Virus record (IMG/VR): IMGVR_UViG_3300047476_001402
Span: 1-64,000 of that record
From: a virus
Length of the DNA: 64,000 nucleotides
Reading direction: 5' to 3' (one strand)
This document shows, piece after piece, positions 1 to 64,000 of the stretch. The first letter of the stretch is position 1; the number at the start of each line of letters is the position of its first letter. Made by a program: the position numbers and the translations under genes. Below the pieces are notes generated by a model. That model was not told the DNA's origin. It saw nothing but the letters and a program-made list of their open reading frames with translations, and searched no databases.

Positions 1-6
1 GGGTAT

Positions 7-117
7 TGGCGGGGCACCTTGGACTCGAACCAAGGAATTGCAACCGATTTCTTACCTATCTATATTCAGCAAAAAATCTTACTATAGATTTTGTGCAATT
101 TATCCACTTTACACCCC
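7..117 (-). ncRNA. tRNA-like RNA with clear T arm and CCA end; 5' boundary uncertain
   Basis: The minus strand ends CTTGG-TTCGAGT-CCAAG-GTGCCCC-G-CCA. A possible 5' acceptor arm GGGGTGT lies at 117-111 (three G-U pairs). No normal D arm or anticodon arm. Confidence 0.5.
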
Positions 118-300
118 AATAGGCCACATAAATACTGTGATAAGTCCCGAAAATAGGAATACTATACCACCACAATCAACACAATCATGGTAAAAGAATT
201 GTGCCTCTCTGGATGGGTTTTTATCAAACAACATAAAGAATTTACCATATATTGTCATCAACAAAGAGCACACCGTCAAAATCAAGAAAATAATATGCAT
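109..300 (-). CDS. small membrane protein, hypothetical
   Basis: 63-aa ORF with two hydrophobic segments, in a minus-strand gene run. Confidence 0.55.
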   Translation of the reverse strand: MHIIFLILTVCSLLMTIYGKFFMLFDKNPSREAQFFYHDCVDCGGIVFLFSGLITVFMWPIGV

Positions 301-303
301 ATA

Positions 304-450
304 TTATTTCTTTGTTCCGCAAACAGTACATTTACGAGTGACGGTAGCTTTTGTTCCTCCGCCGATATTGTGGAGACGTTGACCGTTCCCATAGAGTTTG
401 TCCTGTGATTCGTGTTTGCAGGTACAAGGTAATGTTATTGTTTTTGCCAT
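304..450 (-). CDS. 48-aa putative zinc-binding protein (not in ORF track)
   Basis: Manual translation MAKTITLPCTCKH...RKCTVCGTKK with CxC and CxxC motifs. Confidence 0.6.
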   Translation of the reverse strand: MAKTITLPCTCKHESQDKLYGNGQRLHNIGGGTKATVTRKCTVCGTKK

Positions 451-781
451 AAATTTATTCTAGGTCGATTTTATTATTTCGTGGTTTTCTTTCGTATTCC
501 GTTTTATCCTTTAAGCGATAGCCAGGAGGACAAACAGGTTTCCGAATATTTTTTTTTAATATCGGAGTCTCTTATAACTCCGACATGGTGAGTTTTCTTT
601 TTTGACATTTTTCAGTTCCATTTAGAATTAGCTTGCGTTTCTACAGCTAATCTATACCATTCAAAGTCGATGTCAAATACTTTGTTGGATGTTCCATCTA
701 TATAAAATGCAAATGTTTTAGGTCCACTGAAAAGAACCAACATTTTCTTTGCAAGAAATAGAAAGATAAACTGTGCTTGAG

Positions 782-1072
782 TCATTGTTCTTCAGGGAAT
801 GCACGCGCTTTGATTTCACGAAGTTCTTCGGTCCAACTATCATAATATTCAGCAATGGCACATATCATCCAAATTGGTCCGAAAGTTATGAATAGGAAAA
901 CCATTTCCATAGAATTCTTTTTATATACGGAGTATCGCTCGTCTATCAAGACTCCGAGGTAGCCTAATCCTGCCCAAATCCCCAAACACCATAAAACTAT
1001 TGCAAAAGGTCCAATGAAATTGAGGAAATAGTATGTCAGTGCGGAGATGATGATGGTTTTGATAGTATTCAT
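782..1072 (-). CDS. small membrane protein (paralogue family A)
   Basis: Hydrophobic, with GP motifs; resembles 1069-1326, 16647-16958 and 16951-17211. Confidence 0.7.
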   Translation of the reverse strand: MNTIKTIIISALTYYFLNFIGPFAIVLWCLGIWAGLGYLGVLIDERYSVYKKNSMEMVFLFITFGPIWMICAIAEYYDSWTEELREIKARAFPEEQ

Positions 1073-1326
1073 TTATTTAAAAATTTTTTAATGTCTTCAC
1101 AAATTTCATCATTATTCTGATGCATTGCAAACGCTAATTGTAGTGGTCCTGCAATAAGAGATATGATAAAATCTATCTTACACGATTCGTAGCCATATCT
1201 CTTATAGATACGTTCTCCTAAATATCCTAAACCTACCCAAATCGATAAGAAGATTGTGAATGGGCCTAGTAAATTCAGGACCAAATAAGTCGCAGCACTC
1301 AATAGGATAACTCTTGTATTAGTCAT
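1069..1326 (-). CDS. small membrane protein (paralogue family A)
   Basis: IILSAxTY..LN..GPF..IWxGLGYLG pattern shared with 782-1072; 4-nt overlap. Confidence 0.7.
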   Translation of the reverse strand: MTNTRVILLSAATYLVLNLLGPFTIFLSIWVGLGYLGERIYKRYGYESCKIDFIISLIAGPLQLAFAMHQNNDEICEDIKKFLNK

Positions 1327-1329
1327 ATT

Positions 1330-1632
1330 TTAGAGAAAGAGTTGAACGATTTCCGAAATGATATTCAGAACAAACATGACTGGCATAAAGATAAAGGATG
1401 GAATCCATGCAAGGAAATACGGACACTCAGTTGTTTTACCTGCTACCACCAAAAACTGATTGATATTTGATTGTGTCCAGAATGCAAGAACCGATGCAAG
1501 TAAGATCCAAGGGATAAATACAATTGAGCATCCCAATCCCGCAGGGAGAAATGCAGCCAGAACGTAGCCGATTTCTTGCATATTTCTCTTAAATTTTGCG
1601 AGATTGTTGGAAATGATTTTGTCAATTTTCAT
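1330..1632 (-). CDS. membrane protein, hypothetical
   Basis: 100-aa hydrophobic ORF, operon-like spacing. Confidence 0.65.
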   Translation of the reverse strand: MKIDKIISNNLAKFKRNMQEIGYVLAAFLPAGLGCSIVFIPWILLASVLAFWTQSNINQFLVVAGKTTECPYFLAWIPSFIFMPVMFVLNIISEIVQLFL

Positions 1633-2051
1633 GTTGTATATTCTATTGATTTGAAGTTGAATGTATTAAGTAATGTTTCACAGTTTCTACAAGGCTTGGA
1701 AAGCATTGGTTCACAGTTCCTAGACAATCGCACATTAAACAGGGTTAGTCCAGTGAAATCTGAGTGTCCGAAGCGATTAATGAAAGCTTTAAGTGCTGCC
1801 GTCTCGGAGTGCTGTCCTGCAATATAACTTCCGGGATTGGAAGCTTTTACAGGGAGGTATTTTCCAAATTTATGATATGGATGTAATTTTTCGTAGGAAT
1901 TAACGCTAGTAATAAGTAGCTTATTCCTTCTCAAAATAAAAGAGAAATGTAATGAATTACCAGTACGTAGATCCTGTAAAGACCTTGCAATATCTATTAG
2001 ACGCTGTTTCCTATATTGGTTCATCAGTCTCCCCAAAAATACCAAAAACAA
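1629..2051 (-). CDS. zinc-dependent deaminase (CMP/dCMP deaminase-like)
   Basis: HSE motif (GQHSETAA) and PCxxC motif (SKPCRNC). Confidence 0.75.
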   Translation of the reverse strand: MFLVFLGRLMNQYRKQRLIDIARSLQDLRTGNSLHFSFILRRNKLLITSVNSYEKLHPYHKFGKYLPVKASNPGSYIAGQHSETAALKAFINRFGHSDFTGLTLFNVRLSRNCEPMLSKPCRNCETLLNTFNFKSIEYTT

Positions 2052-2464
2052 AAAGTCAGGAAAACCACAATAACTAAAAGTATTATACCAAGTGTAAAGA
2101 ATCCTACAGCAGCATTCTTAAGCACATATAAAGTTATTGAAGTTTTCATTTTACAGAATTATATCCCATCATGTAGTAAGGGCAAGCAGGGAATTCGGCA
2201 GGCTCTTGATATTGTGCTGCCCACATTCCCTCTTTTTGCATCCGTGCAATATACTCTGGGGATACTTCGATTTCAGTTAATGGTGTTTTTTCTTCCATAA
2301 ATATTAATCGGGTTTATCAAGTTTTGATTGCAAATATGCGATTTCTTTTTGGATTCGTAGTCTTTCAAGTTCTTTATTTTCTTCTGCTTTTAGCTTTGCC
2401 TCTCGGTCGAGTTCTGCCTGTTTTTCGGAAATGAGAATTCCCATTAGTATACGAATTATATTAG

Positions 2465-2824
2465 CTATTCAGCCTTAGTCAAGGCACATTTATCAAAAAA
2501 TGTGCGGCTACCTTCTATACCATAACCTGTTCTAAAGTTTTCATCTGGAAACCTCCGATAAATAGTTGATAGTAGCATTTTTCCATAACCTTTTAATCGG
2601 TATTCCGGTTTGATAAATACTCCACAATTAGGCCAACCATCTTGCTTTTTAATAAAGCATCCAACTGGAACATCCCCGTCATAGACTATTCCAATTAATG
2701 TTATATTTGCTCGTTTAAGCCAATGTAGAAATGACCAGCCCTCTACGTACAACTTATGAATTATACAGATATGTTTTGCATATTCAAGTCTTCTAGGGGT
2801 GGAAAATGTTCTTACTTTTCTCAT
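2465..2824 (-). CDS. GNAT acetyltransferase
   Basis: Acetyl-CoA motif A: VFIKPEYRLKGYGKMLL. Confidence 0.75.
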   Translation of the reverse strand: MRKVRTFSTPRRLEYAKHICIIHKLYVEGWSFLHWLKRANITLIGIVYDGDVPVGCFIKKQDGWPNCGVFIKPEYRLKGYGKMLLSTIYRRFPDENFRTGYGIEGSRTFFDKCALTKAE

Positions 2825-2923
2825 TAATCTATAGTACTACAGTTTTTATCATTGTCAACCAGAATGTCCAATATAAAAAGGAAAATTTACTAGTATTATT
2901 AGGATGGTCATATAAATACTTAT

Positions 2924-3739
2924 ATGAGAAATCGTACTCCTAAAATACCAAATGATATTCTTATCGAAGAATATACAATTAATATGTTATCTATTTCACA
3001 AATAGCGGAAAAATATAAAGTCCCTCATAGAAGTGTGAGGAGACGGTTACATATTTTAAAAATTCCAATCAGATATGATATCATACCAATAACATTATCG
3101 AAAGAGTTATTAGAAGAAGAGTATATTACGAATAACTTATCTACAACAAAAATCGCAGAAAAATATAACATAAGTTCTTCTAGTGTGTACAATAAATTAA
3201 GTAAATATAAAATTCCTATAAAAGAACAATGTATAGATTTAATTGGGGAGACGTTTGGTGATTTAACTGTTTTAGAAAAAACTAAAAATAAATATAAAAC
3301 GAAAAGTGCTGCATGGTTATGTAAATGCAAATGTGGAAATATAATAAACGCTACCTCAATCAGCCTAAGACAGGGACATACTCGAAGTTGTGGATGTAGT
3401 TGGAAGACTGCTTACGAAGATATACCCGGAAGTTATATAACCAGTTTAAAGCATGGTGCTAGAATAAGAGACTTTGAATTTTCAGTTTCTAATGAAGACT
3501 TGTGGAATTTATTTTTAAAACAGAATAAAAAATGTGCATTAAGTGGTTTAGAATTGGTTTTCTACACAGTTCGCTCTAAATTTCAAACAGCATCACTAGA
3601 TAGAATCGATCCTTCCAAAGGATATATAAAAGAAAATATACAATGGGTTCATAAAGACGTAAATAGAATTAAAATGGATCTTTCGGAGGATCGCTTTTTA
3701 TCTTTAGTGAAGTCTATTTATGAATACAGAAATATCTAG
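2924..3739 (+). mobile_element. free-standing HNH-type homing endonuclease with N-terminal HTH repeats
   Basis: Two SxxxIAEKY HTH repeats, WLCKCKCGN, SCGC and SLDRIDPSKGYIKENIQWV; inserted opposite to its neighbours. Confidence 0.8.
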
Positions 3740-4317
3740 TGTCCATTACCATATTCTTCACTATATTTTGTGTAAATTTCGTTGCGTATTTCTTCGGCAC
3801 GATTCAACAGATCATACTCTGTCCCGTTATTATCAACCACAAAAGTAGCTTTGTCAATATAATCCTTGTCAGGAATTTGCATTCCTAGCCGACTACGAAT
3901 CACAGAATTTCTCATACCTCGAAGACCCTCTAAGCGAGAGAATCGCGTTGGCGTATCAACAGTAACCACAACTATCAAATCACAGATACTATCAAATCCT
4001 TCTTCGAATAATAGTGCTGATTCTAAAATAGTATGCTGGAAAGTCTCAAGAACTAATTTCGGTTTAATAAATTCATCAATCCGAGTTTTCAACCCTTCGG
4101 TCTTAAAATAGTTATATTTAAGAAATTCGAGATAATTGGTTTCAGAAGAGTTAAAACCGAAACCTCTACAAATCTTCTCGATGTCCTTTCGATATTCAAA
4201 GCATTTTACCTTTGCAAATACATCCATGTCGATATATTTCCAGTCCATTGTTGCTGCAAAGATTTTAGCAAATGTAGATTTACCACTTCCAATATTTCCT
4301 GTAATTCCGATGATCAT
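3736..4317 (-). CDS. coaE: dephospho-CoA kinase (start moved to MIIGITG)
   Basis: IIGITGNIGSGKST P-loop, IDMD, ESALLFE, R..R...Q, VVDNNG. Confidence 0.8.
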   Translation of the reverse strand: MIIGITGNIGSGKSTFAKIFAATMDWKYIDMDVFAKVKCFEYRKDIEKICRGFGFNSSETNYLEFLKYNYFKTEGLKTRIDEFIKPKLVLETFQHTILESALLFEEGFDSICDLIVVVTVDTPTRFSRLEGLRGMRNSVIRSRLGMQIPDKDYIDKATFVVDNNGTEYDLLNRAEEIRNEIYTKYSEEYGNGH

Positions 4318-5193
4318 AGATCTTCTTTTTGATTTTCCTGAATATTCAACTCTTTCCTCTTCTCTATAGCCCATTTACACCAATCATAATGACCACTCAA
4401 GCGTCCATTAATCTCTGGATCGCTTCTGCCGCAAGAACAGCAACAATAATACGGATTACCATTGCCTATTGGCTCATTAGGATATGTATAATACCCATTC
4501 ATAAAAATGTTTCATTTTACTCGATACACTCTCTTGTTTTTATAATCCTTCAAAGATAACTCGTTTCTATATTCCTTAGGCCAAGTTCCGACAATACCAG
4601 CAATTCGGCATCGCCTCCATTGACGCAGAATATGTAGCCTATTTCTATATTTCCTTTTTCCAAAAACTCTTTCTCTATGATTATTAGAAATCTCTTGCAT
4701 TCTATTTTCGTCTTTCGTCATACGAATGGCAAGTTTCGCATCTTTAAGAGATGTGAACATGTCATCAAGATAAACTGAATGACCGATGGGTTCATCAATA
4801 TCTACAAGACAATTATATTTTCCAAATCCGCCATCCACATCTGTCACTCTAACAGGAATAGCAAATGAACAATATTCGGGGACATACCAGTATGTTCTAG
4901 TTGGAATCTTTTTGTTCGTATCGGCGTTCATATAAAATATGTTTATTAATAAGGGTTCGGGTAGCTGTTACTCTTCCAGCTTTACCGTTTTGACCCTTAA
5001 CCCATTCTCCGTCAATCAAAACTTCCACAAAAATATCACCACCTGGAGTAATACATAATGCAACATTATCAATTCGCATTCTACTAATGCGCCATTCTCT
5101 GTACAAAATTTGAATAATTTTTTTCATTATGTGCAAGATGAATCGAGTTTACAATATGAACGAGTATGACTAATTTCATCCATGGTGAGTGTA

Positions 5194-5997
5194 TCACAAT
5201 AGAATTGATGTGTCATATTGCCGCTCACGATCATAACAAGGACCGTCATAATGAAATCTCATTTTAGGCTTACTGAAAAACTTCGGTGCGCCTTTTACTC
5301 GACTTTTTACACACATAGTCTCCTGCCATTCTTTCATCTTGGCAATGATTTGATCATCGGACCATGCATTTCTTTCACTCTTACGTTCTAGGCGATAATT
5401 TTTTTCCCAATCAGACATTCTATCGAAATCATCCATACAATTCATTCGAATGTGGCAATCAGGAACCATCATCTCGAAATCTCCATACCCTTCTCCAACA
5501 AACACACTAAGCCATACATTCGTATTTTCTCTACGAGATTCGCCCCTCCATAGATCTTTTCCACCTGCAAAGGATACATTACAATAGTATGCCTCTGGTT
5601 TAATTTGTGTATAATCGCTGAAAACTTGAGGCCAAACTCCAAGATTAATAGAACCTAAGTATCTCATATATTTTCCTGTTCGAATATCTTTTGGCCAATA
5701 AAATTTAAAGTCCTTTTCCCAATTCGAATCATTAATTGTCGCATATCGCCCACCAATGAAAGAAGGGGATATAAATCCTGAATCATAAAATCCACCAAAT
5801 CCCTGATCTTCATCTACGTATGAAGATTCTAGACCATATGCCAAATATCGGTATGATGTCTGTTTGGCGGCGGCTAGATACTTTTCATAGAATTCTGCAT
5901 GTTCTGGTGTATCACCAGTCTTGCCTGCGATTTTTCGTGGAAGTAGATTAGGATTATGGAGACGACGTTGTAGGTCGGTATTTAATTTTTGTTTCAT
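5194..5997 (-). CDS. hypothetical protein
   Basis: 267-aa ORF with no recognised motif. Confidence 0.7.
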   Translation of the reverse strand: MKQKLNTDLQRRLHNPNLLPRKIAGKTGDTPEHAEFYEKYLAAAKQTSYRYLAYGLESSYVDEDQGFGGFYDSGFISPSFIGGRYATINDSNWEKDFKFYWPKDIRTGKYMRYLGSINLGVWPQVFSDYTQIKPEAYYCNVSFAGGKDLWRGESRRENTNVWLSVFVGEGYGDFEMMVPDCHIRMNCMDDFDRMSDWEKNYRLERKSERNAWSDDQIIAKMKEWQETMCVKSRVKGAPKFFSKPKMRFHYDGPCYDRERQYDTSILL

Positions 5998-6302
5998 AGT
6001 TGTAATGTCTATATTGTAATCGAAAGCCGATTAATTGCTTCTCTGCCACCACAATTGCCGTATATAATACGTTCATTATTATGATCCCACATATATTTGA
6101 AAGTATTCAGAAACCAAAGTATAACTTTGGAGATTTCAGAATCTTCTTCGAGTTTTTTAGCAGAACGTGCTAACCAACAAACACCATATGCAGCATGTGC
6201 TACAGGTTCGCCACTATAAAGCAATGTTCGAACTTCATTGCTAGAGTATATTACTTCTGTAAATGGAAATTGCTTTATTTTATCTATTCTAAACATATAT
6301 CT

Positions 6303-6815
6303 TCATTTATATAAATTTTTCATATCAATATACCATTGAGGTGCAGGGCGAGACTTATTCCACTGCGCAAATGGTTTGTCAAATACATAAAAGTAACGAT
6401 ATTGCATAATAGTTGGTTGCCTATCGAAATTGACAATACGTTGCCGACAAATGGCATCATCTTCGATTGCAGGGGAAAAGTCGGTTAATCCAGTATGTCG
6501 AAATCGTAGCTCGCTTGAATTATCCATACACCACTCAATAACTTTTTGAGATTTATGAATTTTACCATATCGACGAGTGTATTCAGATGCAATTTCTACC
6601 GCATGTTCTAAAAGCCATTCAAAATTATCTCGACTATGCCGCGCCCAAATAGTACTTGGATGATTTTCATGTGTACGTTTATAAGGTGCATGAATACCTT
6701 GTAAATGGTAATTAGTACATAAGATTTGGGCGCTTTCCAGCAGCATTTTCATATGTTTGTCACATAATGATTGTGCTGAAATTATAGGGCATTGATCAAC
6801 TGAAAAGATATTCAT
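6303..6815 (-). CDS. pyrimidine-dimer DNA glycosylase/DenV-like family protein
   Basis: MNIF..D..P..SAQ.LCDKH..KMLLESAQIL and YK.TH.NHP..IW signature. Confidence 0.7.
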   Translation of the reverse strand: MNIFSVDQCPIISAQSLCDKHMKMLLESAQILCTNYHLQGIHAPYKRTHENHPSTIWARHSRDNFEWLLEHAVEIASEYTRRYGKIHKSQKVIEWCMDNSSELRFRHTGLTDFSPAIEDDAICRQRIVNFDRQPTIMQYRYFYVFDKPFAQWNKSRPAPQWYIDMKNLYK

Positions 6816-7059
6816 TTACTTCTGTAGCATATCTAGAACTTCCATCATGTCAATCCCTGATATGAAGTATAACACCTGTTTTCGGTGGTTCATAAAAAGG
6901 ACTATCATCCGAATCTGTGTGGGTGATTTCTGATCTTTCGGGACAATAAAATTGATCTCTTTTTTCGTAGTATATCCAAAAATCCGTATCTGGAGGAAAT
7001 GATTGTAAATATTTGATAAGTTCTCCGACAGTAATAATATAGTTATCTTCGGGCATAAT

Positions 7060-7725
7060 TTAATGTCTTTTTCTTAGTTCTGTTTTAAGTTCGTAACGAT
7101 TGATCTTATCATCAAATTTCAAATGATGATACTCACAATTTCTCGGAGTTGCAAGTGATTCCATCGCTTCAATAGAAAGATTTAACAATTTCATGAGAAG
7201 AATTTTCATTGTAAATCCGTGGGTGAAAATGTAAACATTTGAAGTATAATGGTGACTATTTTCCATCTCCATCAAAAATAGAGAAACCCTCTGATACACG
7301 TCAGCACCGCTCTCGCCATTAGGATAACGATAATAGAACATACCATATTCCAGGCGTTCTTTTTCAGTGGAATAATTATAACCTTCTCCTAATTTCTGCC
7401 CCCATTCCTGCTCACGAATAAGAGGACTTTCATGAAGATTGTCCATATATTCATGAAGATTACGTATCAATCCGCCATCGGCATAGTTCTTTACAAACTC
7501 TTGATATGTTTGACGTGTTCGTAAAAACGGTGAGACATATACATGATTTCCAAATGGTAAATCGAGCAACCCCTTCTCATTTAGGCTATGAACCAATTCT
7601 TTAACCTGTATTCTACCTTGTTCAGTTATAGCAAGTCTATGGTCGGGAATAGTTTTTAAAACATCTTTATCAGCATTCGCTTCCGACTGTGCATGGCGAA
7701 TCAAAATAATATTATTCGGTTTCAT
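7060..7725 (-). CDS. histidine phosphatase (phosphoglycerate mutase family)
   Basis: LIRHAQS, SPFLRTRQT, REQEWG, NGES and FTHG motifs. Confidence 0.9.
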   Translation of the reverse strand: MKPNNIILIRHAQSEANADKDVLKTIPDHRLAITEQGRIQVKELVHSLNEKGLLDLPFGNHVYVSPFLRTRQTYQEFVKNYADGGLIRNLHEYMDNLHESPLIREQEWGQKLGEGYNYSTEKERLEYGMFYYRYPNGESGADVYQRVSLFLMEMENSHHYTSNVYIFTHGFTMKILLMKLLNLSIEAMESLATPRNCEYHHLKFDDKINRYELKTELRKRH

Positions 7726-8174
7726 TTTATAACGATATTAACACTCTCTACCCATTTGTAAAGTTCATTCTTTATCGCCTCTTCAATATTAATATTCGGA
7801 TCAATGGTAGGAGGATGTGTCCGTTGTGCAATTAAATAATATTCTCCAGAATTAGTAAATTGTTTATAAGGATCATATTTTTTTGCAATTGCCTGAAACT
7901 GCACGTCCAATTCATTATAATCCCATGAATCTTCATGATAATCATGTAAATCACAGAATACCCTTTCCTCTTTTAGGATTTGAGAACGAAAAACCTCAAA
8001 CCATAAATGTCCCCAAGTATCAGATTCATCATTTCTGCGGGATTCATAATAAAATGAATAAGTTAATTTGTTATCAGCATAAGAACTTGACCAACAAAAT
8101 TCATAAATCTTCATTAAAGTTTCAGAAACTTTATAATAAATTCGAACAGGTTTTAAATACATAATTTTTCATTT

Positions 8175-9044
8175 TTGTCGTTGTGTTACGACAGTGTAAA
8201 GGAAGAATTCGCAGAATGCAAGAAAAATCGTTTGATCATTTTAGGTTTACCAGTATTTTACATTATCATGAACGAAGAATATATACTTTCGAAGGGCTGG
8301 ACAATTGATCAAGAATCATCACACTATATATGTCCTTGGGAATCCCATTTAAAATATAATATGTATAGATTAGAAGATGCTGTTTATAAACAGGATCAAC
8401 AAGATCATCTTATTACACACGGAATGTTTCCGAAAAAGATTCGATTAAATCATTTCGGATGGGGTTTGTGGTTTGTTATCAAAAATAATTCATATGGAAA
8501 ATTCGTTGCAAGTGTTGCAGATAAAGATGCTGCGGATGAATGGATTCGAGAAACAAAGGAATGGTTAAAAATCCATAAGTTTAAAGAGTATAGTTATAAA
8601 CAATTTCTCGCCGTCGAAAATATTAAAGACGATTATTTCAATAACGTCTTAATCGAAAGTAGTCACCACGGATATCATTATTATAATGTTCCAACCTTTA
8701 GAAAATATCTCAAAACTCTTTGCAAACTAATTGAACGGGATTATCCTAAAGGATTCACCGAAAAATATTGGGATGGTGAACCTGTTATACCCTCATTTGG
8801 TACAGACATTTCAAATATTCCCGAAGAATTTAAAGAGCAAGCGAAGATGCTTATAGCTCAATATAATAATAAGAAAAAAGAATACAAAGAATTGGAATGC
8901 CGAAAAAAGAGCATTAATCGTATTCTTGAATTAAAGTCTGAAGTTGATGATAATATTGCCGAAATATATTCTTTATTAAAGGAGATTAATTATTTAGGAG
9001 ATGATCATAATTTCAGTATTGAAACCCTAGAAACATTATATTGA
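8175..9044 (+). CDS. hypothetical protein (true start probably MNEEY at 8268)
   Basis: Long ORF opening the plus-strand block. Confidence 0.65.
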   Translation: MSLCYDSVKEEFAECKKNRLIILGLPVFYIIMNEEYILSKGWTIDQESSHYICPWESHLKYNMYRLEDAVYKQDQQDHLITHGMFPKKIRLNHFGWGLWFVIKNNSYGKFVASVADKDAADEWIRETKEWLKIHKFKEYSYKQFLAVENIKDDYFNNVLIESSHHGYHYYNVPTFRKYLKTLCKLIERDYPKGFTEKYWDGEPVIPSFGTDISNIPEEFKEQAKMLIAQYNNKKKEYKELECRKKSINRILELKSEVDDNIAEIYSLLKEINYLGDDHNFSIETLETLY

Positions 9045-9425
9045 TATGGAATGGTTAGTTTTTCATACAACTTGTAGTGATGGTCATACATATAGTTATG
9101 ACAAATTTATTCCATTTCAATATAGTTCTAAGAAAGATGCTGAAGATCTGTTGTTAGATTTCGCAGATCAACTTTTAAAGAAGTATATAATGGCATTTAA
9201 TAGCGATGAATGGAATGAATATTATGATTGGCTTAAAAATAATGAATTTTTTAATAGCTGGTTCGATTTAAGTTTTAATGATTTCTGGTATCATAAAGAG
9301 CAAAACTTTTCATTCCACGGAAAATTAAAAATGGAAGATATTGGAATGGATTTTCCAGAAATCTTCACTCTTCAGGAATGGGCAGAAGCGAAAGAGGAAA
9401 AGGTGAAATATCTTCAAAAAGTCAT

Positions 9426-9454
9426 TTGACATATCCAGTATAGAGTGTAATATA
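9426..9454 (+). promoter_or_regulatory. sigma70-like promoter
   Basis: TTGACA, 16-18 nt spacer, then TAATAT upstream of 9511. Confidence 0.6.
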
Positions 9455-9510
9455 TGTCCGATTCCAATACGGAAGATTAAACAAAACAAACTAATAATAG
9501 AAACAACAAT

Positions 9511-9942
9511 ATGGCACGCCCAAAAAACCCAAAGAATGTCCTTGAATATACCTGCCGAGTGACAGGTCGAAAAGTCAAGACAAATCCAAAACAATTCCAC
9601 GAATATGTGGAGAAGACTGGCTTGGATTATGAAGTCGTCCTAAATAGTATGGTATCGTCCGGTCCTAACGGTGGTCGTCGTATTATCGCAGCAGAGGGGC
9701 TTACGCCTCAACAAGCTGTCGAAAAGTATGGTCTTCATCCGGTGATTGCTCATATGCTTAAATGCACCAAGAAACCTGTTCCTGTTGCCGAAACACCTAC
9801 CGAGACAGTCGTCGAAACAGTAATTCAGCCTGAATCTGCCCCTACTATTGCTATGGTATCTGCCGAGACTGTTGATACTAATGTCGTCGATGATATTGAT
9901 GATATTCTCGCCCCTGTTGATGGGGTAGAAGTCGCTGCTTAA
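9511..9942 (+). CDS. hypothetical protein with acidic tail
   Basis: Own promoter and terminator. Confidence 0.75.
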   Translation: MARPKNPKNVLEYTCRVTGRKVKTNPKQFHEYVEKTGLDYEVVLNSMVSSGPNGGRRIIAAEGLTPQQAVEKYGLHPVIAHMLKCTKKPVPVAETPTETVVETVIQPESAPTIAMVSAETVDTNVVDDIDDILAPVDGVEVAA

Positions 9943-9954
9943 TAGTCAGCTTCT

Positions 9955-9993
9955 AAAAAGGCGATTAGTGTATTGTATCTAATCGCCTTTTTT
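9955..9993 (+). terminator. intrinsic terminator
   Basis: AAAAAGGCGATTAG...CTAATCGCCTTTTTT hairpin with U tract. Confidence 0.8.
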
Positions 9994-10876
9994 GTTTAAT
10001 TTTTTATAAATAATTTTCAAAATGAACAAAGAACAAATCAAATCAACAGTTGAAGAACTCGCAGCAGATGCTCTTATTGAAATATCTTCTAGGAAATTGA
10101 GAAAACTTGTAAATCTCGTCACCGAACTATCTGATGATAGTGATATTACTCTTGAAGAAATTAAAGAGGATATCCAAGTTATTGCAGGCGATGATGCGGA
10201 TGATTGGGACGAGTTCACAGAAGAACTTGCCAATTTTATTCTTTTCATTGATGAAGAAACCCAAATTGAAGAAAGCGAAGAGGATGATTGATCTTGATGA
10301 AGTTAACGTAATTGAACTTGTAGGTGGTCCACGCTGCGGTGATATGTTTAAGTTGGATGAATCATCTGATTTAGATGTTTTTGATGTTCCTTATGAAATT
10401 GTCGGTAAAGGTGGTAAAGTTCATAAGTTTGAAGCACAGTACACAAAACGAATGGACGGAAAAGCACAGTATTGTGGAGGATAATATGAAAGCATCCTTA
10501 AAGTGTAAAACCCCAGCAAAAGCACAAGTGAATTACCGCAAACACCAACGCACGATTATGAACAGAACTGAACGGCGTATTGGAAAGAGTTGTGTAGATC
10601 GCGAAGAATAGTGGTTGACTTGCTACGTTCATGTGCGATAATTTATAATGCGTACTGCTAATTGGACATTCAAGTGGAGGATAATTTCTTGGGAAGCACT
10701 CAGTCTTGGATTACAGAAATGGTATTTTCTACCTTTAATAAAAGCTGATTGGGAAACTCCTACCAGTGGATGGAATGGTAATTATGACGATACTCAAAAA
10801 GTGATATTGAGTATTGCATGGCTTACTGCATATGTAGAATTTACTATAACACCTAACAGCATCACATCTTAAAATT

Positions 10877-11383
10877 ATGAATTATATTAAAAAAGCCCTA
10901 GATTTTGCCCGAATCGCGCATGAAGGACAATTTCGCCGAGATGGAAAACCCTATTTCACGCATGTAGAAGCGGTTGCCAATAAAGTATCAACAGATTGGC
11001 TTTCGTTTACTGCTTATATAGGAAGAGCTGAATTGTATGAACATAAACATAATGTAGTTGCTGCGGGTTTTCTTCACGATGTGATTGAAGATTGTGGCAT
11101 AACGAAGGAACAACTTCTAACTGCTGGATTTTCGGTTTTGACTGTTGAAATTGTAGATGCGCTTACAAAGAAAGAAGGAGAAACATATTTCGACTTTATT
11201 ATGAGAATTCATAATGGTGGACCGTTTCGTGAGGGGGTGGTAGCAGTTAAATTGGCCGATCTTTGGCATAATATGAACGATAACCCTAAAGAAGGTTCAT
11301 TACTTGACAAATATCGTCTTGCCGAATACATCTTACAGAGTTCCAAACCAACAGGTTCGAGAGTTCTATTATGCAATTTATAA
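10877..11383 (+). CDS. HD-domain hydrolase, (p)ppGpp hydrolase/Mesh1-like
   Basis: AH.GQ.R..G.PYF.H, LHDVIED and VKLADLWHN motifs. Confidence 0.85.
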   Translation: MNYIKKALDFARIAHEGQFRRDGKPYFTHVEAVANKVSTDWLSFTAYIGRAELYEHKHNVVAAGFLHDVIEDCGITKEQLLTAGFSVLTVEIVDALTKKEGETYFDFIMRIHNGGPFREGVVAVKLADLWHNMNDNPKEGSLLDKYRLAEYILQSSKPTGSRVLLCNL

Positions 11384-11404
11384 ACAATTTTACTACATTG
11401 AATC

Positions 11405-12151
11405 ATGAATGCATTTATTGACGACAACCTAAAAGGTTGGATGAATAAGAAAACTATGGTAGAAGGTCTAGAAAAGGCTGGATACTTCATACGTTATCTT
11501 GATAATAATTTGCTCAGTAATGTTGGAGGCTGGGATAAAGAGGATTTTCTTAAAGAATTCTCTGTATTCTACGGAAATGTCGGATTTATTCGAAAGGTCG
11601 TTGCGGAATTAGATTATACTCCGCGATGGATCGGTCATGTTCCTGATGATCTTCTAGCTCTGGCACGGAGAGAAATCAAAACGGAATCTATTGGGGAAGT
11701 TTTTAAATCTAAAGTTCCTAAATTTATCAAGCCTATCCCTGAAAAGGGGAAGAGTTTTGATGGGTTTGTATATAAGGCAGATCAATTAGATTCTCTATAT
11801 GTTGCCAATTATTTTATTACGGGCGATGAAGAGGTAATCACAAGTGAAGTGGTTAATTTTGTTTCTGAATGGCGTTGTTATATCTGTAATGGTGAAATCC
11901 TTGATGGAAAGCATTATAGAGGAGACTTTAAAGTTTTTCCTAATTATGAAGTTACAGAATTGGCAATTAAAACGTGGAAAGATGCACCTGTTGCATGGAG
12001 TTGCGATTTAGGTATTACAGATAAAGGAACTACTTGTATTGTAGAATGTAATGATGTAATGTCTTTGGGCATGTATGGACTGGCACCACATAAAGCTGCA
12101 TATATGCTTGAAAAACGTTGGGAACAAATCCACAAAAATAAAGCACTATGA
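11405..12151 (+). CDS. ATP-grasp domain protein (DUF4343/R2K-like)
   Basis: FIKP...KSFDG, SEVV.F.SEWR.Y, DLG...VECND..SLG.YG. Confidence 0.7.
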   Translation: MNAFIDDNLKGWMNKKTMVEGLEKAGYFIRYLDNNLLSNVGGWDKEDFLKEFSVFYGNVGFIRKVVAELDYTPRWIGHVPDDLLALARREIKTESIGEVFKSKVPKFIKPIPEKGKSFDGFVYKADQLDSLYVANYFITGDEEVITSEVVNFVSEWRCYICNGEILDGKHYRGDFKVFPNYEVTELAIKTWKDAPVAWSCDLGITDKGTTCIVECNDVMSLGMYGLAPHKAAYMLEKRWEQIHKNKAL

Positions 12152-12398
12152 ATATTGTTGATATTGTGATAAATTTTTTTAATAACTTATATGAGAAGTG
12201 GTTTCCTGTTAAAGCGCCACCTCCTAAGTGGAAATTAGAACCAGATCATAGAGGGACGTATAGATTATATTGTTGGAATACTAATTATTCTAGGTATGAG
12301 TATGTGACAGGTCTTGTCAAAGACGAACAAGATGCCAAGAACTTTATTGCCAATATGGAACGGAATAATATTTATTTAGACGATTTAGATGATTAATT

Positions 12399-12635
12399 AT
12401 GAAACTGTTGAACGATGCTGGTGAAGAGGTGCTAATTACTCCTAGAATGGAGTTTCTTTTAGAATTATCCAGTAAATATGCACAAGATATGAAATTCAAA
12501 TATATCAGTGCAGAAATGGTCCTTTTAGGAATGGTTGATCTTCCCGATAGTATTGTTCTCAGGACATTACAATCTTTTGGGGTGAACAAAGAAACTATAA
12601 CAGAGGCATATAAAGATTACGGAATTATTGATTAA
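12399..12635 (+). CDS. stand-alone Clp ATPase N-terminal repeat-like protein
   Basis: TPR...LLELS...A......YI..E.VLLG.......LR.L.SFGV matches the Clp_N repeat pattern. Confidence 0.6.
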   Translation: MKLLNDAGEEVLITPRMEFLLELSSKYAQDMKFKYISAEMVLLGMVDLPDSIVLRTLQSFGVNKETITEAYKDYGIID

Positions 12636-13389
12636 TGAAGTTTGATCATATTGCACGAATTTGGTGGACCGATTTTGGAACAAAAGATATTTCTTTTGGT
12701 ATTCATATTTGTTGGGCCGGAAGAATTGACTTGCATATCTGGACTGGTATGCTATCGTTAGGAAACGTTCCGATTTATGAAAAGATTGATCGAAATGGTA
12801 AAAAGTTATTAGCCGTTAGTAATTCTTTTCATATAGACATAACAAAAACCAGTAACATGAGAGCAGGAGTACCACGTTAAATGCTAGATTACCTACAAGC
12901 AGGAGAAATCCGTCGAAAATACCCAGAAATTCTTAGTCGTCAAAATATAGACAATATTATTAAGGAATGGGATGATGCGGGAATTGAACGAGTGGACATG
13001 CTTAAATGGTCCTCTATGTTCGATATGAAGTCGCATAGGTTAGATATTTCTGAAATGGAATTAACATTGAGAGCATATGCTCATTTTTATTTCAAAGATT
13101 TGGCACCTTGTGGAAAAAGGAAATTCTATGGAATGTTAGGTGTGGTTCATTTTGAAAACCTAACTGAATATCGAAATCCGTATGATGTTGAAAAGGAGAC
13201 CTATGATTTGCGTTTAACTATAGGTAGAGAATGGTTGGATAAATGTAAAGCACTGGACGCAAAGGAGTTATCTGATGCATTTAAAACTATGAGGGAAATT
13301 CGCAAAGAATCGCGAGCAAAATATCCATGTCCAAAACCTCGTTGGGAAAGTAAATTGGATAAATTGGCAGATGAATATATTTTAAAATA

Positions 13390-14034
13390 ATGAAAGTAGA
13401 ACTATTAACCCATTTTGGGTCAGATTTGATGGTGGTAAATGTTGCCAAGGTTTCCTATAATAAAGAGAGTGTCGAAGTCGGTCATAAAGAGGAACGTCTT
13501 CTAAAATTCTTGGCAGAACATAAGCATACGACACCCTTCCGGCATCCACAATTGCAATTCAGAGTCGAATGCCCCATCTTCGTAGAAAGACAGTTATTCA
13601 CTCATCAAATCGGATGGGCACGAAATTCTATTTCAGGAAGATATGTGGATTTTTCTGACACTTATTGGATTCCCGAAAGATTCCGGTATCAATCAAAAGA
13701 TTCTAAACAAGGAAGTGCGGGAGAGCTATCAGATGAAGATAACCAATATTTTATTGACAAGTTTAATAAAATTGTAGAGCAGTCGCAAGCACTATATAAA
13801 GAAATGTCTGAATTCGGTATTGCAAAAGAGCTTTGTCGAGTTCATCTACCGCTCGCACTAGAAACGAAGTTTATTTGGACTGGAAGTTTTCATGCATTTA
13901 CACATCTTTGTGCATTGCGACTAAAATCTGATGCTCAGGCTGAAACTAGGGATTGTGTAGGGCAGATGTTACAAGCAGTGAAAGATATTCCCAAAAATCC
14001 TTTTAAATTTTCATTAAGTGCGTTTGGATTATGA
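13390..14034 (+). CDS. thyX: FAD-dependent thymidylate synthase
   Basis: H.TPF.H, PIFVERQLFTH, NSISGRY and LRL..DAQ.E motifs. Confidence 0.92.
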   Translation: MKVELLTHFGSDLMVVNVAKVSYNKESVEVGHKEERLLKFLAEHKHTTPFRHPQLQFRVECPIFVERQLFTHQIGWARNSISGRYVDFSDTYWIPERFRYQSKDSKQGSAGELSDEDNQYFIDKFNKIVEQSQALYKEMSEFGIAKELCRVHLPLALETKFIWTGSFHAFTHLCALRLKSDAQAETRDCVGQMLQAVKDIPKNPFKFSLSAFGL

Positions 14035-15628
14035 AAACCTATCTTGAATATAAACTAATCAAGACTAAAAGGCGCTTAACCTTTGAAATCCTTTACCAGG
14101 ATATGCGATTTTGTGGAAAGTCGGACGATGATTATCTAACATTTCGTGCATCTAATGGAATAGAGATTATTTCCCGTAGTCGTATGGATATTCAGACTGA
14201 TCGGTTATGGTTACTTGGCTGTGGACCTGATGAACGTTCAGGAAGTATGGTGTTTTCTTCCGATGAAAAGCGTGATAAAATGTTTGATTTATTTCAAGCT
14301 GCATTGTATGAATGGGCACAGAGTTGTGAACAATTCGAAGAGGATGAAGAAATAGATGCTGTTCGATGGCAATCGGGGAAAGATGAATACGACCATCACT
14401 TTTATGTCGGAAAATGTAACACCGAACATTCATTCTAATATTTTCAAGGTTTTCAAAAAGTTGAAAACCTATAGAAATGTTAAGAAATATCTAAGGTTCT
14501 GGGGATTTACTCGTTCTGAACAAGACTTGATAATAAAAATGTACAAAGACGCTGGACATTCGCTGATAGGGTGATATAATGATAAAACATGGGGTAGATG
14601 CAGATGAAAATAATTTTTTTACGTTTTTTCAAAAACTTATTCTTGAAATTTTTACGATTTATCAGAAATGTAGTCACTTTCTTGTGGAAGGAATGGGCTA
14701 TTCCAGTCGCAGCATTGTTGGTTGTTCATAACATCCTTTGGATACTAGGATGGATCGGCATACTAATAGGTATTCCTGCTCCGGTGAATAACTCTTTAGG
14801 CCCTGAGCTTGGATTAGGATATATTATTATCATTATTCCGATGTTAGTAACTATTTTCGTATTTATTATCTATGAATTTATGTTTTGGCTTCGTGAAATT
14901 TGGAAAAACTCTTAATATATGAAAATAATTGAATTTGTAACAAAAGAAAATACTGCTCATTTCTCTCATTATCGGAATGGTAATCTGTTCTATAATATTC
15001 GTAGAGACAAAACTATTGAACATTATCAATTTCCAATTCCTATTGAAGATTTACAGAATGGGACTGTTCATGATGTTGAAAAATCTATTATGGTGATGCG
15101 GTATATTCGCAAAGCTATAGAAGACGGAACCCTAATTAAACTCGATGTATGAAAAGTTTATATTCCCAGCGATTTGCCAAGATTTGGGCACAGATTAAAT
15201 GTGTTCGCACTGCCCCTGATATAGCAACGCAGGACGAATATAGAAAATATAATCGAAATCTTCTAAGGACTTCCCGAAAGGGGAGATACTTAATTAGATT
15301 TGTTCAGATGACTTATAAACCATATATAAGTTGTGGGTGGCAAGATGACGGATGGCTTTCTACGTGCGAAAGCCGAAAAGATGCACAGTGGTTTTCTAAA
15401 AAGGAAGTAGATGAATTCAAACAACGTTATGGTGAAATATTCCAAGCAGTGAAACGATGAATAATACTGTAAAACATAGGTTTGGAATCTTCATCAAAGT
15501 TTGGGATTCAATAGAAATGAAAACTTATAAATCTTTACATCTCTCATTTATGACTCGAAAAGACTGTGATGAATTCTTAGAGAAGTATAGAGATTTAAAT
15601 TTTTACATAAAATCAGAAAATAATTAAA

Positions 15629-16657
15629 ATGGGCGGCGCATTATTTCAGAACGAACGAATGAATAGAGAAACATATGATCGTGTTTCTCAGATTGTCATT
15701 GAAAAACTTTCCCCTCGGAAAGTACTAATCCCCGAATCTTTTCTTGACAAAGAAGATTACGGTGATATCGATTTTGTGTTGCCTTATCCTATCATGGATA
15801 AGGAGGAAGTTAAACAACTATTCAGTATTACCGACGATGATATACATATTAATACCTCTGTTGTATCCATTAATTACATGGGTGTTCAATGCGACTTATG
15901 CTTTCATTCTGAAGAAAATGTATTAACGGCATATCAATATATGCGTAATAGTGATTGCAGCAATATGGTAGGTGTGATGTTTCGTGACTCATTAGGCTAT
16001 AGATTGACGCATAAAGGGCTTGTATACCCGGTTAAATTCGCACATGATGATGCACTAGGAGAGGTCTTAGTGTCGAAGAATTTTCGAAAGATTTTAGAGT
16101 TCATTGATTTAGACTATGATCAATGGTTGACAGGTTTCAAAAATCCCGAAGAACTTTTCTCTTGGATTACAAAATCGAAGTATTTTAATGCAGAAGCATT
16201 TAAGTTCGAAAATCTGAACCATGAGAACCGCACAAGAAATCGTAAAAGAAAAGTCTATGCAGAATTTGTCGAGTGGTTATTGAATAAAGAATTTAAAAAT
16301 TACGAAGGCACCATTAATAAACAAGAACATCTTTTTCGAGGAATGTTCCATTTCTATGAAGAAGTCCATTATCCTCATATGGGAAATTGGACTGAACAGA
16401 TTCAACCCTTAATTGAGCAAAGATATTATTGGGAAAAGGCGAGAAACACCTTCAACGGCTCTATTATTCAAGAACTGACAGGTGCAAGCGGTCCTGAACT
16501 TGGTAAAATCTTGAGAGAGTTTAATGAGTATCTAAAGAGTACATATCACTTGACGAAAACGCAAGGTTGGGGTAGTATCACCTACTTTGTGGCCGATAAA
16601 ACCAAAAAAGAGATGATTAAAATATTCAACAACTGGTATAAAACATATGAACATTAA
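15629..16657 (+). CDS. putative nucleotidyltransferase (Pol-beta superfamily-like)
   Basis: DYGDIDF (GDxD) and QCDL; the C-terminal NG..I..LTG..GPELGKIL resembles the tail of CCA-adding enzymes. Confidence 0.55.
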   Translation: MGGALFQNERMNRETYDRVSQIVIEKLSPRKVLIPESFLDKEDYGDIDFVLPYPIMDKEEVKQLFSITDDDIHINTSVVSINYMGVQCDLCFHSEENVLTAYQYMRNSDCSNMVGVMFRDSLGYRLTHKGLVYPVKFAHDDALGEVLVSKNFRKILEFIDLDYDQWLTGFKNPEELFSWITKSKYFNAEAFKFENLNHENRTRNRKRKVYAEFVEWLLNKEFKNYEGTINKQEHLFRGMFHFYEEVHYPHMGNWTEQIQPLIEQRYYWEKARNTFNGSIIQELTGASGPELGKILREFNEYLKSTYHLTKTQGWGSITYFVADKTKKEMIKIFNNWYKTYEH

Positions 16658-16958
16658 GAAATTGATCCTAACAAATATAATCTGTATTACCTTATACAAC
16701 ATTCTACATTCTATTTTTGGTATTTTGTTACCAATTCTAGTGATCTGGTTTTTTATGGCATATCTTGCAAATAAGGTACATTGCAAGTTTAACAGAAATT
16801 CTCTGTTTTTTGATGAAATCTCAATCATTCTAGGATATGCACTAGGACCGGTTTTATTCCTTATTGTTGGTATAGAACAGTGGGACTTAATCAAGTCTAA
16901 ATGGAATTGTATCAGCATCCGTAGTCCCTTTACATGGAATAAAAAAGAAGATGAATAA
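16647..16958 (+). CDS. small membrane protein (paralogue family A)
   Basis: YNILH..FGIL..GPVL pattern. Confidence 0.65.
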   Translation: MNIKKLILTNIICITLYNILHSIFGILLPILVIWFFMAYLANKVHCKFNRNSLFFDEISIILGYALGPVLFLIVGIEQWDLIKSKWNCISIRSPFTWNKKEDE

Positions 16959-17211
16959 AACCATTATCGTGACTATCGGATGTATTATAGGTTATAATAT
17001 CATTTTACATCTTTTCGGTATTTTAGGAGTTTTCTGTTTGTTTTGGGTGGCTTCCATGCAACTTGGGTGTATTCTATCTAAAGAATTTGAAGACATGGAC
17101 CCCATCGACGATGTTGCTACTTGTATTGCAGCCCTTCTATGCGGACCAGTAGTTCTTCTATGTGCAATATTCGAATATTGGCCGTATATTAAACAGAAAT
17201 ATATACATTGA
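16951..17211 (+). CDS. small membrane protein (paralogue family A)
   Basis: YNIILHLFGIL..GPVVLLCAIFEYW, compare GPIWMICAIAEYY in 782-1072. Confidence 0.65.
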   Translation: MNKTIIVTIGCIIGYNIILHLFGILGVFCLFWVASMQLGCILSKEFEDMDPIDDVATCIAALLCGPVVLLCAIFEYWPYIKQKYIH

Positions 17212-17212
17212 T

Positions 17213-17896
17213 ATGAGTAAATTTTACGAAATTGTGGCTGATGAAAAGGAATTAGATAAATTTTTAAATATAATTCCAGAGACCGACGATTTTAACCAAT
17301 TGTACTGGTGCTTATTTGCCCGTAAAAAATATATGCCATTACACCCAGCACTCTCCTACGATAAGGTGCTTATCAAACGGGGAACTGCTACTAAAGAACG
17401 TCTAAAATCCAAACTCAAACAATTAGAGTGTCGTTTTGGTGGATATGTCGGCAAAGATAACATTCCAATTCCACAAGAATCACTCGCATTGTATGTTTCT
17501 CCTGCACCGAGGGATATGAAACGTGCAACATTGCGTTGTATTAAATCTTTTGTGGATTTACTTGAAAATGGTAATTCATTCAATCCCCATCAGGAGGTTC
17601 TAAACGTAATTCAAATAACATCAGGTAAAGAAAAATACCATATCTTCGATATTGATAATAAAGATGAAGATAATCTTAAATCTGCTTGTAGTGTTGTTGA
17701 TAATAAATGTAATGTCGTTGAAACTCGTGGAGGATTTCACTTGCTAATTTCCTCTAAGGATGTAGATTCTTATGCTCGTTCATGGACTAAGAATTGGTAC
17801 CGTGATCTAAAACTTATGAGTGATGTCGTAGGAGACTGTCTTACGCCTCTCCCTGGCTGTTGGCAAGGCGGTTTTATTCCAAAATTAAAAATTTAA
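17213..17896 (+). CDS. putative AEP/PrimPol-like protein (start moved to MSKFY)
   Basis: hhDhD (IFDID) followed by ETRGGFHLL and PLPG. Confidence 0.5.
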   Translation: MSKFYEIVADEKELDKFLNIIPETDDFNQLYWCLFARKKYMPLHPALSYDKVLIKRGTATKERLKSKLKQLECRFGGYVGKDNIPIPQESLALYVSPAPRDMKRATLRCIKSFVDLLENGNSFNPHQEVLNVIQITSGKEKYHIFDIDNKDEDNLKSACSVVDNKCNVVETRGGFHLLISSKDVDSYARSWTKNWYRDLKLMSDVVGDCLTPLPGCWQGGFIPKLKI

Positions 17897-17899
17897 AAA

Positions 17900-19240
17900 A
17901 TGACTAAAAAATTATATAAATACACATCTGCACATCCACCTTTGGCGGTTTCCGCTTCTTTCCGAAGGTTTATCGCAGAAACGGCAGACAATTGTTTGGT
18001 TAGTGCATTAATTCTTCGTGGATGTATCAAAACGGGTCGATATGTTAATCGAGAAAAGCTCAACAAGCCTGTTATGAATTATATTTCTTATAGGGATGAA
18101 AAAGGGTTGATCTCTTTTATGCCTCCGAATAGAGAACAGAAATATAATAATAACGGTTCGTGGTCTATGGAAGGAAGACAGACCATCAAACCTGCTAGGT
18201 TCGTAAAAAACATTCTTCATCCTAGAATTGTAAAAAAACTCAAGGATCATCAATTTGCAGAATTCTCAAGTAAATTTAAAGCCGATGAATTGGCAAAACA
18301 CGTTACCTTTTCTGTGGAATCTATTAAATTTGGTTATAATGCCGAATTTCCCCTAGGAATTGGATCATGTATGCACAAGAAACCGGTTCATAGTTTCTAT
18401 GAGATGTTTGATTGTAATGTACTTGTTGCAAAGAAGGATGGAATGAATATCGGAAGAGCGATTCTTTGGAACGATGTAACTATTAACGGTAAAGAGCATT
18501 GTAAATTTTTAGACAGAATATACGCCAATAGTGATAATATTGTCCGTCTCTATGAGGATTGGGCCTCTGACAACGGGGTATATAGAAAACTTCGCCAGAA
18601 TGGTGATAACAACGAATCTTTGGTTGATCCCGAGGGGAATACTATAGATAATCCTATTATATTCACTTATAAGAAGAATACTGCCAAACAAAAAATCTTT
18701 AAACCGTATTTAGATACATTAGAATATACTGATTATAGCTACAATATCGTATCTAACTATCCCCGCATTAATAACAAAGCTGTTTACTGGCACTTAAAAA
18801 GTGCAGAAGATTATAGGGAAAAACAGTCATATCTGATACAGGCTATCAACAATGGTCGTATGGATATTTGTGACAAACGTCAATGCATTTATTTTAAAAA
18901 TAAATATTACTATCGTTGGGATGAAAATATCGTGGAGTGTCAGGATGATTGCAAACGGTATCATAAAGACGACAAACGTCTAATGAAATATAATCAAAGA
19001 TATTTCTTAAAGTCTAAAAGAGTGATTATAAACAATCATCTATATCATAAAAACGATTCGAGAATTATGAAAACTAGAAATCATAGGTGGATTCTTAAAC
19101 CTGTTGAAATTGTAAAAACAGAAGATGTTAAACCTGATATCAAAAATAACATTTTTGACATTTTTATGAAATGGAGCGAAATGATTATACCATCAGCCAA
19201 CATATTTAACATTAGAGACATTAGAGCAGACAATTCATAA
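17900..19240 (+). CDS. phage hypothetical protein
   Basis: 446 aa with GSCM, GRAILW and LDRIY motifs; function not assignable. Confidence 0.7.
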   Translation: MTKKLYKYTSAHPPLAVSASFRRFIAETADNCLVSALILRGCIKTGRYVNREKLNKPVMNYISYRDEKGLISFMPPNREQKYNNNGSWSMEGRQTIKPARFVKNILHPRIVKKLKDHQFAEFSSKFKADELAKHVTFSVESIKFGYNAEFPLGIGSCMHKKPVHSFYEMFDCNVLVAKKDGMNIGRAILWNDVTINGKEHCKFLDRIYANSDNIVRLYEDWASDNGVYRKLRQNGDNNESLVDPEGNTIDNPIIFTYKKNTAKQKIFKPYLDTLEYTDYSYNIVSNYPRINNKAVYWHLKSAEDYREKQSYLIQAINNGRMDICDKRQCIYFKNKYYYRWDENIVECQDDCKRYHKDDKRLMKYNQRYFLKSKRVIINNHLYHKNDSRIMKTRNHRWILKPVEIVKTEDVKPDIKNNIFDIFMKWSEMIIPSANIFNIRDIRADNS

Positions 19241-19246
19241 AACGGC

Positions 19247-19275
19247 TTGACACCACAGTGTACCAGTGGTATACT
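19247..19275 (+). promoter_or_regulatory. strong sigma70-like promoter of the TROVE-like gene
   Basis: TTGACA-17 nt-TATACT with extended -10 TG. Confidence 0.75.
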
Positions 19276-19301
19276 CTAACACAGAAAACAACTATCAAAT
19301 T

Positions 19302-20990
19302 ATGTTCGACAATAAACAAACAGTGCTATTTAAATCTCCAGTTAAGAAAACTACTTCAGCCGTGCAGAAAACTAAGGCTGTTCCAATTTTTGTTCAAGCT
19401 GCACAGAAAAAGACCGTGGAAACACGTTCTGGAAATGGTGCATTGAAATTGAGTTCTACTCTTGATTCTTTCGTGGATCAGTTCGGAAAGCTTGGAACCT
19501 ATAAGGCTCCCCGTTCTTTCTCTGAAATCGAAAAAGATTGTGAACTTCTTTGGGGAAATGACCCTCTTACATCTGTGAAGTTTACTCATTATCTTCGCAC
19601 CATCACCCGAAAGGTGAATGTGTTGGGAACGACTACTGATGAACCTCAAAAAGGTGGTGAGTTGAAGTTTGAACCAATTATGCGAATGATTTGGCTCTCT
19701 CAGAAGGCACCAGAAGTATTCTGGAAAAATATCGGATTGTTTATTTCCCTTGGAAGTTGGCACGATATTTTCACCATGCTTCAATATGATCTTGTCTATA
19801 ATGGATGGGATAATCGTAAGCTGGATTGGAAGAAATTCGGAGATTTAATTCTCACTGCATTGAACAATGATCACACTAATAATCTTGTGAAGAAATATCT
19901 TCCACAGATTAAAGCTCGTTCCGACTGCAAAACAGTTGAATCACAGGCTAATTGTCTAATTGCAAAGTGGATTTGTTCTCTTCTCTTCGGACCAAAGGAT
20001 AATTCCTATAATTATAAACAATACCGCAAGCTAAAAACTTCTGGTAATGCACACGATTGGCAAAAGCTTATCTCCCAGCGCAAATTTGATGCAATTGAGT
20101 TTGATAAGATTCATGGACGGGCACTGAACCTTTTGGTTCGTAGCAAATTCCTGAAGAATCAGAATCTTTCTGACAAGTATGCAAAATGGGTAGGTGATCC
20201 AAAAACAACTGTGAAGTATACTGGTTTTGTTCATGAACTCTTTAGTAATCTTCCTTATAGTCTTTCCGGCTTGGAAAAACATACACAGGATACTATCAAT
20301 AAGCAATTTGCTACATTGGTGGAAAAAGGAAAGAGTGAAAAGAAAGAGAATCAGTGTAATTTCATAGTAGTACGCGATACCTCATCTTCGATGAATTCTA
20401 CTGCTGTTGGAACGACTCAAAGTTGTGCTAATATCGGAAAAGCATTGGCATTATATTTCAGCGAGTTCTTAACTGGACGATTTGCAGATAGCTTTATCGA
20501 ATTTAATTCAACTGCAAAAATGCATAGATGGGTAGGTAATAATGCCTTAGAAAAATGGTACAATGATCAATGTGGATTCTATGGTAGCACCAATTTCCAA
20601 AGCGTTATTGATCTCTTCGTTCATTTGAAAAATCAAGGAATTGATGAATCTGAGTTCCCTACTGGTATTCTTTGTATCAGCGACAGCGAGTTTAACCCTA
20701 CACAATTGAGTAATACCAATGTGGAGGAAGCTCGTAGAAAGCTTCGCACTGTGTTTAGTAAGGAATTCGCAGATAAATTCCAAATTGTTCTCTGGAATCT
20801 CCAGAATAACTTTTATGGAAAAGGTTCAGGTGAGAAGTTTGAAACTACTGCGAATGATAGAGGCTGTTACTATTTCAGCGGATATTCCGCAAGTGTAATT
20901 AGTTTCATTACAGGGCATGAAGTGATGACTGCTCGACAGTTATTCGATACCGCAATGGATCAACAGGTTCTCAATATGGTTACTCTGTAA
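19302..20990 (+). CDS. TROVE/Ro60-like protein with C-terminal vWA domain (DUF2828-like); start moved to MFDNK
   Basis: T..GNGA..LSST, GSWHDIF, KKYLP, YRKL; vWA MIDAS motifs RDTSSSM, STNF, ISDSEFN, IVLWNL, SGYS. Confidence 0.8.
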   Translation: MFDNKQTVLFKSPVKKTTSAVQKTKAVPIFVQAAQKKTVETRSGNGALKLSSTLDSFVDQFGKLGTYKAPRSFSEIEKDCELLWGNDPLTSVKFTHYLRTITRKVNVLGTTTDEPQKGGELKFEPIMRMIWLSQKAPEVFWKNIGLFISLGSWHDIFTMLQYDLVYNGWDNRKLDWKKFGDLILTALNNDHTNNLVKKYLPQIKARSDCKTVESQANCLIAKWICSLLFGPKDNSYNYKQYRKLKTSGNAHDWQKLISQRKFDAIEFDKIHGRALNLLVRSKFLKNQNLSDKYAKWVGDPKTTVKYTGFVHELFSNLPYSLSGLEKHTQDTINKQFATLVEKGKSEKKENQCNFIVVRDTSSSMNSTAVGTTQSCANIGKALALYFSEFLTGRFADSFIEFNSTAKMHRWVGNNALEKWYNDQCGFYGSTNFQSVIDLFVHLKNQGIDESEFPTGILCISDSEFNPTQLSNTNVEEARRKLRTVFSKEFADKFQIVLWNLQNNFYGKGSGEKFETTANDRGCYYFSGYSASVISFITGHEVMTARQLFDTAMDQQVLNMVTL

Positions 20991-20997
20991 AATTATT

Positions 20998-21027
20998 AAA
21001 ACCCGCTAAGAAATTAGCGGGTTTTTT
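20998..21027 (+). terminator. intrinsic terminator
   Basis: AAAACCCGCTAA-GAAA-TTAGCGGGTTTTTT. Confidence 0.85.
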
Positions 21028-21063
21028 CTGTTGACTTCTCTTCATTGTGTTCTACAATCTTAT

Positions 21064-21654
21064 ATGGAACTAGATATAACTAAAATACCTGATTACATCC
21101 CTGCTGATAATTTCAATAGATACGTCTCTATACCAGAGGTTTATGCTGCTATTTCTTGTTTAGAACCCTTCACCGATGCGGAACAGAAATATATAGCATC
21201 CATTTTAAATAAAAAACAGTTTCATCCTATCAGAGATGTTAAACTGGACGTATATATCGAAGAACATAGTTATGCTACATATGTACACACCACTGTGGGT
21301 GATTTGAAAAAGTTTGTTGAGGCACTATCTGGAAAACTCAATCTCCAAACTAATAATACAGTAATTCCTTTACATTTAGATCTTGTATGTGATGATGATA
21401 GAGGTGTACTTGAATTTGGATTGACATATGATAGTTCTATTAATGCTGCTCGTAATACTGTAGTAGATCTTATTAAAGATTATATCCAACGTGAGCGAAA
21501 ATGTGCAGTTGAGAAACAATTGAATGCTGAAAAGAAGAAATTAACAGAATTGCAGAAACAAGAACGCGAAGCTAATATTTTAGCACTTATCACCCGCTTA
21601 CAGAATAGGGAAATCACCCCCGAAGAGTTTAAAACATTATCAGGAGCACTATGA
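21064..21654 (+). CDS. hypothetical protein (start moved to MELDI)
   Basis: The track start at 21031 is the TTG of a TTGACT-17-TACAAT promoter. Confidence 0.7.
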   Translation: MELDITKIPDYIPADNFNRYVSIPEVYAAISCLEPFTDAEQKYIASILNKKQFHPIRDVKLDVYIEEHSYATYVHTTVGDLKKFVEALSGKLNLQTNNTVIPLHLDLVCDDDRGVLEFGLTYDSSINAARNTVVDLIKDYIQRERKCAVEKQLNAEKKKLTELQKQEREANILALITRLQNREITPEEFKTLSGAL

Positions 21655-22085
21655 AAGTATCATTTGACGGTCTTAGAAAAAATATTGCAGAAGATTTCAA
21701 TTCATTAATTAGTGAATTCCGTTATCAAAATAACCGACTCCCAGAAAATAGTTATATCAACATCAGGGATGAAATCGCAAATTTAAGGAAGTCTCTAGGG
21801 TGTCTAATGGCGTGTTATGACACTAGGGATATGCCAGAAGATTTTAACGACTTGAGTGAAGAAATTGAACTATTAGAACTATGAAAATTTTACGAATTAA
21901 GCTTCAGGACGATACATTTGTTATTAAAAATTTCCAAGACATTCCTAGTAATCTAGGAGATATTACAGCCGAAACACAGATTAGAGATTTTATGCGTGAT
22001 ATGGTTCGAAATGGTGGATGGTGGCCTTCTAACAGTGTATGGATTCCATATCATGAAGTTAAATCAGCCAATTTCACAAATGTAA

Positions 22086-22313
22086 ATACCTAAAGAACAT
22101 GCTGGTGATAACGAGCTAGATAGTAATAATAAAGAAATTTACGATGGTGACATTGTTGAATACTATTCCCAAGTTACTCACGAAATGAGTAGAGGAATAA
22201 TCATGTTTTCTCGATATTTCACGGGATGGTCAATAGATGACTGTGAAAAATTAATTGATTCTTATCCTCTAAAAGTTGTCGGTAACATTTTCGAAACTCC
22301 TCTTGACTCTTGA
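22086..22313 (+). pseudogene. YopX-family C-terminal fragment with no ATG start
   Basis: Manual translation LDSNNKEIYDGDIVE...VVGNIFETP; in-frame stop at 22083, next codon ATA. Confidence 0.6.
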
Positions 22314-22635
22314 GAAAATAGTAGTAAGGTTTAGAACAATATAAAACATATGGACGATGAAATTATCAGTGTAGCGGTCGATGCGGCAAGCGGCAGCGGA
22401 AATAGCCCCGGATTTGGTGGATTTTTACTTGTAATGCTGGCAGTCATATCCCTACCTATTTTCCTCATTACTAAATGTGTGGGAGAAGCGCCAGAGGCTA
22501 AACTCATTCGAGTTATCAGTTCCCCTATAACAGATAAAAATCCTGATGAATCGTTTTCCCATTTTATGGGTCGAAAAACAAAGGATACTATTATAGACTT
22601 TGGTAAGGGTGTTATTGGAAAATAACAAAAATAAC

Positions 22636-22664
22636 TTGCACAGATGATGAAGAAGTGGTAATGT
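22636..22664 (+). promoter_or_regulatory. promoter of ncRNA array 1
   Basis: TTGCAC-17 nt-TAATGT with TG, ending 11 nt before unit 1. Confidence 0.6.
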
Positions 22665-22675
22665 ACAGGACAATA

Positions 22676-22737
22676 AGATTACTAACAGCAACCTTAACAA
22701 CAATGATCTTTTAAATCAACACGTTAAATGTAATCTG
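22676..22737 (+). ncRNA. CAGCA-stem RNA unit 1
   Basis: AGATTAC-t-AACAGCAA ... GTAATCT-G; internal hairpin TGAT-CTTTTAA-ATCA. Confidence 0.75.
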
Positions 22738-22742
22738 CTAAA

Positions 22743-22856
22743 GAATGTCACACAGCAACAAATAAAAACTTTTTTCTATTCAAAAAACCCATCCAAGTTC
22801 GACTCTTGGAAGCGTTAACCGGCTGATTGGTAGAGGGCGAAACGGTAAGACATTCG
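22743..22856 (+). ncRNA. CAGCA-stem RNA unit 2 (T arm then D-loop-like)
   Basis: GAATGTC-a-CACAGCAA ... GACATTC-G; T arm TCCAAG-TTCGACT-CTTGGA, later TTGGTAGA. Confidence 0.8.
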
Positions 22857-22862
22857 AATATA

Positions 22863-22962
22863 AGAGTATTAACAGCAAAATTATAATATTTTCGCCAAAC
22901 ATTGAAACGAAGTGGTTCGACTCCGCCCGTAATAGCTGACGGTTCAGCGCAAACATACTCTG
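22863..22962 (+). ncRNA. CAGCA-stem RNA unit 3 (permuted tRNA elbow)
   Basis: AGAGTAT-t-AACAGCAA ... ATACTCT-G; GTGG-TTCGACT-CCGC followed by TAGCTGACGGTTCAGCG. Confidence 0.8.
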
Positions 22963-22966
22963 AAAA

Positions 22967-23089
22967 AGAATATCAACAGCATTATAAAATATATGAGCCC
23001 AATTCTAGGTCGGAGGTTCAAATCCTTCAATTCCCGCAAGGGATTTAGCTCAGGGGTAGAGCAAGAATAATATTAAAAATGATATTCTG
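22967..23089 (+). ncRNA. CAGCA-stem RNA unit 4 (complete circularly permuted tRNA, YrlA-like)
   Basis: AGAATATC-AACAGCAT ... GATATTCT-G; ATTCT, AGGTC, T arm, acceptor stem closed by GCAA, D arm TAGCTCAGGGGTAGAGCA, AGAAT. Confidence 0.85.
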
Positions 23090-23485
23090 AAATTTTACAA
23101 AAATATGGGATCACTTTTAGGAAAAATAGCAGAAGAACATAGAGACTTCGAAGAATGGTGTGAGAACAGACAATACCCATTTCCTTCTAGAGAGTTTTGG
23201 AAGCATCAGCCTTATTATGATGAGTATAAACTTCCCGAAAAATTGAAGGATGAGGAAAACCAAAAATCAAGGAAATCGTATAACGAAAAGCGTCGTAATG
23301 ATGAAGGTGATAAAATCGGTTTACTTAATGATAGATTTTTAGGAACTCCTGAAGTGGATTATACATGTGGGTGCGGACACCCTAAAGCGCGATATCTTCC
23401 CGGATTTGTTTTGACAAGTGAATACGGTTGTGCTAAATGTGGAAATGTAGTCGGAGGAGAATATTAAAAATGATATTCTGAAATT
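23069..23485 (+). repeat. 26-bp perfect direct repeat (23069-23094 and 23460-23485)
   Basis: AATATTAAAAATGATATTCTGAAATT occurs twice, flanking ORF 23105-23467. Confidence 0.85.
23105..23467 (+). CDS. hypothetical protein with C-terminal zinc ribbon
   Basis: CGCG...CAKCG; enclosed by the 26-bp repeat. Confidence 0.7.
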   Translation: MGSLLGKIAEEHRDFEEWCENRQYPFPSREFWKHQPYYDEYKLPEKLKDEENQKSRKSYNEKRRNDEGDKIGLLNDRFLGTPEVDYTCGCGHPKARYLPGFVLTSEYGCAKCGNVVGGEY

Positions 23486-23735
23486 ATTAAAAGAAAATAA
23501 TATGCAACTTAAAGAACTTTTGGCAGAAATTATGTCTGAATTAGACCAACCAATGGGAAATATTGATCTTAATAAGATACAATCTAAGATGTACCTTGTG
23601 GCAGGTCTATTGACCGACGACGATACAAAAGTTCCTGTTGAAGTATTTGACCTCTTTCCCGAGGAGTATAAGAAATCAGCTATAATATTGTATATGAAAA
23701 TGATTGCACAGACACTTGCTGAAGGATAATTAAAA

Positions 23736-23902
23736 GCCCTTGTATTCTACAAACGTAGCCATTACGTGAAATGTATTATGCATAATATATTAAAAATGGA
23801 CAACTCTTAAAGGCCGAAACAGAAATACTAGTAGTATGTTAGGATAAAGGAGTTGTATATGACGAGGATGGTAAGCTAGCTCGGACCTAGCCAAGGGCAC
23901 CA
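23736..23902 (+). ncRNA. 167-nt expanded tRNA-like RNA
   Basis: Acceptor stem GCCCTTG/CAAGGGC plus ACCA; T-like arm GCTAG-CTCGGAC-CTAGC; long internal hairpins. Confidence 0.75.
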
Positions 23903-24566
23903 ATTTTAAAAATAATGAAACCAAAGATTATAGGATATGAAAAAGATGGTAAATTCTATGGAATTGCCACACATCTAGGAGGAGTTTATGTTAGTAGAGC
24001 AGATATTAATATCTATTATGTTAATGATAAGCAACTTTTAAAAGATTTCGAATCGGCAAAACTTTTGGTTCAAGGTAAGGTGTACAGAGAAGGAATGTCA
24101 TTGAAATTGAATAAAGAGGAATTAGAATCGTTTGGGCGGGGTAGACTTTTTATTTCAACTGTAAGAAATGCAAAAGAATTTAAGATAGCGGAGAAATATC
24201 CATCAGATAGCACAAGAACAGTTGCATTAAGAGCACAATTTAAATTGACAACCGAACAAGGAGTGATATAGTCGAGTATGACAATAACAACAAAACTAAA
24301 TATTGGCGATACATTTTGGATTCCTTTTAATCTCAATGGTGAAATTGTCGCCCTCGATTTAAAGGTTAAAAAGATTGGAATCACCGATGAAGGAATTTTT
24401 TATTTAGGAGATGCAGGATCATTCCCCTATCCTGAAAGGGCGATCTTCAAAACTGAGCAAGGCGCACTGAAAACTTGTTTCGAAGAGTGGAAAGAAAAAA
24501 AGAAATCTAACTACTACTGTATTTAAAAAAAAACAATGAATAGTAAGTAGTGTAAAGTTAGATATA

Positions 24567-24624
24567 GAGAGATAAACAGCAATTAAAAAAACTTTTTATT
24601 GGAAAAAAACAAAAACGTCTCTCG
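24567..24624 (+). ncRNA. CAGCA-stem RNA unit 5
   Basis: GAGAGAT-a-AACAGCAA ... GTCTCTC-G; internal TTTTT-ATTGGAA-AAAAA. Confidence 0.75.
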
Positions 24625-24628
24625 GATA

Positions 24629-24753
24629 AGGTTCACATCAGCAAAATAATACAAGACTCTTATTGTTATAAAGCAAGCCGATCTGGTGCAATCCCGGTAA
24701 TTGTGTAAGGCATCTACAAGCTCTAGTGGGCAGGAAAAAGATCCATGAACCTG
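24629..24753 (+). ncRNA. CAGCA-stem RNA unit 6
   Basis: AGGTTCA-c-ATCAGCAA ... TGAACCT-G; T-loop-like CTGG-TGCAATC-CCGG, later GCTCTAGTGGG. Confidence 0.75.
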
Positions 24754-24756
24754 AAA

Positions 24757-24827
24757 AAGTCTTTGTCAGCATCTTAAACTCTTCTTTCAAAAACATCGAA
24801 ATGTCCAGAAGGCATTTCAAAGACTTG
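24757..24827 (+). ncRNA. CAGCA-stem RNA unit 7
   Basis: AAGTCTTTG-TCAGCAT ... CAAAGACTT-G; CTTTCAA loop and GAAATGTC/GGCATTTC hairpin. Confidence 0.75.
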
Positions 24828-24831
24828 GATA

Positions 24832-24975
24832 AAATCATCAACAGCATATAAACTTCTATGTAAATAATTATCCTAACGGGTGTCCTCGTTCAAGTCGGGG
24901 GTGTGGAGCATATAGAGATAAAAATTCCACATTGGCGGAATGGTAGACGCGATTAAGAAAAAAGATGATGATTTG
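24832..24975 (+). ncRNA. CAGCA-stem RNA unit 8 (circularly permuted class II, Leu-like tRNA)
   Basis: AAATCATC-AACAGCAT ... GATGATTT-G; V arm ATCC-TAAC-GGGT, T arm CCTCG-TTCAAGT-CGGGG, acceptor GTGTGGA/TCCACAT, D arm TGGCGGAATGGTAGACGC. Confidence 0.85.
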
Positions 24976-24979
24976 AATA

Positions 24980-25163
24980 AAAATTCTAACAGCAATAAAT
25001 TATATCACATAACGGCTCTAAGGTACTACAGTCGGGAAACCGATGCCGGGACGGTCTAATAAATGCTCGCTAAGTCGAAAGATATGCGAGAAAGACGGGA
25101 CAAAGGAGGAAAAGCTTAATGCTCCCTTATCTGTCAGCCATACACAATATAAATAGAATTTTG
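24980..25163 (+). ncRNA. CAGCA-stem RNA unit 9 (large multi-hairpin payload)
   Basis: AAAATTCT-AACAGCAA ... AGAATTTT-G; GAAA-capped hairpins TCGG-GAAA-CCGA and CTCGC..GAAA..GCGAG. Confidence 0.7.
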
Positions 25164-25203
25164 ACCATAGTAACATTGTCCTTGTTGCTAGCGGTTTTTG
25201 GCC

Positions 25204-25238
25204 AAAAACCCGTAAGATTAACATCTTACGGGTTTTTT
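25204..25238 (+). terminator. intrinsic terminator closing array 2
   Basis: AAAAACCCGTAAGAT-TAAC-ATCTTACGGGTTTTTT. Confidence 0.85.
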
Positions 25239-25355
25239 ATTACACACCTTAAAAATAATAATTTCGAGAAATGCACTTTTTGCATTTTTGGGGTAGAATT
25301 CGAAGGTTCGAAAGTTTACATTAAGGCTAGTAAACTAGTAAATAAATTAACGTAA

Positions 25356-27695
25356 ATGAGTAACCTAAACATGGATATAACGATAAAAAAACGCAACGGA
25401 CAGATAGAAAAATTTGATGCAGAGAAGGTAAATAAGGTTGTAGAATGGGCTACTAAAAATGTTTCGGGAATATCGGCTAATGATATTCTTATGAATGCCA
25501 ATATAAACTTCTATGATGGTATAAGTTCGAAAGAAATACATGATTCATTGATTAAATCCGCAGAAGATTTGATTTCAATTGACCATCCTAACTATACAAC
25601 CGTAACAGCCCGACTACTCACATATGGATTGCGAAAAGAAGTATGGGGTGGTAATAGACCACCTCGATTAATTGATCATATTAAAAATTGTGTATCTATA
25701 GGAGTTTATACAGATGAACTTCTTACAAAATATACAGAAGATGAAATTAATAAAATAGATAAGTGGATTGACCATTCCTTAGACGAAACTATGTTTGATT
25801 TTGCTGGTATGAACCACATGCTCAAAACAGCACTTGTCCAAGATCGTGTAAATAAAAAAGTTTATGAAACACCACAGTTCGCATTTATGTGTATTGGTAT
25901 GGTCCATTTTGCAGATTATGAATCTGCAAGGAAATTACAATTCGTAAAAGAATTTTATGAAGCTGTTTCTCATAGAAAATTAAATATTCCTACTCCAATG
26001 CTTACTCGCTGGAGAACAAATGCAAAATCGGGTGCATCTTGTTGTTTGATCCAAGTAGATGATACCTCCGATTCTATATTTTCTTCTGCACATTTAATGG
26101 CAAATGCAACAAGTTACGGATATGGTATCGGATTAGATTTTAGCCGTATTCGTGGTATGGGGAGTCCTGTTAAGAACGGAGAAACAGTGCATAGCGGGGT
26201 TATACCGTACCTAAAGGTATTCCAAGACTCCATTAAGTCTCAACAGCAAGGAGGGGCACGTAGAGGGGCAGGAACGGCAACTGCACCAATCTTTCATTGG
26301 GAAATCGAAAGCATTCTTCAACTGAAGAATGTAGGAGGTACTGAATATAACAGAGTTCGTCACTTGGATTATTGTATTGCAATATCTAAATTATTCTACG
26401 AACGTTGGACCAATGATGAAAATATTACATTATTTTCATATCACGAAGTTCCTGAAGTTTTTGATTCATTTGGAATGCCAGAATTTGATGATCTATATAT
26501 TAAGGCCGAAAATAATCCAAATCTCAAATTTAAAAAGAGTGTTCCTGCAAATGAATTATTTGATTCTCTTATCAAAGAAAGAATTGAAACAAATAGAATT
26601 TATATTTTAAATATAGACCTTGCTAATGAATTTTCTCCTTGGATGGATAGAGTATCTATGACAAACCTTTGTGTTGAAGTTTTGCATCCTACTATTCCGT
26701 GTCAATATCTTAATGATCCTAATGGGGAGATTGGAACCTGTCTATTAGCAGCGACTAACATGGTTAATATAAAATCCGACGAAGATCATCGAAAGGTTTG
26801 CCATTTAGCAGTTAGGATGTTGGATGACATGATCGAACGTCAAATTTATTTTGCTCCTGCTGCTGAGAGATTTACAAAGAATAAACGGTCATTAGGAATT
26901 GGTATTACAAACCTTGCTGGATGGCTTGCAACTAAAGGATTAAACCACGATTCTCCAGAATCTCCGAATGTAATTGATGAGTTCATGGAAAAACAGCAAT
27001 ATTATCTTATGGAAGCATCTTGGATGCTTGCAAAGGAGAAAGGGAAAGCACCTGATTGGAATCGTAGTAAATACGCCCATGGTTATTCTAAATTAGACTT
27101 ATATAAGAAGGATATTGATGAAGTGGTCACTAGAAAACCTACATTAGATTGGAAAACTCTTATGGAAAATATCTGGAAAGACGGTATGCGTAATATGACT
27201 CTTTCTTGTGCAATGCCTTGTGAGAAATCATCTCTTATGCAAAATTCTACAAATGGTATGGAACCTATTATTCAATTGTTTCAATTTAAAGATGATAGAC
27301 AAGGATCTGCCGCATGGATTGCTCCTGGTGCTAAGAAATATGGGAAATATTACAAATCAGCATACGATTGTTCTAATGAGAATATTATTAAATGCGTTGC
27401 CGCAGTGATGAAATGGCTATGTATGAGTGCTTCTGGGAATCATTATTATAACTATGGTAACTATGAGGATAATAAACTTGAATCTACGGATGTTGCATAT
27501 GATATTCTTCTATCTTATAAATACGGATGGAAAACATTGTATTATGCTAAAAACAAACAGGTTGTGAATAAAGACACCACTCTAGATGAAAACCCCAAGT
27601 TCAACGTAACTAAATATGATCCTAATACTAAAGATGTTCGAGAAGAAGCGCCCAATTGGGATTTAGGATGTGCTGGGGGTGCATGTTCTCTTTAA
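25356..27695 (+). CDS. nrdA: class Ia ribonucleotide reductase alpha subunit
   Basis: N-terminal ATP cone (KRNG..EKFD), YETPQ, SCCL, TNLCVE and C-terminal CAGGACSL. Confidence 0.97.
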   Translation: MSNLNMDITIKKRNGQIEKFDAEKVNKVVEWATKNVSGISANDILMNANINFYDGISSKEIHDSLIKSAEDLISIDHPNYTTVTARLLTYGLRKEVWGGNRPPRLIDHIKNCVSIGVYTDELLTKYTEDEINKIDKWIDHSLDETMFDFAGMNHMLKTALVQDRVNKKVYETPQFAFMCIGMVHFADYESARKLQFVKEFYEAVSHRKLNIPTPMLTRWRTNAKSGASCCLIQVDDTSDSIFSSAHLMANATSYGYGIGLDFSRIRGMGSPVKNGETVHSGVIPYLKVFQDSIKSQQQGGARRGAGTATAPIFHWEIESILQLKNVGGTEYNRVRHLDYCIAISKLFYERWTNDENITLFSYHEVPEVFDSFGMPEFDDLYIKAENNPNLKFKKSVPANELFDSLIKERIETNRIYILNIDLANEFSPWMDRVSMTNLCVEVLHPTIPCQYLNDPNGEIGTCLLAATNMVNIKSDEDHRKVCHLAVRMLDDMIERQIYFAPAAERFTKNKRSLGIGITNLAGWLATKGLNHDSPESPNVIDEFMEKQQYYLMEASWMLAKEKGKAPDWNRSKYAHGYSKLDLYKKDIDEVVTRKPTLDWKTLMENIWKDGMRNMTLSCAMPCEKSSLMQNSTNGMEPIIQLFQFKDDRQGSAAWIAPGAKKYGKYYKSAYDCSNENIIKCVAAVMKWLCMSASGNHYYNYGNYEDNKLESTDVAYDILLSYKYGWKTLYYAKNKQVVNKDTTLDENPKFNVTKYDPNTKDVREEAPNWDLGCAGGACSL

Positions 27696-27706
27696 TTTTT
27701 TAAAAT

Positions 27707-28768
27707 ATGAAAAGTGTATATAATAAAACAATCGTTCCTGTAAATGAACGCAGAATGTTCCTTGGACCTGAATTAAATCTACAAAGGTTTGATGTATTCA
27801 AATATAAGAAATTTTATGACTTATATCAGGAACAAAAATCTGCATTCTGGAATCCAGAGGAAATCGATTTCTCTGGGGAAGCTGCGAAAATAGAATCTAT
27901 GACTCCAACAGAGAAATGGATATTTGAAAATAATTTAATGTGGCAAACTGCAACAGATTCTGTGCTGAGTCGGGGTATTAATGAAATTACAAAATATATT
28001 ACATTACCAGAATTAGAGGCAGCGTGTTCATATTGGCAATTTTGTGAAGTTCTCCATAGTGAATCTTATACCCATGCATTAAAGGGTATGACTAAGAATC
28101 CACAGGAGTTTTTCGATTCTATTATCGTTAATGAGGAGATCAACAAGCGTTCTACGGAAGTAACTAATGCATTTGATAATTTACTAGGGGTTTCTGATAA
28201 GAATTTACCTGAACAAATTTTCAAAACTATTATCTCAACACAGATCGCAGAAGGTTTAAATTTTCATGTATCATTTTTGTTCTCTTTCTGGTTTGGAAAA
28301 CAGGGTAAAGCGCCACAGATGGCAAAGATTATTCGTCTTATTAATAAGGACGAAAGCTTACATGTGGCGATAACACAGAACATTATAAAAAACTGGAGAA
28401 CAAATCCAGAGGAAGGTTTTAAAGATATAATAGATAAAAATACGGATCTTATCTATGGAATGTTCGAGACTGGAGTACAATGTGAAAAGGATTGGGCTAG
28501 TTATCTATTTTCTAAGGGTAGCTTAATCGGATTTAATGAATCTAATGTTCATGATTATATTGAATGGTTAGCAAATAATCGTCTTTCAAGTCTTGGATAT
28601 GATAAAATATTTGAATGTAAAAAGAATCCTATCGGAACTTGGTTGCTAGAGTATCTCGATCCCACATTAGCACAATCGGCACCACAGGAACAGAATCTTA
28701 CCACGTACCAAATTGGTAGTAGGAATAATACATTAGATAAATCAAAGCTTAAAAGAATTACTTTATGA
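27707..28768 (+). CDS. nrdB: ribonucleotide reductase beta subunit
   Basis: FWNPEEI, EVLHSESY, EG..F..SF, DESLH, APQE. Confidence 0.95.
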   Translation: MKSVYNKTIVPVNERRMFLGPELNLQRFDVFKYKKFYDLYQEQKSAFWNPEEIDFSGEAAKIESMTPTEKWIFENNLMWQTATDSVLSRGINEITKYITLPELEAACSYWQFCEVLHSESYTHALKGMTKNPQEFFDSIIVNEEINKRSTEVTNAFDNLLGVSDKNLPEQIFKTIISTQIAEGLNFHVSFLFSFWFGKQGKAPQMAKIIRLINKDESLHVAITQNIIKNWRTNPEEGFKDIIDKNTDLIYGMFETGVQCEKDWASYLFSKGSLIGFNESNVHDYIEWLANNRLSSLGYDKIFECKKNPIGTWLLEYLDPTLAQSAPQEQNLTTYQIGSRNNTLDKSKLKRITL

Positions 28769-28896
28769 AATATAAAGAAACTTGGGCAGAAAAGGTTTGT
28801 AGGGAAACCCGTTCGATTTGTAATAAATTAACTGATAAAGAACGGGCAGATTTACTTCGAAAAGCAAAGTCTATAATAAACTCCAAAGGTTAAAAT

Positions 28897-28939
28897 AAAA
28901 AAGAGAGTACTTGACGGGTACTCTCTTTTTTTGTATAGT
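28897..28939 (+). terminator. terminator hairpin overlapping the next promoter
   Basis: AAAAAAGAGAGTAC-TTGACGG-GTACTCTCTTTTTTT; TTGACG in the loop is 17 nt from TATAGT. Confidence 0.7.
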
Positions 28940-29453
28940 GATACACCTATGAGTCGAACAATTACAATTCCAGTCGTAACACGAACACAAGATAATGGTG
29001 ATGGTGGATATACTACTTATGTTTATAATAACAATGATGAACTTATCAAAGATCACCCCAAATCGACTAAATCTGTATTTATCGGTAATTCTAGACAATA
29101 TGTTGATGTGCATCTGACTCAAAAAGAAATTGACGATATCTTAAACGAGGACGATCCTTATAAAAATGGTTATATCGGAAAATCTACCATTTCTATTGAG
29201 ATTGATGAAAACGGAGTTGCGAAACTTGCCAAATCTTGTAGTTTTCATGCAGGACAATAATTATGTGGCCTTTTAAATCAAAAAAGAAACCAATTCTTCG
29301 AGTTATTTCCAGAGAATATCTAGGAAGAATTATAGAACCTGCTGATTATGGTTACGGGATGGGAACCGATCTTGATGTATATGATAAATATGCCGTGACT
29401 TATCAAGATGTGGAAACTGGAGAAACATTTGTAACAGAAGAATTGAGTCTAGG

Positions 29454-29861
29454 GTGAAATTTCTAACTTGGCGACAAAAATTAGGTCGAACTGAGTGCCC
29501 ATACATGGAAAGATGGGTTTTAAATTTTGGTCTATTTTCTATACGTCTTCATCATTGGTTTTACGGAGATGATCCGAGACATTTTCATGATCATCCATGG
29601 AACTTTATCGTATGTGTTTTAAAAGGACAATATTGGGATGTGAATCCTGTTGGTCGGGAATTGATGAATGTAGGACGAATTGTATTTCGAAAAGCGGAAC
29701 ATCGCCACACAGTCGAAACGCAAGGCGTGTGGACGTTATTATTAACTGGTCCTGAAAAAAGAGAATGGGGATTCTGGTTAAAGAATAAAACTGGAAAAGA
29801 TATTTGGTTTAAAGCAAAAAGATACTTCATTAAAAAAGGTCATCATCCATGTGAAAAGTGA
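29454..29861 (+). CDS. cupin-like protein
   Basis: HFHDHPW...G.Y....H.H.V...WTLLLTGP..REWGF. Confidence 0.6.
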   Translation: MKFLTWRQKLGRTECPYMERWVLNFGLFSIRLHHWFYGDDPRHFHDHPWNFIVCVLKGQYWDVNPVGRELMNVGRIVFRKAEHRHTVETQGVWTLLLTGPEKREWGFWLKNKTGKDIWFKAKRYFIKKGHHPCEK

Positions 29862-29895
29862 TTGACACACAGCGAAAATCACACCATACTATACA

Positions 29896-30870
29896 ATGAC
29901 TTTTCATCAAATTGCACAAAGCATTCGAAACGGTAAAATGACACTTGAACACCAAGGACATTGGGGATGTTCAGACGTAAAACAATATGAGAAAGTTAAA
30001 ACAGATATCTTTGAACGTATTTTAGAAAAATACGATGATGATCTTGAAAAATCAAAGGGTTCATATGATGGCAAATGGTCATCACAACCAAATGAAAAAA
30101 GGGCACAGAAAGATATTGATAAAGATATGCGCGATTTCTATTCACGCGATCTTGATAGAGATTATAGCATAGAGTTTCGAGGCGATTTATCACATATTCG
30201 TTATGAATATACATGCTTTCATTGCGGAGAGAGAATATTCTTCTATGCTCCTGAACCCGATAAATTGGTAGCTTTTACAAGTTATAAAGGATATACAAAT
30301 GGAGTGCAGAAACCTTGTATTCTCCCTCGTCACGATCCTTATGAAGGTACTATTAAGGTCGATAGTGACATGATATTCACAAATTATTTTGGAGATGGTA
30401 ATGCCCCTCATCTCAGTGCAGACACGCCTAGTGAACTCGAAACAGGGAAACGTGACTGGAGTGAAGAATATTCATTAAATGCTAGTATTGGTCGTATCCG
30501 AATTGCTGATTTTAAATCAAAAATTTTAAATGTTGCATATGGACAGATGGGAAATATGTCTATAGGAGTTTATGTAAATGATACTGGAACTAAGATCATT
30601 CTCGATAATCCGTGGGATAATGAGATTGAAGGATTTACGAAAATTGGAGATAATATTTCTCTATCAGTGTGGCGATACGAAGCCACTGATATGACTACAT
30701 TAAAATTAGACAATTCTAATTATGATGAATTTATCAAGAAAAGTGATGAACGTTATCTTGATATTATTAGAGTACCTGTAAAACATGGTATTTGGAAATT
30801 TACACATTATTATGATGCGTGTGAAGATTCGAAGCATTATGCGGTTTTTGAGCTTGACATTAAGAAGTAA
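29896..30870 (+). CDS. hypothetical protein
   Basis: 324-aa ORF after a TTGACA promoter; one CxxC. Confidence 0.7.
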   Translation: MTFHQIAQSIRNGKMTLEHQGHWGCSDVKQYEKVKTDIFERILEKYDDDLEKSKGSYDGKWSSQPNEKRAQKDIDKDMRDFYSRDLDRDYSIEFRGDLSHIRYEYTCFHCGERIFFYAPEPDKLVAFTSYKGYTNGVQKPCILPRHDPYEGTIKVDSDMIFTNYFGDGNAPHLSADTPSELETGKRDWSEEYSLNASIGRIRIADFKSKILNVAYGQMGNMSIGVYVNDTGTKIILDNPWDNEIEGFTKIGDNISLSVWRYEATDMTTLKLDNSNYDEFIKKSDERYLDIIRVPVKHGIWKFTHYYDACEDSKHYAVFELDIKK

Positions 30871-30892
30871 AAGGGTTAATGTAAAGGATAAT

Positions 30893-31065
30893 GCGGGGGT
30901 AGCTCAGTGGTAGAGCGCATACCGAAAGGTATCCAAAACAAAGGCGATAAAAACATTGAACGAAAGTGGGTAACAAGTTGGCGGATTGGTCACATCTTCT
31001 AAATTTTCGAAATAAGAAGATAACATGTGAGAGGTCGGAGGTTCAATCCCTTCCCCTTCGCACCA
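30893..31065 (+). ncRNA. 173-nt tRNA-like RNA with about 100 nt replacing the anticodon arm
   Basis: GCGGGGG-TAGCTCAGTGGTAGAGCG (5' half) ... GAGGTC-GGAGGTTCAATCCCTTC-CCCTTCGC-ACCA (3' half); TTGACA promoter at 30854. Confidence 0.85.
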
Positions 31066-32214
31066 AATTTTAAAAATAAAAAGAAATGCCAGTTAAAATA
31101 AACAGAAATCTTAAAGAAACTGAATGTTCTCTGTACGGCCCTGATGGTTCCTTTATAGGAATCATAGATTCAGAAATTATTCTGAATGATGTTCGTCTTC
31201 AAATTAAAAGACAACAATTAGAAGGATATTACATTATTTTCGAGAATAATAAAATTACCATTCATCTCAATGGTAAATTAAACCACTGGCCTAATGGTTT
31301 TTTTAGAACTTGGACGGATCAACTTTTCGAATTACTTTGATATGAAATTAAAAGATAGTATAGCCATTCCTCTCCTTCCTGCATTTCCGCCTAATAGAGC
31401 GGATAATTTCAACGAAGAGAAGATGGAACAATACGTGAATGCTGTAATCGAATCCGAATTGGAGGAACTTCGAAAAATACGAGGTGTTATACTAGATAGT
31501 GGAATTCGATTTTCTGGCGAATATAGAAGTGCTAGTGAACGAATTAAATTCATTCTAGAAAAATATAAAAGCCTCGAAACAGAATTAAATTCTATTAAAG
31601 ACGGTATTAAACGTAATAGTATGACAACTGTCGTGGACGGTAATGATATGTGTGATTGGGGGTGGACAAATATCGAAGGTTTACATGCTAATTTGCGAAG
31701 TGGTCGATACGATTATATTATAAATTCCAAAAAAGACTCTTAATGAACTGTTTACTATTTTATAATGGAAAAGATCCTGCATTTTCTATCTGGGATGACA
31801 ATATGGATGCATGTATGACGTTGGTTCGTGCAATGAAACGTATTGGATGGAAATTCGTATGGACTGTCCACACCTCTACCGGTTCTTGGCCTTTGCCAAG
31901 ATATGAGAAAGAATACGAAGAATGGAAGAAATTGGAATAATTAACAGACAACGGACCAGAAACTATATATTTGCATCAATTTATCAAAAAAGTAACAGAC
32001 GATGAATTGTCAAATATCCGTTTTCTCTGATACGGAAATTGGAATTTTATGAGAATAATACCCATTGATGTAATTAAATCTACTCGTAAACGCGCACGTA
32101 TCATTTATTATATCGGTCGTAAAAATAATAATAAAAAGATGTTAGATTTTAGTTACATATTATTTCAACATGTTGATAGTATGATTCAAACTAATAGGTG
32201 GCTGACGAAAAAAT

Positions 32215-32664
32215 ATGAAAACGCTGGTAACGGGGCACCGACTACATAAACTCCAACAGTATGATATGGATTGGATTCGTTATGTCGGAATTATTGCAGC
32301 ATTATCAGACACGTTTCTAAGAAATACTACATACGGTCTTTCAGGAATGGCGAGTGGTGTAGATTTGTGGTTTTGTGAGGAACTTATATATAGGAAGATT
32401 CCATATACTGCGTGTATACCATTTGATGGGCAAGAGGATACCATGGACGAGGGTTCCAAGAAAGACCGTGAATTTCTAATTGAAAGTGCCTCTAAAATTT
32501 TGAAGTGTAAGAATTCAGCAATGGTTGAAAAAGCGGATGCAGCATTAGTGGTTTTCGACGGAAATAAAGGCGGTACCCATAATGTATTTCAACAATTGAT
32601 TGAACATAAAAAACCCTTTGTATGGATTAATCCAGTTGGTCAAAAAGTCTGGGAAATGACTTGA
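32215..32664 (+). CDS. SLOG-family (YspA-like) protein
   Basis: VTGHR, SGMASGVD, CIPF..Q, N..MV..AD..L.VFDG..GGT. Confidence 0.75.
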   Translation: MKTLVTGHRLHKLQQYDMDWIRYVGIIAALSDTFLRNTTYGLSGMASGVDLWFCEELIYRKIPYTACIPFDGQEDTMDEGSKKDREFLIESASKILKCKNSAMVEKADAALVVFDGNKGGTHNVFQQLIEHKKPFVWINPVGQKVWEMT

Positions 32665-33512
32665 CTAACAAATAACAACATGTAATGTCTCTTATGACTG
32701 GACCACTTATCTTCTTTATCATTGCAATTATTGCACTACCGTTTTCGATCTATTTAACATTTAAAACAGATCATCCATTTTTTGTACTTGGATCAATGAT
32801 CCTCGGTGCATCATTTATATGTTGCGTTTTCTTTCCTGTAAAAACGGCATATGAACCGATTGTATATAAAGCAGAATCTACATCGTTCAAAGTTTTTGCT
32901 ATTACTGATGAAAAAGTTTTCGAATCAGATAAGAAAATCGATTTTCATAATTGGACTTCGGGGAAGGAAGGATACTTATATGTCGAATATAATAGCTTTG
33001 GTAGTATAATAACAAAAAGTTTCACAACAGAAAAACCAGAAAATGAAAAATAATATTCAAAAACTCATTCAGATATTCAGTACACCAGGAAACCGTTGCA
33101 AAGGTTCATATGAACGCGGAGGAAGGTATTGCCTCCTCGGTGCCATGAGCAATCTTTTAACTGTTGAAGATAATTATGAACTCAAAAAATACCTTGAAGG
33201 TAAATTAGGAGAATTTGTGTTACAATTTAACAGTTATAATGTTAATAAAATCAATATTGATAAGGAGAACACTGGAAAGGTGAATCTTAATCTTGCAACA
33301 TTTAATGATAATGTCGAAGATAAAACCCTCATTGAGTTCTTGACTTTCTGCAAAAAAACTCTACCTTAATACACCAATGGAGACACTTATTAATATCATT
33401 CAAGAATTACTAGCCATGTACGGATTCCTAGGAATCATGGCATTATCGGCACTAATCCCGATCACTATCGGAGTGTTTATCATCAAAATGACCGAGGAAA
33501 AGAAATAATTAT

Positions 33513-34475
33513 ATGAAACCTGTAGAAAAAAAGAGAGAAGTTGGAGTAATTATTGGGCGCTTCCAAGTCCATGAACTTCATGATGCACATAAAGATTTGA
33601 TTCAAAGTGTGTTGAATCGTCATGCACGGGTTATCATCTTCCTTGGATGTTCGCCAATTAAGAATACCCTAAATAATCCGATTGATTTTAAACATCGTGC
33701 GGCAATGATTAAAGAAGTATTTCCTGATGTGGAAATCTTTAAAGTTGATGATAACCGTAGTAATGAAGTATGGTCGAAGAATCTTGATAAAATGGTTCGG
33801 GATTTACTTCCCCCTGGACAAACCGCGACTCTTTACGGAAGCCGTGATAGCTTTCTGAATGCATATAGCGGAAAGATTCATACCTGTGAATTGGAATCTG
33901 AAATCTTTGTTTCTGCAACACAAGTACGGAAACAAATCATGGTGAATTATCCTTCGAGTAAGGATTATCGTGCAGGATTGATTGCTGCGACTGGTATGCA
34001 TTATCCTACTGCATTCCAAACTGTGGATTGTGCAATTATTAACTTTGATACGAATGAGCTTCTACTTGTTCGTAAACCTGGAGAGACTAAATGGCGTTTT
34101 GTAGGGGGTTTTAGTGATCCTACTAGTGAAAGCCTAGAGCAAGATGCAAAGCGCGAGGTAATGGAAGAAACAGGCGTAGAAGTAGACGATATTAAGTATA
34201 TTGGTAGTACTAAAATTAAAGATTGGAGATTTCGTTCGGGTAAAGATTGTATTAAAACTGCATTCTTTTCTGCGAAATATATATTTGGTCAACCTGAAGG
34301 TGCCGATGATGTCGAAGCTGCAAAATGGGTTAGTATCGCTAAACCGTTGGATAAAAATGATATTGTTGAAGAGCATCACGTTCTAGTTGATATGTTCAAT
34401 AAAAGTTTTAAATATCGGATGAATGATCATCTGAATGACCTTGTTCAGAAATTGGTGGCTAGTGAATCGAAATAG
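33513..34475 (+). CDS. nadM: bifunctional NMN adenylyltransferase / ADP-ribose Nudix hydrolase
   Basis: IGRFQ..ELH.AH, NP, SATQVR, and Nudix box GGF...E.....AKREVMEETG. Confidence 0.9.
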   Translation: MKPVEKKREVGVIIGRFQVHELHDAHKDLIQSVLNRHARVIIFLGCSPIKNTLNNPIDFKHRAAMIKEVFPDVEIFKVDDNRSNEVWSKNLDKMVRDLLPPGQTATLYGSRDSFLNAYSGKIHTCELESEIFVSATQVRKQIMVNYPSSKDYRAGLIAATGMHYPTAFQTVDCAIINFDTNELLLVRKPGETKWRFVGGFSDPTSESLEQDAKREVMEETGVEVDDIKYIGSTKIKDWRFRSGKDCIKTAFFSAKYIFGQPEGADDVEAAKWVSIAKPLDKNDIVEEHHVLVDMFNKSFKYRMNDHLNDLVQKLVASESK

Positions 34476-35838
34476 ATGAACAAACTAACTAAAATCAAAG
34501 AATTCTGTAAAGAGACTATTCGACTTGCAAATAATGCAACGGCAGAGCCGTGGTATGGCGCATATGCGGGTATTTTCACATCAAATGTTGAAAGAAACTC
34601 AAAGGATGATGTAACGGAAAATGGTGAATATCCTGTAGGAGATTTCATGTATGTGGTGGGGAGTGTAGAAGTTGCGGCGGGAGATACCCCTACAACAGAA
34701 GGCGCACATAACAGTCATTTTATTTGTTATTCTCGAACATTTTCCCCTCTTGCCGCACAATCGTTACTAATTCTGATTGAATATTTAGAGGATGCAGTAA
34801 AGCACTGCAATGTTCCTGAAGGTCAAAGAGCAATAGCAGCATTAAAATCTCTCGAAAATCTTTGGCCTGATAGAATTGAACATTAGAAATATGTATCATA
34901 TAGTATTTTTGATATTACTTGCATTAATATTTCCTATATTATCTCCATTTTCAGAGTTCGTCCTGATTGCATTAAGTGTTTTCGAAATCATAATATTCTC
35001 AACATTTTTAATTTTGAGTAGTATGTTTCCTTTACAAACTGCGGTGCTAGTGCGTAATAATTTCGAAGATGTGGATGAAGAGCCACCTGATATATGGGGT
35101 GATAATATGATTTGTGTACTTTTACTCGGAGTCTTGTATTTCTTCAACCGTGAAACACTTCTATACTATATGGTTGTTCAGATGTTTGCACAGAATCTAT
35201 ATCATCAAACAGTCTTATTTATAAATAACATACGAAAATGACAAAACATCATATTGTTGATCATAATACCGAACTGAAACATGGTGACTTTGTTATCGTG
35301 AAGGGTGAATGGGCTGAAATTTACCTTATAACAGAAGAGAACGGAATCAACACGTCTCGTGGATGGATTTGTCGTACTGAGTTACAGAACTGGCAACCTA
35401 ACCCAGATATTCCTGTTTGGATTGTCTGTGCTGCCTGCAAACATAAGGAAACTGGTATTATTTTTTGTGGTGCAAGACATTTTGACGATGTAATGCGTTC
35501 CCAGATCAAGGCTACTGGATTCAAATTTACAGGGTATGATCAAGGATTTATCGATCAATATGGAAGATTTTATAACCGAAAAGATGCATGGATTATTGCC
35601 GAAAAGAATAACCAAATCAAAAGAAATGTATCAACCTCTGGCACTTTAAAAAGCGAAAATCTATATTAATTATGAAAGTTAGACTTGCTGAAAAAATATT
35701 AACTATGAAATCTTCTTTATATAAGAAGCCTCATAAATTAGAAGAAGCACGTAAAACTATGAAAAATAAGCATAATTGGATGATACTCCCCTTAGTTAAA
35801 CCTTGACAACCTTCAGACCTTTGCTATACTAAAGACCT

Positions 35839-37263
35839 ATGAGAGCACCTACCGACATCGACCTTAATAATATTTGCCTACTTACCGATTCCTATAAATT
35901 AGGACACTTTGATATGGTAACTGATGATACCCAAAACGGATATGCATATTTCGAATCCCGAAATGGTGCAAAATACCCATTTACTAATTTCTATGGTCTT
36001 CAGATTATCCTTAAGAAACACCTCGAAGGTCCGGTAGTAACTAAAGATCGTATTGATGAGGCAGAAGAGTTTTCCCATGCGCATTTTGGTGTTGAAAAAT
36101 ATAATCGCCAAATGTGGGAGTATATTGTTAATAAACATGGTGGTTATCTTCCAATTAAAATTAGAGCGGTCCCAGAAGGTGCAGTAGTACCTATTAGTCA
36201 TCCTCTTATGGCTATCACTCTCACTGATGATAATATCCCCAAAGGTGGCGTACTTTATAATCATTTCGAAACAATTTTAACTCACGTATGGTATCCTTCA
36301 AATATCGCGACTATCGGTTTTGATATGAAGCAGTTTATGAAAGATAAACTGGAAATTGGCGCTGATAATATGGATGTATTGGCATTTCTTTTGCATTGCT
36401 TTGGATACCGGGCTGCAACATGTGTAGATGCGGCTGGTATTGGTGGTTCAGCTCATTTAGTAAATTTTATGGGCACTGATACTATCCAGGGTGTTCAATT
36501 TGCACGAAAATATTATAACACCCGTGAAATGCTCGGTTTTTCTGTTTTTGCGAACGAACATAATGTAAAAACTTCATTAGGTCGGGAAGGAGAACATCTT
36601 ATCACACGGAGATTTTTGGAAAAATATCCAAATGGTATTATTAGTGATGTTCAAGACAGTTATAGTATTGAAGATTCGATTAATTATATTGGTACCAATC
36701 TAAACAATGAGATTCTTGCTCGTAATGGAAAATATGTCTTCCGTCCCGATAGTCCTCGTTTTAAAGGTGATACTCCTAAGGATCAAATTCTTTGGATTGC
36801 GCAAACGCTCAAACATTATTTTGGTGAATTCTTCAATAAGAAGGGATTCAAAACCCTTAATCCAAAGGTTGGGACTATCTACGGTGACGGACTTTCTACT
36901 GAAGAAATTAAGGATTCTATTGTCAATCTTATGGATAATGGTTATAGTCCTGATACATCTGTTTATGGGCAAGGTGGAGGGTTGATGCAAAAGCATAACC
37001 GCGACACTCAGCGCAATGCATTCAAAGGTTCTGCCCATAAACGTGATGGAGTGTGGTACGATGTCTATAAAGATCCTACAGATAAGAGTAAAGCTAGTAA
37101 ACGTGGTAGAGTCGAAACTTTCCGTGATAAAGATGGTAATTTCTTTGTTGGACTCGAAGGTGAATACGAGCCTTATATGAATACCGTCTTTGAAAATGGT
37201 GTTATTACCAAAGAATATACATTCCAAGAAGTTCGTGAAACCGCAGCATCTTTCCTAAAATAA
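35839..37263 (+). CDS. nadV: nicotinamide phosphoribosyltransferase (NAMPT)
   Basis: TDSYK..H, AVPEG, VWYP, AHLVNF.GTDT, EH, RPDS, YGDG, NRDT, K.SKRG. Confidence 0.92.
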   Translation: MRAPTDIDLNNICLLTDSYKLGHFDMVTDDTQNGYAYFESRNGAKYPFTNFYGLQIILKKHLEGPVVTKDRIDEAEEFSHAHFGVEKYNRQMWEYIVNKHGGYLPIKIRAVPEGAVVPISHPLMAITLTDDNIPKGGVLYNHFETILTHVWYPSNIATIGFDMKQFMKDKLEIGADNMDVLAFLLHCFGYRAATCVDAAGIGGSAHLVNFMGTDTIQGVQFARKYYNTREMLGFSVFANEHNVKTSLGREGEHLITRRFLEKYPNGIISDVQDSYSIEDSINYIGTNLNNEILARNGKYVFRPDSPRFKGDTPKDQILWIAQTLKHYFGEFFNKKGFKTLNPKVGTIYGDGLSTEEIKDSIVNLMDNGYSPDTSVYGQGGGLMQKHNRDTQRNAFKGSAHKRDGVWYDVYKDPTDKSKASKRGRVETFRDKDGNFFVGLEGEYEPYMNTVFENGVITKEYTFQEVRETAASFLK

Positions 37264-37269
37264 AAACAT

Positions 37270-37902
37270 ATGTTAAAATATATTAAAACCGCATGGCTAA
37301 AGCATAAGATTGATCGTGTCAATCTTCTTCTATCAGATGAAAATGATTATAATTTCAAATTGTCTTTTAGAAAAAAACATCCTGAACATACTGGCATTCT
37401 TTCAAGTCTTATTGAGGATTATAAGAATTTCATGTTCCTTGCTGCCTCCTCTGACGAGGAGTGTACTCCTTCAAAAGCAGTAGATGATATTTGGCACCAT
37501 CACATTCTACATACTAAGGATTATTTCGATCATTGGTGTAAAAATGTTATCGGAAAAACCATCCATCATAATCCTGAAAAACCTGAAGATAATAAGGATT
37601 ATTCTAAACAATTCAAAGAAACCAATAAAAAATTAGGGGCCATTAAAAATAACAATCTATCTAAAAATTCTGATCTAAGTGATACTCCTCTGGATACTTT
37701 CACAGATGTTAACATGCTACTAATTGACAGTCTTTTAGATGCTAAATCACATTCTCATGATAATAGTGAGAATGCCGATAACAGTGGTAGTTCATCATCC
37801 AGTTATGATAGTGGTAGTTCATCATCCAGCTTCAGTAGCTGCTCAAGTAGTAGTTCATCAAGCTGCTCAAGTAGTAGTTGTGGGGGCGGAGGTGGAGACT
37901 GA
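37270..37902 (+). CDS. glycine-rich domain-containing protein with Ser/Cys/Gly tail
   Basis: PS..VD.IWH.HIL.T.DY...C....G..IHH.P and C-terminal SSCSSSS..CGGGGGD. Confidence 0.7.
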   Translation: MLKYIKTAWLKHKIDRVNLLLSDENDYNFKLSFRKKHPEHTGILSSLIEDYKNFMFLAASSDEECTPSKAVDDIWHHHILHTKDYFDHWCKNVIGKTIHHNPEKPEDNKDYSKQFKETNKKLGAIKNNNLSKNSDLSDTPLDTFTDVNMLLIDSLLDAKSHSHDNSENADNSGSSSSSYDSGSSSSSFSSCSSSSSSSCSSSSCGGGGGD

Positions 37903-37939
37903 TGCTGTAAATTCGTATCTATCTGATAAATAGATATGA

Positions 37940-38620
37940 ATGTCTCAAATTAAAACTTCTGAATTATCCAGTGTAGACGCACTCACCCTGAGTAGCGTCT
38001 ACTTTGTTGTTTTAGATGAACAAAACACTGTTCAAACATCCTCTGGATCTACTGTCAAAATAAACGGAAACGATGTTGCTTTGTCGTTTTGGGGACTTTC
38101 TTCGGATTATATTCCTAATATAAATTATAGCAGTAGTCTTTCTGCTTCATGGCAAAACACAACAACAGTTGTGAATAGTAATAGTAGTTCGTGGGCAACT
38201 AGTGTACCATCAGGAGGTTCAACAAATCAGATTCTTCAAAAAAATAGTTCGACCGATAATGATGCTTCTTGGAAAAATAAAAGAACTACAGTCACTTTAC
38301 CTACACTAAGCGGTTCTGGTCTTAGAAGTATAAGTTCTAATGCACTATCGGCGGATCAATTCGTAGTTCTGCTTAGTGGTGCTTCACTATCTGCCGCAAT
38401 TGAAGCACCGACAAATCCGTATGATTCTCAGATTATAATGTGGAATCTAAGATATGTAACAAATATCTTAGGCGTTTCGGCAGCACCTAACTTTAGATTA
38501 CCGATCACCACACTTCAGTGGTCAATATCCTCTTCCCGAATGGATATAATGACAGCTAAATATAACCTTTTAGATAACAAATGGGATGTTATCGGATTTT
38601 CACCTGGATATATAATTTAA
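37940..38620 (+). CDS. Ser/Thr-rich putative virion protein
   Basis: MSQIKTSEL start, GG.TNQIL.K.S.TD.D.SW motif, KWDVIGF end; late-promoter motif upstream. Confidence 0.55.
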   Translation: MSQIKTSELSSVDALTLSSVYFVVLDEQNTVQTSSGSTVKINGNDVALSFWGLSSDYIPNINYSSSLSASWQNTTTVVNSNSSSWATSVPSGGSTNQILQKNSSTDNDASWKNKRTTVTLPTLSGSGLRSISSNALSADQFVVLLSGASLSAAIEAPTNPYDSQIIMWNLRYVTNILGVSAAPNFRLPITTLQWSISSSRMDIMTAKYNLLDNKWDVIGFSPGYII

Positions 38621-38622
38621 TT

Positions 38623-39543
38623 ATGGCTGATGCATATTTTTCTGTTTTTGTAGATACTGATATAAACAATTCTTTGAATTGGTTCGCGGATGAAAGTCTT
38701 ACCACACCATATGGTAGTGTTCCTAATTTTGATGCTGCGGGACTGGAAATTCAAATAGGAAATGGTTCTGAATTGGTTACTTGTAATATGACTAGTGAGA
38801 CCTTTGGTGCCAATCTTACCGTGGCACTAAATGCAGTATTAAATGCTAGTGGTGATATTACTAATAACGGAATATGCACTGTTCATGGAGAAATGACTAT
38901 GAACGGAGTATTCACAAATAATGCCACCTTCTACAACCACGGAACATATAATAGCTCGGGTAATTTTATTAATTATAGCAATAGCAATTTTTCTAATTAT
39001 GGCATTTTTAATAACTATGCTGCATTAAGTATGAGTGATGGTAGTAGCACTTGCAACAATTCGGGTACCTTGAACAACTATTCTTCTTTTATTCTTTTTG
39101 AAGATTTTACAAACACAGGAACGGTAAACAGTACGTCGTCCATACTATTGTCTGCCATATTCAACAATCAATCTGTTTTATATCTGTCATCAGGTACTCT
39201 TACAAACAATTCAAGCCTTAACAACGGTAGTAGTGGTATTATTACTGTTGGCGAGGGGGCCACCATAACATCCTCCGCAGAAATAATAAACTCAGGATCT
39301 ATAATAAACTCAGGTTCCATTCTAATCACTAATGGAATATTTGATAACAGATATCAAAGCTCTGTGGTTAATAACAATATCTTATCTATATCGTTTGGGG
39401 CTCGTCTTTCGATCACTTCAGGAACAAGCTCTATATTTACAAACAACGGCGCATTTACATTCCACTCTGAGACCAACAGATTCAAAGGACGTGTGTATCC
39501 ACAAATTCCTTCTTCCGCATCATGGGGTAATATTTTCATTTAA
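38623..39543 (+). CDS. Asn-rich beta-helix repeat protein (start moved to MADAY)
   Basis: Repeated xxNxG/TNNG turns. Confidence 0.6.
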   Translation: MADAYFSVFVDTDINNSLNWFADESLTTPYGSVPNFDAAGLEIQIGNGSELVTCNMTSETFGANLTVALNAVLNASGDITNNGICTVHGEMTMNGVFTNNATFYNHGTYNSSGNFINYSNSNFSNYGIFNNYAALSMSDGSSTCNNSGTLNNYSSFILFEDFTNTGTVNSTSSILLSAIFNNQSVLYLSSGTLTNNSSLNNGSSGIITVGEGATITSSAEIINSGSIINSGSILITNGIFDNRYQSSVVNNNILSISFGARLSITSGTSSIFTNNGAFTFHSETNRFKGRVYPQIPSSASWGNIFI

Positions 39544-39563
39544 TTTGACAAGGCGATAATACC

Positions 39564-40349
39564 ATGGTATTATCGCCTATGAAAGTCGTCGTTATTGGAG
39601 ATAATTATATAGGAACCGCATTTTCTTCTTATGAAGTACTGGATCATCATGATTTGGTTCTTTGTGATAGTTTTAGAGAGCGTTTTTCGGACGTTGATAT
39701 TTTTATATATGCAGTAGATAATAAAGTTAATAGAATAGAAATTAACAGCAAAGATAATTTTCTTTTGTTGTATAGATTTACAGAATTCTGTAAAAAATTT
39801 GGAAAAAAATTAGTTCTAATATCTACTGCCGATTTGTATGGAAATAATTGGGATTGGGAGCATCAAACCACTGAAGATTCTACGGCGTTAGACATGAACA
39901 CAGACTATCGCTTATCTAAGAGAGTAGCTGAGAGAATGATGAGACCTCATGATATTATCATAAGAATTAAAAATCCTTTCGATTGTAGATTACACGATGA
40001 AAATACATTACTCAAAATATACAAAAAAACCGATCTTTGTAATTGGCAAGATTCATTTACATATCTTCCCGACTTAACTAAAAGTGTTGAGTATCTATTG
40101 AATAATAATATGTCTGGTATATACAATGTAGCACAATTCGAATGCGCATCTATGGTATACATTTCTAATCTATTACAAATGTCCCACAGTGATACAAATA
40201 CTGGAGACATACTCGATTTGGTTAACGTCTGTGCAGATGTGAACTGTTCAAAAATCAAACAGTTTGTAGATCTAACATCTTTAGATGCTGCACTGTCGGT
40301 ATCTTGGCAAAAACTGCTTGCTAAAATGACATTACGTGCTAATATGTAA
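39564..40349 (+). CDS. degenerate NAD-dependent epimerase / rhamnose reductase-like SDR
   Basis: VVIG..YIG, ISTA.LY, YRLSK (YxxxK), GIYNV. Confidence 0.65.
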   Translation: MVLSPMKVVVIGDNYIGTAFSSYEVLDHHDLVLCDSFRERFSDVDIFIYAVDNKVNRIEINSKDNFLLLYRFTEFCKKFGKKLVLISTADLYGNNWDWEHQTTEDSTALDMNTDYRLSKRVAERMMRPHDIIIRIKNPFDCRLHDENTLLKIYKKTDLCNWQDSFTYLPDLTKSVEYLLNNNMSGIYNVAQFECASMVYISNLLQMSHSDTNTGDILDLVNVCADVNCSKIKQFVDLTSLDAALSVSWQKLLAKMTLRANM

Positions 40350-40718
40350 CATGGAAGAACAATACACCTCTGATATGATTGAGCCTTATTACGACGATTT
40401 TTATAAAAATCCGTTTCGAAGAACATATGAGAATTTAATATTTCGAATACTTGTCAAAATTGATCTGTATATACAGTATTATACAAGCGATGGCTATTTC
40501 CAGAGATTCGTAGAAAAACTAATCATCAAAAGAGAAGCCAGTCTACACAAACAAAGAAAAATCCAAGAGATAAGAAATACTGTACATTCCTATAGAACAG
40601 CATTTCAGAGATTCAACACTCCTAGCCGACCTACTTGTTTTGATCAAACTCCTGCGGGAGATCTTATCAGGGCTCGTATCAATTGCAAAACAAATAGGGA
40701 TATCGTAATAAAGAACTG

Positions 40719-41069
40719 ATGACTAAATATAAATTTATATACATTGCTGGCCCGATGACAGGATATGAGAGTTTCAATTATCCTGCATTTGAAAAAATGG
40801 AAAAACAATTGATTGATGCATTTTGGTGTAAGCCAGACAATATTCTGAATCCAATAAGAATTGCGGACGGTGATACGACAAAGCCCTATAGTTTTTACAT
40901 TCGCGAATCTATCAAGATGATTGAGAATGCAACAGATGTAGTGTTTCTCGACGGATGGGAGAAAAGTAAAGGCGCTGTATTAGAATACCATATTGCAAAG
41001 ACTATGGGTCTTAATATGCTTGATCAGAACCTTTATCCACTACCAGAAAACTTAACATTTACAATTTAA
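40719..41069 (+). CDS. DUF4406 / nucleoside deoxyribosyltransferase-like protein
   Basis: IYIAGPMTG...FN.PAF, LNP, LDGWEKSKGA.LE. Confidence 0.8.
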   Translation: MTKYKFIYIAGPMTGYESFNYPAFEKMEKQLIDAFWCKPDNILNPIRIADGDTTKPYSFYIRESIKMIENATDVVFLDGWEKSKGAVLEYHIAKTMGLNMLDQNLYPLPENLTFTI

Positions 41070-41078
41070 CAATTTAAT

Positions 41079-41489
41079 ATGTCTGATGTAAAACAAGTAA
41101 TTGTAATTCGTGCTGATTTGAATATGCGAAAAGGCAAAATCGCATCTCAAGCAGCACATGCATCCATGGGTATATTTTTTAAAGCATTGATCCCATCACA
41201 TACCTTCCACCGAGAAGAAAAATATATAGATCATTGGGAATTGCCCAATGACAAGTATTTTGAAGATTTTATTAATGGACGATTCAAGAAAATCGTGGTT
41301 TATGTGAATTCTGAAGAAGAACTTCTTGCTATTCATAAACAAGCATTCGACAAACAAATTCATTGTAGTCTTATTAAGGATGCAGGTCTTACTGAATTCG
41401 GCGGAATTCCTACATATACTGCTGTTGGAATTGGTCCTTGGGACTCGAAAGAAATTGACGAAATTACTGGACATCTCAAACTTCTATAG
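41079..41489 (+). CDS. pth2: peptidyl-tRNA hydrolase, Pth2 type
   Basis: KQVIV.R.DL.M.KGK.A.Q.AHA, DAG.TE, T.VGIGP, ID.ITGHLKLL. Confidence 0.93.
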   Translation: MSDVKQVIVIRADLNMRKGKIASQAAHASMGIFFKALIPSHTFHREEKYIDHWELPNDKYFEDFINGRFKKIVVYVNSEEELLAIHKQAFDKQIHCSLIKDAGLTEFGGIPTYTAVGIGPWDSKEIDEITGHLKLL

Positions 41490-41500
41490 TAGGGTCTAAC

Positions 41501-42403
41501 ATGGTTTATAAAACACGCATTGCTCCATCACCCACAGGATTTATTCATCTCGGAAATATCCGAACAGCATATCATAATTGGCTTGCTGCTCGTTCCACTG
41601 GCGGAAAATTCATTCTCCGTATTGACGACACTGATAAAGAGCGTAATAAAGAAGAATATGTGGATAAAATTTTCGAGACATTTGAATGGCTTGGTTTGGA
41701 TTTTGATGAAACATTTCGTCAGAGCGAAACAGAGGCCAACCATTTAGCTATTGCACAGCAACTAGTACATGATGGTCTAGCAGAGATGATTGAAGGCGGA
41801 GCTATCCGTTTGACTAACATTCCTCATATTCCTGATTTTTGGAACGATGTTGTTGCAGGAGAGATCAAAGTATCTGATAAAGATCGGGAGGTTCTGAATA
41901 ATATTATCATCGTTCGTAGTAACGGCTCCCCTACATACAACTTCTCTAGTATTTTAGACGATATGTTTTCAGATGTTAATTTAATCATTCGTGGAACGGA
42001 TCATATTTCTAATACTATTAAGCAATTAGTAATCCTTCATGCAGTTGCGAATCTTAAAAATAATCAACGTGCCTGTGAATTTGCTCGTAAATCTTTGGAC
42101 AATACTAAATTTGCCCATGTTGGGTTAGTTTTCGAAAAAGGGAAGAAACTTTCGAAGCGTGACGGATCAAGCAATTTTGATATCCATAGAGAAAGTGGCT
42201 CACATCCTGATGCAATCCTAAATTGGATTCTTCGACTCGGATGGAGTCCGTCTGATGCAAATTTTGATAAAAATCATCCAATCATCACTAAAGATCATGC
42301 AAAGGAGATCTTTTGGAGTGCTGGTGCATTGAGAAATTCTTCTGCATCATTAGATTTACAAAAATTAGCATACTATAACAAGAAATATAAAAACCTAAAA
42401 TAA
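41501..42403 (+). CDS. glutamyl-tRNA synthetase catalytic core only (GluQ-RS-like)
   Basis: R.APSPTG..HLGN, LRIDDTD, IRG.DH..N, KLSKR; 300 aa, no anticodon-binding domain. Confidence 0.85.
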   Translation: MVYKTRIAPSPTGFIHLGNIRTAYHNWLAARSTGGKFILRIDDTDKERNKEEYVDKIFETFEWLGLDFDETFRQSETEANHLAIAQQLVHDGLAEMIEGGAIRLTNIPHIPDFWNDVVAGEIKVSDKDREVLNNIIIVRSNGSPTYNFSSILDDMFSDVNLIIRGTDHISNTIKQLVILHAVANLKNNQRACEFARKSLDNTKFAHVGLVFEKGKKLSKRDGSSNFDIHRESGSHPDAILNWILRLGWSPSDANFDKNHPIITKDHAKEIFWSAGALRNSSASLDLQKLAYYNKKYKNLK

Positions 42404-43668
42404 TGAAAACAGAAGAACTACAAGAATATATAAATATATTGGAATTGGGAAACACCACATTCCAAGCAATTAAAAATCATCCTCTGATCGTTGAAATTAA
42501 AAAAGATGCCAATCTTAGATACATAATTCCAAAAAAAGAAGAAAAACCAGTAGATGATTCTGCACTGGAAATCATGTGGACTACTAATAGATCTGCAAAA
42601 AACATTGCAGCATATCTTCGATTGAATGGCTATACCATAGATTATAAAACCTCCACCGTTACTAAAGACGGCGGGAAGAATAATACAAAAGTTGGGCGAG
42701 TTTTAAATACATTAAATCCTAAATTGTTAGAAAATTGGAAGAAAATAACAAACGAGGGTTTCTCTACCAAGAAAAGTGAAGATAAAATTTGGATTATTTC
42801 TGCTAATCCAGAAGATCTCTGTGGTTCATCATACAAAAGGAAGTGGACATCTTGTACTTCAGATGGTCATCATATGAGTGGGCTAGGCAATAATAGATTT
42901 TCTCTTATTGCCTATCTTTGTGACAAAGAGGATACGACCATTAAAAATCCACACTGTAGGTATTTTATTCATATCGGCATTCCTCGTAGTACGCAGACTA
43001 AAAATGTTACATTTAAGCTAACGGGGGATAATATTCCACCTGAAATGATCAATCTTAGATTAAATTCTCCTAAAGAAGGCACAATAGGATCATTGTTCAT
43101 AGATACTAAATATGGCAACTGTTCTAGTACTGAATATCAAAATCTAGTATCATTCGTAAATACTATGAATGATACTGTGCTAGATATGAACGGTGTTAAA
43201 CGGATGGCTATTGTTGTGACTGGTCTATATGTTAATGCCTACCCTACTCCTAAAGAAGTGGTTCGTTCCAACTCAAAGAGTGTGAAGAAAACAGTTAAAA
43301 CTAAGGCTAATAGTGAAACACTGGCGATGCGCGCAAAAGCGTATAGTAAATGGTCGAATCGCCCCTCCTATGAGTTAGTCGAGTATATCATAAAGAATAA
43401 TTATTTCTCTAATTCTGCTCTGACAGATTTCATTATCTCTGATAAAGAATTCTCTCAATTTATTAATGACGATGCTATTGGCGATGCATTAAAAAGAGTG
43501 CAAGATGTTATTGAAGAAAATAAACAACAATTGATAGATTTAAAGGATTATACTGAAATCGTGCAAATCACTGATAAAATAACAATCAATGTTAAAAATT
43601 ATGATGCTATTGTTAAATTCCGAGAAAAAATCCAGACAGCACAGAATAGCAAAAAGGTTAAAATTTAA
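42403..43668 (+). CDS. hypothetical protein
   Basis: 421-aa ORF with IIS..P.D....S....WTSC. Confidence 0.7.
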   Translation: MKTEELQEYINILELGNTTFQAIKNHPLIVEIKKDANLRYIIPKKEEKPVDDSALEIMWTTNRSAKNIAAYLRLNGYTIDYKTSTVTKDGGKNNTKVGRVLNTLNPKLLENWKKITNEGFSTKKSEDKIWIISANPEDLCGSSYKRKWTSCTSDGHHMSGLGNNRFSLIAYLCDKEDTTIKNPHCRYFIHIGIPRSTQTKNVTFKLTGDNIPPEMINLRLNSPKEGTIGSLFIDTKYGNCSSTEYQNLVSFVNTMNDTVLDMNGVKRMAIVVTGLYVNAYPTPKEVVRSNSKSVKKTVKTKANSETLAMRAKAYSKWSNRPSYELVEYIIKNNYFSNSALTDFIISDKEFSQFINDDAIGDALKRVQDVIEENKQQLIDLKDYTEIVQITDKITINVKNYDAIVKFREKIQTAQNSKKVKI

Positions 43669-43694
43669 AAAACTTCTAATAGTATAAAATAATT

Positions 43695-43727
43695 AACACC
43701 GAGGATAATATTATCCTCGGTGTTTTT
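43695..43727 (+). terminator. intrinsic terminator
   Basis: AACACCGAGGATAA..TTATCCTCGGTGTTTTT. Confidence 0.75.
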
Positions 43728-43760
43728 ATGTTATGCGGTTTCTTCATAGTAAATAATTGA

Positions 43761-44738
43761 ATGTCCGATTGTTTTATTCCTCCATACAAAATACACGATA
43801 TTGGTGATATTGAAACGCTGTCTCAAATCTATCCATCACATATAAGAGAACTTAAAATTCCCGCTCTTTGGAGTAAAACAAAAGGCAGAGGAATCACAGT
43901 GGCAGTCTTAGATACTGGAATACAAACACATCCCGATTTAATCAAAAATGTTGACATATCTAAATGCAGATCATTCATAGATGGGGAAGACATATTTGAT
44001 AATTCCGCAGGACACGGTATTCACGTTAACGGAATTATTGCAGCATCAAACGATGAGTTTGGTATAGTGGGTGTAGCACCTGAAGTTACACTAGTATCTG
44101 TTAAAGTTTTGAACAAAAATGGTAGAAGTCAGAATGATAGTATATTAAAAGGACTCAAGTACTGTCTGAATTTGAACCCTGATCTTATTAATATGTCATT
44201 GGGCGGTCCACTTCCCATGCCTGAAGTTCATGAAGTAATAAAAGAGCTTACATTGCGAGGAATACCAGTCGTATGTAGCGTTGGGAACAATGCGAATGAA
44301 AAAAATCAGGTTCTTTATCCTGCACAATATGATGAATGTATAGCCGTTGGTAGTTATTCTAATTCATCCATGCGGGACCGTTCTATATTTTCTAGTTACG
44401 GTGACACTGTTGACATTTTGGCACCTGGAGAAGAGATATTCTCTACGTTCCTCAACGGTTCGTATGCTGTTCTATCAGGGAGTTCGATGGCAGCACCAAT
44501 GGTTACTGGTGTTATTGCCCTTCTTCTATCCTATTGTAAGAAACAAAATAAGAGTATCACCGTTTCGGAAATAAAAAAGGTAATATTTGAAACTGCAATA
44601 GATACTGAGAAAAAGGGTCGCGACGAAGAAAGTGGATGGGGTATAATAAATCCTGAAGGTATTTTATTCAGAATAACCGGGAATGTTGTTAAAAAACAGA
44701 GTATTTGGGAAAAATTTCTAAGTATATTCAAAAAATAA
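43761..44738 (+). CDS. subtilisin-like S8 serine protease
   Basis: Catalytic triad motifs LDTG, HGIHV and GSSMAAP. Confidence 0.93.
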   Translation: MSDCFIPPYKIHDIGDIETLSQIYPSHIRELKIPALWSKTKGRGITVAVLDTGIQTHPDLIKNVDISKCRSFIDGEDIFDNSAGHGIHVNGIIAASNDEFGIVGVAPEVTLVSVKVLNKNGRSQNDSILKGLKYCLNLNPDLINMSLGGPLPMPEVHEVIKELTLRGIPVVCSVGNNANEKNQVLYPAQYDECIAVGSYSNSSMRDRSIFSSYGDTVDILAPGEEIFSTFLNGSYAVLSGSSMAAPMVTGVIALLLSYCKKQNKSITVSEIKKVIFETAIDTEKKGRDEESGWGIINPEGILFRITGNVVKKQSIWEKFLSIFKK

Positions 44739-45924
44739 TATGGATATTATAATTCTATTTCTTGCTATCTTTGGTGCAACATTCATATTCGTTCATGCGA
44801 AGATAATGGATATTTTAAAAATACGCCCTTTTCTAAACCAGTTCGAATTTACTCGGGAATTACAAAAGTGCTCCCTTTGCTCTGGAATATATATAAGCGC
44901 ATTATTTGGTATATTTTATATGCCCATAAATATGCTAATCCCTTTTATATTTGCAGGAGCCGGAGTTGCTCTTTATTTAGAACGAATAGTTATTTTATTC
45001 GATGAATTGATTATAAAATTAGAGAAAGAAAGACGTTGATAATAGTCTCGTCCGTGTTATAATAACAAATGCGTTACCCAGAAAAACATAGAATCGTTCT
45101 TGATAATTGTGATGGATACTCTCAGTTAGATGATGAGGAACTGAAGGATAGTTATAAAAAAGCCTATCACTGGATCGAGCGAGAGGGTAAACTACTGCTC
45201 CCGTTTATCTACATTATAACTCAAAAAACTGAAAACGGGTTTATTGAAAAGTGTATAGTCAATATTCCTCGAAAGAAATACATCGAAGTAGTCGATGGTA
45301 AAAAAACTATTAAATAATATGAACAATTTAGATAATGCTATAACTGAATTTATTAAGGCATATGAGGCACTCCAAGTAGTCGAAATTCAACTATGTGATG
45401 CTGTTAGGCCGGAATTGGTAAAATGTAAAAACGCTGAAGATTATTATAAACTAATCGACAAACTTCCGAAGAGTTATCGTATTGGTATAAGACGTATTTA
45501 CGAACTTATCGAACGTCTCGGATGATTACGTATTCACAAGATCTTCAGGAATGAATTTCTTATACTGATAAGCAATACCCGTTCCTGATCCTAGTGTTAT
45601 ACTAGTGATAGGGGCTGTCCATGTATAGCCCGCAGGAAACGAAAATGAATTAAATGCACTAGGAGTTGCAGAATATATGGTTCCTGTGTGTTGACCATCG
45701 CTGTGTTGTGTTCGCATACCTACAGATGCTACTACTGAATTAGTTAAAAAATCTATTCTATAGAATACATAATCTGAGGATGTCGGTACAAATGTTCCTG
45801 CACCAGTCAGAGGTATTTGGCCGTGTCCACCAAATGAGAGTTCCCATGCGAAAAGCTCTCTACGGTCATTATACATAAAACTAGTACTTGGTTGTAAATT
45901 CATACTATTACTTATTCATAACGC

Positions 45925-45958
45925 AAAAAAACCCCAAAGAATATTCTTTGGGGTTTTT
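45925..45958 (-). terminator. intrinsic terminator (bidirectional-looking)
   Basis: AAAAAAACCCCAAAGAAT-ATTCTTTGGGGTTTTT. Confidence 0.75.
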
Positions 45959-45974
45959 AATATTATTCCGTATT

Positions 45975-47234
45975 TTAAATAGTTATAAGTTCTTTAATAG
46001 GAGCCTCTTTGTTTCCTATGCTCATGGGTCTGCCAGGGGCTGAACTATCGGATGGAGTTGTCCAAACCTTATCATAAGGTATTCCTAGAAAATGACCAAT
46101 GGTTGCATTAAGCATCCCAGGTGTCACTGGATTTTCTTCCACTCTCTCTGCATTTGCAGTCGTTTTACCGATAGGTCTTCCTCCAAGAGCGAGTCCACCT
46201 ACAAGCATAGAGAATGCTTGCGGGTGATGGTCCTTACCCTCATTGACATTATATTTAGGAGTTCTTCCGAAATCTGTTGCAACAACTACTAAAGTATCTT
46301 TTAATAATCCTTCATTAGTTAAATCTTCGAAAAGTGATGCAAGGGCTTTATCAAGTTCTCCGCCGCGATTTGTCATATTGGTTTCGATATCGTTGTGCAT
46401 ATCCCAGCCTCCTACGGTAACTTCACAATAACGAACACCACTCTTAATGAGTCTTTTTGCAAGGAGTAATCCGCTACCGATCTGAGTCTTTCCGTATTTA
46501 TTACGGACATCTTCTGTCTCTTTATTAAGATCGAAAACGTTTAAATCTTCGCTCTTCAAGAGTTTCAATGCTTCGTCATAGATAGATGAATATGATGTCA
46601 CATCACTGTTAGTGATATTTTTCATAAACCCTTTATTTAACGAATCGAGAACTTGGATACGATTATTGAACTGCGTTTCTGCCCCGAGTATACGACTATA
46701 GCGCAAACCCTCATTAGGATTTATAATAGATAAAGGATAAAATTTCTTACTAAAATATCCACCTCCAGGATTATCAGTATCTGGAGATATCGAGATATAA
46801 TCTGGAATGGATTCGTGTTGTTTCCCTAAAAGATTATATGATATAGACCCTAATGTTGGATGAACAATAAGACTACTCTTATTATAAGAGGTCTTCACTG
46901 TATATTTCGACATGGCGTGTGCTCCTGATTTAGATGTCATACTTCTAATAGGAATAAACTTATTTCCATGTTTTGCGAGATTAGGAAAATAACTAGAAAT
47001 ATAAAAATCACCGGTAGTCTTTATAGCTGATGCATTTCCTTTAATAAGAGGATCATCTTTAGGATCGAGGAAATCTGTATGAGATATACCTCCATCCAAG
47101 TAAACATAGATTACATGTTTAGCTTTACCTGCTGTCTTGAGTGGTAGTGTGTCACCTAGAGCAGTGAAACTTACTCCTAGTGTTGTGTATGCTAAGGACT
47201 GAACAAATCCTCTTCTTGTAATATCAGTATTCAT
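45975..47234 (-). CDS. DUF1501 family protein with twin-arginine signal (start moved to MNTDITRRGF)
   Basis: AK.VI..YL.GG.SH.D..DPK, LLA.RL...GVR, GWD.H, FGRTP..N...G.DH. Confidence 0.88.
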   Translation of the reverse strand: MNTDITRRGFVQSLAYTTLGVSFTALGDTLPLKTAGKAKHVIYVYLDGGISHTDFLDPKDDPLIKGNASAIKTTGDFYISSYFPNLAKHGNKFIPIRSMTSKSGAHAMSKYTVKTSYNKSSLIVHPTLGSISYNLLGKQHESIPDYISISPDTDNPGGGYFSKKFYPLSIINPNEGLRYSRILGAETQFNNRIQVLDSLNKGFMKNITNSDVTSYSSIYDEALKLLKSEDLNVFDLNKETEDVRNKYGKTQIGSGLLLAKRLIKSGVRYCEVTVGGWDMHNDIETNMTNRGGELDKALASLFEDLTNEGLLKDTLVVVATDFGRTPKYNVNEGKDHHPQAFSMLVGGLALGGRPIGKTTANAERVEENPVTPGMLNATIGHFLGIPYDKVWTTPSDSSAPGRPMSIGNKEAPIKELITI

Positions 47235-47402
47235 ATTTTTTGTTTTTCTATATCGTTTAACTCTGTACGCCATTTTAATTTTTTAGCATAAAAGTCTTTA
47301 TCGTCGTCGGGTAAGTTTATCAAAAGTTTCATGTTATAGATTCTTTCTGCAAGTTTCTTTAATTTATTCTCTTGATCACATTGTAAAATTAGTAGATCCA
47401 TA

Positions 47403-49109
47403 TTATTTCTTAAACAAAAATTCTCTCGAATTTATCAATGCCCAAATCAGGTCATTTTTTTCTGTTTTATTAATTATTGCACGTTCCTCGATATTAGGAT
47501 TCCGAGTTAAAACGGTAGAAAAAATTTCTTCCTTAGACATGGAAGAAATAATAGACTCTTTACTTGTCACCAATTCGAATAAAGGAGAATTCATCAACAT
47601 AAGAATTTGTGTTATACTTCCTTTGTTATCAGTAGAATCTATTAGTATTCTATCGGAGCTACCATACTCACGTAAAAACTGACCGACAAAACTATTTCGG
47701 TTTACTATAAATGCAGATCGTATCAAATCTATGTTCTTATATTTTAGAGTATTCTTAGTGATATTACTATCATATGCTCGTATGGTTTCCATCTTTTCTA
47801 AAAGACCTTTCCCACTAACATTATTCCAATCTATTTCAATTAAATTAGAATATTCATCGAAAACGATTTTAGAATAATTTGTATCAGGGATTACCAGAGT
47901 TAATATATTATCCCATATCTGATATGATGGTAGTCTTTGTATCTGTACAGACTGAAAATTATACAATGTCGTTGGTCCTGTGTATGCCACTCTATTGTAG
48001 AAATCAGATTCTATTATATGTCTGATAAGTTCTTTGATACTATAGCCATGCGCCTTGAGATAATCACCTAAATACTTTAAAACCGAACCTGTATTATAAT
48101 CTGTTAATACAAAACTAGTCTCTGGACTAATTAAAGGGGTGCCGACGATTAATCCCCAAATACGATTAGATACTGCAAGTGAAAAATTCTCATGTTCTAC
48201 TATCCATTTAGACAATTCTTCTCTTTTATTAGAATCAACTACCTTCAATTTACTATCAAGGGTTAACGGTTTAACGACATCAAAAGGCTTTGCATCTGAA
48301 TATTTATAGTCATGAGGAAGCTTCATTTCTTTTGCATCATTATCTTTTAAATTGAAAAGATTTGCAGAAAGAAGTTGTCTAACATTATTATCTATACGAT
48401 CTTGTTTCGTAATCTCTTTAATTTCTTGATCGACCTTTTTTAAAATATCACCATACTCTTTTCTCGACTCTCTATTATCTAATGTGTTGAAAAATGCTGC
48501 CATCTCAAAAAACTGTCTTTGTGTGTATTCCTGAAATGGGTCATCATGGCATTGGGCACAACTTAAATCGGTGGCAATGAACAGTTGTAAAGTGGTGGCT
48601 AGGTTATCTAAAGGCATACCCGTATCACGGAGCATATATCCTGTGGCACCATTATCACTGTATTTCCCTGTTGCAGTGAGAAGATCGAATATAAATTTAT
48701 CATATGGCTTATCAGCACGAATAGAATCACGCACATAATCCATATAAGGATATGCCTTAAGAATACCAGTACCATCAGAAAGTCTTTCTGGACGAATTCT
48801 AAATATATCAGCCCAGAAATTATACAAATTATTCACATAGTCTTCTGAATGTAAAAGTTTCTCAACAATTTTATTTTTCTTAACGGGCTCCTTATTTTTT
48901 ATAAATTCTTGTGTTTCGGAAAGAGTAGGTATTCTTCCTGCAACAGTTAAATAGGTTCGTTTGAGCCATGTATGATCGTCCACTTTCGTAGGGTCGCCTT
49001 TTACTTTGTTTTCGACATAAAATTTTTGTAAATGTCTGTCTAAATCATTATAGGCATTTCCACTAAAAGGAAAAAAGCATATGAGTAAAGATAAAATGAG
49101 AGTTTTCAT
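47403..49109 (-). CDS. DUF1549/DUF1553 (PSCyt2/PSD1) protein with signal peptide
   Basis: DD..W.KR.YL...GRIPT, KPYD.F..DLLTA.G, CAQCHD.PF, NRIW, DL.WAL.NS.EF.F. Confidence 0.88.
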   Translation of the reverse strand: MKTLILSLLICFFPFSGNAYNDLDRHLQKFYVENKVKGDPTKVDDHTWLKRTYLTVAGRIPTLSETQEFIKNKEPVKKNKIVEKLLHSEDYVNNLYNFWADIFRIRPERLSDGTGILKAYPYMDYVRDSIRADKPYDKFIFDLLTATGKYSDNGATGYMLRDTGMPLDNLATTLQLFIATDLSCAQCHDDPFQEYTQRQFFEMAAFFNTLDNRESRKEYGDILKKVDQEIKEITKQDRIDNNVRQLLSANLFNLKDNDAKEMKLPHDYKYSDAKPFDVVKPLTLDSKLKVVDSNKREELSKWIVEHENFSLAVSNRIWGLIVGTPLISPETSFVLTDYNTGSVLKYLGDYLKAHGYSIKELIRHIIESDFYNRVAYTGPTTLYNFQSVQIQRLPSYQIWDNILTLVIPDTNYSKIVFDEYSNLIEIDWNNVSGKGLLEKMETIRAYDSNITKNTLKYKNIDLIRSAFIVNRNSFVGQFLREYGSSDRILIDSTDNKGSITQILMLMNSPLFELVTSKESIISSMSKEEIFSTVLTRNPNIEERAIINKTEKNDLIWALINSREFLFKK

Positions 49110-49145
49110 ACTGCTGAGATATACTTATCGTTAATGTCTTTTCTT

Positions 49146-49901
49146 TCAGACTTTCTTATTAATAATCACTTTTTTCAATTTTTTATCGCTTTGAATAAAA
49201 TAACAGAAAGATTTAGTGGTATTGGGATTTATGAAGATTTTATACATATTAACTCCGTTCGGTTTTATTGGTTCCATGAGCGAATCCTTATAATGTAACA
49301 ACCCAAACGATAAATGCCCACCATATAAGTTAGTATCTAAACCCAGAGAAAATGTTTCAAATCCGTTGCTTATAGCATATTCTATACTTTTTAAGATACA
49401 TGCCGTGCTGCCACCATTCTTCTTAAACTCATCAGAATACCATGCATATGAATAAGATAATTTCTCGTCAAGATTTTTAAGAATACTTCCACCACGTATT
49501 GATCCAAGCGAATCTCTACCAATAACTAGTAGATATTCGCCTATATTATTTTTTATTCTTTGTACATCCACACGATCAATGCCGTGTGCGATACTATGTA
49601 AGAAATTTTTATATCCAATATACCATTCATCCAACAAGGTATGGGTTAATGGAACAACCTCTAGATTATATTCGTCGAGCCTTTTTGCAATTTTATTCAA
49701 ATCACAACGTATTTTACTAGGTTTCTTACTGATCCAACTGATTAAACTATCAGGAACTGTCATCGAAAATGTAACTTTCTCTGGGTAAGTCCCGGTAATA
49801 GCCTTCCTCATTAGTGCAAAATCCAAATTAGGATTTTTATCAAAAAAATCAGGAGTATAAGATTTTATAAAATCATAATTTATATTACCAGATATTTCCA
49901 T
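49146..49901 (-). CDS. GNAT/FemAB-like fold protein
   Basis: C-terminal I.YA...G...F.LG...N.YG.....GL..YK. Confidence 0.5.
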   Translation of the reverse strand: MEISGNINYDFIKSYTPDFFDKNPNLDFALMRKAITGTYPEKVTFSMTVPDSLISWISKKPSKIRCDLNKIAKRLDEYNLEVVPLTHTLLDEWYIGYKNFLHSIAHGIDRVDVQRIKNNIGEYLLVIGRDSLGSIRGGSILKNLDEKLSYSYAWYSDEFKKNGGSTACILKSIEYAISNGFETFSLGLDTNLYGGHLSFGLLHYKDSLMEPIKPNGVNMYKIFINPNTTKSFCYFIQSDKKLKKVIINKKV

Positions 49902-49902
49902 A

Positions 49903-51054
49903 TTACATTAAAATTTTATGACTACGATCCTTGCCAAAAGAATAACCAAATAAAGGCAGCTTCAATTCTATTGCGATACCGAATGCACGACTGAGATAAA
50001 ACTCATCCTTATAAAAGGGATCATTATCCAAACAGGTTACAAATAATTTATCAACCTTAGTAAATGATAATGCATATCTAAGGGAGTCATAGTCTAGTGT
50101 CCCTACACGAAATCCTTTCTGCCATTCATTGTATGTGTTATCTTCGCCTTTTAACACTATACCCTTTACTTCTGTTGGAAGTGGTCCATTTCCATGTCTC
50201 GTTGCATAAGACCGTGTGATACCTATACGAAGAATATGCCCGTCATAATCGATCCTCTTTAGGAAATCTTCTGCTAATTGTGTCGTTGTATCGGTAGCAG
50301 AGACATGAGGTAAAAATCCACGATCTTTATCAAGAAGTGCTCCTTGTGCTCCCTCAAATACCACGATTTCTGAATTATTAATCAATTTCTTACAATCTTC
50401 ATCATTCACAATTGTGATGAAGGCTTCAATATTTTTATATATAGAAATTAAATCTTGCTCTTCTTCATGATCATCAACAAACAATCCTTCCCAATTTTCA
50501 TCCTTCTCATAATCTTTAGGACCAATCTCGTCCCTGAAATTAGAAATAATATCAAATATATGTATATCTAAAAAAGAATTCCTTATACTGGATAAGTCAC
50601 CTATTTTAAGTGGATTATATTTTTGTGCATATTCGACGGTTTTATAAATCCCAAGACCTACAGACCCATGATTATTAACCTTCTCTTCAATGCGATTTGC
50701 ATAGATATGATAAGGAGTAGTAACTAATGCATTTTCATGAACATAAACTTTTGGAAGAAATCCGAATTTGCTTTCAAAATCTCGCATCTCATGAATAAGA
50801 AGAATAGGATTTACGATTACACTATCTAATAAAAGTGTATCCGCACCTGCAAAAGTTCCTGCGGATAGCTGTTTAAAACAAAAATGTTTATTTCTAACGT
50901 GAACATTATGGGCGCATTGTGCCCCGCCAGAAAATCTAACAACCAATGAACTCTTGGTAACTGATGTTATATAGTCAGTCACTGTTCCCTTTCCCTCGTC
51001 CCCGTGTCCGATTCCAACAACAATATAAGCTTTTTTATTTTTCATATAATTCAT
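49903..51054 (-). CDS. purA: adenylosuccinate synthetase-like protein
   Basis: GDEGKG, RFSGGAQ.AH, HGSVG.GI, FEGAQG.LLD, TR.Y.TRHG.GP. Confidence 0.8.
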   Translation of the reverse strand: MNYMKNKKAYIVVGIGHGDEGKGTVTDYITSVTKSSLVVRFSGGAQCAHNVHVRNKHFCFKQLSAGTFAGADTLLLDSVIVNPILLIHEMRDFESKFGFLPKVYVHENALVTTPYHIYANRIEEKVNNHGSVGLGIYKTVEYAQKYNPLKIGDLSSIRNSFLDIHIFDIISNFRDEIGPKDYEKDENWEGLFVDDHEEEQDLISIYKNIEAFITIVNDEDCKKLINNSEIVVFEGAQGALLDKDRGFLPHVSATDTTTQLAEDFLKRIDYDGHILRIGITRSYATRHGNGPLPTEVKGIVLKGEDNTYNEWQKGFRVGTLDYDSLRYALSFTKVDKLFVTCLDNDPFYKDEFYLSRAFGIAIELKLPLFGYSFGKDRSHKILM

Positions 51055-51844
51055 TAATTTCTAAATATTTTTTATATTTTCTCTCTAAACAAAAATTTCC
51101 ATTATATATATATTTTAATATTTCAACTACTTCGTTTTTACGAAATATTCGTAAAACATATATTGTTTTTTTCTTTACAATTGTGCCATAGCCAAACATA
51201 TACTTTTCTTTTAAATCTGTTAAAAAGGATTCTGATGCCGAATATATATTAATCGAAAATTGTGATCCCCCAGATTTAGTTTTACCCACATATATGTTAC
51301 CATCACCATCAACAATTCCTCTCAGGTAATCAGGAATAAATTCTTTTGGAACTTCTACCACAAATTCTTTACCAGTCTTATTTTTAAAAACGCCCATAGT
51401 AGCTATATCTTCAATTATAGCCTTTGAACCAAATTTTAAACTCACTTGTTTAGAGGGGCCAATATTAGTTCTTTTATCAATCCGCACTCTTTCTGTTATA
51501 GGTATTCTAGAATCTAATTGATCCCTTATAAACTCTAAAATCGACCGATCTCTTTCTTGAATATCTACACCTATCCATCTCACACGACCCGTATCTATTA
51601 CATATCCGTCACATATCAAGAATCCTAGACTATATGCCATATTCGCAGACCATTTTGAAAAATACTGCTCATCATAAGAATATTTTAGACGTTTATTTTT
51701 TGAATTCCGCTGTATACCGTACTTTCTTATTAGATATGATATACTATGTTCACTTTTACCTAATACCTCTGCGATTTCTTTTTGTGTTTTTCCTTCAACT
51801 ACAAATTGTTGAATTATATATTCTTTGAGATTGTCGTAAGCCAT
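51035..51844 (-). mobile_element. free-standing LAGLIDADG endonuclease with N-terminal HTH
   Basis: YSLGFLICDG and YLRGIVDGDG motifs, LERKY. Confidence 0.85.
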
Positions 51845-52134
51845 TATACATATACTTATAACGGTCTGCTTGTTTTTTTGCCATAGTTTTAATCAATAAG
51901 ATTTTTGATAAGTGATGAAATTGTTCGATAATCTTTTGTTACGAGGATTTGTTCTTGATTATCCAATGTTATAAGTGTCCAATTTCTATCTGGTTCTATT
52001 CTTCTAATAGTTTTCAATGCTAATAGTTGATAAACGGACCCCCGCTCTGTGTTTAATGGTAATTCAATCATCATAAAATAAAAAAGTGGAATAAATTGCT
52101 CTATTCCACTTTTAAGTTTAAAATTTCGGATACT

Positions 52135-53007
52135 TTAGAGAATAATCTCTGTTTCTTCAAAATTTTGTTTCTGCTGTGGAGTAGTCTCTACTCCTGATTC
52201 TACACCCTTCTGGACGTTTTTCAACACATATTGTGCGATAATTTCTGGGATTTTTGTATAATCTTGAGTAACAATTAAATGTTCGCCAAGAAGATCACGC
52301 AAACCGTTCTCTGCTGATTGGGATCTATAACCGTGATTGATATGAATATGGATATAATTCCATTTTTCTTCAATCTTTCGAAGAAGTTCTTCGCTTGTTA
52401 CTGATCCTTCTGCACCCGCATTTTCATAAGTCGCATTAATGAAAGATGCTGGAATTACTGGATGAATAGGCTCGTCACCAAAAGTGAAAATAAACCCTTT
52501 TTGTTTACGTTTTTCCCATGCATCAGTTACTACAAACCTATCAGCAAAGTCCCATACAAGACTGTAGCTTTCACCACCATTACCACCACCATTGCCTTCG
52601 AGATATGTCCGAGTTAACCACATATCAAGTTCCTCATCACCAGATTCGAACTGTCCTACTTGGATAGGATAACGATCTGATATATGATCACCAACCGCAA
52701 TAAAAAGAAGAGCGGCATCAGGAACCCCACCGTTGATGATAGAACTCATCAATTTTGGAAGTCCCTCCTTTACAAGATTATGAGGAATAATCCCCATAGA
52801 ACCTGTAACATCCATTCCTAATATAATTGGAACTGTGTTTGGATGAACTGCTGAATCCCTTGCCTCACGAATCTTGATGGCTTTTGGTTCCATAGATTCG
52901 TGGATCATTCGCGTTTTACTTTGTTCGAAAGTATCTGCGAGAGATTTTACTGCATACGTTGCAGACCGTGTGCTTCTTGCACTAAAATCGTAAGATGAAC
53001 CACCCAT
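52135..53007 (-). CDS. vWA-domain protein (start moved to MGGSSY)
   Basis: DVTGSM, AVGD, Q.GQFES, GGGN.GESY, FT.GDE. Confidence 0.8.
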   Translation of the reverse strand: MGGSSYDFSARSTRSATYAVKSLADTFEQSKTRMIHESMEPKAIKIREARDSAVHPNTVPIILGMDVTGSMGIIPHNLVKEGLPKLMSSIINGGVPDAALLFIAVGDHISDRYPIQVGQFESGDEELDMWLTRTYLEGNGGGNGGESYSLVWDFADRFVVTDAWEKRKQKGFIFTFGDEPIHPVIPASFINATYENAGAEGSVTSEELLRKIEEKWNYIHIHINHGYRSQSAENGLRDLLGEHLIVTQDYTKIPEIIAQYVLKNVQKGVESGVETTPQQKQNFEETEIIL

Positions 53008-53437
53008 GATATTATTCGAAAAGGTTTTTGTAACCAGCTTTAGCCACTTCCAACTTAATCGCAAGATTACGAAGTTTTACACCAATCTCGATATGTTTAG
53101 CAACAAATCCATCAACATCGAAGTCGCTAGCCAACACAAGACTGTTAGCATCCCTCGGAGAAAGGTCCAACATATTGTTTTGATCACGTTTCAGGTCTTT
53201 TACTTCCTGTTCCATGTCTTCGATCTTGCGCTTATACTTTAGTTGAGCAATCTCAACAATAGAGATCGCACGATCTTTCCTAATTTTACTATTAGGACGG
53301 GTAAGAGTATTAAAAAACTTCCCCGTCAATTCTGGCTCATCATCTGTGCCAATTACATTATCAATATCACTCACTGTATCTGTTGTATCACTCATAGAGG
53401 TCTTTATTATAGGTTATGTTGTTATCTTTGTCAATTG

Positions 53438-54070
53438 TTATTCGCTGTATTTTTCCCAATCGTCTTTGAATCTGTCTTTTAATTTCTGAAAATATTCATT
53501 AGTTTTAATCTTACACATCCAAGTATTGCCACAAAAAGCACCATTAGTTTCAGTACCTTTACATATAACGCCTTCCTTTAAACCATATACGTTATCTCGG
53601 ACACTTTGGATAAATTCATCATTAAGATTTCCTGCATATACAACTTTAGGAATCGGAACCACTTCATCAAGTGTTTTTACAAATTCCAAGGGTTTAAGAA
53701 ATTTTCGCTGTTTATGTCCGACCATAATATCAAAAAATACCAGATCGTGTGGTTCATCTTCATGATGTCCTGCAAAAGAATTTTCCCCCAAGAATTCCCC
53801 AAAAACGACAATCTCTCTATAATCACGCAAAGATTTCTCTTTCTTGAAGACATTTTCTAGGGGTTCCTTGTATTTCGAATTGAAGATTTCTACCATTTCT
53901 TTCCAGAATGGAGTAGTCTCATTAATAAGCTGTGTCCTCGTTCCAAAACAATCGAATCCTCTTTTTTGGGTATATTTTGCTCTGAAATTGCTGCCATCAA
54001 GTTTGTCGAAGGCTATACAATTTTGACGGGGAGCCTTGCTACTGTTTATAATGGAAGGGTACTCAATCAT
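53438..54070 (-). CDS. ATP-dependent RNA ligase-like nucleotidyltransferase (Rnl2-type core)
   Basis: YPSI, KLDGSN (motif I), FGEF, FFDI, EGVICK, KIK. Confidence 0.75.
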   Translation of the reverse strand: MIEYPSIINSSKAPRQNCIAFDKLDGSNFRAKYTQKRGFDCFGTRTQLINETTPFWKEMVEIFNSKYKEPLENVFKKEKSLRDYREIVVFGEFLGENSFAGHHEDEPHDLVFFDIMVGHKQRKFLKPLEFVKTLDEVVPIPKVVYAGNLNDEFIQSVRDNVYGLKEGVICKGTETNGAFCGNTWMCKIKTNEYFQKLKDRFKDDWEKYSE

Positions 54071-54263
54071 ATTTGTAATGTATAATCCTCATCAATCTCA
54101 TATTCATCTAACATAAATCGTTCAACATCTTCTATCTGACCAATAGAAAGATGCACTTCAATTTCTTCATGACAACAGCCTTTAGAACATATCTTCATCT
54201 TTCTAATAACCATAGGTTTTAATGCCTTAATGGTTAAGTCGTCGTATATTGACTGTTCTCCAA

Positions 54264-55169
54264 TCACAATTTCTGTCCTAGGTTGAATAATAATGCACTA
54301 AAGTTGATTTCTGTATCAGCAACAAATGCATCGCGATACATATATTCTGAAATCAATAGCACTGCAACAGTATTACACTCTGCAACGTATAAGTCAAACA
54401 AAGATTTCATCAATTGATGATAATTGTTTGCAAATTTATCAGAATTTTCTACAACAAATTTACGAATAGCAAAAACATCTTCCTTCGCTTTCAGCTTTGT
54501 CTTAATTAACAATGCAACTCCAGTATCTTTTTTGAACTTATATATGAATTTTCCTGTAGAGCAATTCCTTTGTAGTTCGTTAATAGTCTTACGAATATCA
54601 GGAAAATGAGTCTTTACTAGAAGTCGAACATTTGATATCTGATCCTCTCCAACTACAATATTCTCTGCTTTCAGAATTGTTGCAACTCTTCGAAGAACAT
54701 CACCCTCAGGAACATTGAATGTAAATTCTTGACAACGTGACCGAATCGCTTCGATGATTTTCGAACGATAATTACCCGTGAGAATGAATTTAACCTCATC
54801 CAAATATTCTTCAAGGGTTACGCGCAATGCTTGTTGAAATACCGTGCTTGCACCATCCACCTCATTAAGAATGACTAGCTTAGGATTACCATCAATACTT
54901 GCGATTTCAATATATCCTTGGATTTTCTCTCGTAATACATCAATGGTACCTTGCTCAGATGCATTGATAATCATATAAGAGTTGGGCGAAAACTTATCAG
55001 CAAGAATTTTCGCCATTGAACTTTTTCCCGTTCCCGGACTTCCTGTAAATAGGAGATTATTAGGTATTTCCTTTAAATTGGTGAAAAAGCTTTTATCTTC
55101 CTCATTTAGGAGGATATCTTCTATTGTTTTCGGACTATATTTGATAGTCCATACTTGATTAATTGTCAT
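54264..55169 (-). CDS. clamp loader AAA+ subunit (gp44/RFC-like)
   Basis: W..KY.P, GSPGTGKS, INAS, SRC, PDIRK.IN.LQ. Confidence 0.92.
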   Translation of the reverse strand: MTINQVWTIKYSPKTIEDILLNEEDKSFFTNLKEIPNNLLFTGSPGTGKSSMAKILADKFSPNSYMIINASEQGTIDVLREKIQGYIEIASIDGNPKLVILNEVDGASTVFQQALRVTLEEYLDEVKFILTGNYRSKIIEAIRSRCQEFTFNVPEGDVLRRVATILKAENIVVGEDQISNVRLLVKTHFPDIRKTINELQRNCSTGKFIYKFKKDTGVALLIKTKLKAKEDVFAIRKFVVENSDKFANNYHQLMKSLFDLYVAECNTVAVLLISEYMYRDAFVADTEINFSALLFNLGQKL

Positions 55170-56403
55170 TTTTTTGATATAAAAATGGTTTGCTTATAAC
55201 AACTTTTACATTATTATCTTTCATTCTTTGTAGGAAGTCTCTGAGCATTCTTTTAAAATTTTCGCTCGGAGGCGGAGAAGAGGGCGTAGGGATACTATCA
55301 CATTCGAGATAAGGAATCCCCTCCTTTGTATATTTCCAATGCATATTAGTAGCATTTACTGTTCGTAGTTCCCCACACGAAACAGTGCAATCCTAAAAAG
55401 ATTAAACTTGCTCCAAATCCGAAACATGTATAAAGACCTGTATAGACAAGTCCTAGTGCTATTAATTTATAATTTTTCTTTATTGTGTCTAACATATTTG
55501 TAATTTCCTATTGTGAACGGATGTCCCTTTTCTACTTCTCCTTTTGCCCATGAAGTATCTAATTCAAGCTGTTCGTAAACAGACCAAAGGTACTCTAAAG
55601 TCTCGGATTCGCTTTCACTAGCCTTTTCGAAGAGACTTTTACAATCTCTTATAATTCCCGCACTATCAAGATTTGTTTTTAAAACTTTCTCAGCCGTTGA
55701 TAAGGGTGTTTCCATTATATTTCAAAATAGGTGAAGGGTTCTGTTCTGTTACTTGGATGCTCTGTAATTGAGTCAAAAGATTGATAACATGGTTGACTTG
55801 ATCGGTAGGAATAGAAAAGGTTTGATATCCTACTGTTACATTAATACGATTAGTGCTAATTAAATTTGCCATGTAGTAAGATACTAGACGGGTATAATCG
55901 ATTCAAGACTGTTTTCTGTAAATCTTTGAAAAGTCTGTAATTTGCATATAATACTCTTTTTTAGTATCTTCGTGATATGCAGTCAAACTTTCACAATCAG
56001 TATACGTGAAAATCGTGTAATCTCCATTACGACTCGCATCTTCAGGACATACTAATTTTTTCCGAAATGTTTTAAAATCTGTTAAAAGTGTCATTTGATT
56101 ATTACTATTATACAGAGTAAACTACATAATCATCATGTCAACTGAAATTAAAAAATACGGATTTTATGCATATATCAAAGGTCTTGAAAAAGGGCTCGGA
56201 TTAGTCGTTCTAGATGTCGGTAAGAACATAACAGGTATCAAACTATGTGTTGGTAAAAGTGAACACTTTTCTATTCCTAAAGAATCTTTCGAAACCTTGT
56301 TAGCATATGATACATTAGAATTCGTGGAAACAGTTCCTAAGTTTGTATGGAAAGAAATGAAAAGAAACCTTGCATCGTAGCAAAGAGGGAATTATAGTCG
56401 TCT

Positions 56404-57336
56404 ATGCAATACGGCAAACTTATTATTGATGGAAACAATTTTCTATTTCGTGCATTTTTTACCAAACGACCTGAAAAAATCATAGAAGGGGTAAATGCAA
56501 CAGCCATTCACCAATTCCTTCACATGTTTCGAACTATGGTTACGAGATTCGAGCCGAAAGAAATCTATCTAACCTGGGATAAAAAATTAAATCCTACTAA
56601 ACTAAACTTCCGTAAAGAGTTGGTTCCTTATAAGGAACAAAGAACAGAAACCGAACATACCGAAAAGATGTTTGCAACAATCCCGATCATTCAGGAATTC
56701 TTGGATAATTTAGGCGTTGTTACTATATACCCCGTTAATATGGAGGCAGATGACGTTATCCGGTTCTGTGCTATAAATGATACAAAATCTACGATCATAG
56801 TATCCTCAGATAATGATTTATTTCAATTGGTTACGGAGGAGGTTCATCAGTATATTCCTACTAAAAATATCATTCTTACCTTGGAAAATTTTGAAGAAGT
56901 TGTCTCGGTTAAGCCTGAGCAATATCTAGGATATAAAGCTATCTTAGGTGATAAATCTGATAATATTTCTGGACTCTGTGGGCACGGTCCTGTCAAATCG
57001 AAAATTCTTACTGAAAGACTGACACAAATTATCGTACAAAATAATTGTACTGTTCAAGAAGCAGTTGCATCTGTATTAAACCCAGAGGACGCTACAATTA
57101 TTTGTCGAAATCTTCGTGTTATGGATCTTGGTTATACTGAGACTGAACAGCCAGAAGAATATGGCTTTTATAGAGAACAAGTAAAAGCTTCTAATACTTC
57201 CTTTGATACTGCTAAATTGAAAGAACTGTTTTATAGATTTGAAATGCACCAATTTCTTAGAGAGTTTGGAAATTGGAATAAACTATTCAATCCTGATTAC
57301 GATAATAGTGATTTACTTTCACAGATTGTGATGTAA
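56404..57336 (+). CDS. 5'-3' exonuclease / RNase H (T4 rnh, FEN-like)
   Basis: IIDGNN, YK..R, EADD, SSD.DL.QL, GDKSDNI.G..G.G. Confidence 0.9.
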   Translation: MQYGKLIIDGNNFLFRAFFTKRPEKIIEGVNATAIHQFLHMFRTMVTRFEPKEIYLTWDKKLNPTKLNFRKELVPYKEQRTETEHTEKMFATIPIIQEFLDNLGVVTIYPVNMEADDVIRFCAINDTKSTIIVSSDNDLFQLVTEEVHQYIPTKNIILTLENFEEVVSVKPEQYLGYKAILGDKSDNISGLCGHGPVKSKILTERLTQIIVQNNCTVQEAVASVLNPEDATIICRNLRVMDLGYTETEQPEEYGFYREQVKASNTSFDTAKLKELFYRFEMHQFLREFGNWNKLFNPDYDNSDLLSQIVM

Positions 57337-59815
57337 ATATAACTATTATGCAAATATTACAAAATACACCTATCTCATGTCGCTCTTGTGGACAGATGAC
57401 CCCTGGTAGGGAGCAACCAGTAAGAAAAACCGATGGCTCTTTAGTTATGGAGTGTAACTGGCGATGTGGTAGATGTGGAACATATCTAAAACATGGTATA
57501 ACTCGTATAGTCGAACCAGCAAAAACAAAATAATGAAAACTAGTAAAAAAATACTATATGCTTTATTATCCTTTCTTATTATAGGTATAATAAGTGGTGG
57601 GTTATCTATAGGTTTCGAACTTTTCTTCGGTTTTGCTTTTTGGAAGACGTTCTTTTTTATCTCTGTTGTTCAATTTGTTGGACCTATGTTGTGGAACAAA
57701 TATTACGAATCAGCACAATTAATAAATCTTGCAAAAGAATATGCTGCAAAACCATTTAAAAGATATATGATAAATTTGAACTGTGCTCATTGCGGACAAA
57801 TAAATACCGTTGAAATGGATTTAGCAGAAACAGAATTTAAATGTACCAATTGTAAAAAAGATAATGGTATTCATATTGAATTTATGACGGCGGCAATAAC
57901 TGTTCCTGTTAGTGAAACGAACTTCCTATGAGCTTATTGAAGCCTGATATAGAATATGATCCGTCTAAAAGAATAGATATGTATATTCCTACGAGGAATA
58001 CTGCTATCGTCCCCGAGATAGAAAAAACTGCCACTGTTTCTAGCAGGGACGAATTACATTTACATTTACTACAATTCGCCAATAACTTCACAGATGCAGA
58101 AATTTTACGTTTTTATAAATTGTCCAGTATGACATTTAAAACTAGTGTAAACGTTTTGGATAGTATTTCATTTTTAGAAAAATTCTCTGTTCTGTATATA
58201 GGTGCCCTTCGCAAAGAATTTCCATCCAAAGATTTCTCCGATATCGAAAAATCTTTATTAACTATAAAAGAATCAATTGCAGAAATTCTAAAGCATGATA
58301 ATGTAGAGAACAAGTTTATCATTCCTATGATGTTAGGGATGATCGAAGGACTATTAAATTATGAAAATTATTAAAAGATTAGGAAAAGAGTATTATAAAC
58401 CAAATACTAATGAAGTAGATTGGTCTAAAGTAATAGGAAAAAATTGTGTAATAGATTGCTCCACCTGCACTGGAGAATCAGGCGCATACTCAGAGTTATT
58501 GATTGAGGATTTTGATCATAACACACAACTATTGAAATATAAGTTTGATGGTGATTCGTTTTGGGTTGAAGAAGGCTTTTACGGAACTTGGGTACTAATG
58601 TTCGTCTTCGAGAATGAAGAACCTGTCAAGAAATCCACTCTTTCGGATGAGATGAAGTTGTTACTTGAACACGCAAAAGAGCGAACAGAGGATAATCAAC
58701 AACGTCCGTTTTATCCCCCACCATGGCCGACAATTCCAAAACCTTATTATAATAAAGGTATTAGATGTTCTAAATGTGGTATAGATTTTGGTAATGGGCC
58801 AATCGGATATGTATGTCCTAATCATCCATGCCCTTCTGGGCTAGGCGGAGTTTATTGTTATAACAGTATAGTCAAAGAATACCCCAGCGAATATGATACT
58901 GGTTGTGCTACGGGCTCATTATATGCAGATTAATTTAAAATAAATGGAAAATATACAATCCTTCATCCTACCGGATATTAAAAAACCGGAAAAACCTAAA
59001 AAAGCGCCAAAAAAGATTATCGATACCAAAGAACGCCTTGTTCGCATTAATCGAGAAGTCCCCTGTGCATATTGTTCAGAAATAAAAATTCTAAATCCAG
59101 ACCAGTATCAACTATTATTTGATACTTATGGTTCGGATGAAAGAGTATCCGCTGAATACAAATGTAAACCGTGTCAAATGAAAGAGCGATCCAATCCTGT
59201 TGAATTTGGAATTGTTCACGGTGAACTTCTTCATAATCTTTCGAAAGATTTAAAAGAGATGTTTGATCCGTTCAATACATCATTCAAAACACAGCAAGAC
59301 TTCCAAGTTCTCAATAATATTTTAACGGAAAGACTGAAAAAGGAACATATCACTTCCTTCAATATCCTGCTTTCCAGGGACAACCTAGCCAAAGGTGTCC
59401 AAATTAAAGATTTCCCATTTGTGGGAGTAGTGAATCTAAAAATATATGAAAACCGAAACGAACGTATCCAAATTATCCGATAAATATAAAATTCTACCCG
59501 CTGCCGAAATGTCGCTAGATGAAGCCGCAAAATGGGTAGCACTATGTAATGCATTGAAATTCGTTAATAATATGAGTCAATTAACAGGGAAAAATATTGA
59601 AGAAAAAGATATTTCACATGGTGATTTACTGACTTATATTAATAATGTCAGTGGAGACATCAAGACTTGTATAGAGAAAACTGGTGGAATTCCTTATAAG
59701 TATTCCCTTCGAGGAAGTACAGAAGAATCGAATAATACAGAAGAACTAACATACGAATTCTTAGCATGAAGCAGGACTAGTTTCTTACAGTATTCGAGAA
59801 TGGACTGAATAAAAT

Positions 59816-59849
59816 AAAAAACCCGTTAGAAAATTCTAACGGGTTTTTT
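59816..59849 (+). terminator. intrinsic terminator
   Basis: AAAAAACCCGTTAGAA-AA-TTCTAACGGGTTTTTT. Confidence 0.8.
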
Positions 59850-59886
59850 ATTTTATAGATTTGTGTTTTTAGTGATAAATAATTAC

Positions 59887-60567
59887 ATGGCACTAGGCAG
59901 TATTAAAAACGCAAGAGAAGTTTTCCAACAACATGATTTTTCGAGATCATGGCAGATTCGAATTTTAAACATGAGCAATGTTCCCGATTATGTGTATCGT
60001 GAACTTATTGAAAAACCCGCTGGACTTGGGGGCCATGTTTATGCAAAGACCCTCTCTGTTCCTGGAAGAGAAATTCAGAATATCGAAGTGCCTTATCAAG
60101 GGTTTCCTATCAACATTCAAGGGATGGCCCGTTACACACCTAACCCGTGGTCTATAACATTCAGAACTCCTGGGGATTATCTTGTGCGTAATGCTCTTGA
60201 ACGTTGGAGTTTTGCAACTATTAGTGATGAAACATCATGTGGAACAGGTTTCCCATGCGACAACACAACTATAGACCTTGCCATACTTGCTCCTAATTGC
60301 GACATTATGCGTGTTTATCGCCTTCATGGTGTCTACCCTCAGAATGTAGGACAAATCACCTACAACATCGAAGGAAACGACCTTACAGAGTTCGAGGTAG
60401 CGTTCCAGTATCAATACTGGAGAGTTGCACATGCATATGAAACTGGTGTTCTTGATTCTAATGCAGGAGCACAACAAGAAATTGATAATGTGTTCCAAGC
60501 ATACGAAGCTAAAATTCTCACTGGAACGGGTGGAAGCTGTCCACCTGTTAATATACCACAACGCTAA
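59887..60567 (+). CDS. T4 gp19-like tail tube protein (start moved to MALGS)
   Basis: S.PG.....IEVPY.G......G, W.ITF, L.G.YP..VG...Y......EF.V.F.YQYW. Confidence 0.8.
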   Translation: MALGSIKNAREVFQQHDFSRSWQIRILNMSNVPDYVYRELIEKPAGLGGHVYAKTLSVPGREIQNIEVPYQGFPINIQGMARYTPNPWSITFRTPGDYLVRNALERWSFATISDETSCGTGFPCDNTTIDLAILAPNCDIMRVYRLHGVYPQNVGQITYNIEGNDLTEFEVAFQYQYWRVAHAYETGVLDSNAGAQQEIDNVFQAYEAKILTGTGGSCPPVNIPQR

Positions 60568-60578
60568 ATTTAAATAAT

Positions 60579-60612
60579 AAAAAAACCCGCTAATTTCTTA
60601 GCGGGTTTTTTT
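60579..60612. terminator. bidirectional terminator between convergent genes
   Basis: AAAAAAACCCGCTAA-TTTC-TTAGCGGGTTTTTTT. Confidence 0.85.
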
Positions 60613-61077
60613 ATTTTATTCGTCTACATCCCAATTCAAAGTAGGACCACCAAATCTTCGGTCATCAGGATCAAAGAAGAATTTAGCTTTTCTTTTGACT
60701 AATTTTAGATATCGTATCATTGTATAATGATACATCGTAGGATAAAAACTATGTGGACCTTCCCCTTCGTTTTTCTTAGAGTATAATTTCGCAGCATCTA
60801 TTAAACTCTGTAGAGATTCTTCTATAGTTACACAACCTTTCATACTGATAGATCTGATATTAATTTGTTATACTCCCTTAAACTAAACTTTACCCGTTCA
60901 CCATTTTCTACAAATTTTATAGTGAAGATGGTTCTTCTTTTATTCGCTTCTAACACTATATTTGGGACAGTATCTACGAATTTCTTAAAATCTAACAAAT
61001 CCTCCCATTCACTATAATCCCAATAGTCCTCATCAAGCTTTTTACAATGTTTATCGAAATATTCTATAATAATATTC

Positions 61078-61743
61078 TTAATAGTTTTCTTTAATGTATT
61101 TTTCATAACGTTTCTTGACAATAGTTTTTAAATTATATCCCTTCTCGGAAATCTGTGGAATTAAATTATTTCTTAGCCAATTTCTGCGATAACCTTCATC
61201 AGTATTAGTTTCATCTTCTACAACGTATTGTTCCAAATCATAATCTTTTACGAATGCACGAAACTCTTCCTTTTCATTCAGAATAAAGGGGCGAATAACA
61301 GTAAGATCAAAATCTTTATATTCAGTAACCAACGGAATCGGAAGATATTCAGGAACCCCATTCAAACAATTAAACATATAATTCTCACATGCATCGTCGA
61401 TATGATGACCTGTGATTACATATCCCAGACCTGCCATTGCTTTATAGCGCAATGCTCTAAGGGTAGATTCGTCTTTAGGATCGGTGTCATCGTAATTACC
61501 ATTTCTATAAGATTCTTCCCACCTAATATTAAAATCTTTACAAAAGGTAAAAACCGAATTAGACATAATCTCATTTTGTTCACGAAGATTATGATTGAAA
61601 TGAAAACATTGTAGATTAATCCTGGGGTAATAAATCTTTAGAAAAGCTGCAATAGCAAGACTATCTATGCCACCGCTACATGCAACGGTAACTTTATTGT
61701 TGGCTAACTTGAGAATCTGTGGAATGAACCGCATATTCCACAC
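61078..61743 (-). CDS. tilS: tRNA(Ile)-lysidine synthetase, PP-loop domain only
   Basis: VACSGGIDS, HFNHNLR, R.LRY, GHH.DD..E, IRP, D.TN....Y.RN.LR. Confidence 0.85.
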   Translation of the reverse strand: MWNMRFIPQILKLANNKVTVACSGGIDSLAIAAFLKIYYPRINLQCFHFNHNLREQNEIMSNSVFTFCKDFNIRWEESYRNGNYDDTDPKDESTLRALRYKAMAGLGYVITGHHIDDACENYMFNCLNGVPEYLPIPLVTEYKDFDLTVIRPFILNEKEEFRAFVKDYDLEQYVVEDETNTDEGYRRNWLRNNLIPQISEKGYNLKTIVKKRYEKYIKENY

Positions 61744-61752
61744 TATAGGACT

Positions 61753-62502
61753 TTATTTCGACCTGTCAAGTAACTCCTGTAAAGAAGTATAGGTTGTTTT
61801 TATTAACCACTTTTTATTCTTCTCGTCCAATTCGGCTACCCAAGGCAATTCAGATAACTTACTCAGTAATACTTTTGCAGCACGATTTATATGATCAGTT
61901 TTAATCCTATCATCTGTCGCATTACGCGCTGCTGACAAATGATATTGTGCTATTTTATTATTTTGAAGTTCTCCTGGGAACCACTGCATGAAATATGCAT
62001 TTACTTCATCATCTGAATTAAAATATCCCTTTCTTGTAGTATTTTGGGTTTGTTTGTACTTTCCTGCATCAGATACTATATCTTCATATGCATGTGCAAT
62101 TTCATGTCGCAGAATATCTTTAATATATTTAGGAAGACTCTTATTTATAAAATCTTCAAATTTACGCTCTTTATAATAACTCTGTGATTTCTTAGAAGAG
62201 TTAACATATATTTCAATTCGTCCATTCGATTCATCTGTTGCAGGAAAATACATTGCAGAAGATTCTTCTTCGACTGCTGGACCGTTATGCTCTGCATCTC
62301 TTGCGGCATGGCTTTTTCCTTTATAGAGTTTTATATCTAATTCATATGCATCTGCAATTTTAACAGTGATCTTATCTCCAGAACGAATGGACTTTTTCTT
62401 TGCTAGTTTCTCTTGAAGTTGGTTGATAATTTCTTCAGATAGAGTGGCAAGGTCTATAAAATATGCACGTTCTTTGAGTAGATAATATTCTTTGAGATTC
62501 AT
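61753..62502 (-). CDS. putative zinc metallopeptidase
   Basis: HEIAH (HExxH) plus Y.....EVNA. Confidence 0.6.
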   Translation of the reverse strand: MNLKEYYLLKERAYFIDLATLSEEIINQLQEKLAKKKSIRSGDKITVKIADAYELDIKLYKGKSHAARDAEHNGPAVEEESSAMYFPATDESNGRIEIYVNSSKKSQSYYKERKFEDFINKSLPKYIKDILRHEIAHAYEDIVSDAGKYKQTQNTTRKGYFNSDDEVNAYFMQWFPGELQNNKIAQYHLSAARNATDDRIKTDHINRAAKVLLSKLSELPWVAELDEKNKKWLIKTTYTSLQELLDRSK

Positions 62503-62972
62503 AAAAATACTTATCGGCTATTCAGTAAAAACCAAATAGCCGATAAGTGGGTATGACAACGACCCTACAACAGGCCGAAAATATTAATTAATAATTACAT
62601 ACAATTTTCAAGATGGGAAGCGATCCACCTAAACGAAAGACCTTTATCATTTAAAGCCATAAGCTTTTGCGTAACTTCTGTATCTTTCATAGTAAGAACC
62701 TTTGGTAAGAAATTATACTGCTTTCCTTGTGGAGCACCTCTCATCTTAGTAATAGATTGTTTGGGGACTCCTGCAATACGATGGGCTACACCTAGAACAT
62801 CATAAGCATTTTCCAATGGATCACGCATCACCCCATTAGTTTGTGTATATCGTCCACTACGGAGTGCTCTTACTAGTTTATTGCGGAAACGGCGAGGAAG
62901 TTTTTGAGTTAGAATATCTGAGTTTTCAATTTTCATAGGATTAAATATACCCTAAGAAAACTATCGATTCAA

Positions 62973-63188
62973 CTACATTCTTTTAACAATTCTTCCCCTT
63001 TTAACATCTGTAGGTGACATTTCTAGAACAACTTCATCACCTACTTCAGGTCTTATTTTATGCTTTGTCATCTTTCCAGACAAATAAGCAAGAACTTCTA
63101 CATTCACCTTTTTTAGGACAATAAGATAAAAACCGCTAGGAAGAATTTTAGTAACTTCTCCCTTAACCTGAACGCATTCCGTTTTCAT
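62973..63188 (-). CDS. infA: translation initiation factor IF-1
   Basis: G.V...LP...Y.......VLAYLSGKM....IR...GD.V..EMSP.D..RGRI..R. Confidence 0.93.
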   Translation of the reverse strand: MKTECVQVKGEVTKILPSGFYLIVLKKVNVEVLAYLSGKMTKHKIRPEVGDEVVLEMSPTDVKRGRIVKRM

Positions 63189-63450
63189 ACATATTACTTA
63201 CGTAATTATATGTGGAATTTAAATGTACCGTTGGCAAGATTTACGTTTTCATATAGTTGCATCTCGTCTAACTTGGTAGATTTACGACCGTCTTTATATA
63301 TTATTGATAGTGGTTCACAACTATCAATTGATACATCTAATTTTATTGGAGTTTTTTTGTCTATACTTTTCTGTATAAATGACATCATCACTAATATGGA
63401 TGAAAGAAACTCTTCACTTCCTTCTAATTCTAATTTCATCAAATTATATG

Positions 63451-63528
63451 AGGCGACTCAGGGGATCGCACCCTGCCGTTTAATAAGAATTTTGCAGATT
63501 CTCCGTTTCACTAGCCACGCCAGCCGCC
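63451..63528 (-). tRNA. tRNA-Cys(GCA)
   Basis: Acceptor GGCGGCT/AGTCGCC; anticodon arm GAGAAT-CTGCAAA-ATTCTT; atypical T loop TGCGATC; no full CCA. Confidence 0.75.
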
Positions 63529-63622
63529 ATTATATTCCGTGTTTATCGGGTACACGGAAAAAGAAACCATAGCAAAATCATAAGAGTTTGCGTATCTTTT
63601 AGAAGTTTTTAATTTCTAAAAT

Positions 63623-63696
63623 TGGTACGGGGTAAGTGAATCGAACACTTTCTTCTGGAATGTAAAACCAGTTCGCTACCGTTACAACAACCCCGC
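63623..63696 (-). tRNA. tRNA-Val(TAC)
   Basis: Acceptor GCGGGGT/ACCCCGT-ACCA; anticodon loop TTTACAT; T loop TTCGATT. Confidence 0.8.
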
Positions 63697-63716
63697 ATTT
63701 ATTACTTATAAAAGTT

Positions 63717-63791
63717 TGGTACCTATACAGAGATTCGAACTCTGAACAAAATATTTTTGAGATATTCTCCTCTACCAATTGGGATATAGGC
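63717..63791 (-). tRNA. tRNA-Leu(CAA) with short variable loop
   Basis: Acceptor GCCTATA/TATAGGT-ACCA; anticodon arm AATAT-CTCAAAA-ATATT. Confidence 0.8.
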
Positions 63792-63845
63792 GTATAAAAT
63801 ACTTATTCGAAGGATTTCACGAACGTTCTGAATTTAAATGCCTAC

Positions 63846-63916
63846 CAAGGCTAGGGAATCGAACCACATCTAAATTTATCTCTCTTCTTTCGGTGGTTAT
63901 AACACACCTAGCCTTG
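63846..63916 (-). pseudogene. degenerate tRNA-like sequence
   Basis: CAAGGCTA/TAGCCTTG terminal stem and GGTTCGATTCC, but no anticodon stem or CCA. Confidence 0.5.
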
Positions 63917-63924
63917 CGGCGATT

Positions 63925-64000
63925 TGGTACCATTGGTGGGAGTCGAACCCACAGATAACATGTTTCTAAGACATGTGTGTTTACCAATTACACCACAACG
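63925..64000 (-). tRNA. tRNA-Leu(TAG) with short variable loop; 5' end cut by the window edge
   Basis: Anticodon arm CATGT-CTTAGAA-ACATG; T arm GTGGG-TTCGACT-CCCAC; ACCA end. Confidence 0.85.

What the first reader, a model, noticed from the sequence alone, without database searches (positions are those of the whole stretch)
22704..24792. Several units display anticodon-like 7-nt loops: possible decoys for host anticodon nucleases
Seen shortly after CAGCA: unit 1 TGAT-CTTTTAA-ATCA (the loop matches tRNA-Lys UUU), unit 2 TTTTT-CTATTCA-AAAAA, unit 5 TTTTT-ATTGGAA-AAAAA (UGG, Pro) and unit 7 TT-CTTTCAA-AA (UUC, Glu). All have U at loop position 2, like U33. Established: tRNA-Lys(UUU) is the PrrC target. 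Inference: the short units are anticodon mimics that soak up nucleases or modification enzymes. Caveat: the stems are weak and AT-rich, so some may be chance.
Basis: inference. Interest (0 to 1): 0.7.

Follow-up and report, generated by a model that had tools for sequence, protein, structure and literature searches.

The report
Anticodon-arm mimics on phage handle RNAs
Some of the small RNA genes beside this lake phage's Ro60-like protein gene end in look-alikes of tRNA anticodon hairpins, a design kept in dozens of related phages that may bait host enzymes which read or cut tRNAs.

Summary
The window is part of a 90-kb freshwater phage record. At 22676-23086 and 24567-25160 lie nine tandem RNA units. 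Each has a 7-bp closing stem, 1-3 nt, CAGCA, then a variable body.

Of the four claimed loops, U1 (Lys-UUU type) and U5 (Pro-UGG type) are real hairpins. U2 is an anticodon-like arm in tRNA register with a T arm. U7 has only 2 bp and is not supported. In this window alone such hairpins are no denser than background.

The evidence is comparative. I fetched 63 viral loci with the neighbouring DUF2828/DUF7788 gene.
- They and the window hold 242 tandem units on the gene strand, against 2 on the other strand.
- Of 127 distinct short units, 84 have a 7-nt-loop hairpin (34 in shuffles).
- 44 fit Y-U-NNN-R-N (3.9 in shuffles).
- 26 loops equal real anticodon loops of tRNA genes in the same records (0.56 in shuffles).
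- Stems covary. Lys and Thr types are over-represented.

So anticodon-arm mimicry is well supported. The decoy role is untested inference; "bait on a Ro60-like particle" is my best reading.

I found no paper describing this. Earlier notes of this scan report the same system in other phage genomes.

The parts
19266..20990 (+). Gene for a 574-aa DUF2828/DUF7788 protein with a vWA-type C-terminal half. It is the presumed protein partner of the RNAs.
   Evidence: Pfam DUF7788, E 4.2e-12. Among 26 homologues: DUF7788 in 26, DUF2828 in 19, vWA_Ro60 in 2. PHROG 850 'RNA-binding protein', E 1.3e-32. Pfam TROVE has no match in the genome.
22633..22661 (+). Weak promoter-like site (TTGCAC, 17 nt, TAATGT) ahead of array 1.
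   Evidence: Read from the sequence. The scan tool did not list it. Clearer TTGACT-17-TATAAT or TAAATT sites sit at the same place in L012 and L010. Inference.
22676..22736 (+). U1, short unit. Handle stem 22676-22682 with 22730-22736. CAGCA 22686-22690. Outer stem 22694-22698 with 22723-22727. Anticodon-arm mimic 22704-22718 with loop CTTTTAA (Lys-UUU type) at 22708-22714.
   Evidence: Detector. MFE fold. Orthologous first units keep the loop on different stems in L009, L010 and L012. The loop is identical to real phage tRNA-Lys loops.
22743..22855 (+). U2, long unit. Anticodon-like arm 22771-22787 (loop CTATTCA), 5-nt spacer 22788-22792, T arm 22793-22809, then a D-loop-like stretch.
   Evidence: Sequence and detector. 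The same layout is seen in L010 10646-10756. Of 123 long units, 7 have an anticodon-like hairpin 3-6 nt before a T arm. The hairpin is not in the MFE.
22863..22961 (+). U3, long unit with a T-arm-like hairpin. It has no anticodon-like arm.
   Evidence: A similar unit is in L012 at 2397-2493.
22969..23086 (+). U4, permuted tRNA-like unit: T arm, acceptor-like hairpin, D arm.
   Evidence: Rfam YrlA, 35.6 bits against a gathering score of 69, E 3.7e-5. Fold.
24567..24623 (+). U5, short unit. T-run/A-run hairpin 24593-24609 with loop ATTGGAA (Pro-UGG type).
   Evidence: Detector and hairpin scan. Orthologues keep T-run, (A)TGG, A-run, but the loop length varies. The same 7-mer is the anticodon loop of real tRNA-Pro genes in L021 and L038.
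24629..24752 (+). U6, long unit with an unclassified body.
   Evidence: z-score -0.19.
24759..24824 (+). U7, short unit. The claimed loop at 24782-24792 rests on 2 bp only. The alternative is CTTCT/AGAAG (24781-24785 with 24807-24811) enclosing ACAT-CGAA-ATGT.
   Evidence: The hairpin scan finds no 7-nt-loop hairpin of 4 bp or more.
24834..24972 (+). U8, permuted class-II-like tRNA mimic: long variable arm, T arm, acceptor halves, D arm.
   Evidence: Sequence, detector, fold.
24982..25160 (+). U9, long unit with a non-tRNA body.
   Evidence: Detector. Not analysed further.
25204..25238 (+). GC-containing hairpin followed by a T run. It is the likely terminator of array 2.
   Evidence: Sequence. 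Perfect 14-bp hairpin shown in the Rfam alignments. The scan tool did not list it.

Best explanation
The nine units are genes for modular small RNAs of one family. A short closing stem plus the single-stranded motif CAGCA forms a constant 'handle', and the body varies. In the short units the body is a rod whose tip copies a tRNA anticodon arm: a 4-5 bp stem and a 7-nt loop, with U at loop position 2, a purine at position 6 and a variable triplet between.

In this window U1 shows a Lys(UUU)-type arm and U5 a Pro(UGG)-type arm. U2 has an anticodon-like arm joined to a T arm. Other units show the tRNA elbow instead.

Shown here:
- the hairpins exist;
- they are conserved, with covarying stems;
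- they match real anticodon loops;
- the arrays travel with a DUF2828/DUF7788 gene.

Inferred:
- the handle binds that Ro60-like protein, as Y RNAs bind Ro60;
- the anticodon-arm tip acts as a bait or competing substrate for proteins that read anticodon arms;
- the most likely targets are host tRNA-cutting defence nucleases, which would spare the tRNAs the phage needs.
For: Arrays
- Tandem units number 242 on the gene strand and 2 on the other, in the window plus 63 loci.
- 47 of these 64 sources have tandem units.

Short units (127 distinct)
- A 7-nt-loop hairpin of 4 bp or more is in 84, against 34.1 +/- 4.5 in 500 dinucleotide shuffles. Other loop sizes sit at background.
- Among the 84 best loops: T at position 2 in 62, purine at position 6 in 69, C at position 1 in 35 (payload C is 14%).
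- Y-U-NNN-R-N is in 44 of 127, against 3.9 +/- 1.9 (maximum 11).
- C-U-NNN-A-A is in 26, against 0.6 +/- 0.8. The reversed-sequence control gives 2 and 0.
- Motif-first test: CT...AA is flanked by 4 bp or more in 26 of 49 occurrences in short units, against 615 of 15698 elsewhere in the loci.
- 26 of 84 loops equal one of 91 real anticodon loops from 337 ARAGORN tRNAs of the same records, against 0.56 +/- 0.75 in shuffles.

Structure
- RNAalifold on 30 whole units returns only this stem: 4 pairs, all with compensatory changes and none broken.
- There are 42 distinct stems among 55 selected hairpins.

Hold-out set
- Ten MAG contigs give 24 tandem units against 2.
- 4 of their 12 short units carry C-U-NNN-A-A hairpins.

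Anticodon spectrum
- Lys types are 15 of 42 mimics, against 13 of 331 real tRNAs. Thr types are 8 of 42 against 16 of 331.
- PARIS AriB's prime targets are Lys-UUU and Thr-UGU (PMC12409363, abstract and section 22).
- PrrC reads the anticodon stem-loop.
- Cas13b6 cuts isolated anticodon stem-loops (preprint PMC13692257, passages).
Against: - No cleavage, binding or expression datum exists. No RNA run holds the stretch.
- In the window alone the hairpins are at background density, and folds are weak.
- Asn types are not enriched: 2 of 42 against 16 of 331.
- 43 of 127 short units have no such hairpin, and 40 of the 84 best loops miss Y-U-NNN-R-N.
- The UGG class has loops of variable length in close relatives.
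- Units are related by descent, so the counts are not independent events.
- Hairpins were selected for pairing, so their percentage paired is by construction.
- Mimic stems match no tRNA of the same records (0 identical 15-mers).
- Mimic stems match no host tRNA-Asn in one MAG.
Confidence: 0.42

Rival explanations
1. The RNAs are baits or tethers for readers of the anticodon arm that are not defence nucleases. Candidates are aminoacyl-tRNA synthetases that recognise the anticodon (Lys, Thr, Pro, Gln, Asn), the t6A37 or m1G37 modification enzymes, and the ribosome. The Ro60-like particle would be brought to them, or would sequester them.
For: - The commonest loop type, C-U-NN-U-A-A, is shared by tRNAs that read ANN codons. 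N36=T holds in 29 of 42 mimics against 113 of 331 real tRNAs.
- Orthologous units change the wobble letter but keep the amino-acid family: UUU in the window and L012, CUU in L009 and L010.
- YrlA RNAs are substrates of tRNA-modifying enzymes (PMC4201824, abstract).
- That these synthetases and the t6A enzymes read positions 35-37 is recalled knowledge, not from a call.
Against: There is no obvious gain for a lytic phage from sequestering synthetases. Ser- and Leu-type loops also occur, and to my recollection their synthetases do not read the anticodon. Nothing here tests it.
Confidence: 0.2
2. The RNAs belong to a tRNA repair or quality-control particle. The Ro60-like ring with its handle RNAs would recognise damaged tRNAs, and the tRNA-part bodies would gate or guide this rather than act as decoys.
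For: - Ro60, Y RNA and RNA-repair genes are linked in bacteria, and some jumbo phages carry TROVE proteins together with RNA ligases (PMC7824862, section 3.4.9 passages).
- A phage Ro60 with Y-like RNAs binds host PNPase (PMC12135203, passages).
Against: No RNA ligase, kinase or RtcB gene was found next to the arrays among the ORFs I scanned. An anticodon-arm copy has no evident way to recognise a broken tRNA.
Confidence: 0.12
3. The hairpins are leftovers. The units arose by capture of tRNA pieces, and the anticodon arms persist only as stable hairpins that hold the handle RNA together, with no reading of the loop.
For: Bodies include every part of a tRNA, and even whole tRNA-like bodies. This fits repeated capture of tRNA genes.
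Against: - Loop positions 1, 2, 6 and 7 are kept while stems change.
- 7-nt loops alone are enriched.
- The spectrum is skewed to Lys and Thr relative to the phage tRNA repertoire.
- No mimic shares a 15-mer with a tRNA of the same records.
Confidence: 0.12
4. The hairpins are chance AT-rich structures with no meaning.
For: The window alone shows background density and weak fold z-scores. The U7 loop is a 2-bp artefact.
Against: All family-level tests point the other way.
Confidence: 0.03

Closest known systems
Ro60 (Rsr) with tRNA-like Y RNAs, YrlA type (Rfam RF02553; Chen et al. 2014, PMC4201824; phage phiLo Ro60 with Yrl1/Yrl2, PMC12135203)
   Same: Small RNAs are encoded beside a ring-type RNA-binding protein gene with a vWA domain. 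The RNA ends are closed by a stem, and a module mimics part of a tRNA. U4 gives a sub-threshold YrlA hit.
   Different: - The protein is DUF2828/DUF7788, not a Pfam TROVE match.
- The handle is a 7-bp stem plus CAGCA.
- The RNAs come in arrays of many units.
- The short units show an anticodon arm, whereas in YrlA that position is taken by the long stem carrying the Ro60 site. D. radiodurans Yrn1 has only a possible 6-nt-loop 'anticodon arm'.
Phage-encoded tRNAs that escape anticodon nucleases (T5 tRNA-Lys, Thr and Asn against PARIS AriB; PMC12409363, PMC11464382)
   Same: This is a phage RNA answer to tRNA-targeting immunity. It concerns the same tRNA identities (Lys, Thr) that dominate the mimics.
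   Different: Those are full, chargeable tRNAs that replace the cut ones. The units here have no acceptor end and cannot be charged, so they could only compete or bait.
Class I RNAs of dictyostelid amoebae (Rfam RF01414; Kjellin et al. 2021, PMC7919456, passages)
   Same: About 55-65 nt. A short stem joins the ends, a conserved motif containing ACAGCAA lies next to the 5' stem strand, and the rest is variable. Full-length Rfam matches fall on the gene strand only: U1 24.0 bits, U5 18.5 bits, and 9 matches of 25.2-33.7 bits in 7 loci. At least 7 of those 9 fall on units my detector had called.
   Different: All scores are below the gathering score of 41.5. The paper reports Class I RNAs only in Dictyostelia. 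The directly binding protein it names is the RRM protein Rnp1A. I could not test whether this is common descent or convergence.

Membership tests
tRNA anticodon arm (mimicry of shape and loop, not tRNA membership) | 7-nt loop closed by a stem of about 5 bp | tested here: met
   84 of 127 short units against 34.1 +/- 4.5 in shuffles. Only the 7-nt loop size is enriched. Stems flanking CT...AA are 4 bp in 13, 5 bp in 12 and 6 bp or more in 1. Window: U1, U2 and U5 yes, U7 no.
tRNA anticodon arm (mimicry of shape and loop, not tRNA membership) | U33, purine 37 and pyrimidine 32 around a variable triplet | tested here: met
   In 84 loops: T33 in 62, R37 in 69, Y32 in 56. In 331 real phage tRNAs: T33 in 320, R37 in 315, Y32 in 326. 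The mimics are looser than real tRNAs.
tRNA anticodon arm (mimicry of shape and loop, not tRNA membership) | Loop identical to a natural anticodon loop | tested here: met
   26 of 84 against 0.56 +/- 0.75 in 500 shuffles. The U1 and U5 loops are in the real set. The U2 loop is not.
Functional tRNA | Acceptor stem with a 3' end, D arm and T arm detectable by tRNA finders | tested here: not met
   ARAGORN and Rfam tRNA find nothing at 22.6-25.2 kb. Short units have no T or D arm.
YrlA / Y RNA (RF02553) | tRNA-like T arm, acceptor-like hairpin and D arm on a long stem | tested here: not met
   U1, U5 and U7 lack these. Only U4 resembles YrlA, at 35.6 bits, below the gathering score of 69.
YrlA / Y RNA (RF02553) | Encoded next to a Ro60/TROVE gene | tested here: inconclusive
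   Pfam TROVE has no match in the genome or in 5 MAGs. The neighbour is DUF2828/DUF7788. vWA_Ro60 matches 2 of 26 homologues.
Dictyostelid Class I RNA (RF01414) | Rfam score at or above the gathering score | tested here: not met
   24.0 and 18.5 bits in the window, 25.2-33.7 bits in loci, against 41.5.
Anticodon-nuclease decoy (functional class) | Bound or cut by a tRNA-targeting nuclease, and protects phage growth | not testable with these tools
   The only support is the overlap of the Lys and Thr bias with published nuclease targets.

The most novel reading that the evidence does not exclude
The handle RNAs and the Ro60-like ring form a programmable bait particle. The swappable anticodon triplet is an address that draws a given tRNA-cutting defence nuclease (PARIS-, PrrC- or RloC-like) onto a non-tRNA substrate or into an inactive complex. 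That would be an RNA-decoy counter-defence against tRNA-targeting immunity. The same handle design in dictyostelid Class I RNAs would then point to a related, still unrecognised particle in eukaryotes.
Probability: 0.25. Interest if true: 0.85.

Novelty: new variant of a known kind. Interest (0 to 1): 0.72.

Why it matters
tRNA-cutting nucleases are a widespread arm of bacterial immunity. The known phage answers are repair enzymes and replacement tRNAs. A family of phage RNAs that display only the anticodon arm, with the triplet varying from unit to unit, would be a third kind of answer. It would also be a simple, testable one, because a 60-nt RNA can be synthesised and assayed.

It would give a job to a large protein family of unknown function (DUF2828/DUF7788). 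It would also extend the Y RNA idea, a handle plus an effector module, to a module class not described before. Even if the target is not a nuclease, the conserved loop signature identifies an RNA-protein recognition problem that is ready for experiment.

Tried and rejected
- A blastn of the region against the phage collection found nothing.
- PDB profile searches with 4 and 26 homologues found nothing at E up to 10.
- Pfam TROVE found nothing in the phage record or in 5 MAGs.
- The ESM Atlas gave only DUF2828/DUF7788 clusters and holds no structure.
- Sequencing runs: no RNA holder listed, only three DNA runs from freshwater metagenomes that may be the source.
- The promoter and terminator scan was at shuffle level and missed both sites that I read by eye.
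- Single-sequence folds have weak z-scores.
- MAFFT put the T-run/A-run hairpins out of register (A3). I dropped 13 of 55 rows before the pair count (A4, 42 rows). Those rows had already been selected for a stem of 4 bp or more and for T at position 2 plus a purine at position 6, so their pairing percentage and the invariant T are by construction.
- Host mimicry test: the Asn-type arm of L072 has no match within 2 mismatches in a tRNA-Asn of its MAG. A tRNA-Tyr arm differs from it by one letter. MAG binning is not a reliable host call, so this gives no conclusion.
- Mimic arms are not copies of tRNAs in the same records: 0 identical 15-mers. In 6 cases a mimic and a real tRNA of the same anticodon share a record.
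- I considered T loops and rejected them: none of the 84 loops fits TTC-R-A.
- I considered terminators and rejected them: the stems are AT-only and no T run follows.

Literature: searches found no description of handle RNAs with anticodon arms or of DUF2828 RNA partners. PMC10870794 is not held. I did not ask for supplements. Chen et al. 2014's supplementary tables of phage YrlA candidates could bear on the claim that this is not in print.
Full report
**What is there**

The window is the first 64 kb of a 90-kb IMG/VR virus record. CheckV rates it 34% complete. Freshwater metagenome runs hold it.

On the + strand I find nine tandem units:
- U1 22676-22736
- U2 22743-22855
- U3 22863-22961
- U4 22969-23086
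- U5 24567-24623
- U6 24629-24752
- U7 24759-24824
- U8 24834-24972
- U9 24982-25160

Each unit has a 7-bp closing stem, 1-3 nt, the motif CAGCA, a variable body, and the complementary stem strand. Neighbouring units are 5-9 nt apart. Four small ORFs without family matches separate the two arrays.

About 1.7 kb upstream lies a 574-aa gene at 19266-20990.
- It matches Pfam DUF7788, and its homologues also match DUF2828 (19 of 26) and vWA_Ro60 (2 of 26).
- It matches PHROG 850 'RNA-binding protein'.
- U4 gives a sub-threshold hit to the Y RNA-like family YrlA, 35.6 bits.
- No tRNA finder calls anything in the region.

**The four claimed loops**

- U1: TGAT/ATCA with loop CTTTTAA, 22704-22718. 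It is in the minimum-energy fold, inside an outer 5-bp stem.
- U5: five T against A's, with loop ATTGGAA, 24593-24609. The hairpin exists but its register is ambiguous, and the MFE does not predict it.
- U2: TTTTT/AAAAA with loop CTATTCA, 22771-22787. Five nt and a canonical T arm (22793-22809) follow, which is the tRNA spacing. Its position 6 is C, and the MFE does not predict it.
- U7: TT/AA around CTTTCAA. It has 2 bp only. The constrained fold uses these bases in a CTTCT/AGAAG stem. I reject it.

Fold z-scores are -1.2 to -1.7. Within the window the density of N-U-NNN-R-A hairpins of 4 bp or more is 2.09 per kb in the units and 1.54 per kb elsewhere.

**Homologous arrays**

The protein, and then a 4-sequence alignment of it, retrieved 63 viral loci at 34-75% identity.
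- A mechanical detector with a tandem filter (gap of at most 15 nt) finds 242 units on the gene strand and 2 on the opposite strand. 47 of the 64 sources have them.
- 238 units are distinct: 127 short (body of at most 52 nt) and 111 long.

In short units, hairpins of 4 bp or more with a 7-nt loop occur in 84 of 127, against 34.1 +/- 4.5 in dinucleotide shuffles. With 5 bp or more the figures are 51 against 13.6 +/- 3.4. Loops of 3-6 and 8-11 nt stay near the shuffle mean.

The 84 best loops have T at position 2 in 62, a purine at position 6 in 69, C at position 1 in 35 (body C is 14%), and A at position 7 in 50.

| Loop pattern | Short units (of 127) | 500 shuffles | Reversed sequence | Reverse complement |
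|---|---|---|---|---|
| Y-U-NNN-R-N | 44 | 3.9 +/- 1.9 (max 11) | 2 | 32 |
| N-U-NNN-R-A | 36 | 2.7 +/- 1.6 | 2 | 6 |
| C-U-NNN-A-A | 26 | 0.6 +/- 0.8 | 0 | 0 |

The reverse complement keeps part of the first pattern, as expected from its symmetry.

- Starting from the motif instead of the hairpin, CT...AA is flanked by 4 bp or more in 26 of 49 occurrences in short units. Elsewhere in the loci the figure is 615 of 15698.
- 29 of the 44 loci with short units have at least one Y-U-NNN-R-N unit.

**Are they anticodon loops?**

- ARAGORN finds 339 tRNA genes in the same records. 337 lie outside units, with 91 distinct anticodon loops.
- 26 of the 84 mimic loops are identical to one of these, against 0.56 +/- 0.75 in shuffles.
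- The identical loops include Lys-UUU, Thr-UGU, Asn-GUU, Cys-GCA, Arg-UCU, Met-CAU, Ser-GCU, Ser-UGA and Tyr-GUA types. They also include the unusual ATTGGAA of real tRNA-Pro genes in L021 and L038.
- The coupling of positions 36 and 37 is tRNA-like: T36 is followed by A in 34 of 39, and 9 of 12 G37 follow G36.
- None of the loops is a T loop.
- 7 of 123 long units place such a hairpin 3-6 nt before a T arm.
- Some units carry D, anticodon and T arms, or a whole tRNA-like body, inside the handle. By position, therefore, the hairpins are anticodon arms.

**Covariation**

RNAalifold on 30 whole Lys- and Thr-type units predicts only this stem: 4 pairs, each with 9-17 sequences changed on both sides and none broken.

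Orthologous first units keep the loop on different stems:
- window TGAT/ATCA
- L012 ATGT/ACAT
- L009 and L010 TTGT/ACAA

The triplet is UUU or CUU.

The pair count on 42 selected hairpins gives 74 cells changed on both sides, against 20.2 +/- 3.5. This is inflated by my selection for pairing.

The UGG class is looser. Close relatives keep T-run, (A)TGG and A-run with loops of about 4-8 nt. More distant ones have exact 7-nt loops on TCAAA/TTTGA stems.

**Hold-out**

Ten MAG contigs, found afterwards, give 24 tandem units against 2. Among their 12 short units, 4 carry C-U-NNN-A-A hairpins of Leu-UAA, Asn-GUU, Lys-UUU and Arg-UCU types.

**Spectrum**

Among 42 Y-U-NNN-R-N mimics, compared with 331 real tRNAs:
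- Lys types are 15, against 13 (Fisher p 6.5e-9).
- Thr types are 8, against 16 (p 0.0025).
- Asn types are 2, against 16 (no enrichment).

These counts share ancestry and are not independent. Mimic stems never equal the stems of tRNAs in the same records.

**Mechanism**

Shown: conserved anticodon-arm copies sit on a constant handle, in arrays that travel with one protein family.

Inferred, by analogy with Ro60 and Y RNAs: the protein binds the handle and the body addresses a partner. In that system a stem binds the ring and a module tethers an effector (PMC4201824, passages; PMC12135203, passages).

Proteins known to read this arm include PrrC (PMC1484252, passage) and AriB of PARIS. AriB's prime targets are Lys-UUU and Thr-UGU (PMC12409363, abstract and sections 22-23). 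Cas13b6 cuts isolated anticodon stem-loops (PMC13692257, passages).

I therefore favour a bait or competing substrate for tRNA-cutting defence nucleases. This step is untested. Synthetases, modification enzymes, a repair role, or inert leftovers remain possible.

**Comparison and novelty**

The closest known system is Ro60 with YrlA. The short units fail YrlA's defining tRNA-elbow domain, and the protein fails Pfam TROVE. I therefore file this as a variant, not a member.

The handle also resembles dictyostelid Class I RNAs. Full-length but sub-threshold Rfam matches fall on the gene strand only (PMC7919456, passages).

Seven paper searches found no description. I did not ask for supplements. 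Some jumbo phages are known to carry TROVE proteins (PMC7824862, passage).

Earlier notes of this scan report the same handle RNAs with anticodon arms in many other phage genomes, and report that the protein folds like Ro60.

Noticed in passing
window 22676-22736 and 24576-24621; L031 9092-9150 and 9291-9345; L025 5462-5515 and 5216-5265; L009 4550-4607; L016 8598-8651 and 5869-5927; L012 2337-2392: Short units give full-length, gene-strand-only matches to Rfam Dicty_Class_I_RNA, at 18.5-33.7 bits against a gathering score of 41.5. Both RNA kinds have a short end-joining stem, a motif containing ACAGCAA next to the 5' strand, a length of about 55-65 nt and a variable remainder.
   Followed up: partly
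window about 23066-23095 and 23459-23487: A near-identical stretch of about 26 nt, which includes the 3' strand of U4's handle, recurs at the end of ORF 23105-23467. It looks as if that ORF was inserted at the end of U4.
   Followed up: no
L047 2935-3050; L044 4529-4641; L027 12990-13101: Some units enclose a whole tRNA-like body: in L047, Rfam tRNA 53.4 bits and ARAGORN Tyr-GTA. Others carry D, anticodon and T arms with the handle in place of the acceptor stem.
   Followed up: partly
L016 3304-3454: Hatchet ribozyme match above threshold (75.1 bits against a gathering score of 51), upstream of the DUF2828/DUF7788 gene of that phage contig.
   Followed up: no
L010 about 10752-10856: A unit of the same build has CTGCA instead of CAGCA, so my detector undercounts units.
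   Followed up: no
G000:C1 63450-81991 (window 63450-64000 and beyond): The phage record carries 18 predicted tRNA genes on the - strand. None is a tRNA-Lys(UUU) or tRNA-Thr in the part that is held. Its tRNA-Glu loop, CTTTCAA, is the same 7-mer as the unsupported U7 'loop'.
   Followed up: partly
tRNA genes of the 64 phage records: Three of 331 predicted tRNAs have the anticodon CTA (amber-reading). This may point to suppressor tRNAs or recoding in some of these phages.
   Followed up: no
L012 2231-2259; L010 10129-10157 and 10235-10263: Clear sigma-70-like promoters (TTGACT, 17 nt, TATAAT or TAAATT) stand a few bases ahead of the first unit of arrays. In L010 a second one lies inside the array.
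   Followed up: no

What the first reader, a model, noticed from the sequence alone, without database searches (positions are those of the whole stretch)
22967..23089. Unit 4 is a circularly permuted tRNA with its acceptor stem sealed by a GCAA tetraloop
Seen in order: anticodon-stem 3' strand ATTCT, variable loop AGGTC, T arm GGAGG-TTCAAAT-CCTTC, acceptor AATTCCC-GCAA-GGGATT, D arm TAGCTCAGGGGTAGAGCA, then AGAAT. The CAGCA handle replaces the anticodon loop. It has no free CCA end or anticodon but keeps the D/T elbow. Established: T-before-D order is the architecture of YrlA Y RNAs. Units 2, 3 and 6 show reduced versions of the same order.
Basis: partly seen in the sequence, partly recalled or inferred. 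Interest (0 to 1): 0.8.

Follow-up and report, generated by a model that had tools for sequence, protein, structure and literature searches.

The report
Phage tRNA-shaped Y-like RNA unit
This stretch of a lake phage encodes a small RNA that is a whole tRNA written inside-out, sealed at its acceptor end and clamped by a conserved "handle"; it is one of nine handle-bearing RNAs lying after a gene for a Ro60-like protein, and probably belongs to a kind of Y-RNA particle not yet described in print.

Summary
The order is closing stem, ACAGCA, anticodon-stem 3' strand, variable loop, T arm, sealed acceptor hairpin, U8-A9, D arm, anticodon-stem 5' strand, closing stem. Re-permuted in silico, ARAGORN calls it a tRNA; in native order it does not. 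Rfam YrlA matches at 35.6 bits, below its gathering score of 69.

A covariance model built only from 42 RNAs of other phage contigs finds the unit at 100.5 bits, E 4.5e-20. It also finds 8 of the 9 units in the window. Across those 42 relatives, 95.6% of cells pair, against about 40% with slid partners, and 28 of 29 pairs show double changes.

The RNAs follow a DUF2828/DUF7788 gene. Its C-terminal half matches Ro60 by profile (hhalign 97%). Its N-terminal half does not match significantly.

The handle (AAG-stem-ACAGCAA ... stem-CUGA) differs from the GNCGAA/CGAA handle of YrlA. It resembles Dictyostelium Class I RNAs.

Verdict: a real, conserved tRNA mimic and a new variant of the Y-RNA kind. 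No expression or binding data exist. This scan noted the same family before on other DNA.

The parts
19302..20990 (+). Gene for a 562-aa DUF2828/DUF7788 protein (P0001), the presumed protein partner. Its C-terminal part is a vWA domain with an invariant D-x-S-x-S.
   Evidence: ORF. Pfam DUF7788 at 4.2e-12 and phrog_850 'RNA-binding protein' at 1.3e-32. 64 of 80 family members hit DUF2828 and 18 of 80 weakly hit vWA_Ro60. hhalign against 8 TROVE proteins gives 97% over the C-terminal half.
20998..21025 (.). Terminator-like hairpin just after the protein gene.
   Evidence: 12 pairs, listed on both strands.
22674..22739 (+). Unit 1: short handle-only RNA (AAG, stem GATTAC/GTAATC, UAACAGCAA, CUG).
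   Evidence: R2 gives 27.7 bits, E 0.0011. Rfam Dicty_Class_I gives 24 bits, E 0.1.
22741..22858 (+). Unit 2: handle plus a T-arm hairpin (CCAAG-TTCGACT-CTTGG) and a D-like segment.
   Evidence: R2 gives 26.2 bits, E 0.0024. BLAST match to L004 8334-8465.
22861..22964 (+). Unit 3: handle plus a T-arm-like hairpin and a second hairpin.
   Evidence: R2 gives 29.3 bits, E 0.00047.
22965..23091 (+). Unit 4, the finding: the complete handle-clamped permuted tRNA mimic.
   Evidence: R2 (leave-one-out) 100.5 bits, E 4.5e-20. R1 110.5 bits. Rfam YrlA 35.6 bits. ARAGORN calls a tRNA after re-permutation.
22967..22975 (+). Closing stem, 5' strand (AGAATATCA). It pairs with 23080-23088.
   Evidence: In 42 relatives all 9 closing-stem pairs show changes on both sides.
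22976..22981 (+). ACAGCA handle motif, directly after the closing stem.
   Evidence: Across 111 distinct model hits the frequencies are A.95 C.95 A.96 G.98 C1.0 A.99 A.92.
23002..23011 (+). Anticodon-like stem 3' strand ATTCT, then variable loop AGGTC.
   Evidence: G-T-C of the variable loop is invariant in the 9-sequence seed alignment.
23012..23028 (+). T arm GGAGG-TTCAAAT-CCTTC.
   Evidence: In 111 distinct hits the five positions G-U-U-C and the later A are conserved at 0.97-1.00.
23029..23045 (+). Acceptor-like stem AATTCC/GGGATT, sealed by the loop CGCAA. There is no free 5' or 3' end and no CCA.
   Evidence: All 6 pairs covary in relatives.
23046..23063 (+). U8-A9, D arm GCTC-AGGGGTA-GAGC, then A26.
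   Evidence: The U at position 8 is present in 100% of hits.
23064..23068 (+). Anticodon-like stem 5' strand AGAAT. It pairs with 23002-23006.
   Evidence: All 5 pairs covary.
23080..23089 (+). Closing stem 3' strand TGATATTCT, then the conserved G (the ...CUG end).
   Evidence: U.94 and G.96 at the end of the unit.
24565..24626 (+). Unit 5: short handle-only RNA, first unit of the second block.
   Evidence: R2 gives 27.0 bits, E 0.0016.
24627..24756 (+). Unit 6: closing stem AGGTTCA/TGAACCT with CAUCAGCAA. The cargo is unclear.
   Evidence: Neither R1 nor R2 found it at E<=1.
24755..24829 (+). Unit 7: short unit with GUCAGCA.
   Evidence: R2 gives 21.6 bits, E 0.025.
24830..24977 (+). Unit 8: a second permuted tRNA mimic of another type. 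It has a long variable region, T arm CCTCG-TTCAAGT-CGGGG, an 8-bp sealed acceptor-like hairpin and a class-II-like D arm.
   Evidence: z -2.1. R2 gives 56.8 bits, E 3e-10.
24978..25165 (+). Unit 9: long unit with the handle AAAAUUCU-AACAGCAA.
   Evidence: R2 gives 26.2 bits, E 0.0024.
25205..25238 (+). Inverted repeat with a T run, closing the second block. Probably a terminator.
   Evidence: Seen by eye. The consensus scan did not list it.

Best explanation
Unit 4 is the gene for a small structured RNA of about 125 nt. It belongs to a widespread phage RNA family.

What it is. The RNA has a shared handle and a cargo.
- The handle is 5' (U)AAG, a 6-9-bp terminal stem, unpaired ACAGCA(A), an A-rich 3' side of the internal loop, and a ...CUGA end.
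- The cargo here is a complete tRNA body in permuted order. It has an L-shaped D/T elbow and a sealed acceptor stem. It has no anticodon loop and no CCA end.

How it most likely works (inferred).
- Two polycistronic transcripts carry the nine units (22674-23091 and 24565-25165). They are cut in the 0-6-nt spacers at the ...CUGA|UAAG... junctions.
- The DUF2828/DUF7788 protein encoded 2 kb upstream binds the handle. It has a Ro60-like C-terminal half, including the vWA domain.
- The particle uses the tRNA-shaped cargo to engage a host factor that recognises the tRNA elbow or acceptor-T minihelix. Candidates are tRNA modification or processing enzymes, an exoribonuclease such as PNPase, or a tRNA-directed defence factor.
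- In this way it would work like Ro60 with its YrlA Y RNA.

Shown: the sequence, the conservation, the covarying structure, the strand and position linkage to the gene, and the tRNA-likeness.
Inferred: transcription, processing, protein binding and the host target.
For: Structure
- All arms are present.
- ARAGORN calls a tRNA only after re-permutation.
- In the 9-sequence seed alignment the residues that make tRNA tertiary contacts are invariant. These are U8, A14, G15, G18, A21, G46-U47-C48, G53-U54-U55-C56 and A58; the numbering is from general tRNA knowledge.

Family
- Model R1 found 127 matches at E<=0.01 in 71 of 83 sources (934 kb, both strands). All 127 lie on the strand of the DUF2828 gene. 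62 of the 83 sources have a match longer than 105 nt.
- On the 42 best non-window matches, 95.6% of cells pair. Shuffled controls give 61.5% and slid controls 39.5-44.3%. 28 of 29 pairs show changes on both sides. The covariation score is 0.852, against 0.07-0.15 when slid.
- Leave-one-out model R2 scores unit 4 at 100.5 bits and recovers 8 of the 9 window units. The only other matches up to E 1 are three at E 0.68-0.9.

Linkage to the gene
- With a pattern finder, 58 of 80 related loci have at least one unit within 3 kb downstream of the gene, and 46 of 80 have at least two. The 0-499-nt bin, which also holds any unit overlapping the gene, has 142 units; the next bin has 47.
- In L004 eight units start 100 nt after the stop codon. 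In Leptolyngbya phage Lbo-JY46 four units follow directly, and in Mycobacterium phage Bromden three do.

Protein
- hhalign of 80 family members against 8 TROVE proteins gives probability 97%, E 1.2e-10, over profile columns 294-528 against 280-504.
- 18 of 80 members weakly hit Pfam vWA_Ro60.
- The PHROG label is 'RNA-binding protein'.

Not a recent tRNA copy
- The best local match of either half to any of the record's 18 tRNAs scores 9-11, where 29 and 33 are possible.

Precedent
- Chen et al. 2014 (PMC4201824, passages).
- Thermus phage phiLo Ro60 binds Yrl RNAs and host PNPase (PMC12135203, abstract and passages).
Against: - There are no expression data. No RNA run holds the stretch.
- There is no binding evidence of any kind.
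- The N-terminal, RNA-binding half of the protein shows no significant similarity to TROVE. hhalign on the N-terminal halves gives probability 0.7%, E 0.086. Pfam TROVE gave no match in the protein scans, and none in a six-frame search of the 90-kb record. PDB sequence and profile searches found no Ro60.
- The structure predictor was closed, so I did not test a Ro60-like ring.
- vWA domains in general also match: 23 of 80 members hit VWA_2.
- In this window the array is not adjacent to the gene. It starts 1,684 nt after the stop codon (unit 4 itself starts 1,975 nt after it), with small ORFs between, and the second block lies 3.6 kb away.
- The covariation counts were made on alignments fitted to the model's structure. 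The seeds were chosen by my own structural pattern search, and both choices lean towards the structure.
- 12 of 83 sources gave no model match.
- Promoters were seen by eye only. The consensus scan found no more than shuffles do: 19 against 18.2.
Confidence: 0.7

Rival explanations
1. It is simply a divergent YrlA. On this view DUF2828 is an ordinary Ro60 orthologue that Pfam's TROVE model misses, and the RNA is an orthologue of RF02553. Nothing new would be involved beyond sequence drift.
For: - The full-length YrlA alignment scores 35.6 bits.
- R1 also hits RNAs next to canonical TROVE genes of Bacteroidota. L156 gives 60.4 bits, L159 gives 48 and 50.9, and L161-L163 give about 50 over the tRNA-like part.
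- The C-terminal half of the protein matches Ro60.
- Depositors label phage relatives 'RNA-binding protein'.
Against: - The score is about half of the gathering score.
- The handle differs. The family has unpaired ACAGCAA after a stem of variable sequence. YrlA and Yrl have GNCGAA(N0-1)G or CGAA. The Bacteroidota Ro60 loci I read have GYCGUAGA...UACUUCG.
- Rfam YrlA gave no match at E<=0.1 in the Bromden, Lbo-JY46 or L004 loci, where R1 or the unit finder finds units.
- The N-terminal halves are not significantly alike.
Confidence: 0.2
2. It is a permuted tRNA gene whose transcript is cut and rejoined into a working tRNA. Permuted tRNA genes of the red alga Cyanidioschyzon merolae behave this way; I recall that case and did not read it here.
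For: - The order is 3' half, linker, 5' half.
- ARAGORN accepts the re-permuted form.
Against: - The native sequence holds no anticodon loop. ARAGORN passes only when 7 arbitrary flanking bases are inserted.
- In the nine relatives, the bases after the 5' strand of the anticodon-like stem fit a C/U-U-N-N-N-R-A loop in only 2 of 9, by eye.
- The same handle closes 45 of 127 model matches that are 80 nt or shorter and carry no tRNA body.
- There is no CCA and no discriminator context at the sealed end.
- The record already has 18 ordinary tRNA genes.
Confidence: 0.03
3. It is a dead remnant: a slice across two tandem copies of one tRNA gene, with no function.
For: The layout of T arm, acceptor 3' strand, spacer, acceptor 5' strand and D arm is what such a slice would give. 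Chen et al. warn that tRNA dimers can score as YrlA.
Against: - The unit is conserved in 62 of 83 sources, with compensatory changes in all five helices.
- It is not close to any resident tRNA.
- It is framed by the conserved handle.
- ARAGORN finds no tRNA gene in the region.
Confidence: 0.02
4. It acts without the DUF2828 protein. On this view it is a free decoy or sponge for a host tRNA-binding factor, such as a tRNA-cleaving defence nuclease, a modification enzyme or RNase P. Alternatively it is a processing or stability element for the neighbouring small ORFs.
For: - The tRNA shape has sealed ends, which would resist exonucleases.
- In this window the arrays flank small ORFs (23105-24526), and a 26-nt copy of the unit's 3' end recurs at 23460-23485.
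- Chen et al. report that several tRNA enzymes act on YrlA.
Against: - The strand and position linkage to the DUF2828 gene across loci is not explained.
- Anticodon nucleases need an anticodon loop, which is absent.
- The handle is the most conserved part and is also present on cargo-less units.
Confidence: 0.1

Closest known systems
YrlA, the tRNA-like Y RNA bound by bacterial Ro60/Rsr (Rfam RF02553; Chen et al. 2014, PMC4201824, abstract and passages read)
   Same: - A terminal stem closes a large internal loop.
- The order is T arm, acceptor-like stem-loop, D arm.
- tRNA tertiary-contact residues are kept.
- It is encoded within 4 kb of the gene for a protein with a vWA domain of the Ro60 kind.
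- Several Y RNAs are often present per locus.
- The Rfam model aligns end to end, and my model cross-hits RNAs beside canonical TROVE genes.
   Different: - The score is 35.6 bits against a gathering score of 69.
- There is no GNCGAA(N0-1)G motif. Instead there is an unpaired ACAGCA(A) after a stem of free sequence, a 5' AAG and a 3' CUGA.
- The partner gene is Pfam DUF2828/DUF7788, not TROVE.
- There are nine units in two arrays, most of them with reduced or no tRNA cargo.
Thermus phage phiLo Ro60 with Yrl1/Yrl2 (PMC12135203; PDB 9KOP, 9L5Y; abstract and passages read)
   Same: A phage-encoded Ro60-type protein has small stem-bulge-stem partner RNAs encoded beside its gene. The proposed role is to capture a host RNA enzyme (PNPase).
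   Different: - The phiLo RNAs carry the CGAA motif and lie upstream of the gene.
- The passages I read describe no tRNA-like domain for them.
- The profile of the present family found no PDB Ro60 chain at E<=10.
Class I RNAs of dictyostelid social amoebae (Rfam RF01414; Kjellin et al. 2021, PMC7919456, sections 10, 14, 15 and passages read)
   Same: - The frame is the same: start AAG, a short terminal stem whose first G pairs with the C of a 3' CUG(U), a conserved motif ending in ACAGCAA right after the 5' strand, an A-rich 3' side, and many copies.
- The Rfam model hits the short units at up to 39.7 bits against a gathering score of 41.5. It hits 23 of 30 phage records and 0 of 14 control genomes.
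- 43 of the 44 hits lie on the gene's strand, and 39 of 44 lie within 5 kb of the gene.
   Different: - No hit reaches the gathering score.
- Unit 4 itself is twice as long and carries a tRNA body, which Class I RNAs lack.
- Class I RNAs are separate genes in a eukaryote, each with the upstream promoter element DUSE.
- Their shown binder is an RRM protein, Rnp1A/CIBP.
- Homology as opposed to convergence is not settled.
Circularly permuted tRNA genes of Cyanidioschyzon merolae
   Same: The gene order is 3' half, linker, 5' half.
   Different: Those genes yield working tRNAs with an anticodon and CCA after processing. This unit has no anticodon loop and a sealed acceptor end.

Membership tests
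YrlA (Rfam RF02553) | Score at or above Rfam's gathering score of 69 bits | tested here: not met
   35.6 bits at 22986-23091, model positions 1-114. Nothing in the window reached gathering.
YrlA (Rfam RF02553) | T arm, then acceptor-like stem-loop, then D arm, inside a terminal stem with a large internal loop | tested here: met
.
YrlA (Rfam RF02553) | GNCGAA(N0-1)G motif in the Ro60-binding module (Chen et al. 2014, figure legend read); CGAA in phiLo Yrl | tested here: not met
   There is no CGAA in 22965-23091. The conserved motif is ACAGCA(A).
YrlA (Rfam RF02553) | Encoded within 4 kb of a Ro60 (TROVE-domain) gene | tested here: inconclusive
   A gene lies 1,975 nt upstream, but it is DUF2828/DUF7788. 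Pfam TROVE did not match it, and a six-frame search of the 90-kb record found none. The C-terminal half matches TROVE proteins at 97%. The N-terminal half gives E 0.086.
YrlA (Rfam RF02553) | Bound by Ro60 and modified by tRNA enzymes (pseudouridine 55, dihydrouridine) | not testable with these tools
   This needs immunoprecipitation and modification mapping.
Handle RNA family beside DUF2828 genes (defined here by models R1 and R2) | 5' AAG, terminal stem, ACAGCA(A), A-rich 3' loop side, stem, CUGA, on the strand of a DUF2828 gene | tested here: met
   Leave-one-out model R2 gives 100.5 bits, E 4.5e-20. All 127 R1 matches lie on the gene's strand.
Dictyostelid Class I RNA (Rfam RF01414) | Gathering score of 41.5 bits; 42-65 nt; AAG start, 6-bp stem, 11-nt motif, CUGU end | tested here: not met
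   Unit 4 is 125 nt and is not hit. Unit 1 scores 24 bits. The best phage unit scores 39.7 bits. The frame features are shared, but the threshold is not reached.
Functional (permuted) tRNA gene | A 7-nt anticodon loop, and free acceptor ends with a CCA or discriminator context after processing | tested here: not met
   ARAGORN finds nothing in the native order. It calls a tRNA only when a 7-nt loop is supplied. The acceptor is sealed by a 5-nt loop.
Ro60/TROVE protein family (for the partner gene) | HEAT-repeat ring (Pfam TROVE) followed by a vWA domain with a MIDAS motif | tested here: inconclusive
   The vWA domain with invariant D359, S361 and S363 is present. The vWA half is similar to Ro60. 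The ring half is not detected by sequence.

The most novel reading that the evidence does not exclude
The handle (AAG, terminal stem, ACAGCAA, CUG) may be the recognition element of DUF2828 proteins wherever they occur. The Class I RNAs of Dictyostelium, so far reported as unique to dictyostelids and of unknown mechanism, would then be the same kind of RNA.

On this reading, a Ro60-like protein and handle-RNA particle would be shared by phages, bacteria and amoebae. Phages would load it with sealed tRNA look-alikes of several types.

Three results are compatible with this.
- The Rfam Class I model hits 23 of 30 phage records next to the gene, and 0 of 14 control genomes.
- All 4 EukProt proteins among the best 120 relatives of an amoebozoan DUF2828 protein come from Amoebozoa: Rhizamoeba, Dracoamoeba, Pellita and Endostelium. 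Contamination of those transcriptomes by prey bacteria is not excluded.
- One of the four proteins pulled down with a Class I RNA, DDB_G0281243, has no known function (bioRxiv 10.1101/2020.04.05.026054, passage read). I could not look at its sequence.
Probability: 0.2. Interest if true: 0.85.

Novelty: new variant of a known kind. Interest (0 to 1): 0.62.

Why it matters
Y RNAs and Ro60 are a conserved but poorly understood RNA-surveillance pair. This unit is a clean, complete example of a second, widespread version of that pair in phages.

- **Different protein family.** The partner is DUF2828/DUF7788, found in 185 deposited phage records. These include Listeria, Campylobacter, Enterococcus, Bacillus, Klebsiella and Mycobacterium phages.
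- **Different RNA handle.** The handle is ACAGCAA-based rather than CGAA-based.
- **Interchangeable tRNA-shaped cargo.** The window holds at least two unrelated tRNA mimics, units 4 and 8.

If the model is right, many large phages make sealed tRNA look-alikes in order to recruit or divert a host tRNA-recognising activity. That bears on how phages deal with host RNA decay and tRNA-directed defences.

The system can be tested in easy laboratory pairs such as Mycobacterium phage Bromden with M. smegmatis. The resemblance to Dictyostelium Class I RNAs also offers a concrete hypothesis for an RNA class whose mechanism has been unknown since it was first described.

Tried and rejected
- **Sequence routes to Ro60.** phmmer and a 24-sequence profile against PDB found no Ro60. 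Pfam TROVE gave no match in the protein scans, and none in a six-frame search of the 90-kb record.
- **N-terminal halves.** hhalign of the N-terminal halves alone gave probability 0.7%, E 0.086, collinear over 227 columns. I count this as inconclusive.
- **Expression.** No RNA holder was listed. The three runs that hold the stretch are freshwater DNA metagenomes and possible sources of the contig.
- **Nucleotide relatives among deposited phages.** blastn found no match.
- **Promoters.** The consensus scan found 19 sites against 18.2 in shuffles, which is uninformative. It also missed the hairpin at 25205-25238 that I saw by eye.
- **MAFFT alignment of the 9 seed units.** It misplaced the T-stem 3' strand and the acceptor in 4 of 9 rows. 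I therefore gave the structure by hand from the window row and re-aligned with the covariance model.
- **Origin from a resident tRNA.** None of the record's 18 tRNAs is close.
- **Dictyostelium partner.**
  - I found no way to search dictyostelid proteomes.
  - A search for longer DUF2828 relatives found none.
  - Avesson et al. 2011 is not held.
  - A paper search for DDB_G0281243 found only the preprint.
- **Rejected readings.** It is not CRISPR, because the units share a handle rather than a repeat, and the CRISPR-DR25 hit of 16.2 bits is noise. The tmRNA and other weak Rfam hits are also noise.
- **Whether the family is in print.** I searched for 'YrlA, phage, Ro60', 'DUF2828' (5 unrelated papers), 'DUF7788 / ACAGCAA / Ro-like RNA binding' (no relevant paper among the 15 listed of 1,001) and 'Ro60, Y RNA, Thermus, phage'. 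None of the listed papers describes an ACAGCAA handle or RNAs beside DUF2828 genes. They may already contain some of these phage RNAs.
Full report
**The observation**

I read 22000-24200 and located each element by script. In order it holds:
- closing-stem 5' strand AGAATATCA (22967-22975)
- ACAGCA (22976-22981)
- a 20-nt spacer
- ATTCT (23002-23006)
- AGGTC (23007-23011)
- T arm GGAGG-TTCAAAT-CCTTC (23012-23028)
- AATTCC, loop CGCAA, GGGATT (23029-23045)
- TA (23046-23047)
- D arm GCTC-AGGGGTA-GAGC (23048-23062)
- A (23063)
- AGAAT (23064-23068)
- eleven A-rich bases
- closing-stem 3' strand TGATATTCT (23080-23088), then G

The sealing loop can be read in two registers. The register AATTCC/GGGATT with a 5-nt loop leaves the canonical two bases (U8, A9) before the D stem. 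ARAGORN and both covariance models choose that second register.

**Is it tRNA-like, and is it more than chance?**

ARAGORN finds no tRNA here in the native order. I then joined the 5' half (23040-23068), seven native flanking bases as a stand-in loop, and the 3' half (23002-23035). ARAGORN called a 72-nt tRNA with both stand-in loops tried. The anticodon in that call is an artefact of the inserted bases.

Rfam's YrlA model aligns end to end to 22986-23091 at 35.6 bits, E 1e-5 in a 1.4-kb search. That is far below its gathering score of 69. The same model also gives sub-threshold matches (E<=1) in 13 of 14 control genomes. RNAfold gives z = -2.7.

My own strict search for permuted cloverleaves is not very selective. 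It gave 30 hits on the + strand, 10 on the - strand and 4 in shuffles over about 950 kb. The decisive evidence therefore had to come from relatives.

**Surroundings in the window**

Unit 4 is the last of four head-to-tail units (22674-23091). Five more lie at 24565-25165. Every unit has a terminal stem of its own sequence, CAGCA(A) within 1-3 nt of the 5' strand, and a 3' end in CUG or CG. Spacers between units are 0-6 nt.

Unit 8 (24830-24977) is a second permuted tRNA body of an unrelated type, with a long variable region and a class-II-like D arm. That label is from my recall.

The 562-aa gene at 19302-20990 lies 1,975 nt upstream of unit 4. It is Pfam DUF7788 and PHROG 850, 'RNA-binding protein'. 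The window belongs to a 90,383-nt IMG/VR record that CheckV rates as 34% complete. The record carries 18 ordinary tRNA genes, all on the other strand.

**Relatives**

The protein family is large. It has 1,834 hits among the 8,000 scored candidates. It has 1,559 representatives at E<=0.001. It occurs in 185 deposited phage records by tblastn, including Listeria, Campylobacter, Enterococcus, Bacillus, Sinorhizobium, Klebsiella and Mycobacterium phages and Leptolyngbya phage Lbo-JY46.

I fetched 80 IMG/VR loci around the gene.
- A pattern finder for the frame G-stem...C[AT]GCA...stem-CTG found 356 units on the gene's strand. It found 56 on the other strand and 7 in shuffles.
- With a slightly relaxed finder, 58 of 80 loci have a unit within 3 kb downstream of the gene, and 46 of 80 have two or more. 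The 0-499-nt bin, which also holds any unit overlapping the gene, has 142 units; the next bin has 47.
- In L004 eight units start 100 nt after the stop codon.

**Family model and covariation**

Nine loci, the window included, hold a unit with the same D arm type as unit 4 but with different stems. From these I built model R1, giving the structure by hand.

R1 found 127 matches at E<=0.01 in 71 of 83 sources, all 127 on the gene's strand. 78 of them are longer than 105 nt, and these lie in 62 of the 83 sources. 45 are 80 nt or shorter, and 12 sources had no match. Some loci are near-duplicates of one another, and the nine seeds match by construction.

On the 42 best matches from other contigs, 95.6% of cells form standard pairs. 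Shuffled controls give 61.5% and slid controls 39.5-44.3%. 28 of 29 pairs show changes on both sides, and the only pair that never varies is G53-C61. The covariation score is 0.852 against 0.07-0.15 when slid. The whole set of 127 gives 94.0%. These alignments are fitted to the model, which favours the structure, but the margin is very large.

Model R2 was built from those 42 sequences alone. It scores unit 4 at 100.5 bits, E 4.5e-20, over the whole window with filters off. It recovers eight of the nine units at E<=0.025. The only other matches are three at E 0.68-0.9.

The handle consensus over 111 distinct matches is U.60 A.97 A.94 G.77, stem, A.95 C.95 A.96 G.98 C1.0 A.99 A.92... A-rich, stem, U.94 G.96 A.58 U.58. 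The tRNA landmarks U8, A14, G18, G53-U54-U55-C56 and A58 stand at 0.96-1.00.

**The protein**

I could not fold it, because the predictor was closed. By sequence:
- The family has an invariant D-x-S-x-S, and T and D further on. This is a vWA MIDAS motif, a label from general knowledge.
- 23 of 80 members weakly hit Pfam VWA_2 and 18 of 80 hit vWA_Ro60. None hits TROVE.
- I took eight TROVE proteins from unnamed Bacteroidota genomes. Comparing the two profiles gave probability 97%, E 1.2e-10, over the C-terminal 215 columns. That span covers the vWA domain and about 55 columns before it.
- The N-terminal halves alone gave E 0.086, collinear but not significant.

So a Ro60-like C-terminal half is shown, and a Ro60-like RNA-binding ring is not. 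Earlier notes of this scan say the protein is predicted to fold like Ro60. I could not check that.

**Comparison with canonical Ro60 loci**

R1 also hits RNAs directly after canonical TROVE genes: L156 at 60.4 bits, L159 at 48 and 50.9, and L161-L163 at about 50 over the tRNA-like part. Reading those loci shows tandem units with a different handle, GYCGUAGA...UACUUCG, in L159 five in a row.

Chen et al. 2014 give GNCGAA(N0-1)G for YrlA. The phiLo paper gives CGAA, and single changes to that motif weaken binding three- to four-fold.

The family described here never shows that motif. The cargo architecture is therefore shared with YrlA, but the handle and the protein family differ. For this reason I file it as a new variant and not as a member of RF02553.

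In Mycobacterium phage Bromden, gp54 is DUF2828 plus DUF7788 by Pfam. It is followed by three ACAGCAA units, and the middle one is a permuted tRNA body. Rfam YrlA gave no match there at E<=0.1.

**The Class I resemblance**

Before looking at earlier notes, I saw Rfam's Dictyostelium Class I model hit unit 1 at 24 bits. I then saw it hit units in Lbo-JY46 (39.3 and 30.7 bits) and in L004 (34.5 bits).

I searched 30 whole phage records that carry the gene. 23 had a hit at E<=0.01, the best at 39.7 bits against a gathering score of 41.5. None of 14 control genomes had a hit. Of the 44 hits, 43 lie on the gene's strand, 39 lie within 5 kb of it and 38 are downstream.

Kjellin et al. 2021 describe Class I RNAs as follows:
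- 42-65 nt long
- start AAG
- a 6-bp terminal stem whose G pairs with the C of a 3' CUGU
- an 11-nt motif right after the 5' strand
- reported as unique to Dictyostelia

The frame of the phage handle is the same. Whether this is common descent or convergence is open.

One new piece bears on it. All four EukProt proteins among the best 120 relatives of an amoebozoan DUF2828 protein come from Amoebozoa: Rhizamoeba, Dracoamoeba, Pellita and Endostelium. The Rhizamoeba protein carries an added 2',5'-RNA-ligase-type domain. Contamination by prey bacteria is not excluded, and I could not search dictyostelid proteomes.

**Mechanism and rivals**

I take the unit to be a Y-RNA-like partner of the DUF2828 protein. 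The handle would be the protein's docking site. The sealed tRNA body would be a lure or adaptor for a host factor that reads the tRNA elbow. This is inferred by analogy with Ro60-YrlA and with phiLo Ro60-Yrl-PNPase.

- A working permuted tRNA is unlikely. There is no anticodon loop, and the handle also closes units without cargo.
- A dead tRNA remnant is contradicted by the covariation and by the lack of a close resident tRNA.
- A protein-independent decoy cannot be excluded, but it does not explain the linkage to the gene.

**Novelty**

I found no paper that describes the ACAGCAA handle or RNAs beside DUF2828 genes. The same scan has noted this family on other DNA: 35 notes for the handle and DUF2828 pairing, and 13 that also mention Class I RNAs. 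I treated those notes as leads only.

Unit 4 is a particularly clean, complete example of the family. I class it as a new variant of a known kind, of moderate to high interest. Its function remains untested.

Noticed in passing
window 23069-23094 and 23460-23485: The last 26 nt of unit 4 recur 391 nt downstream. This stretch covers the 3' side of the loop, the closing-stem 3' strand and GAAATT. The copy sits just after a 120-aa ORF (23105-23467) with CxC and CxxC cysteine pairs near its end and no Pfam or PHROG match. It looks like a duplication made when the ORF was inserted, or a second possible 3' closing strand.
   Followed up: partly
L159 2520-3270 and L156 560-770 (unnamed Bacteroidota genomes): Canonical TROVE/Ro60 genes are followed by tandem arrays of YrlA-like RNAs, five in a row in L159. 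Each starts with GYCGUAGA...UACUUCG and carries different T/D cargo. Arrays with a common handle and varied tRNA-like cargo are thus not peculiar to DUF2828 loci.
   Followed up: partly
proteins P0225, P0276, P0284, P0330: DUF2828/DUF7788 proteins occur in EukProt transcriptomes of four amoebozoans: Rhizamoeba saxonica, Dracoamoeba jomungandri, Pellita catalonica and Endostelium zonatum. The Rhizamoeba protein (843 aa) also carries Pfam PF13563, a 2',5'-RNA-ligase-type domain. These are either real amoebal genes or contamination from prey bacteria.
   Followed up: partly
L004 8039-8179 and L006 7177-7271: A close relative's array holds permuted tRNA bodies of other types. One has a D arm I recall as Glu-like and an 8-bp sealed acceptor stem. 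The cargo type therefore differs from unit to unit and from phage to phage.
   Followed up: partly
window, whole: AACAGCA occurs 21 times against 6.9 expected (0 of 100 shuffles reach 21). Only 6 of the 21 lie in the two arrays. Several others cluster on the + strand at 25826-26998 (inside the ribonucleotide reductase gene) and at 39744-41569. The covariance models found no unit there.
   Followed up: partly
window 23740-23912: A 185-nt gap between small ORFs has no ORF of its own on the + strand. It contains a third partial copy of ATATTAAAAATG (23787-23798). I did not examine it for structure.
   Followed up: no
G000 63450-81991 (window end and beyond): The record carries 18 tRNA genes by ARAGORN, all on the minus strand. 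That is opposite to the RNA arrays and the DUF2828 gene.
   Followed up: partly
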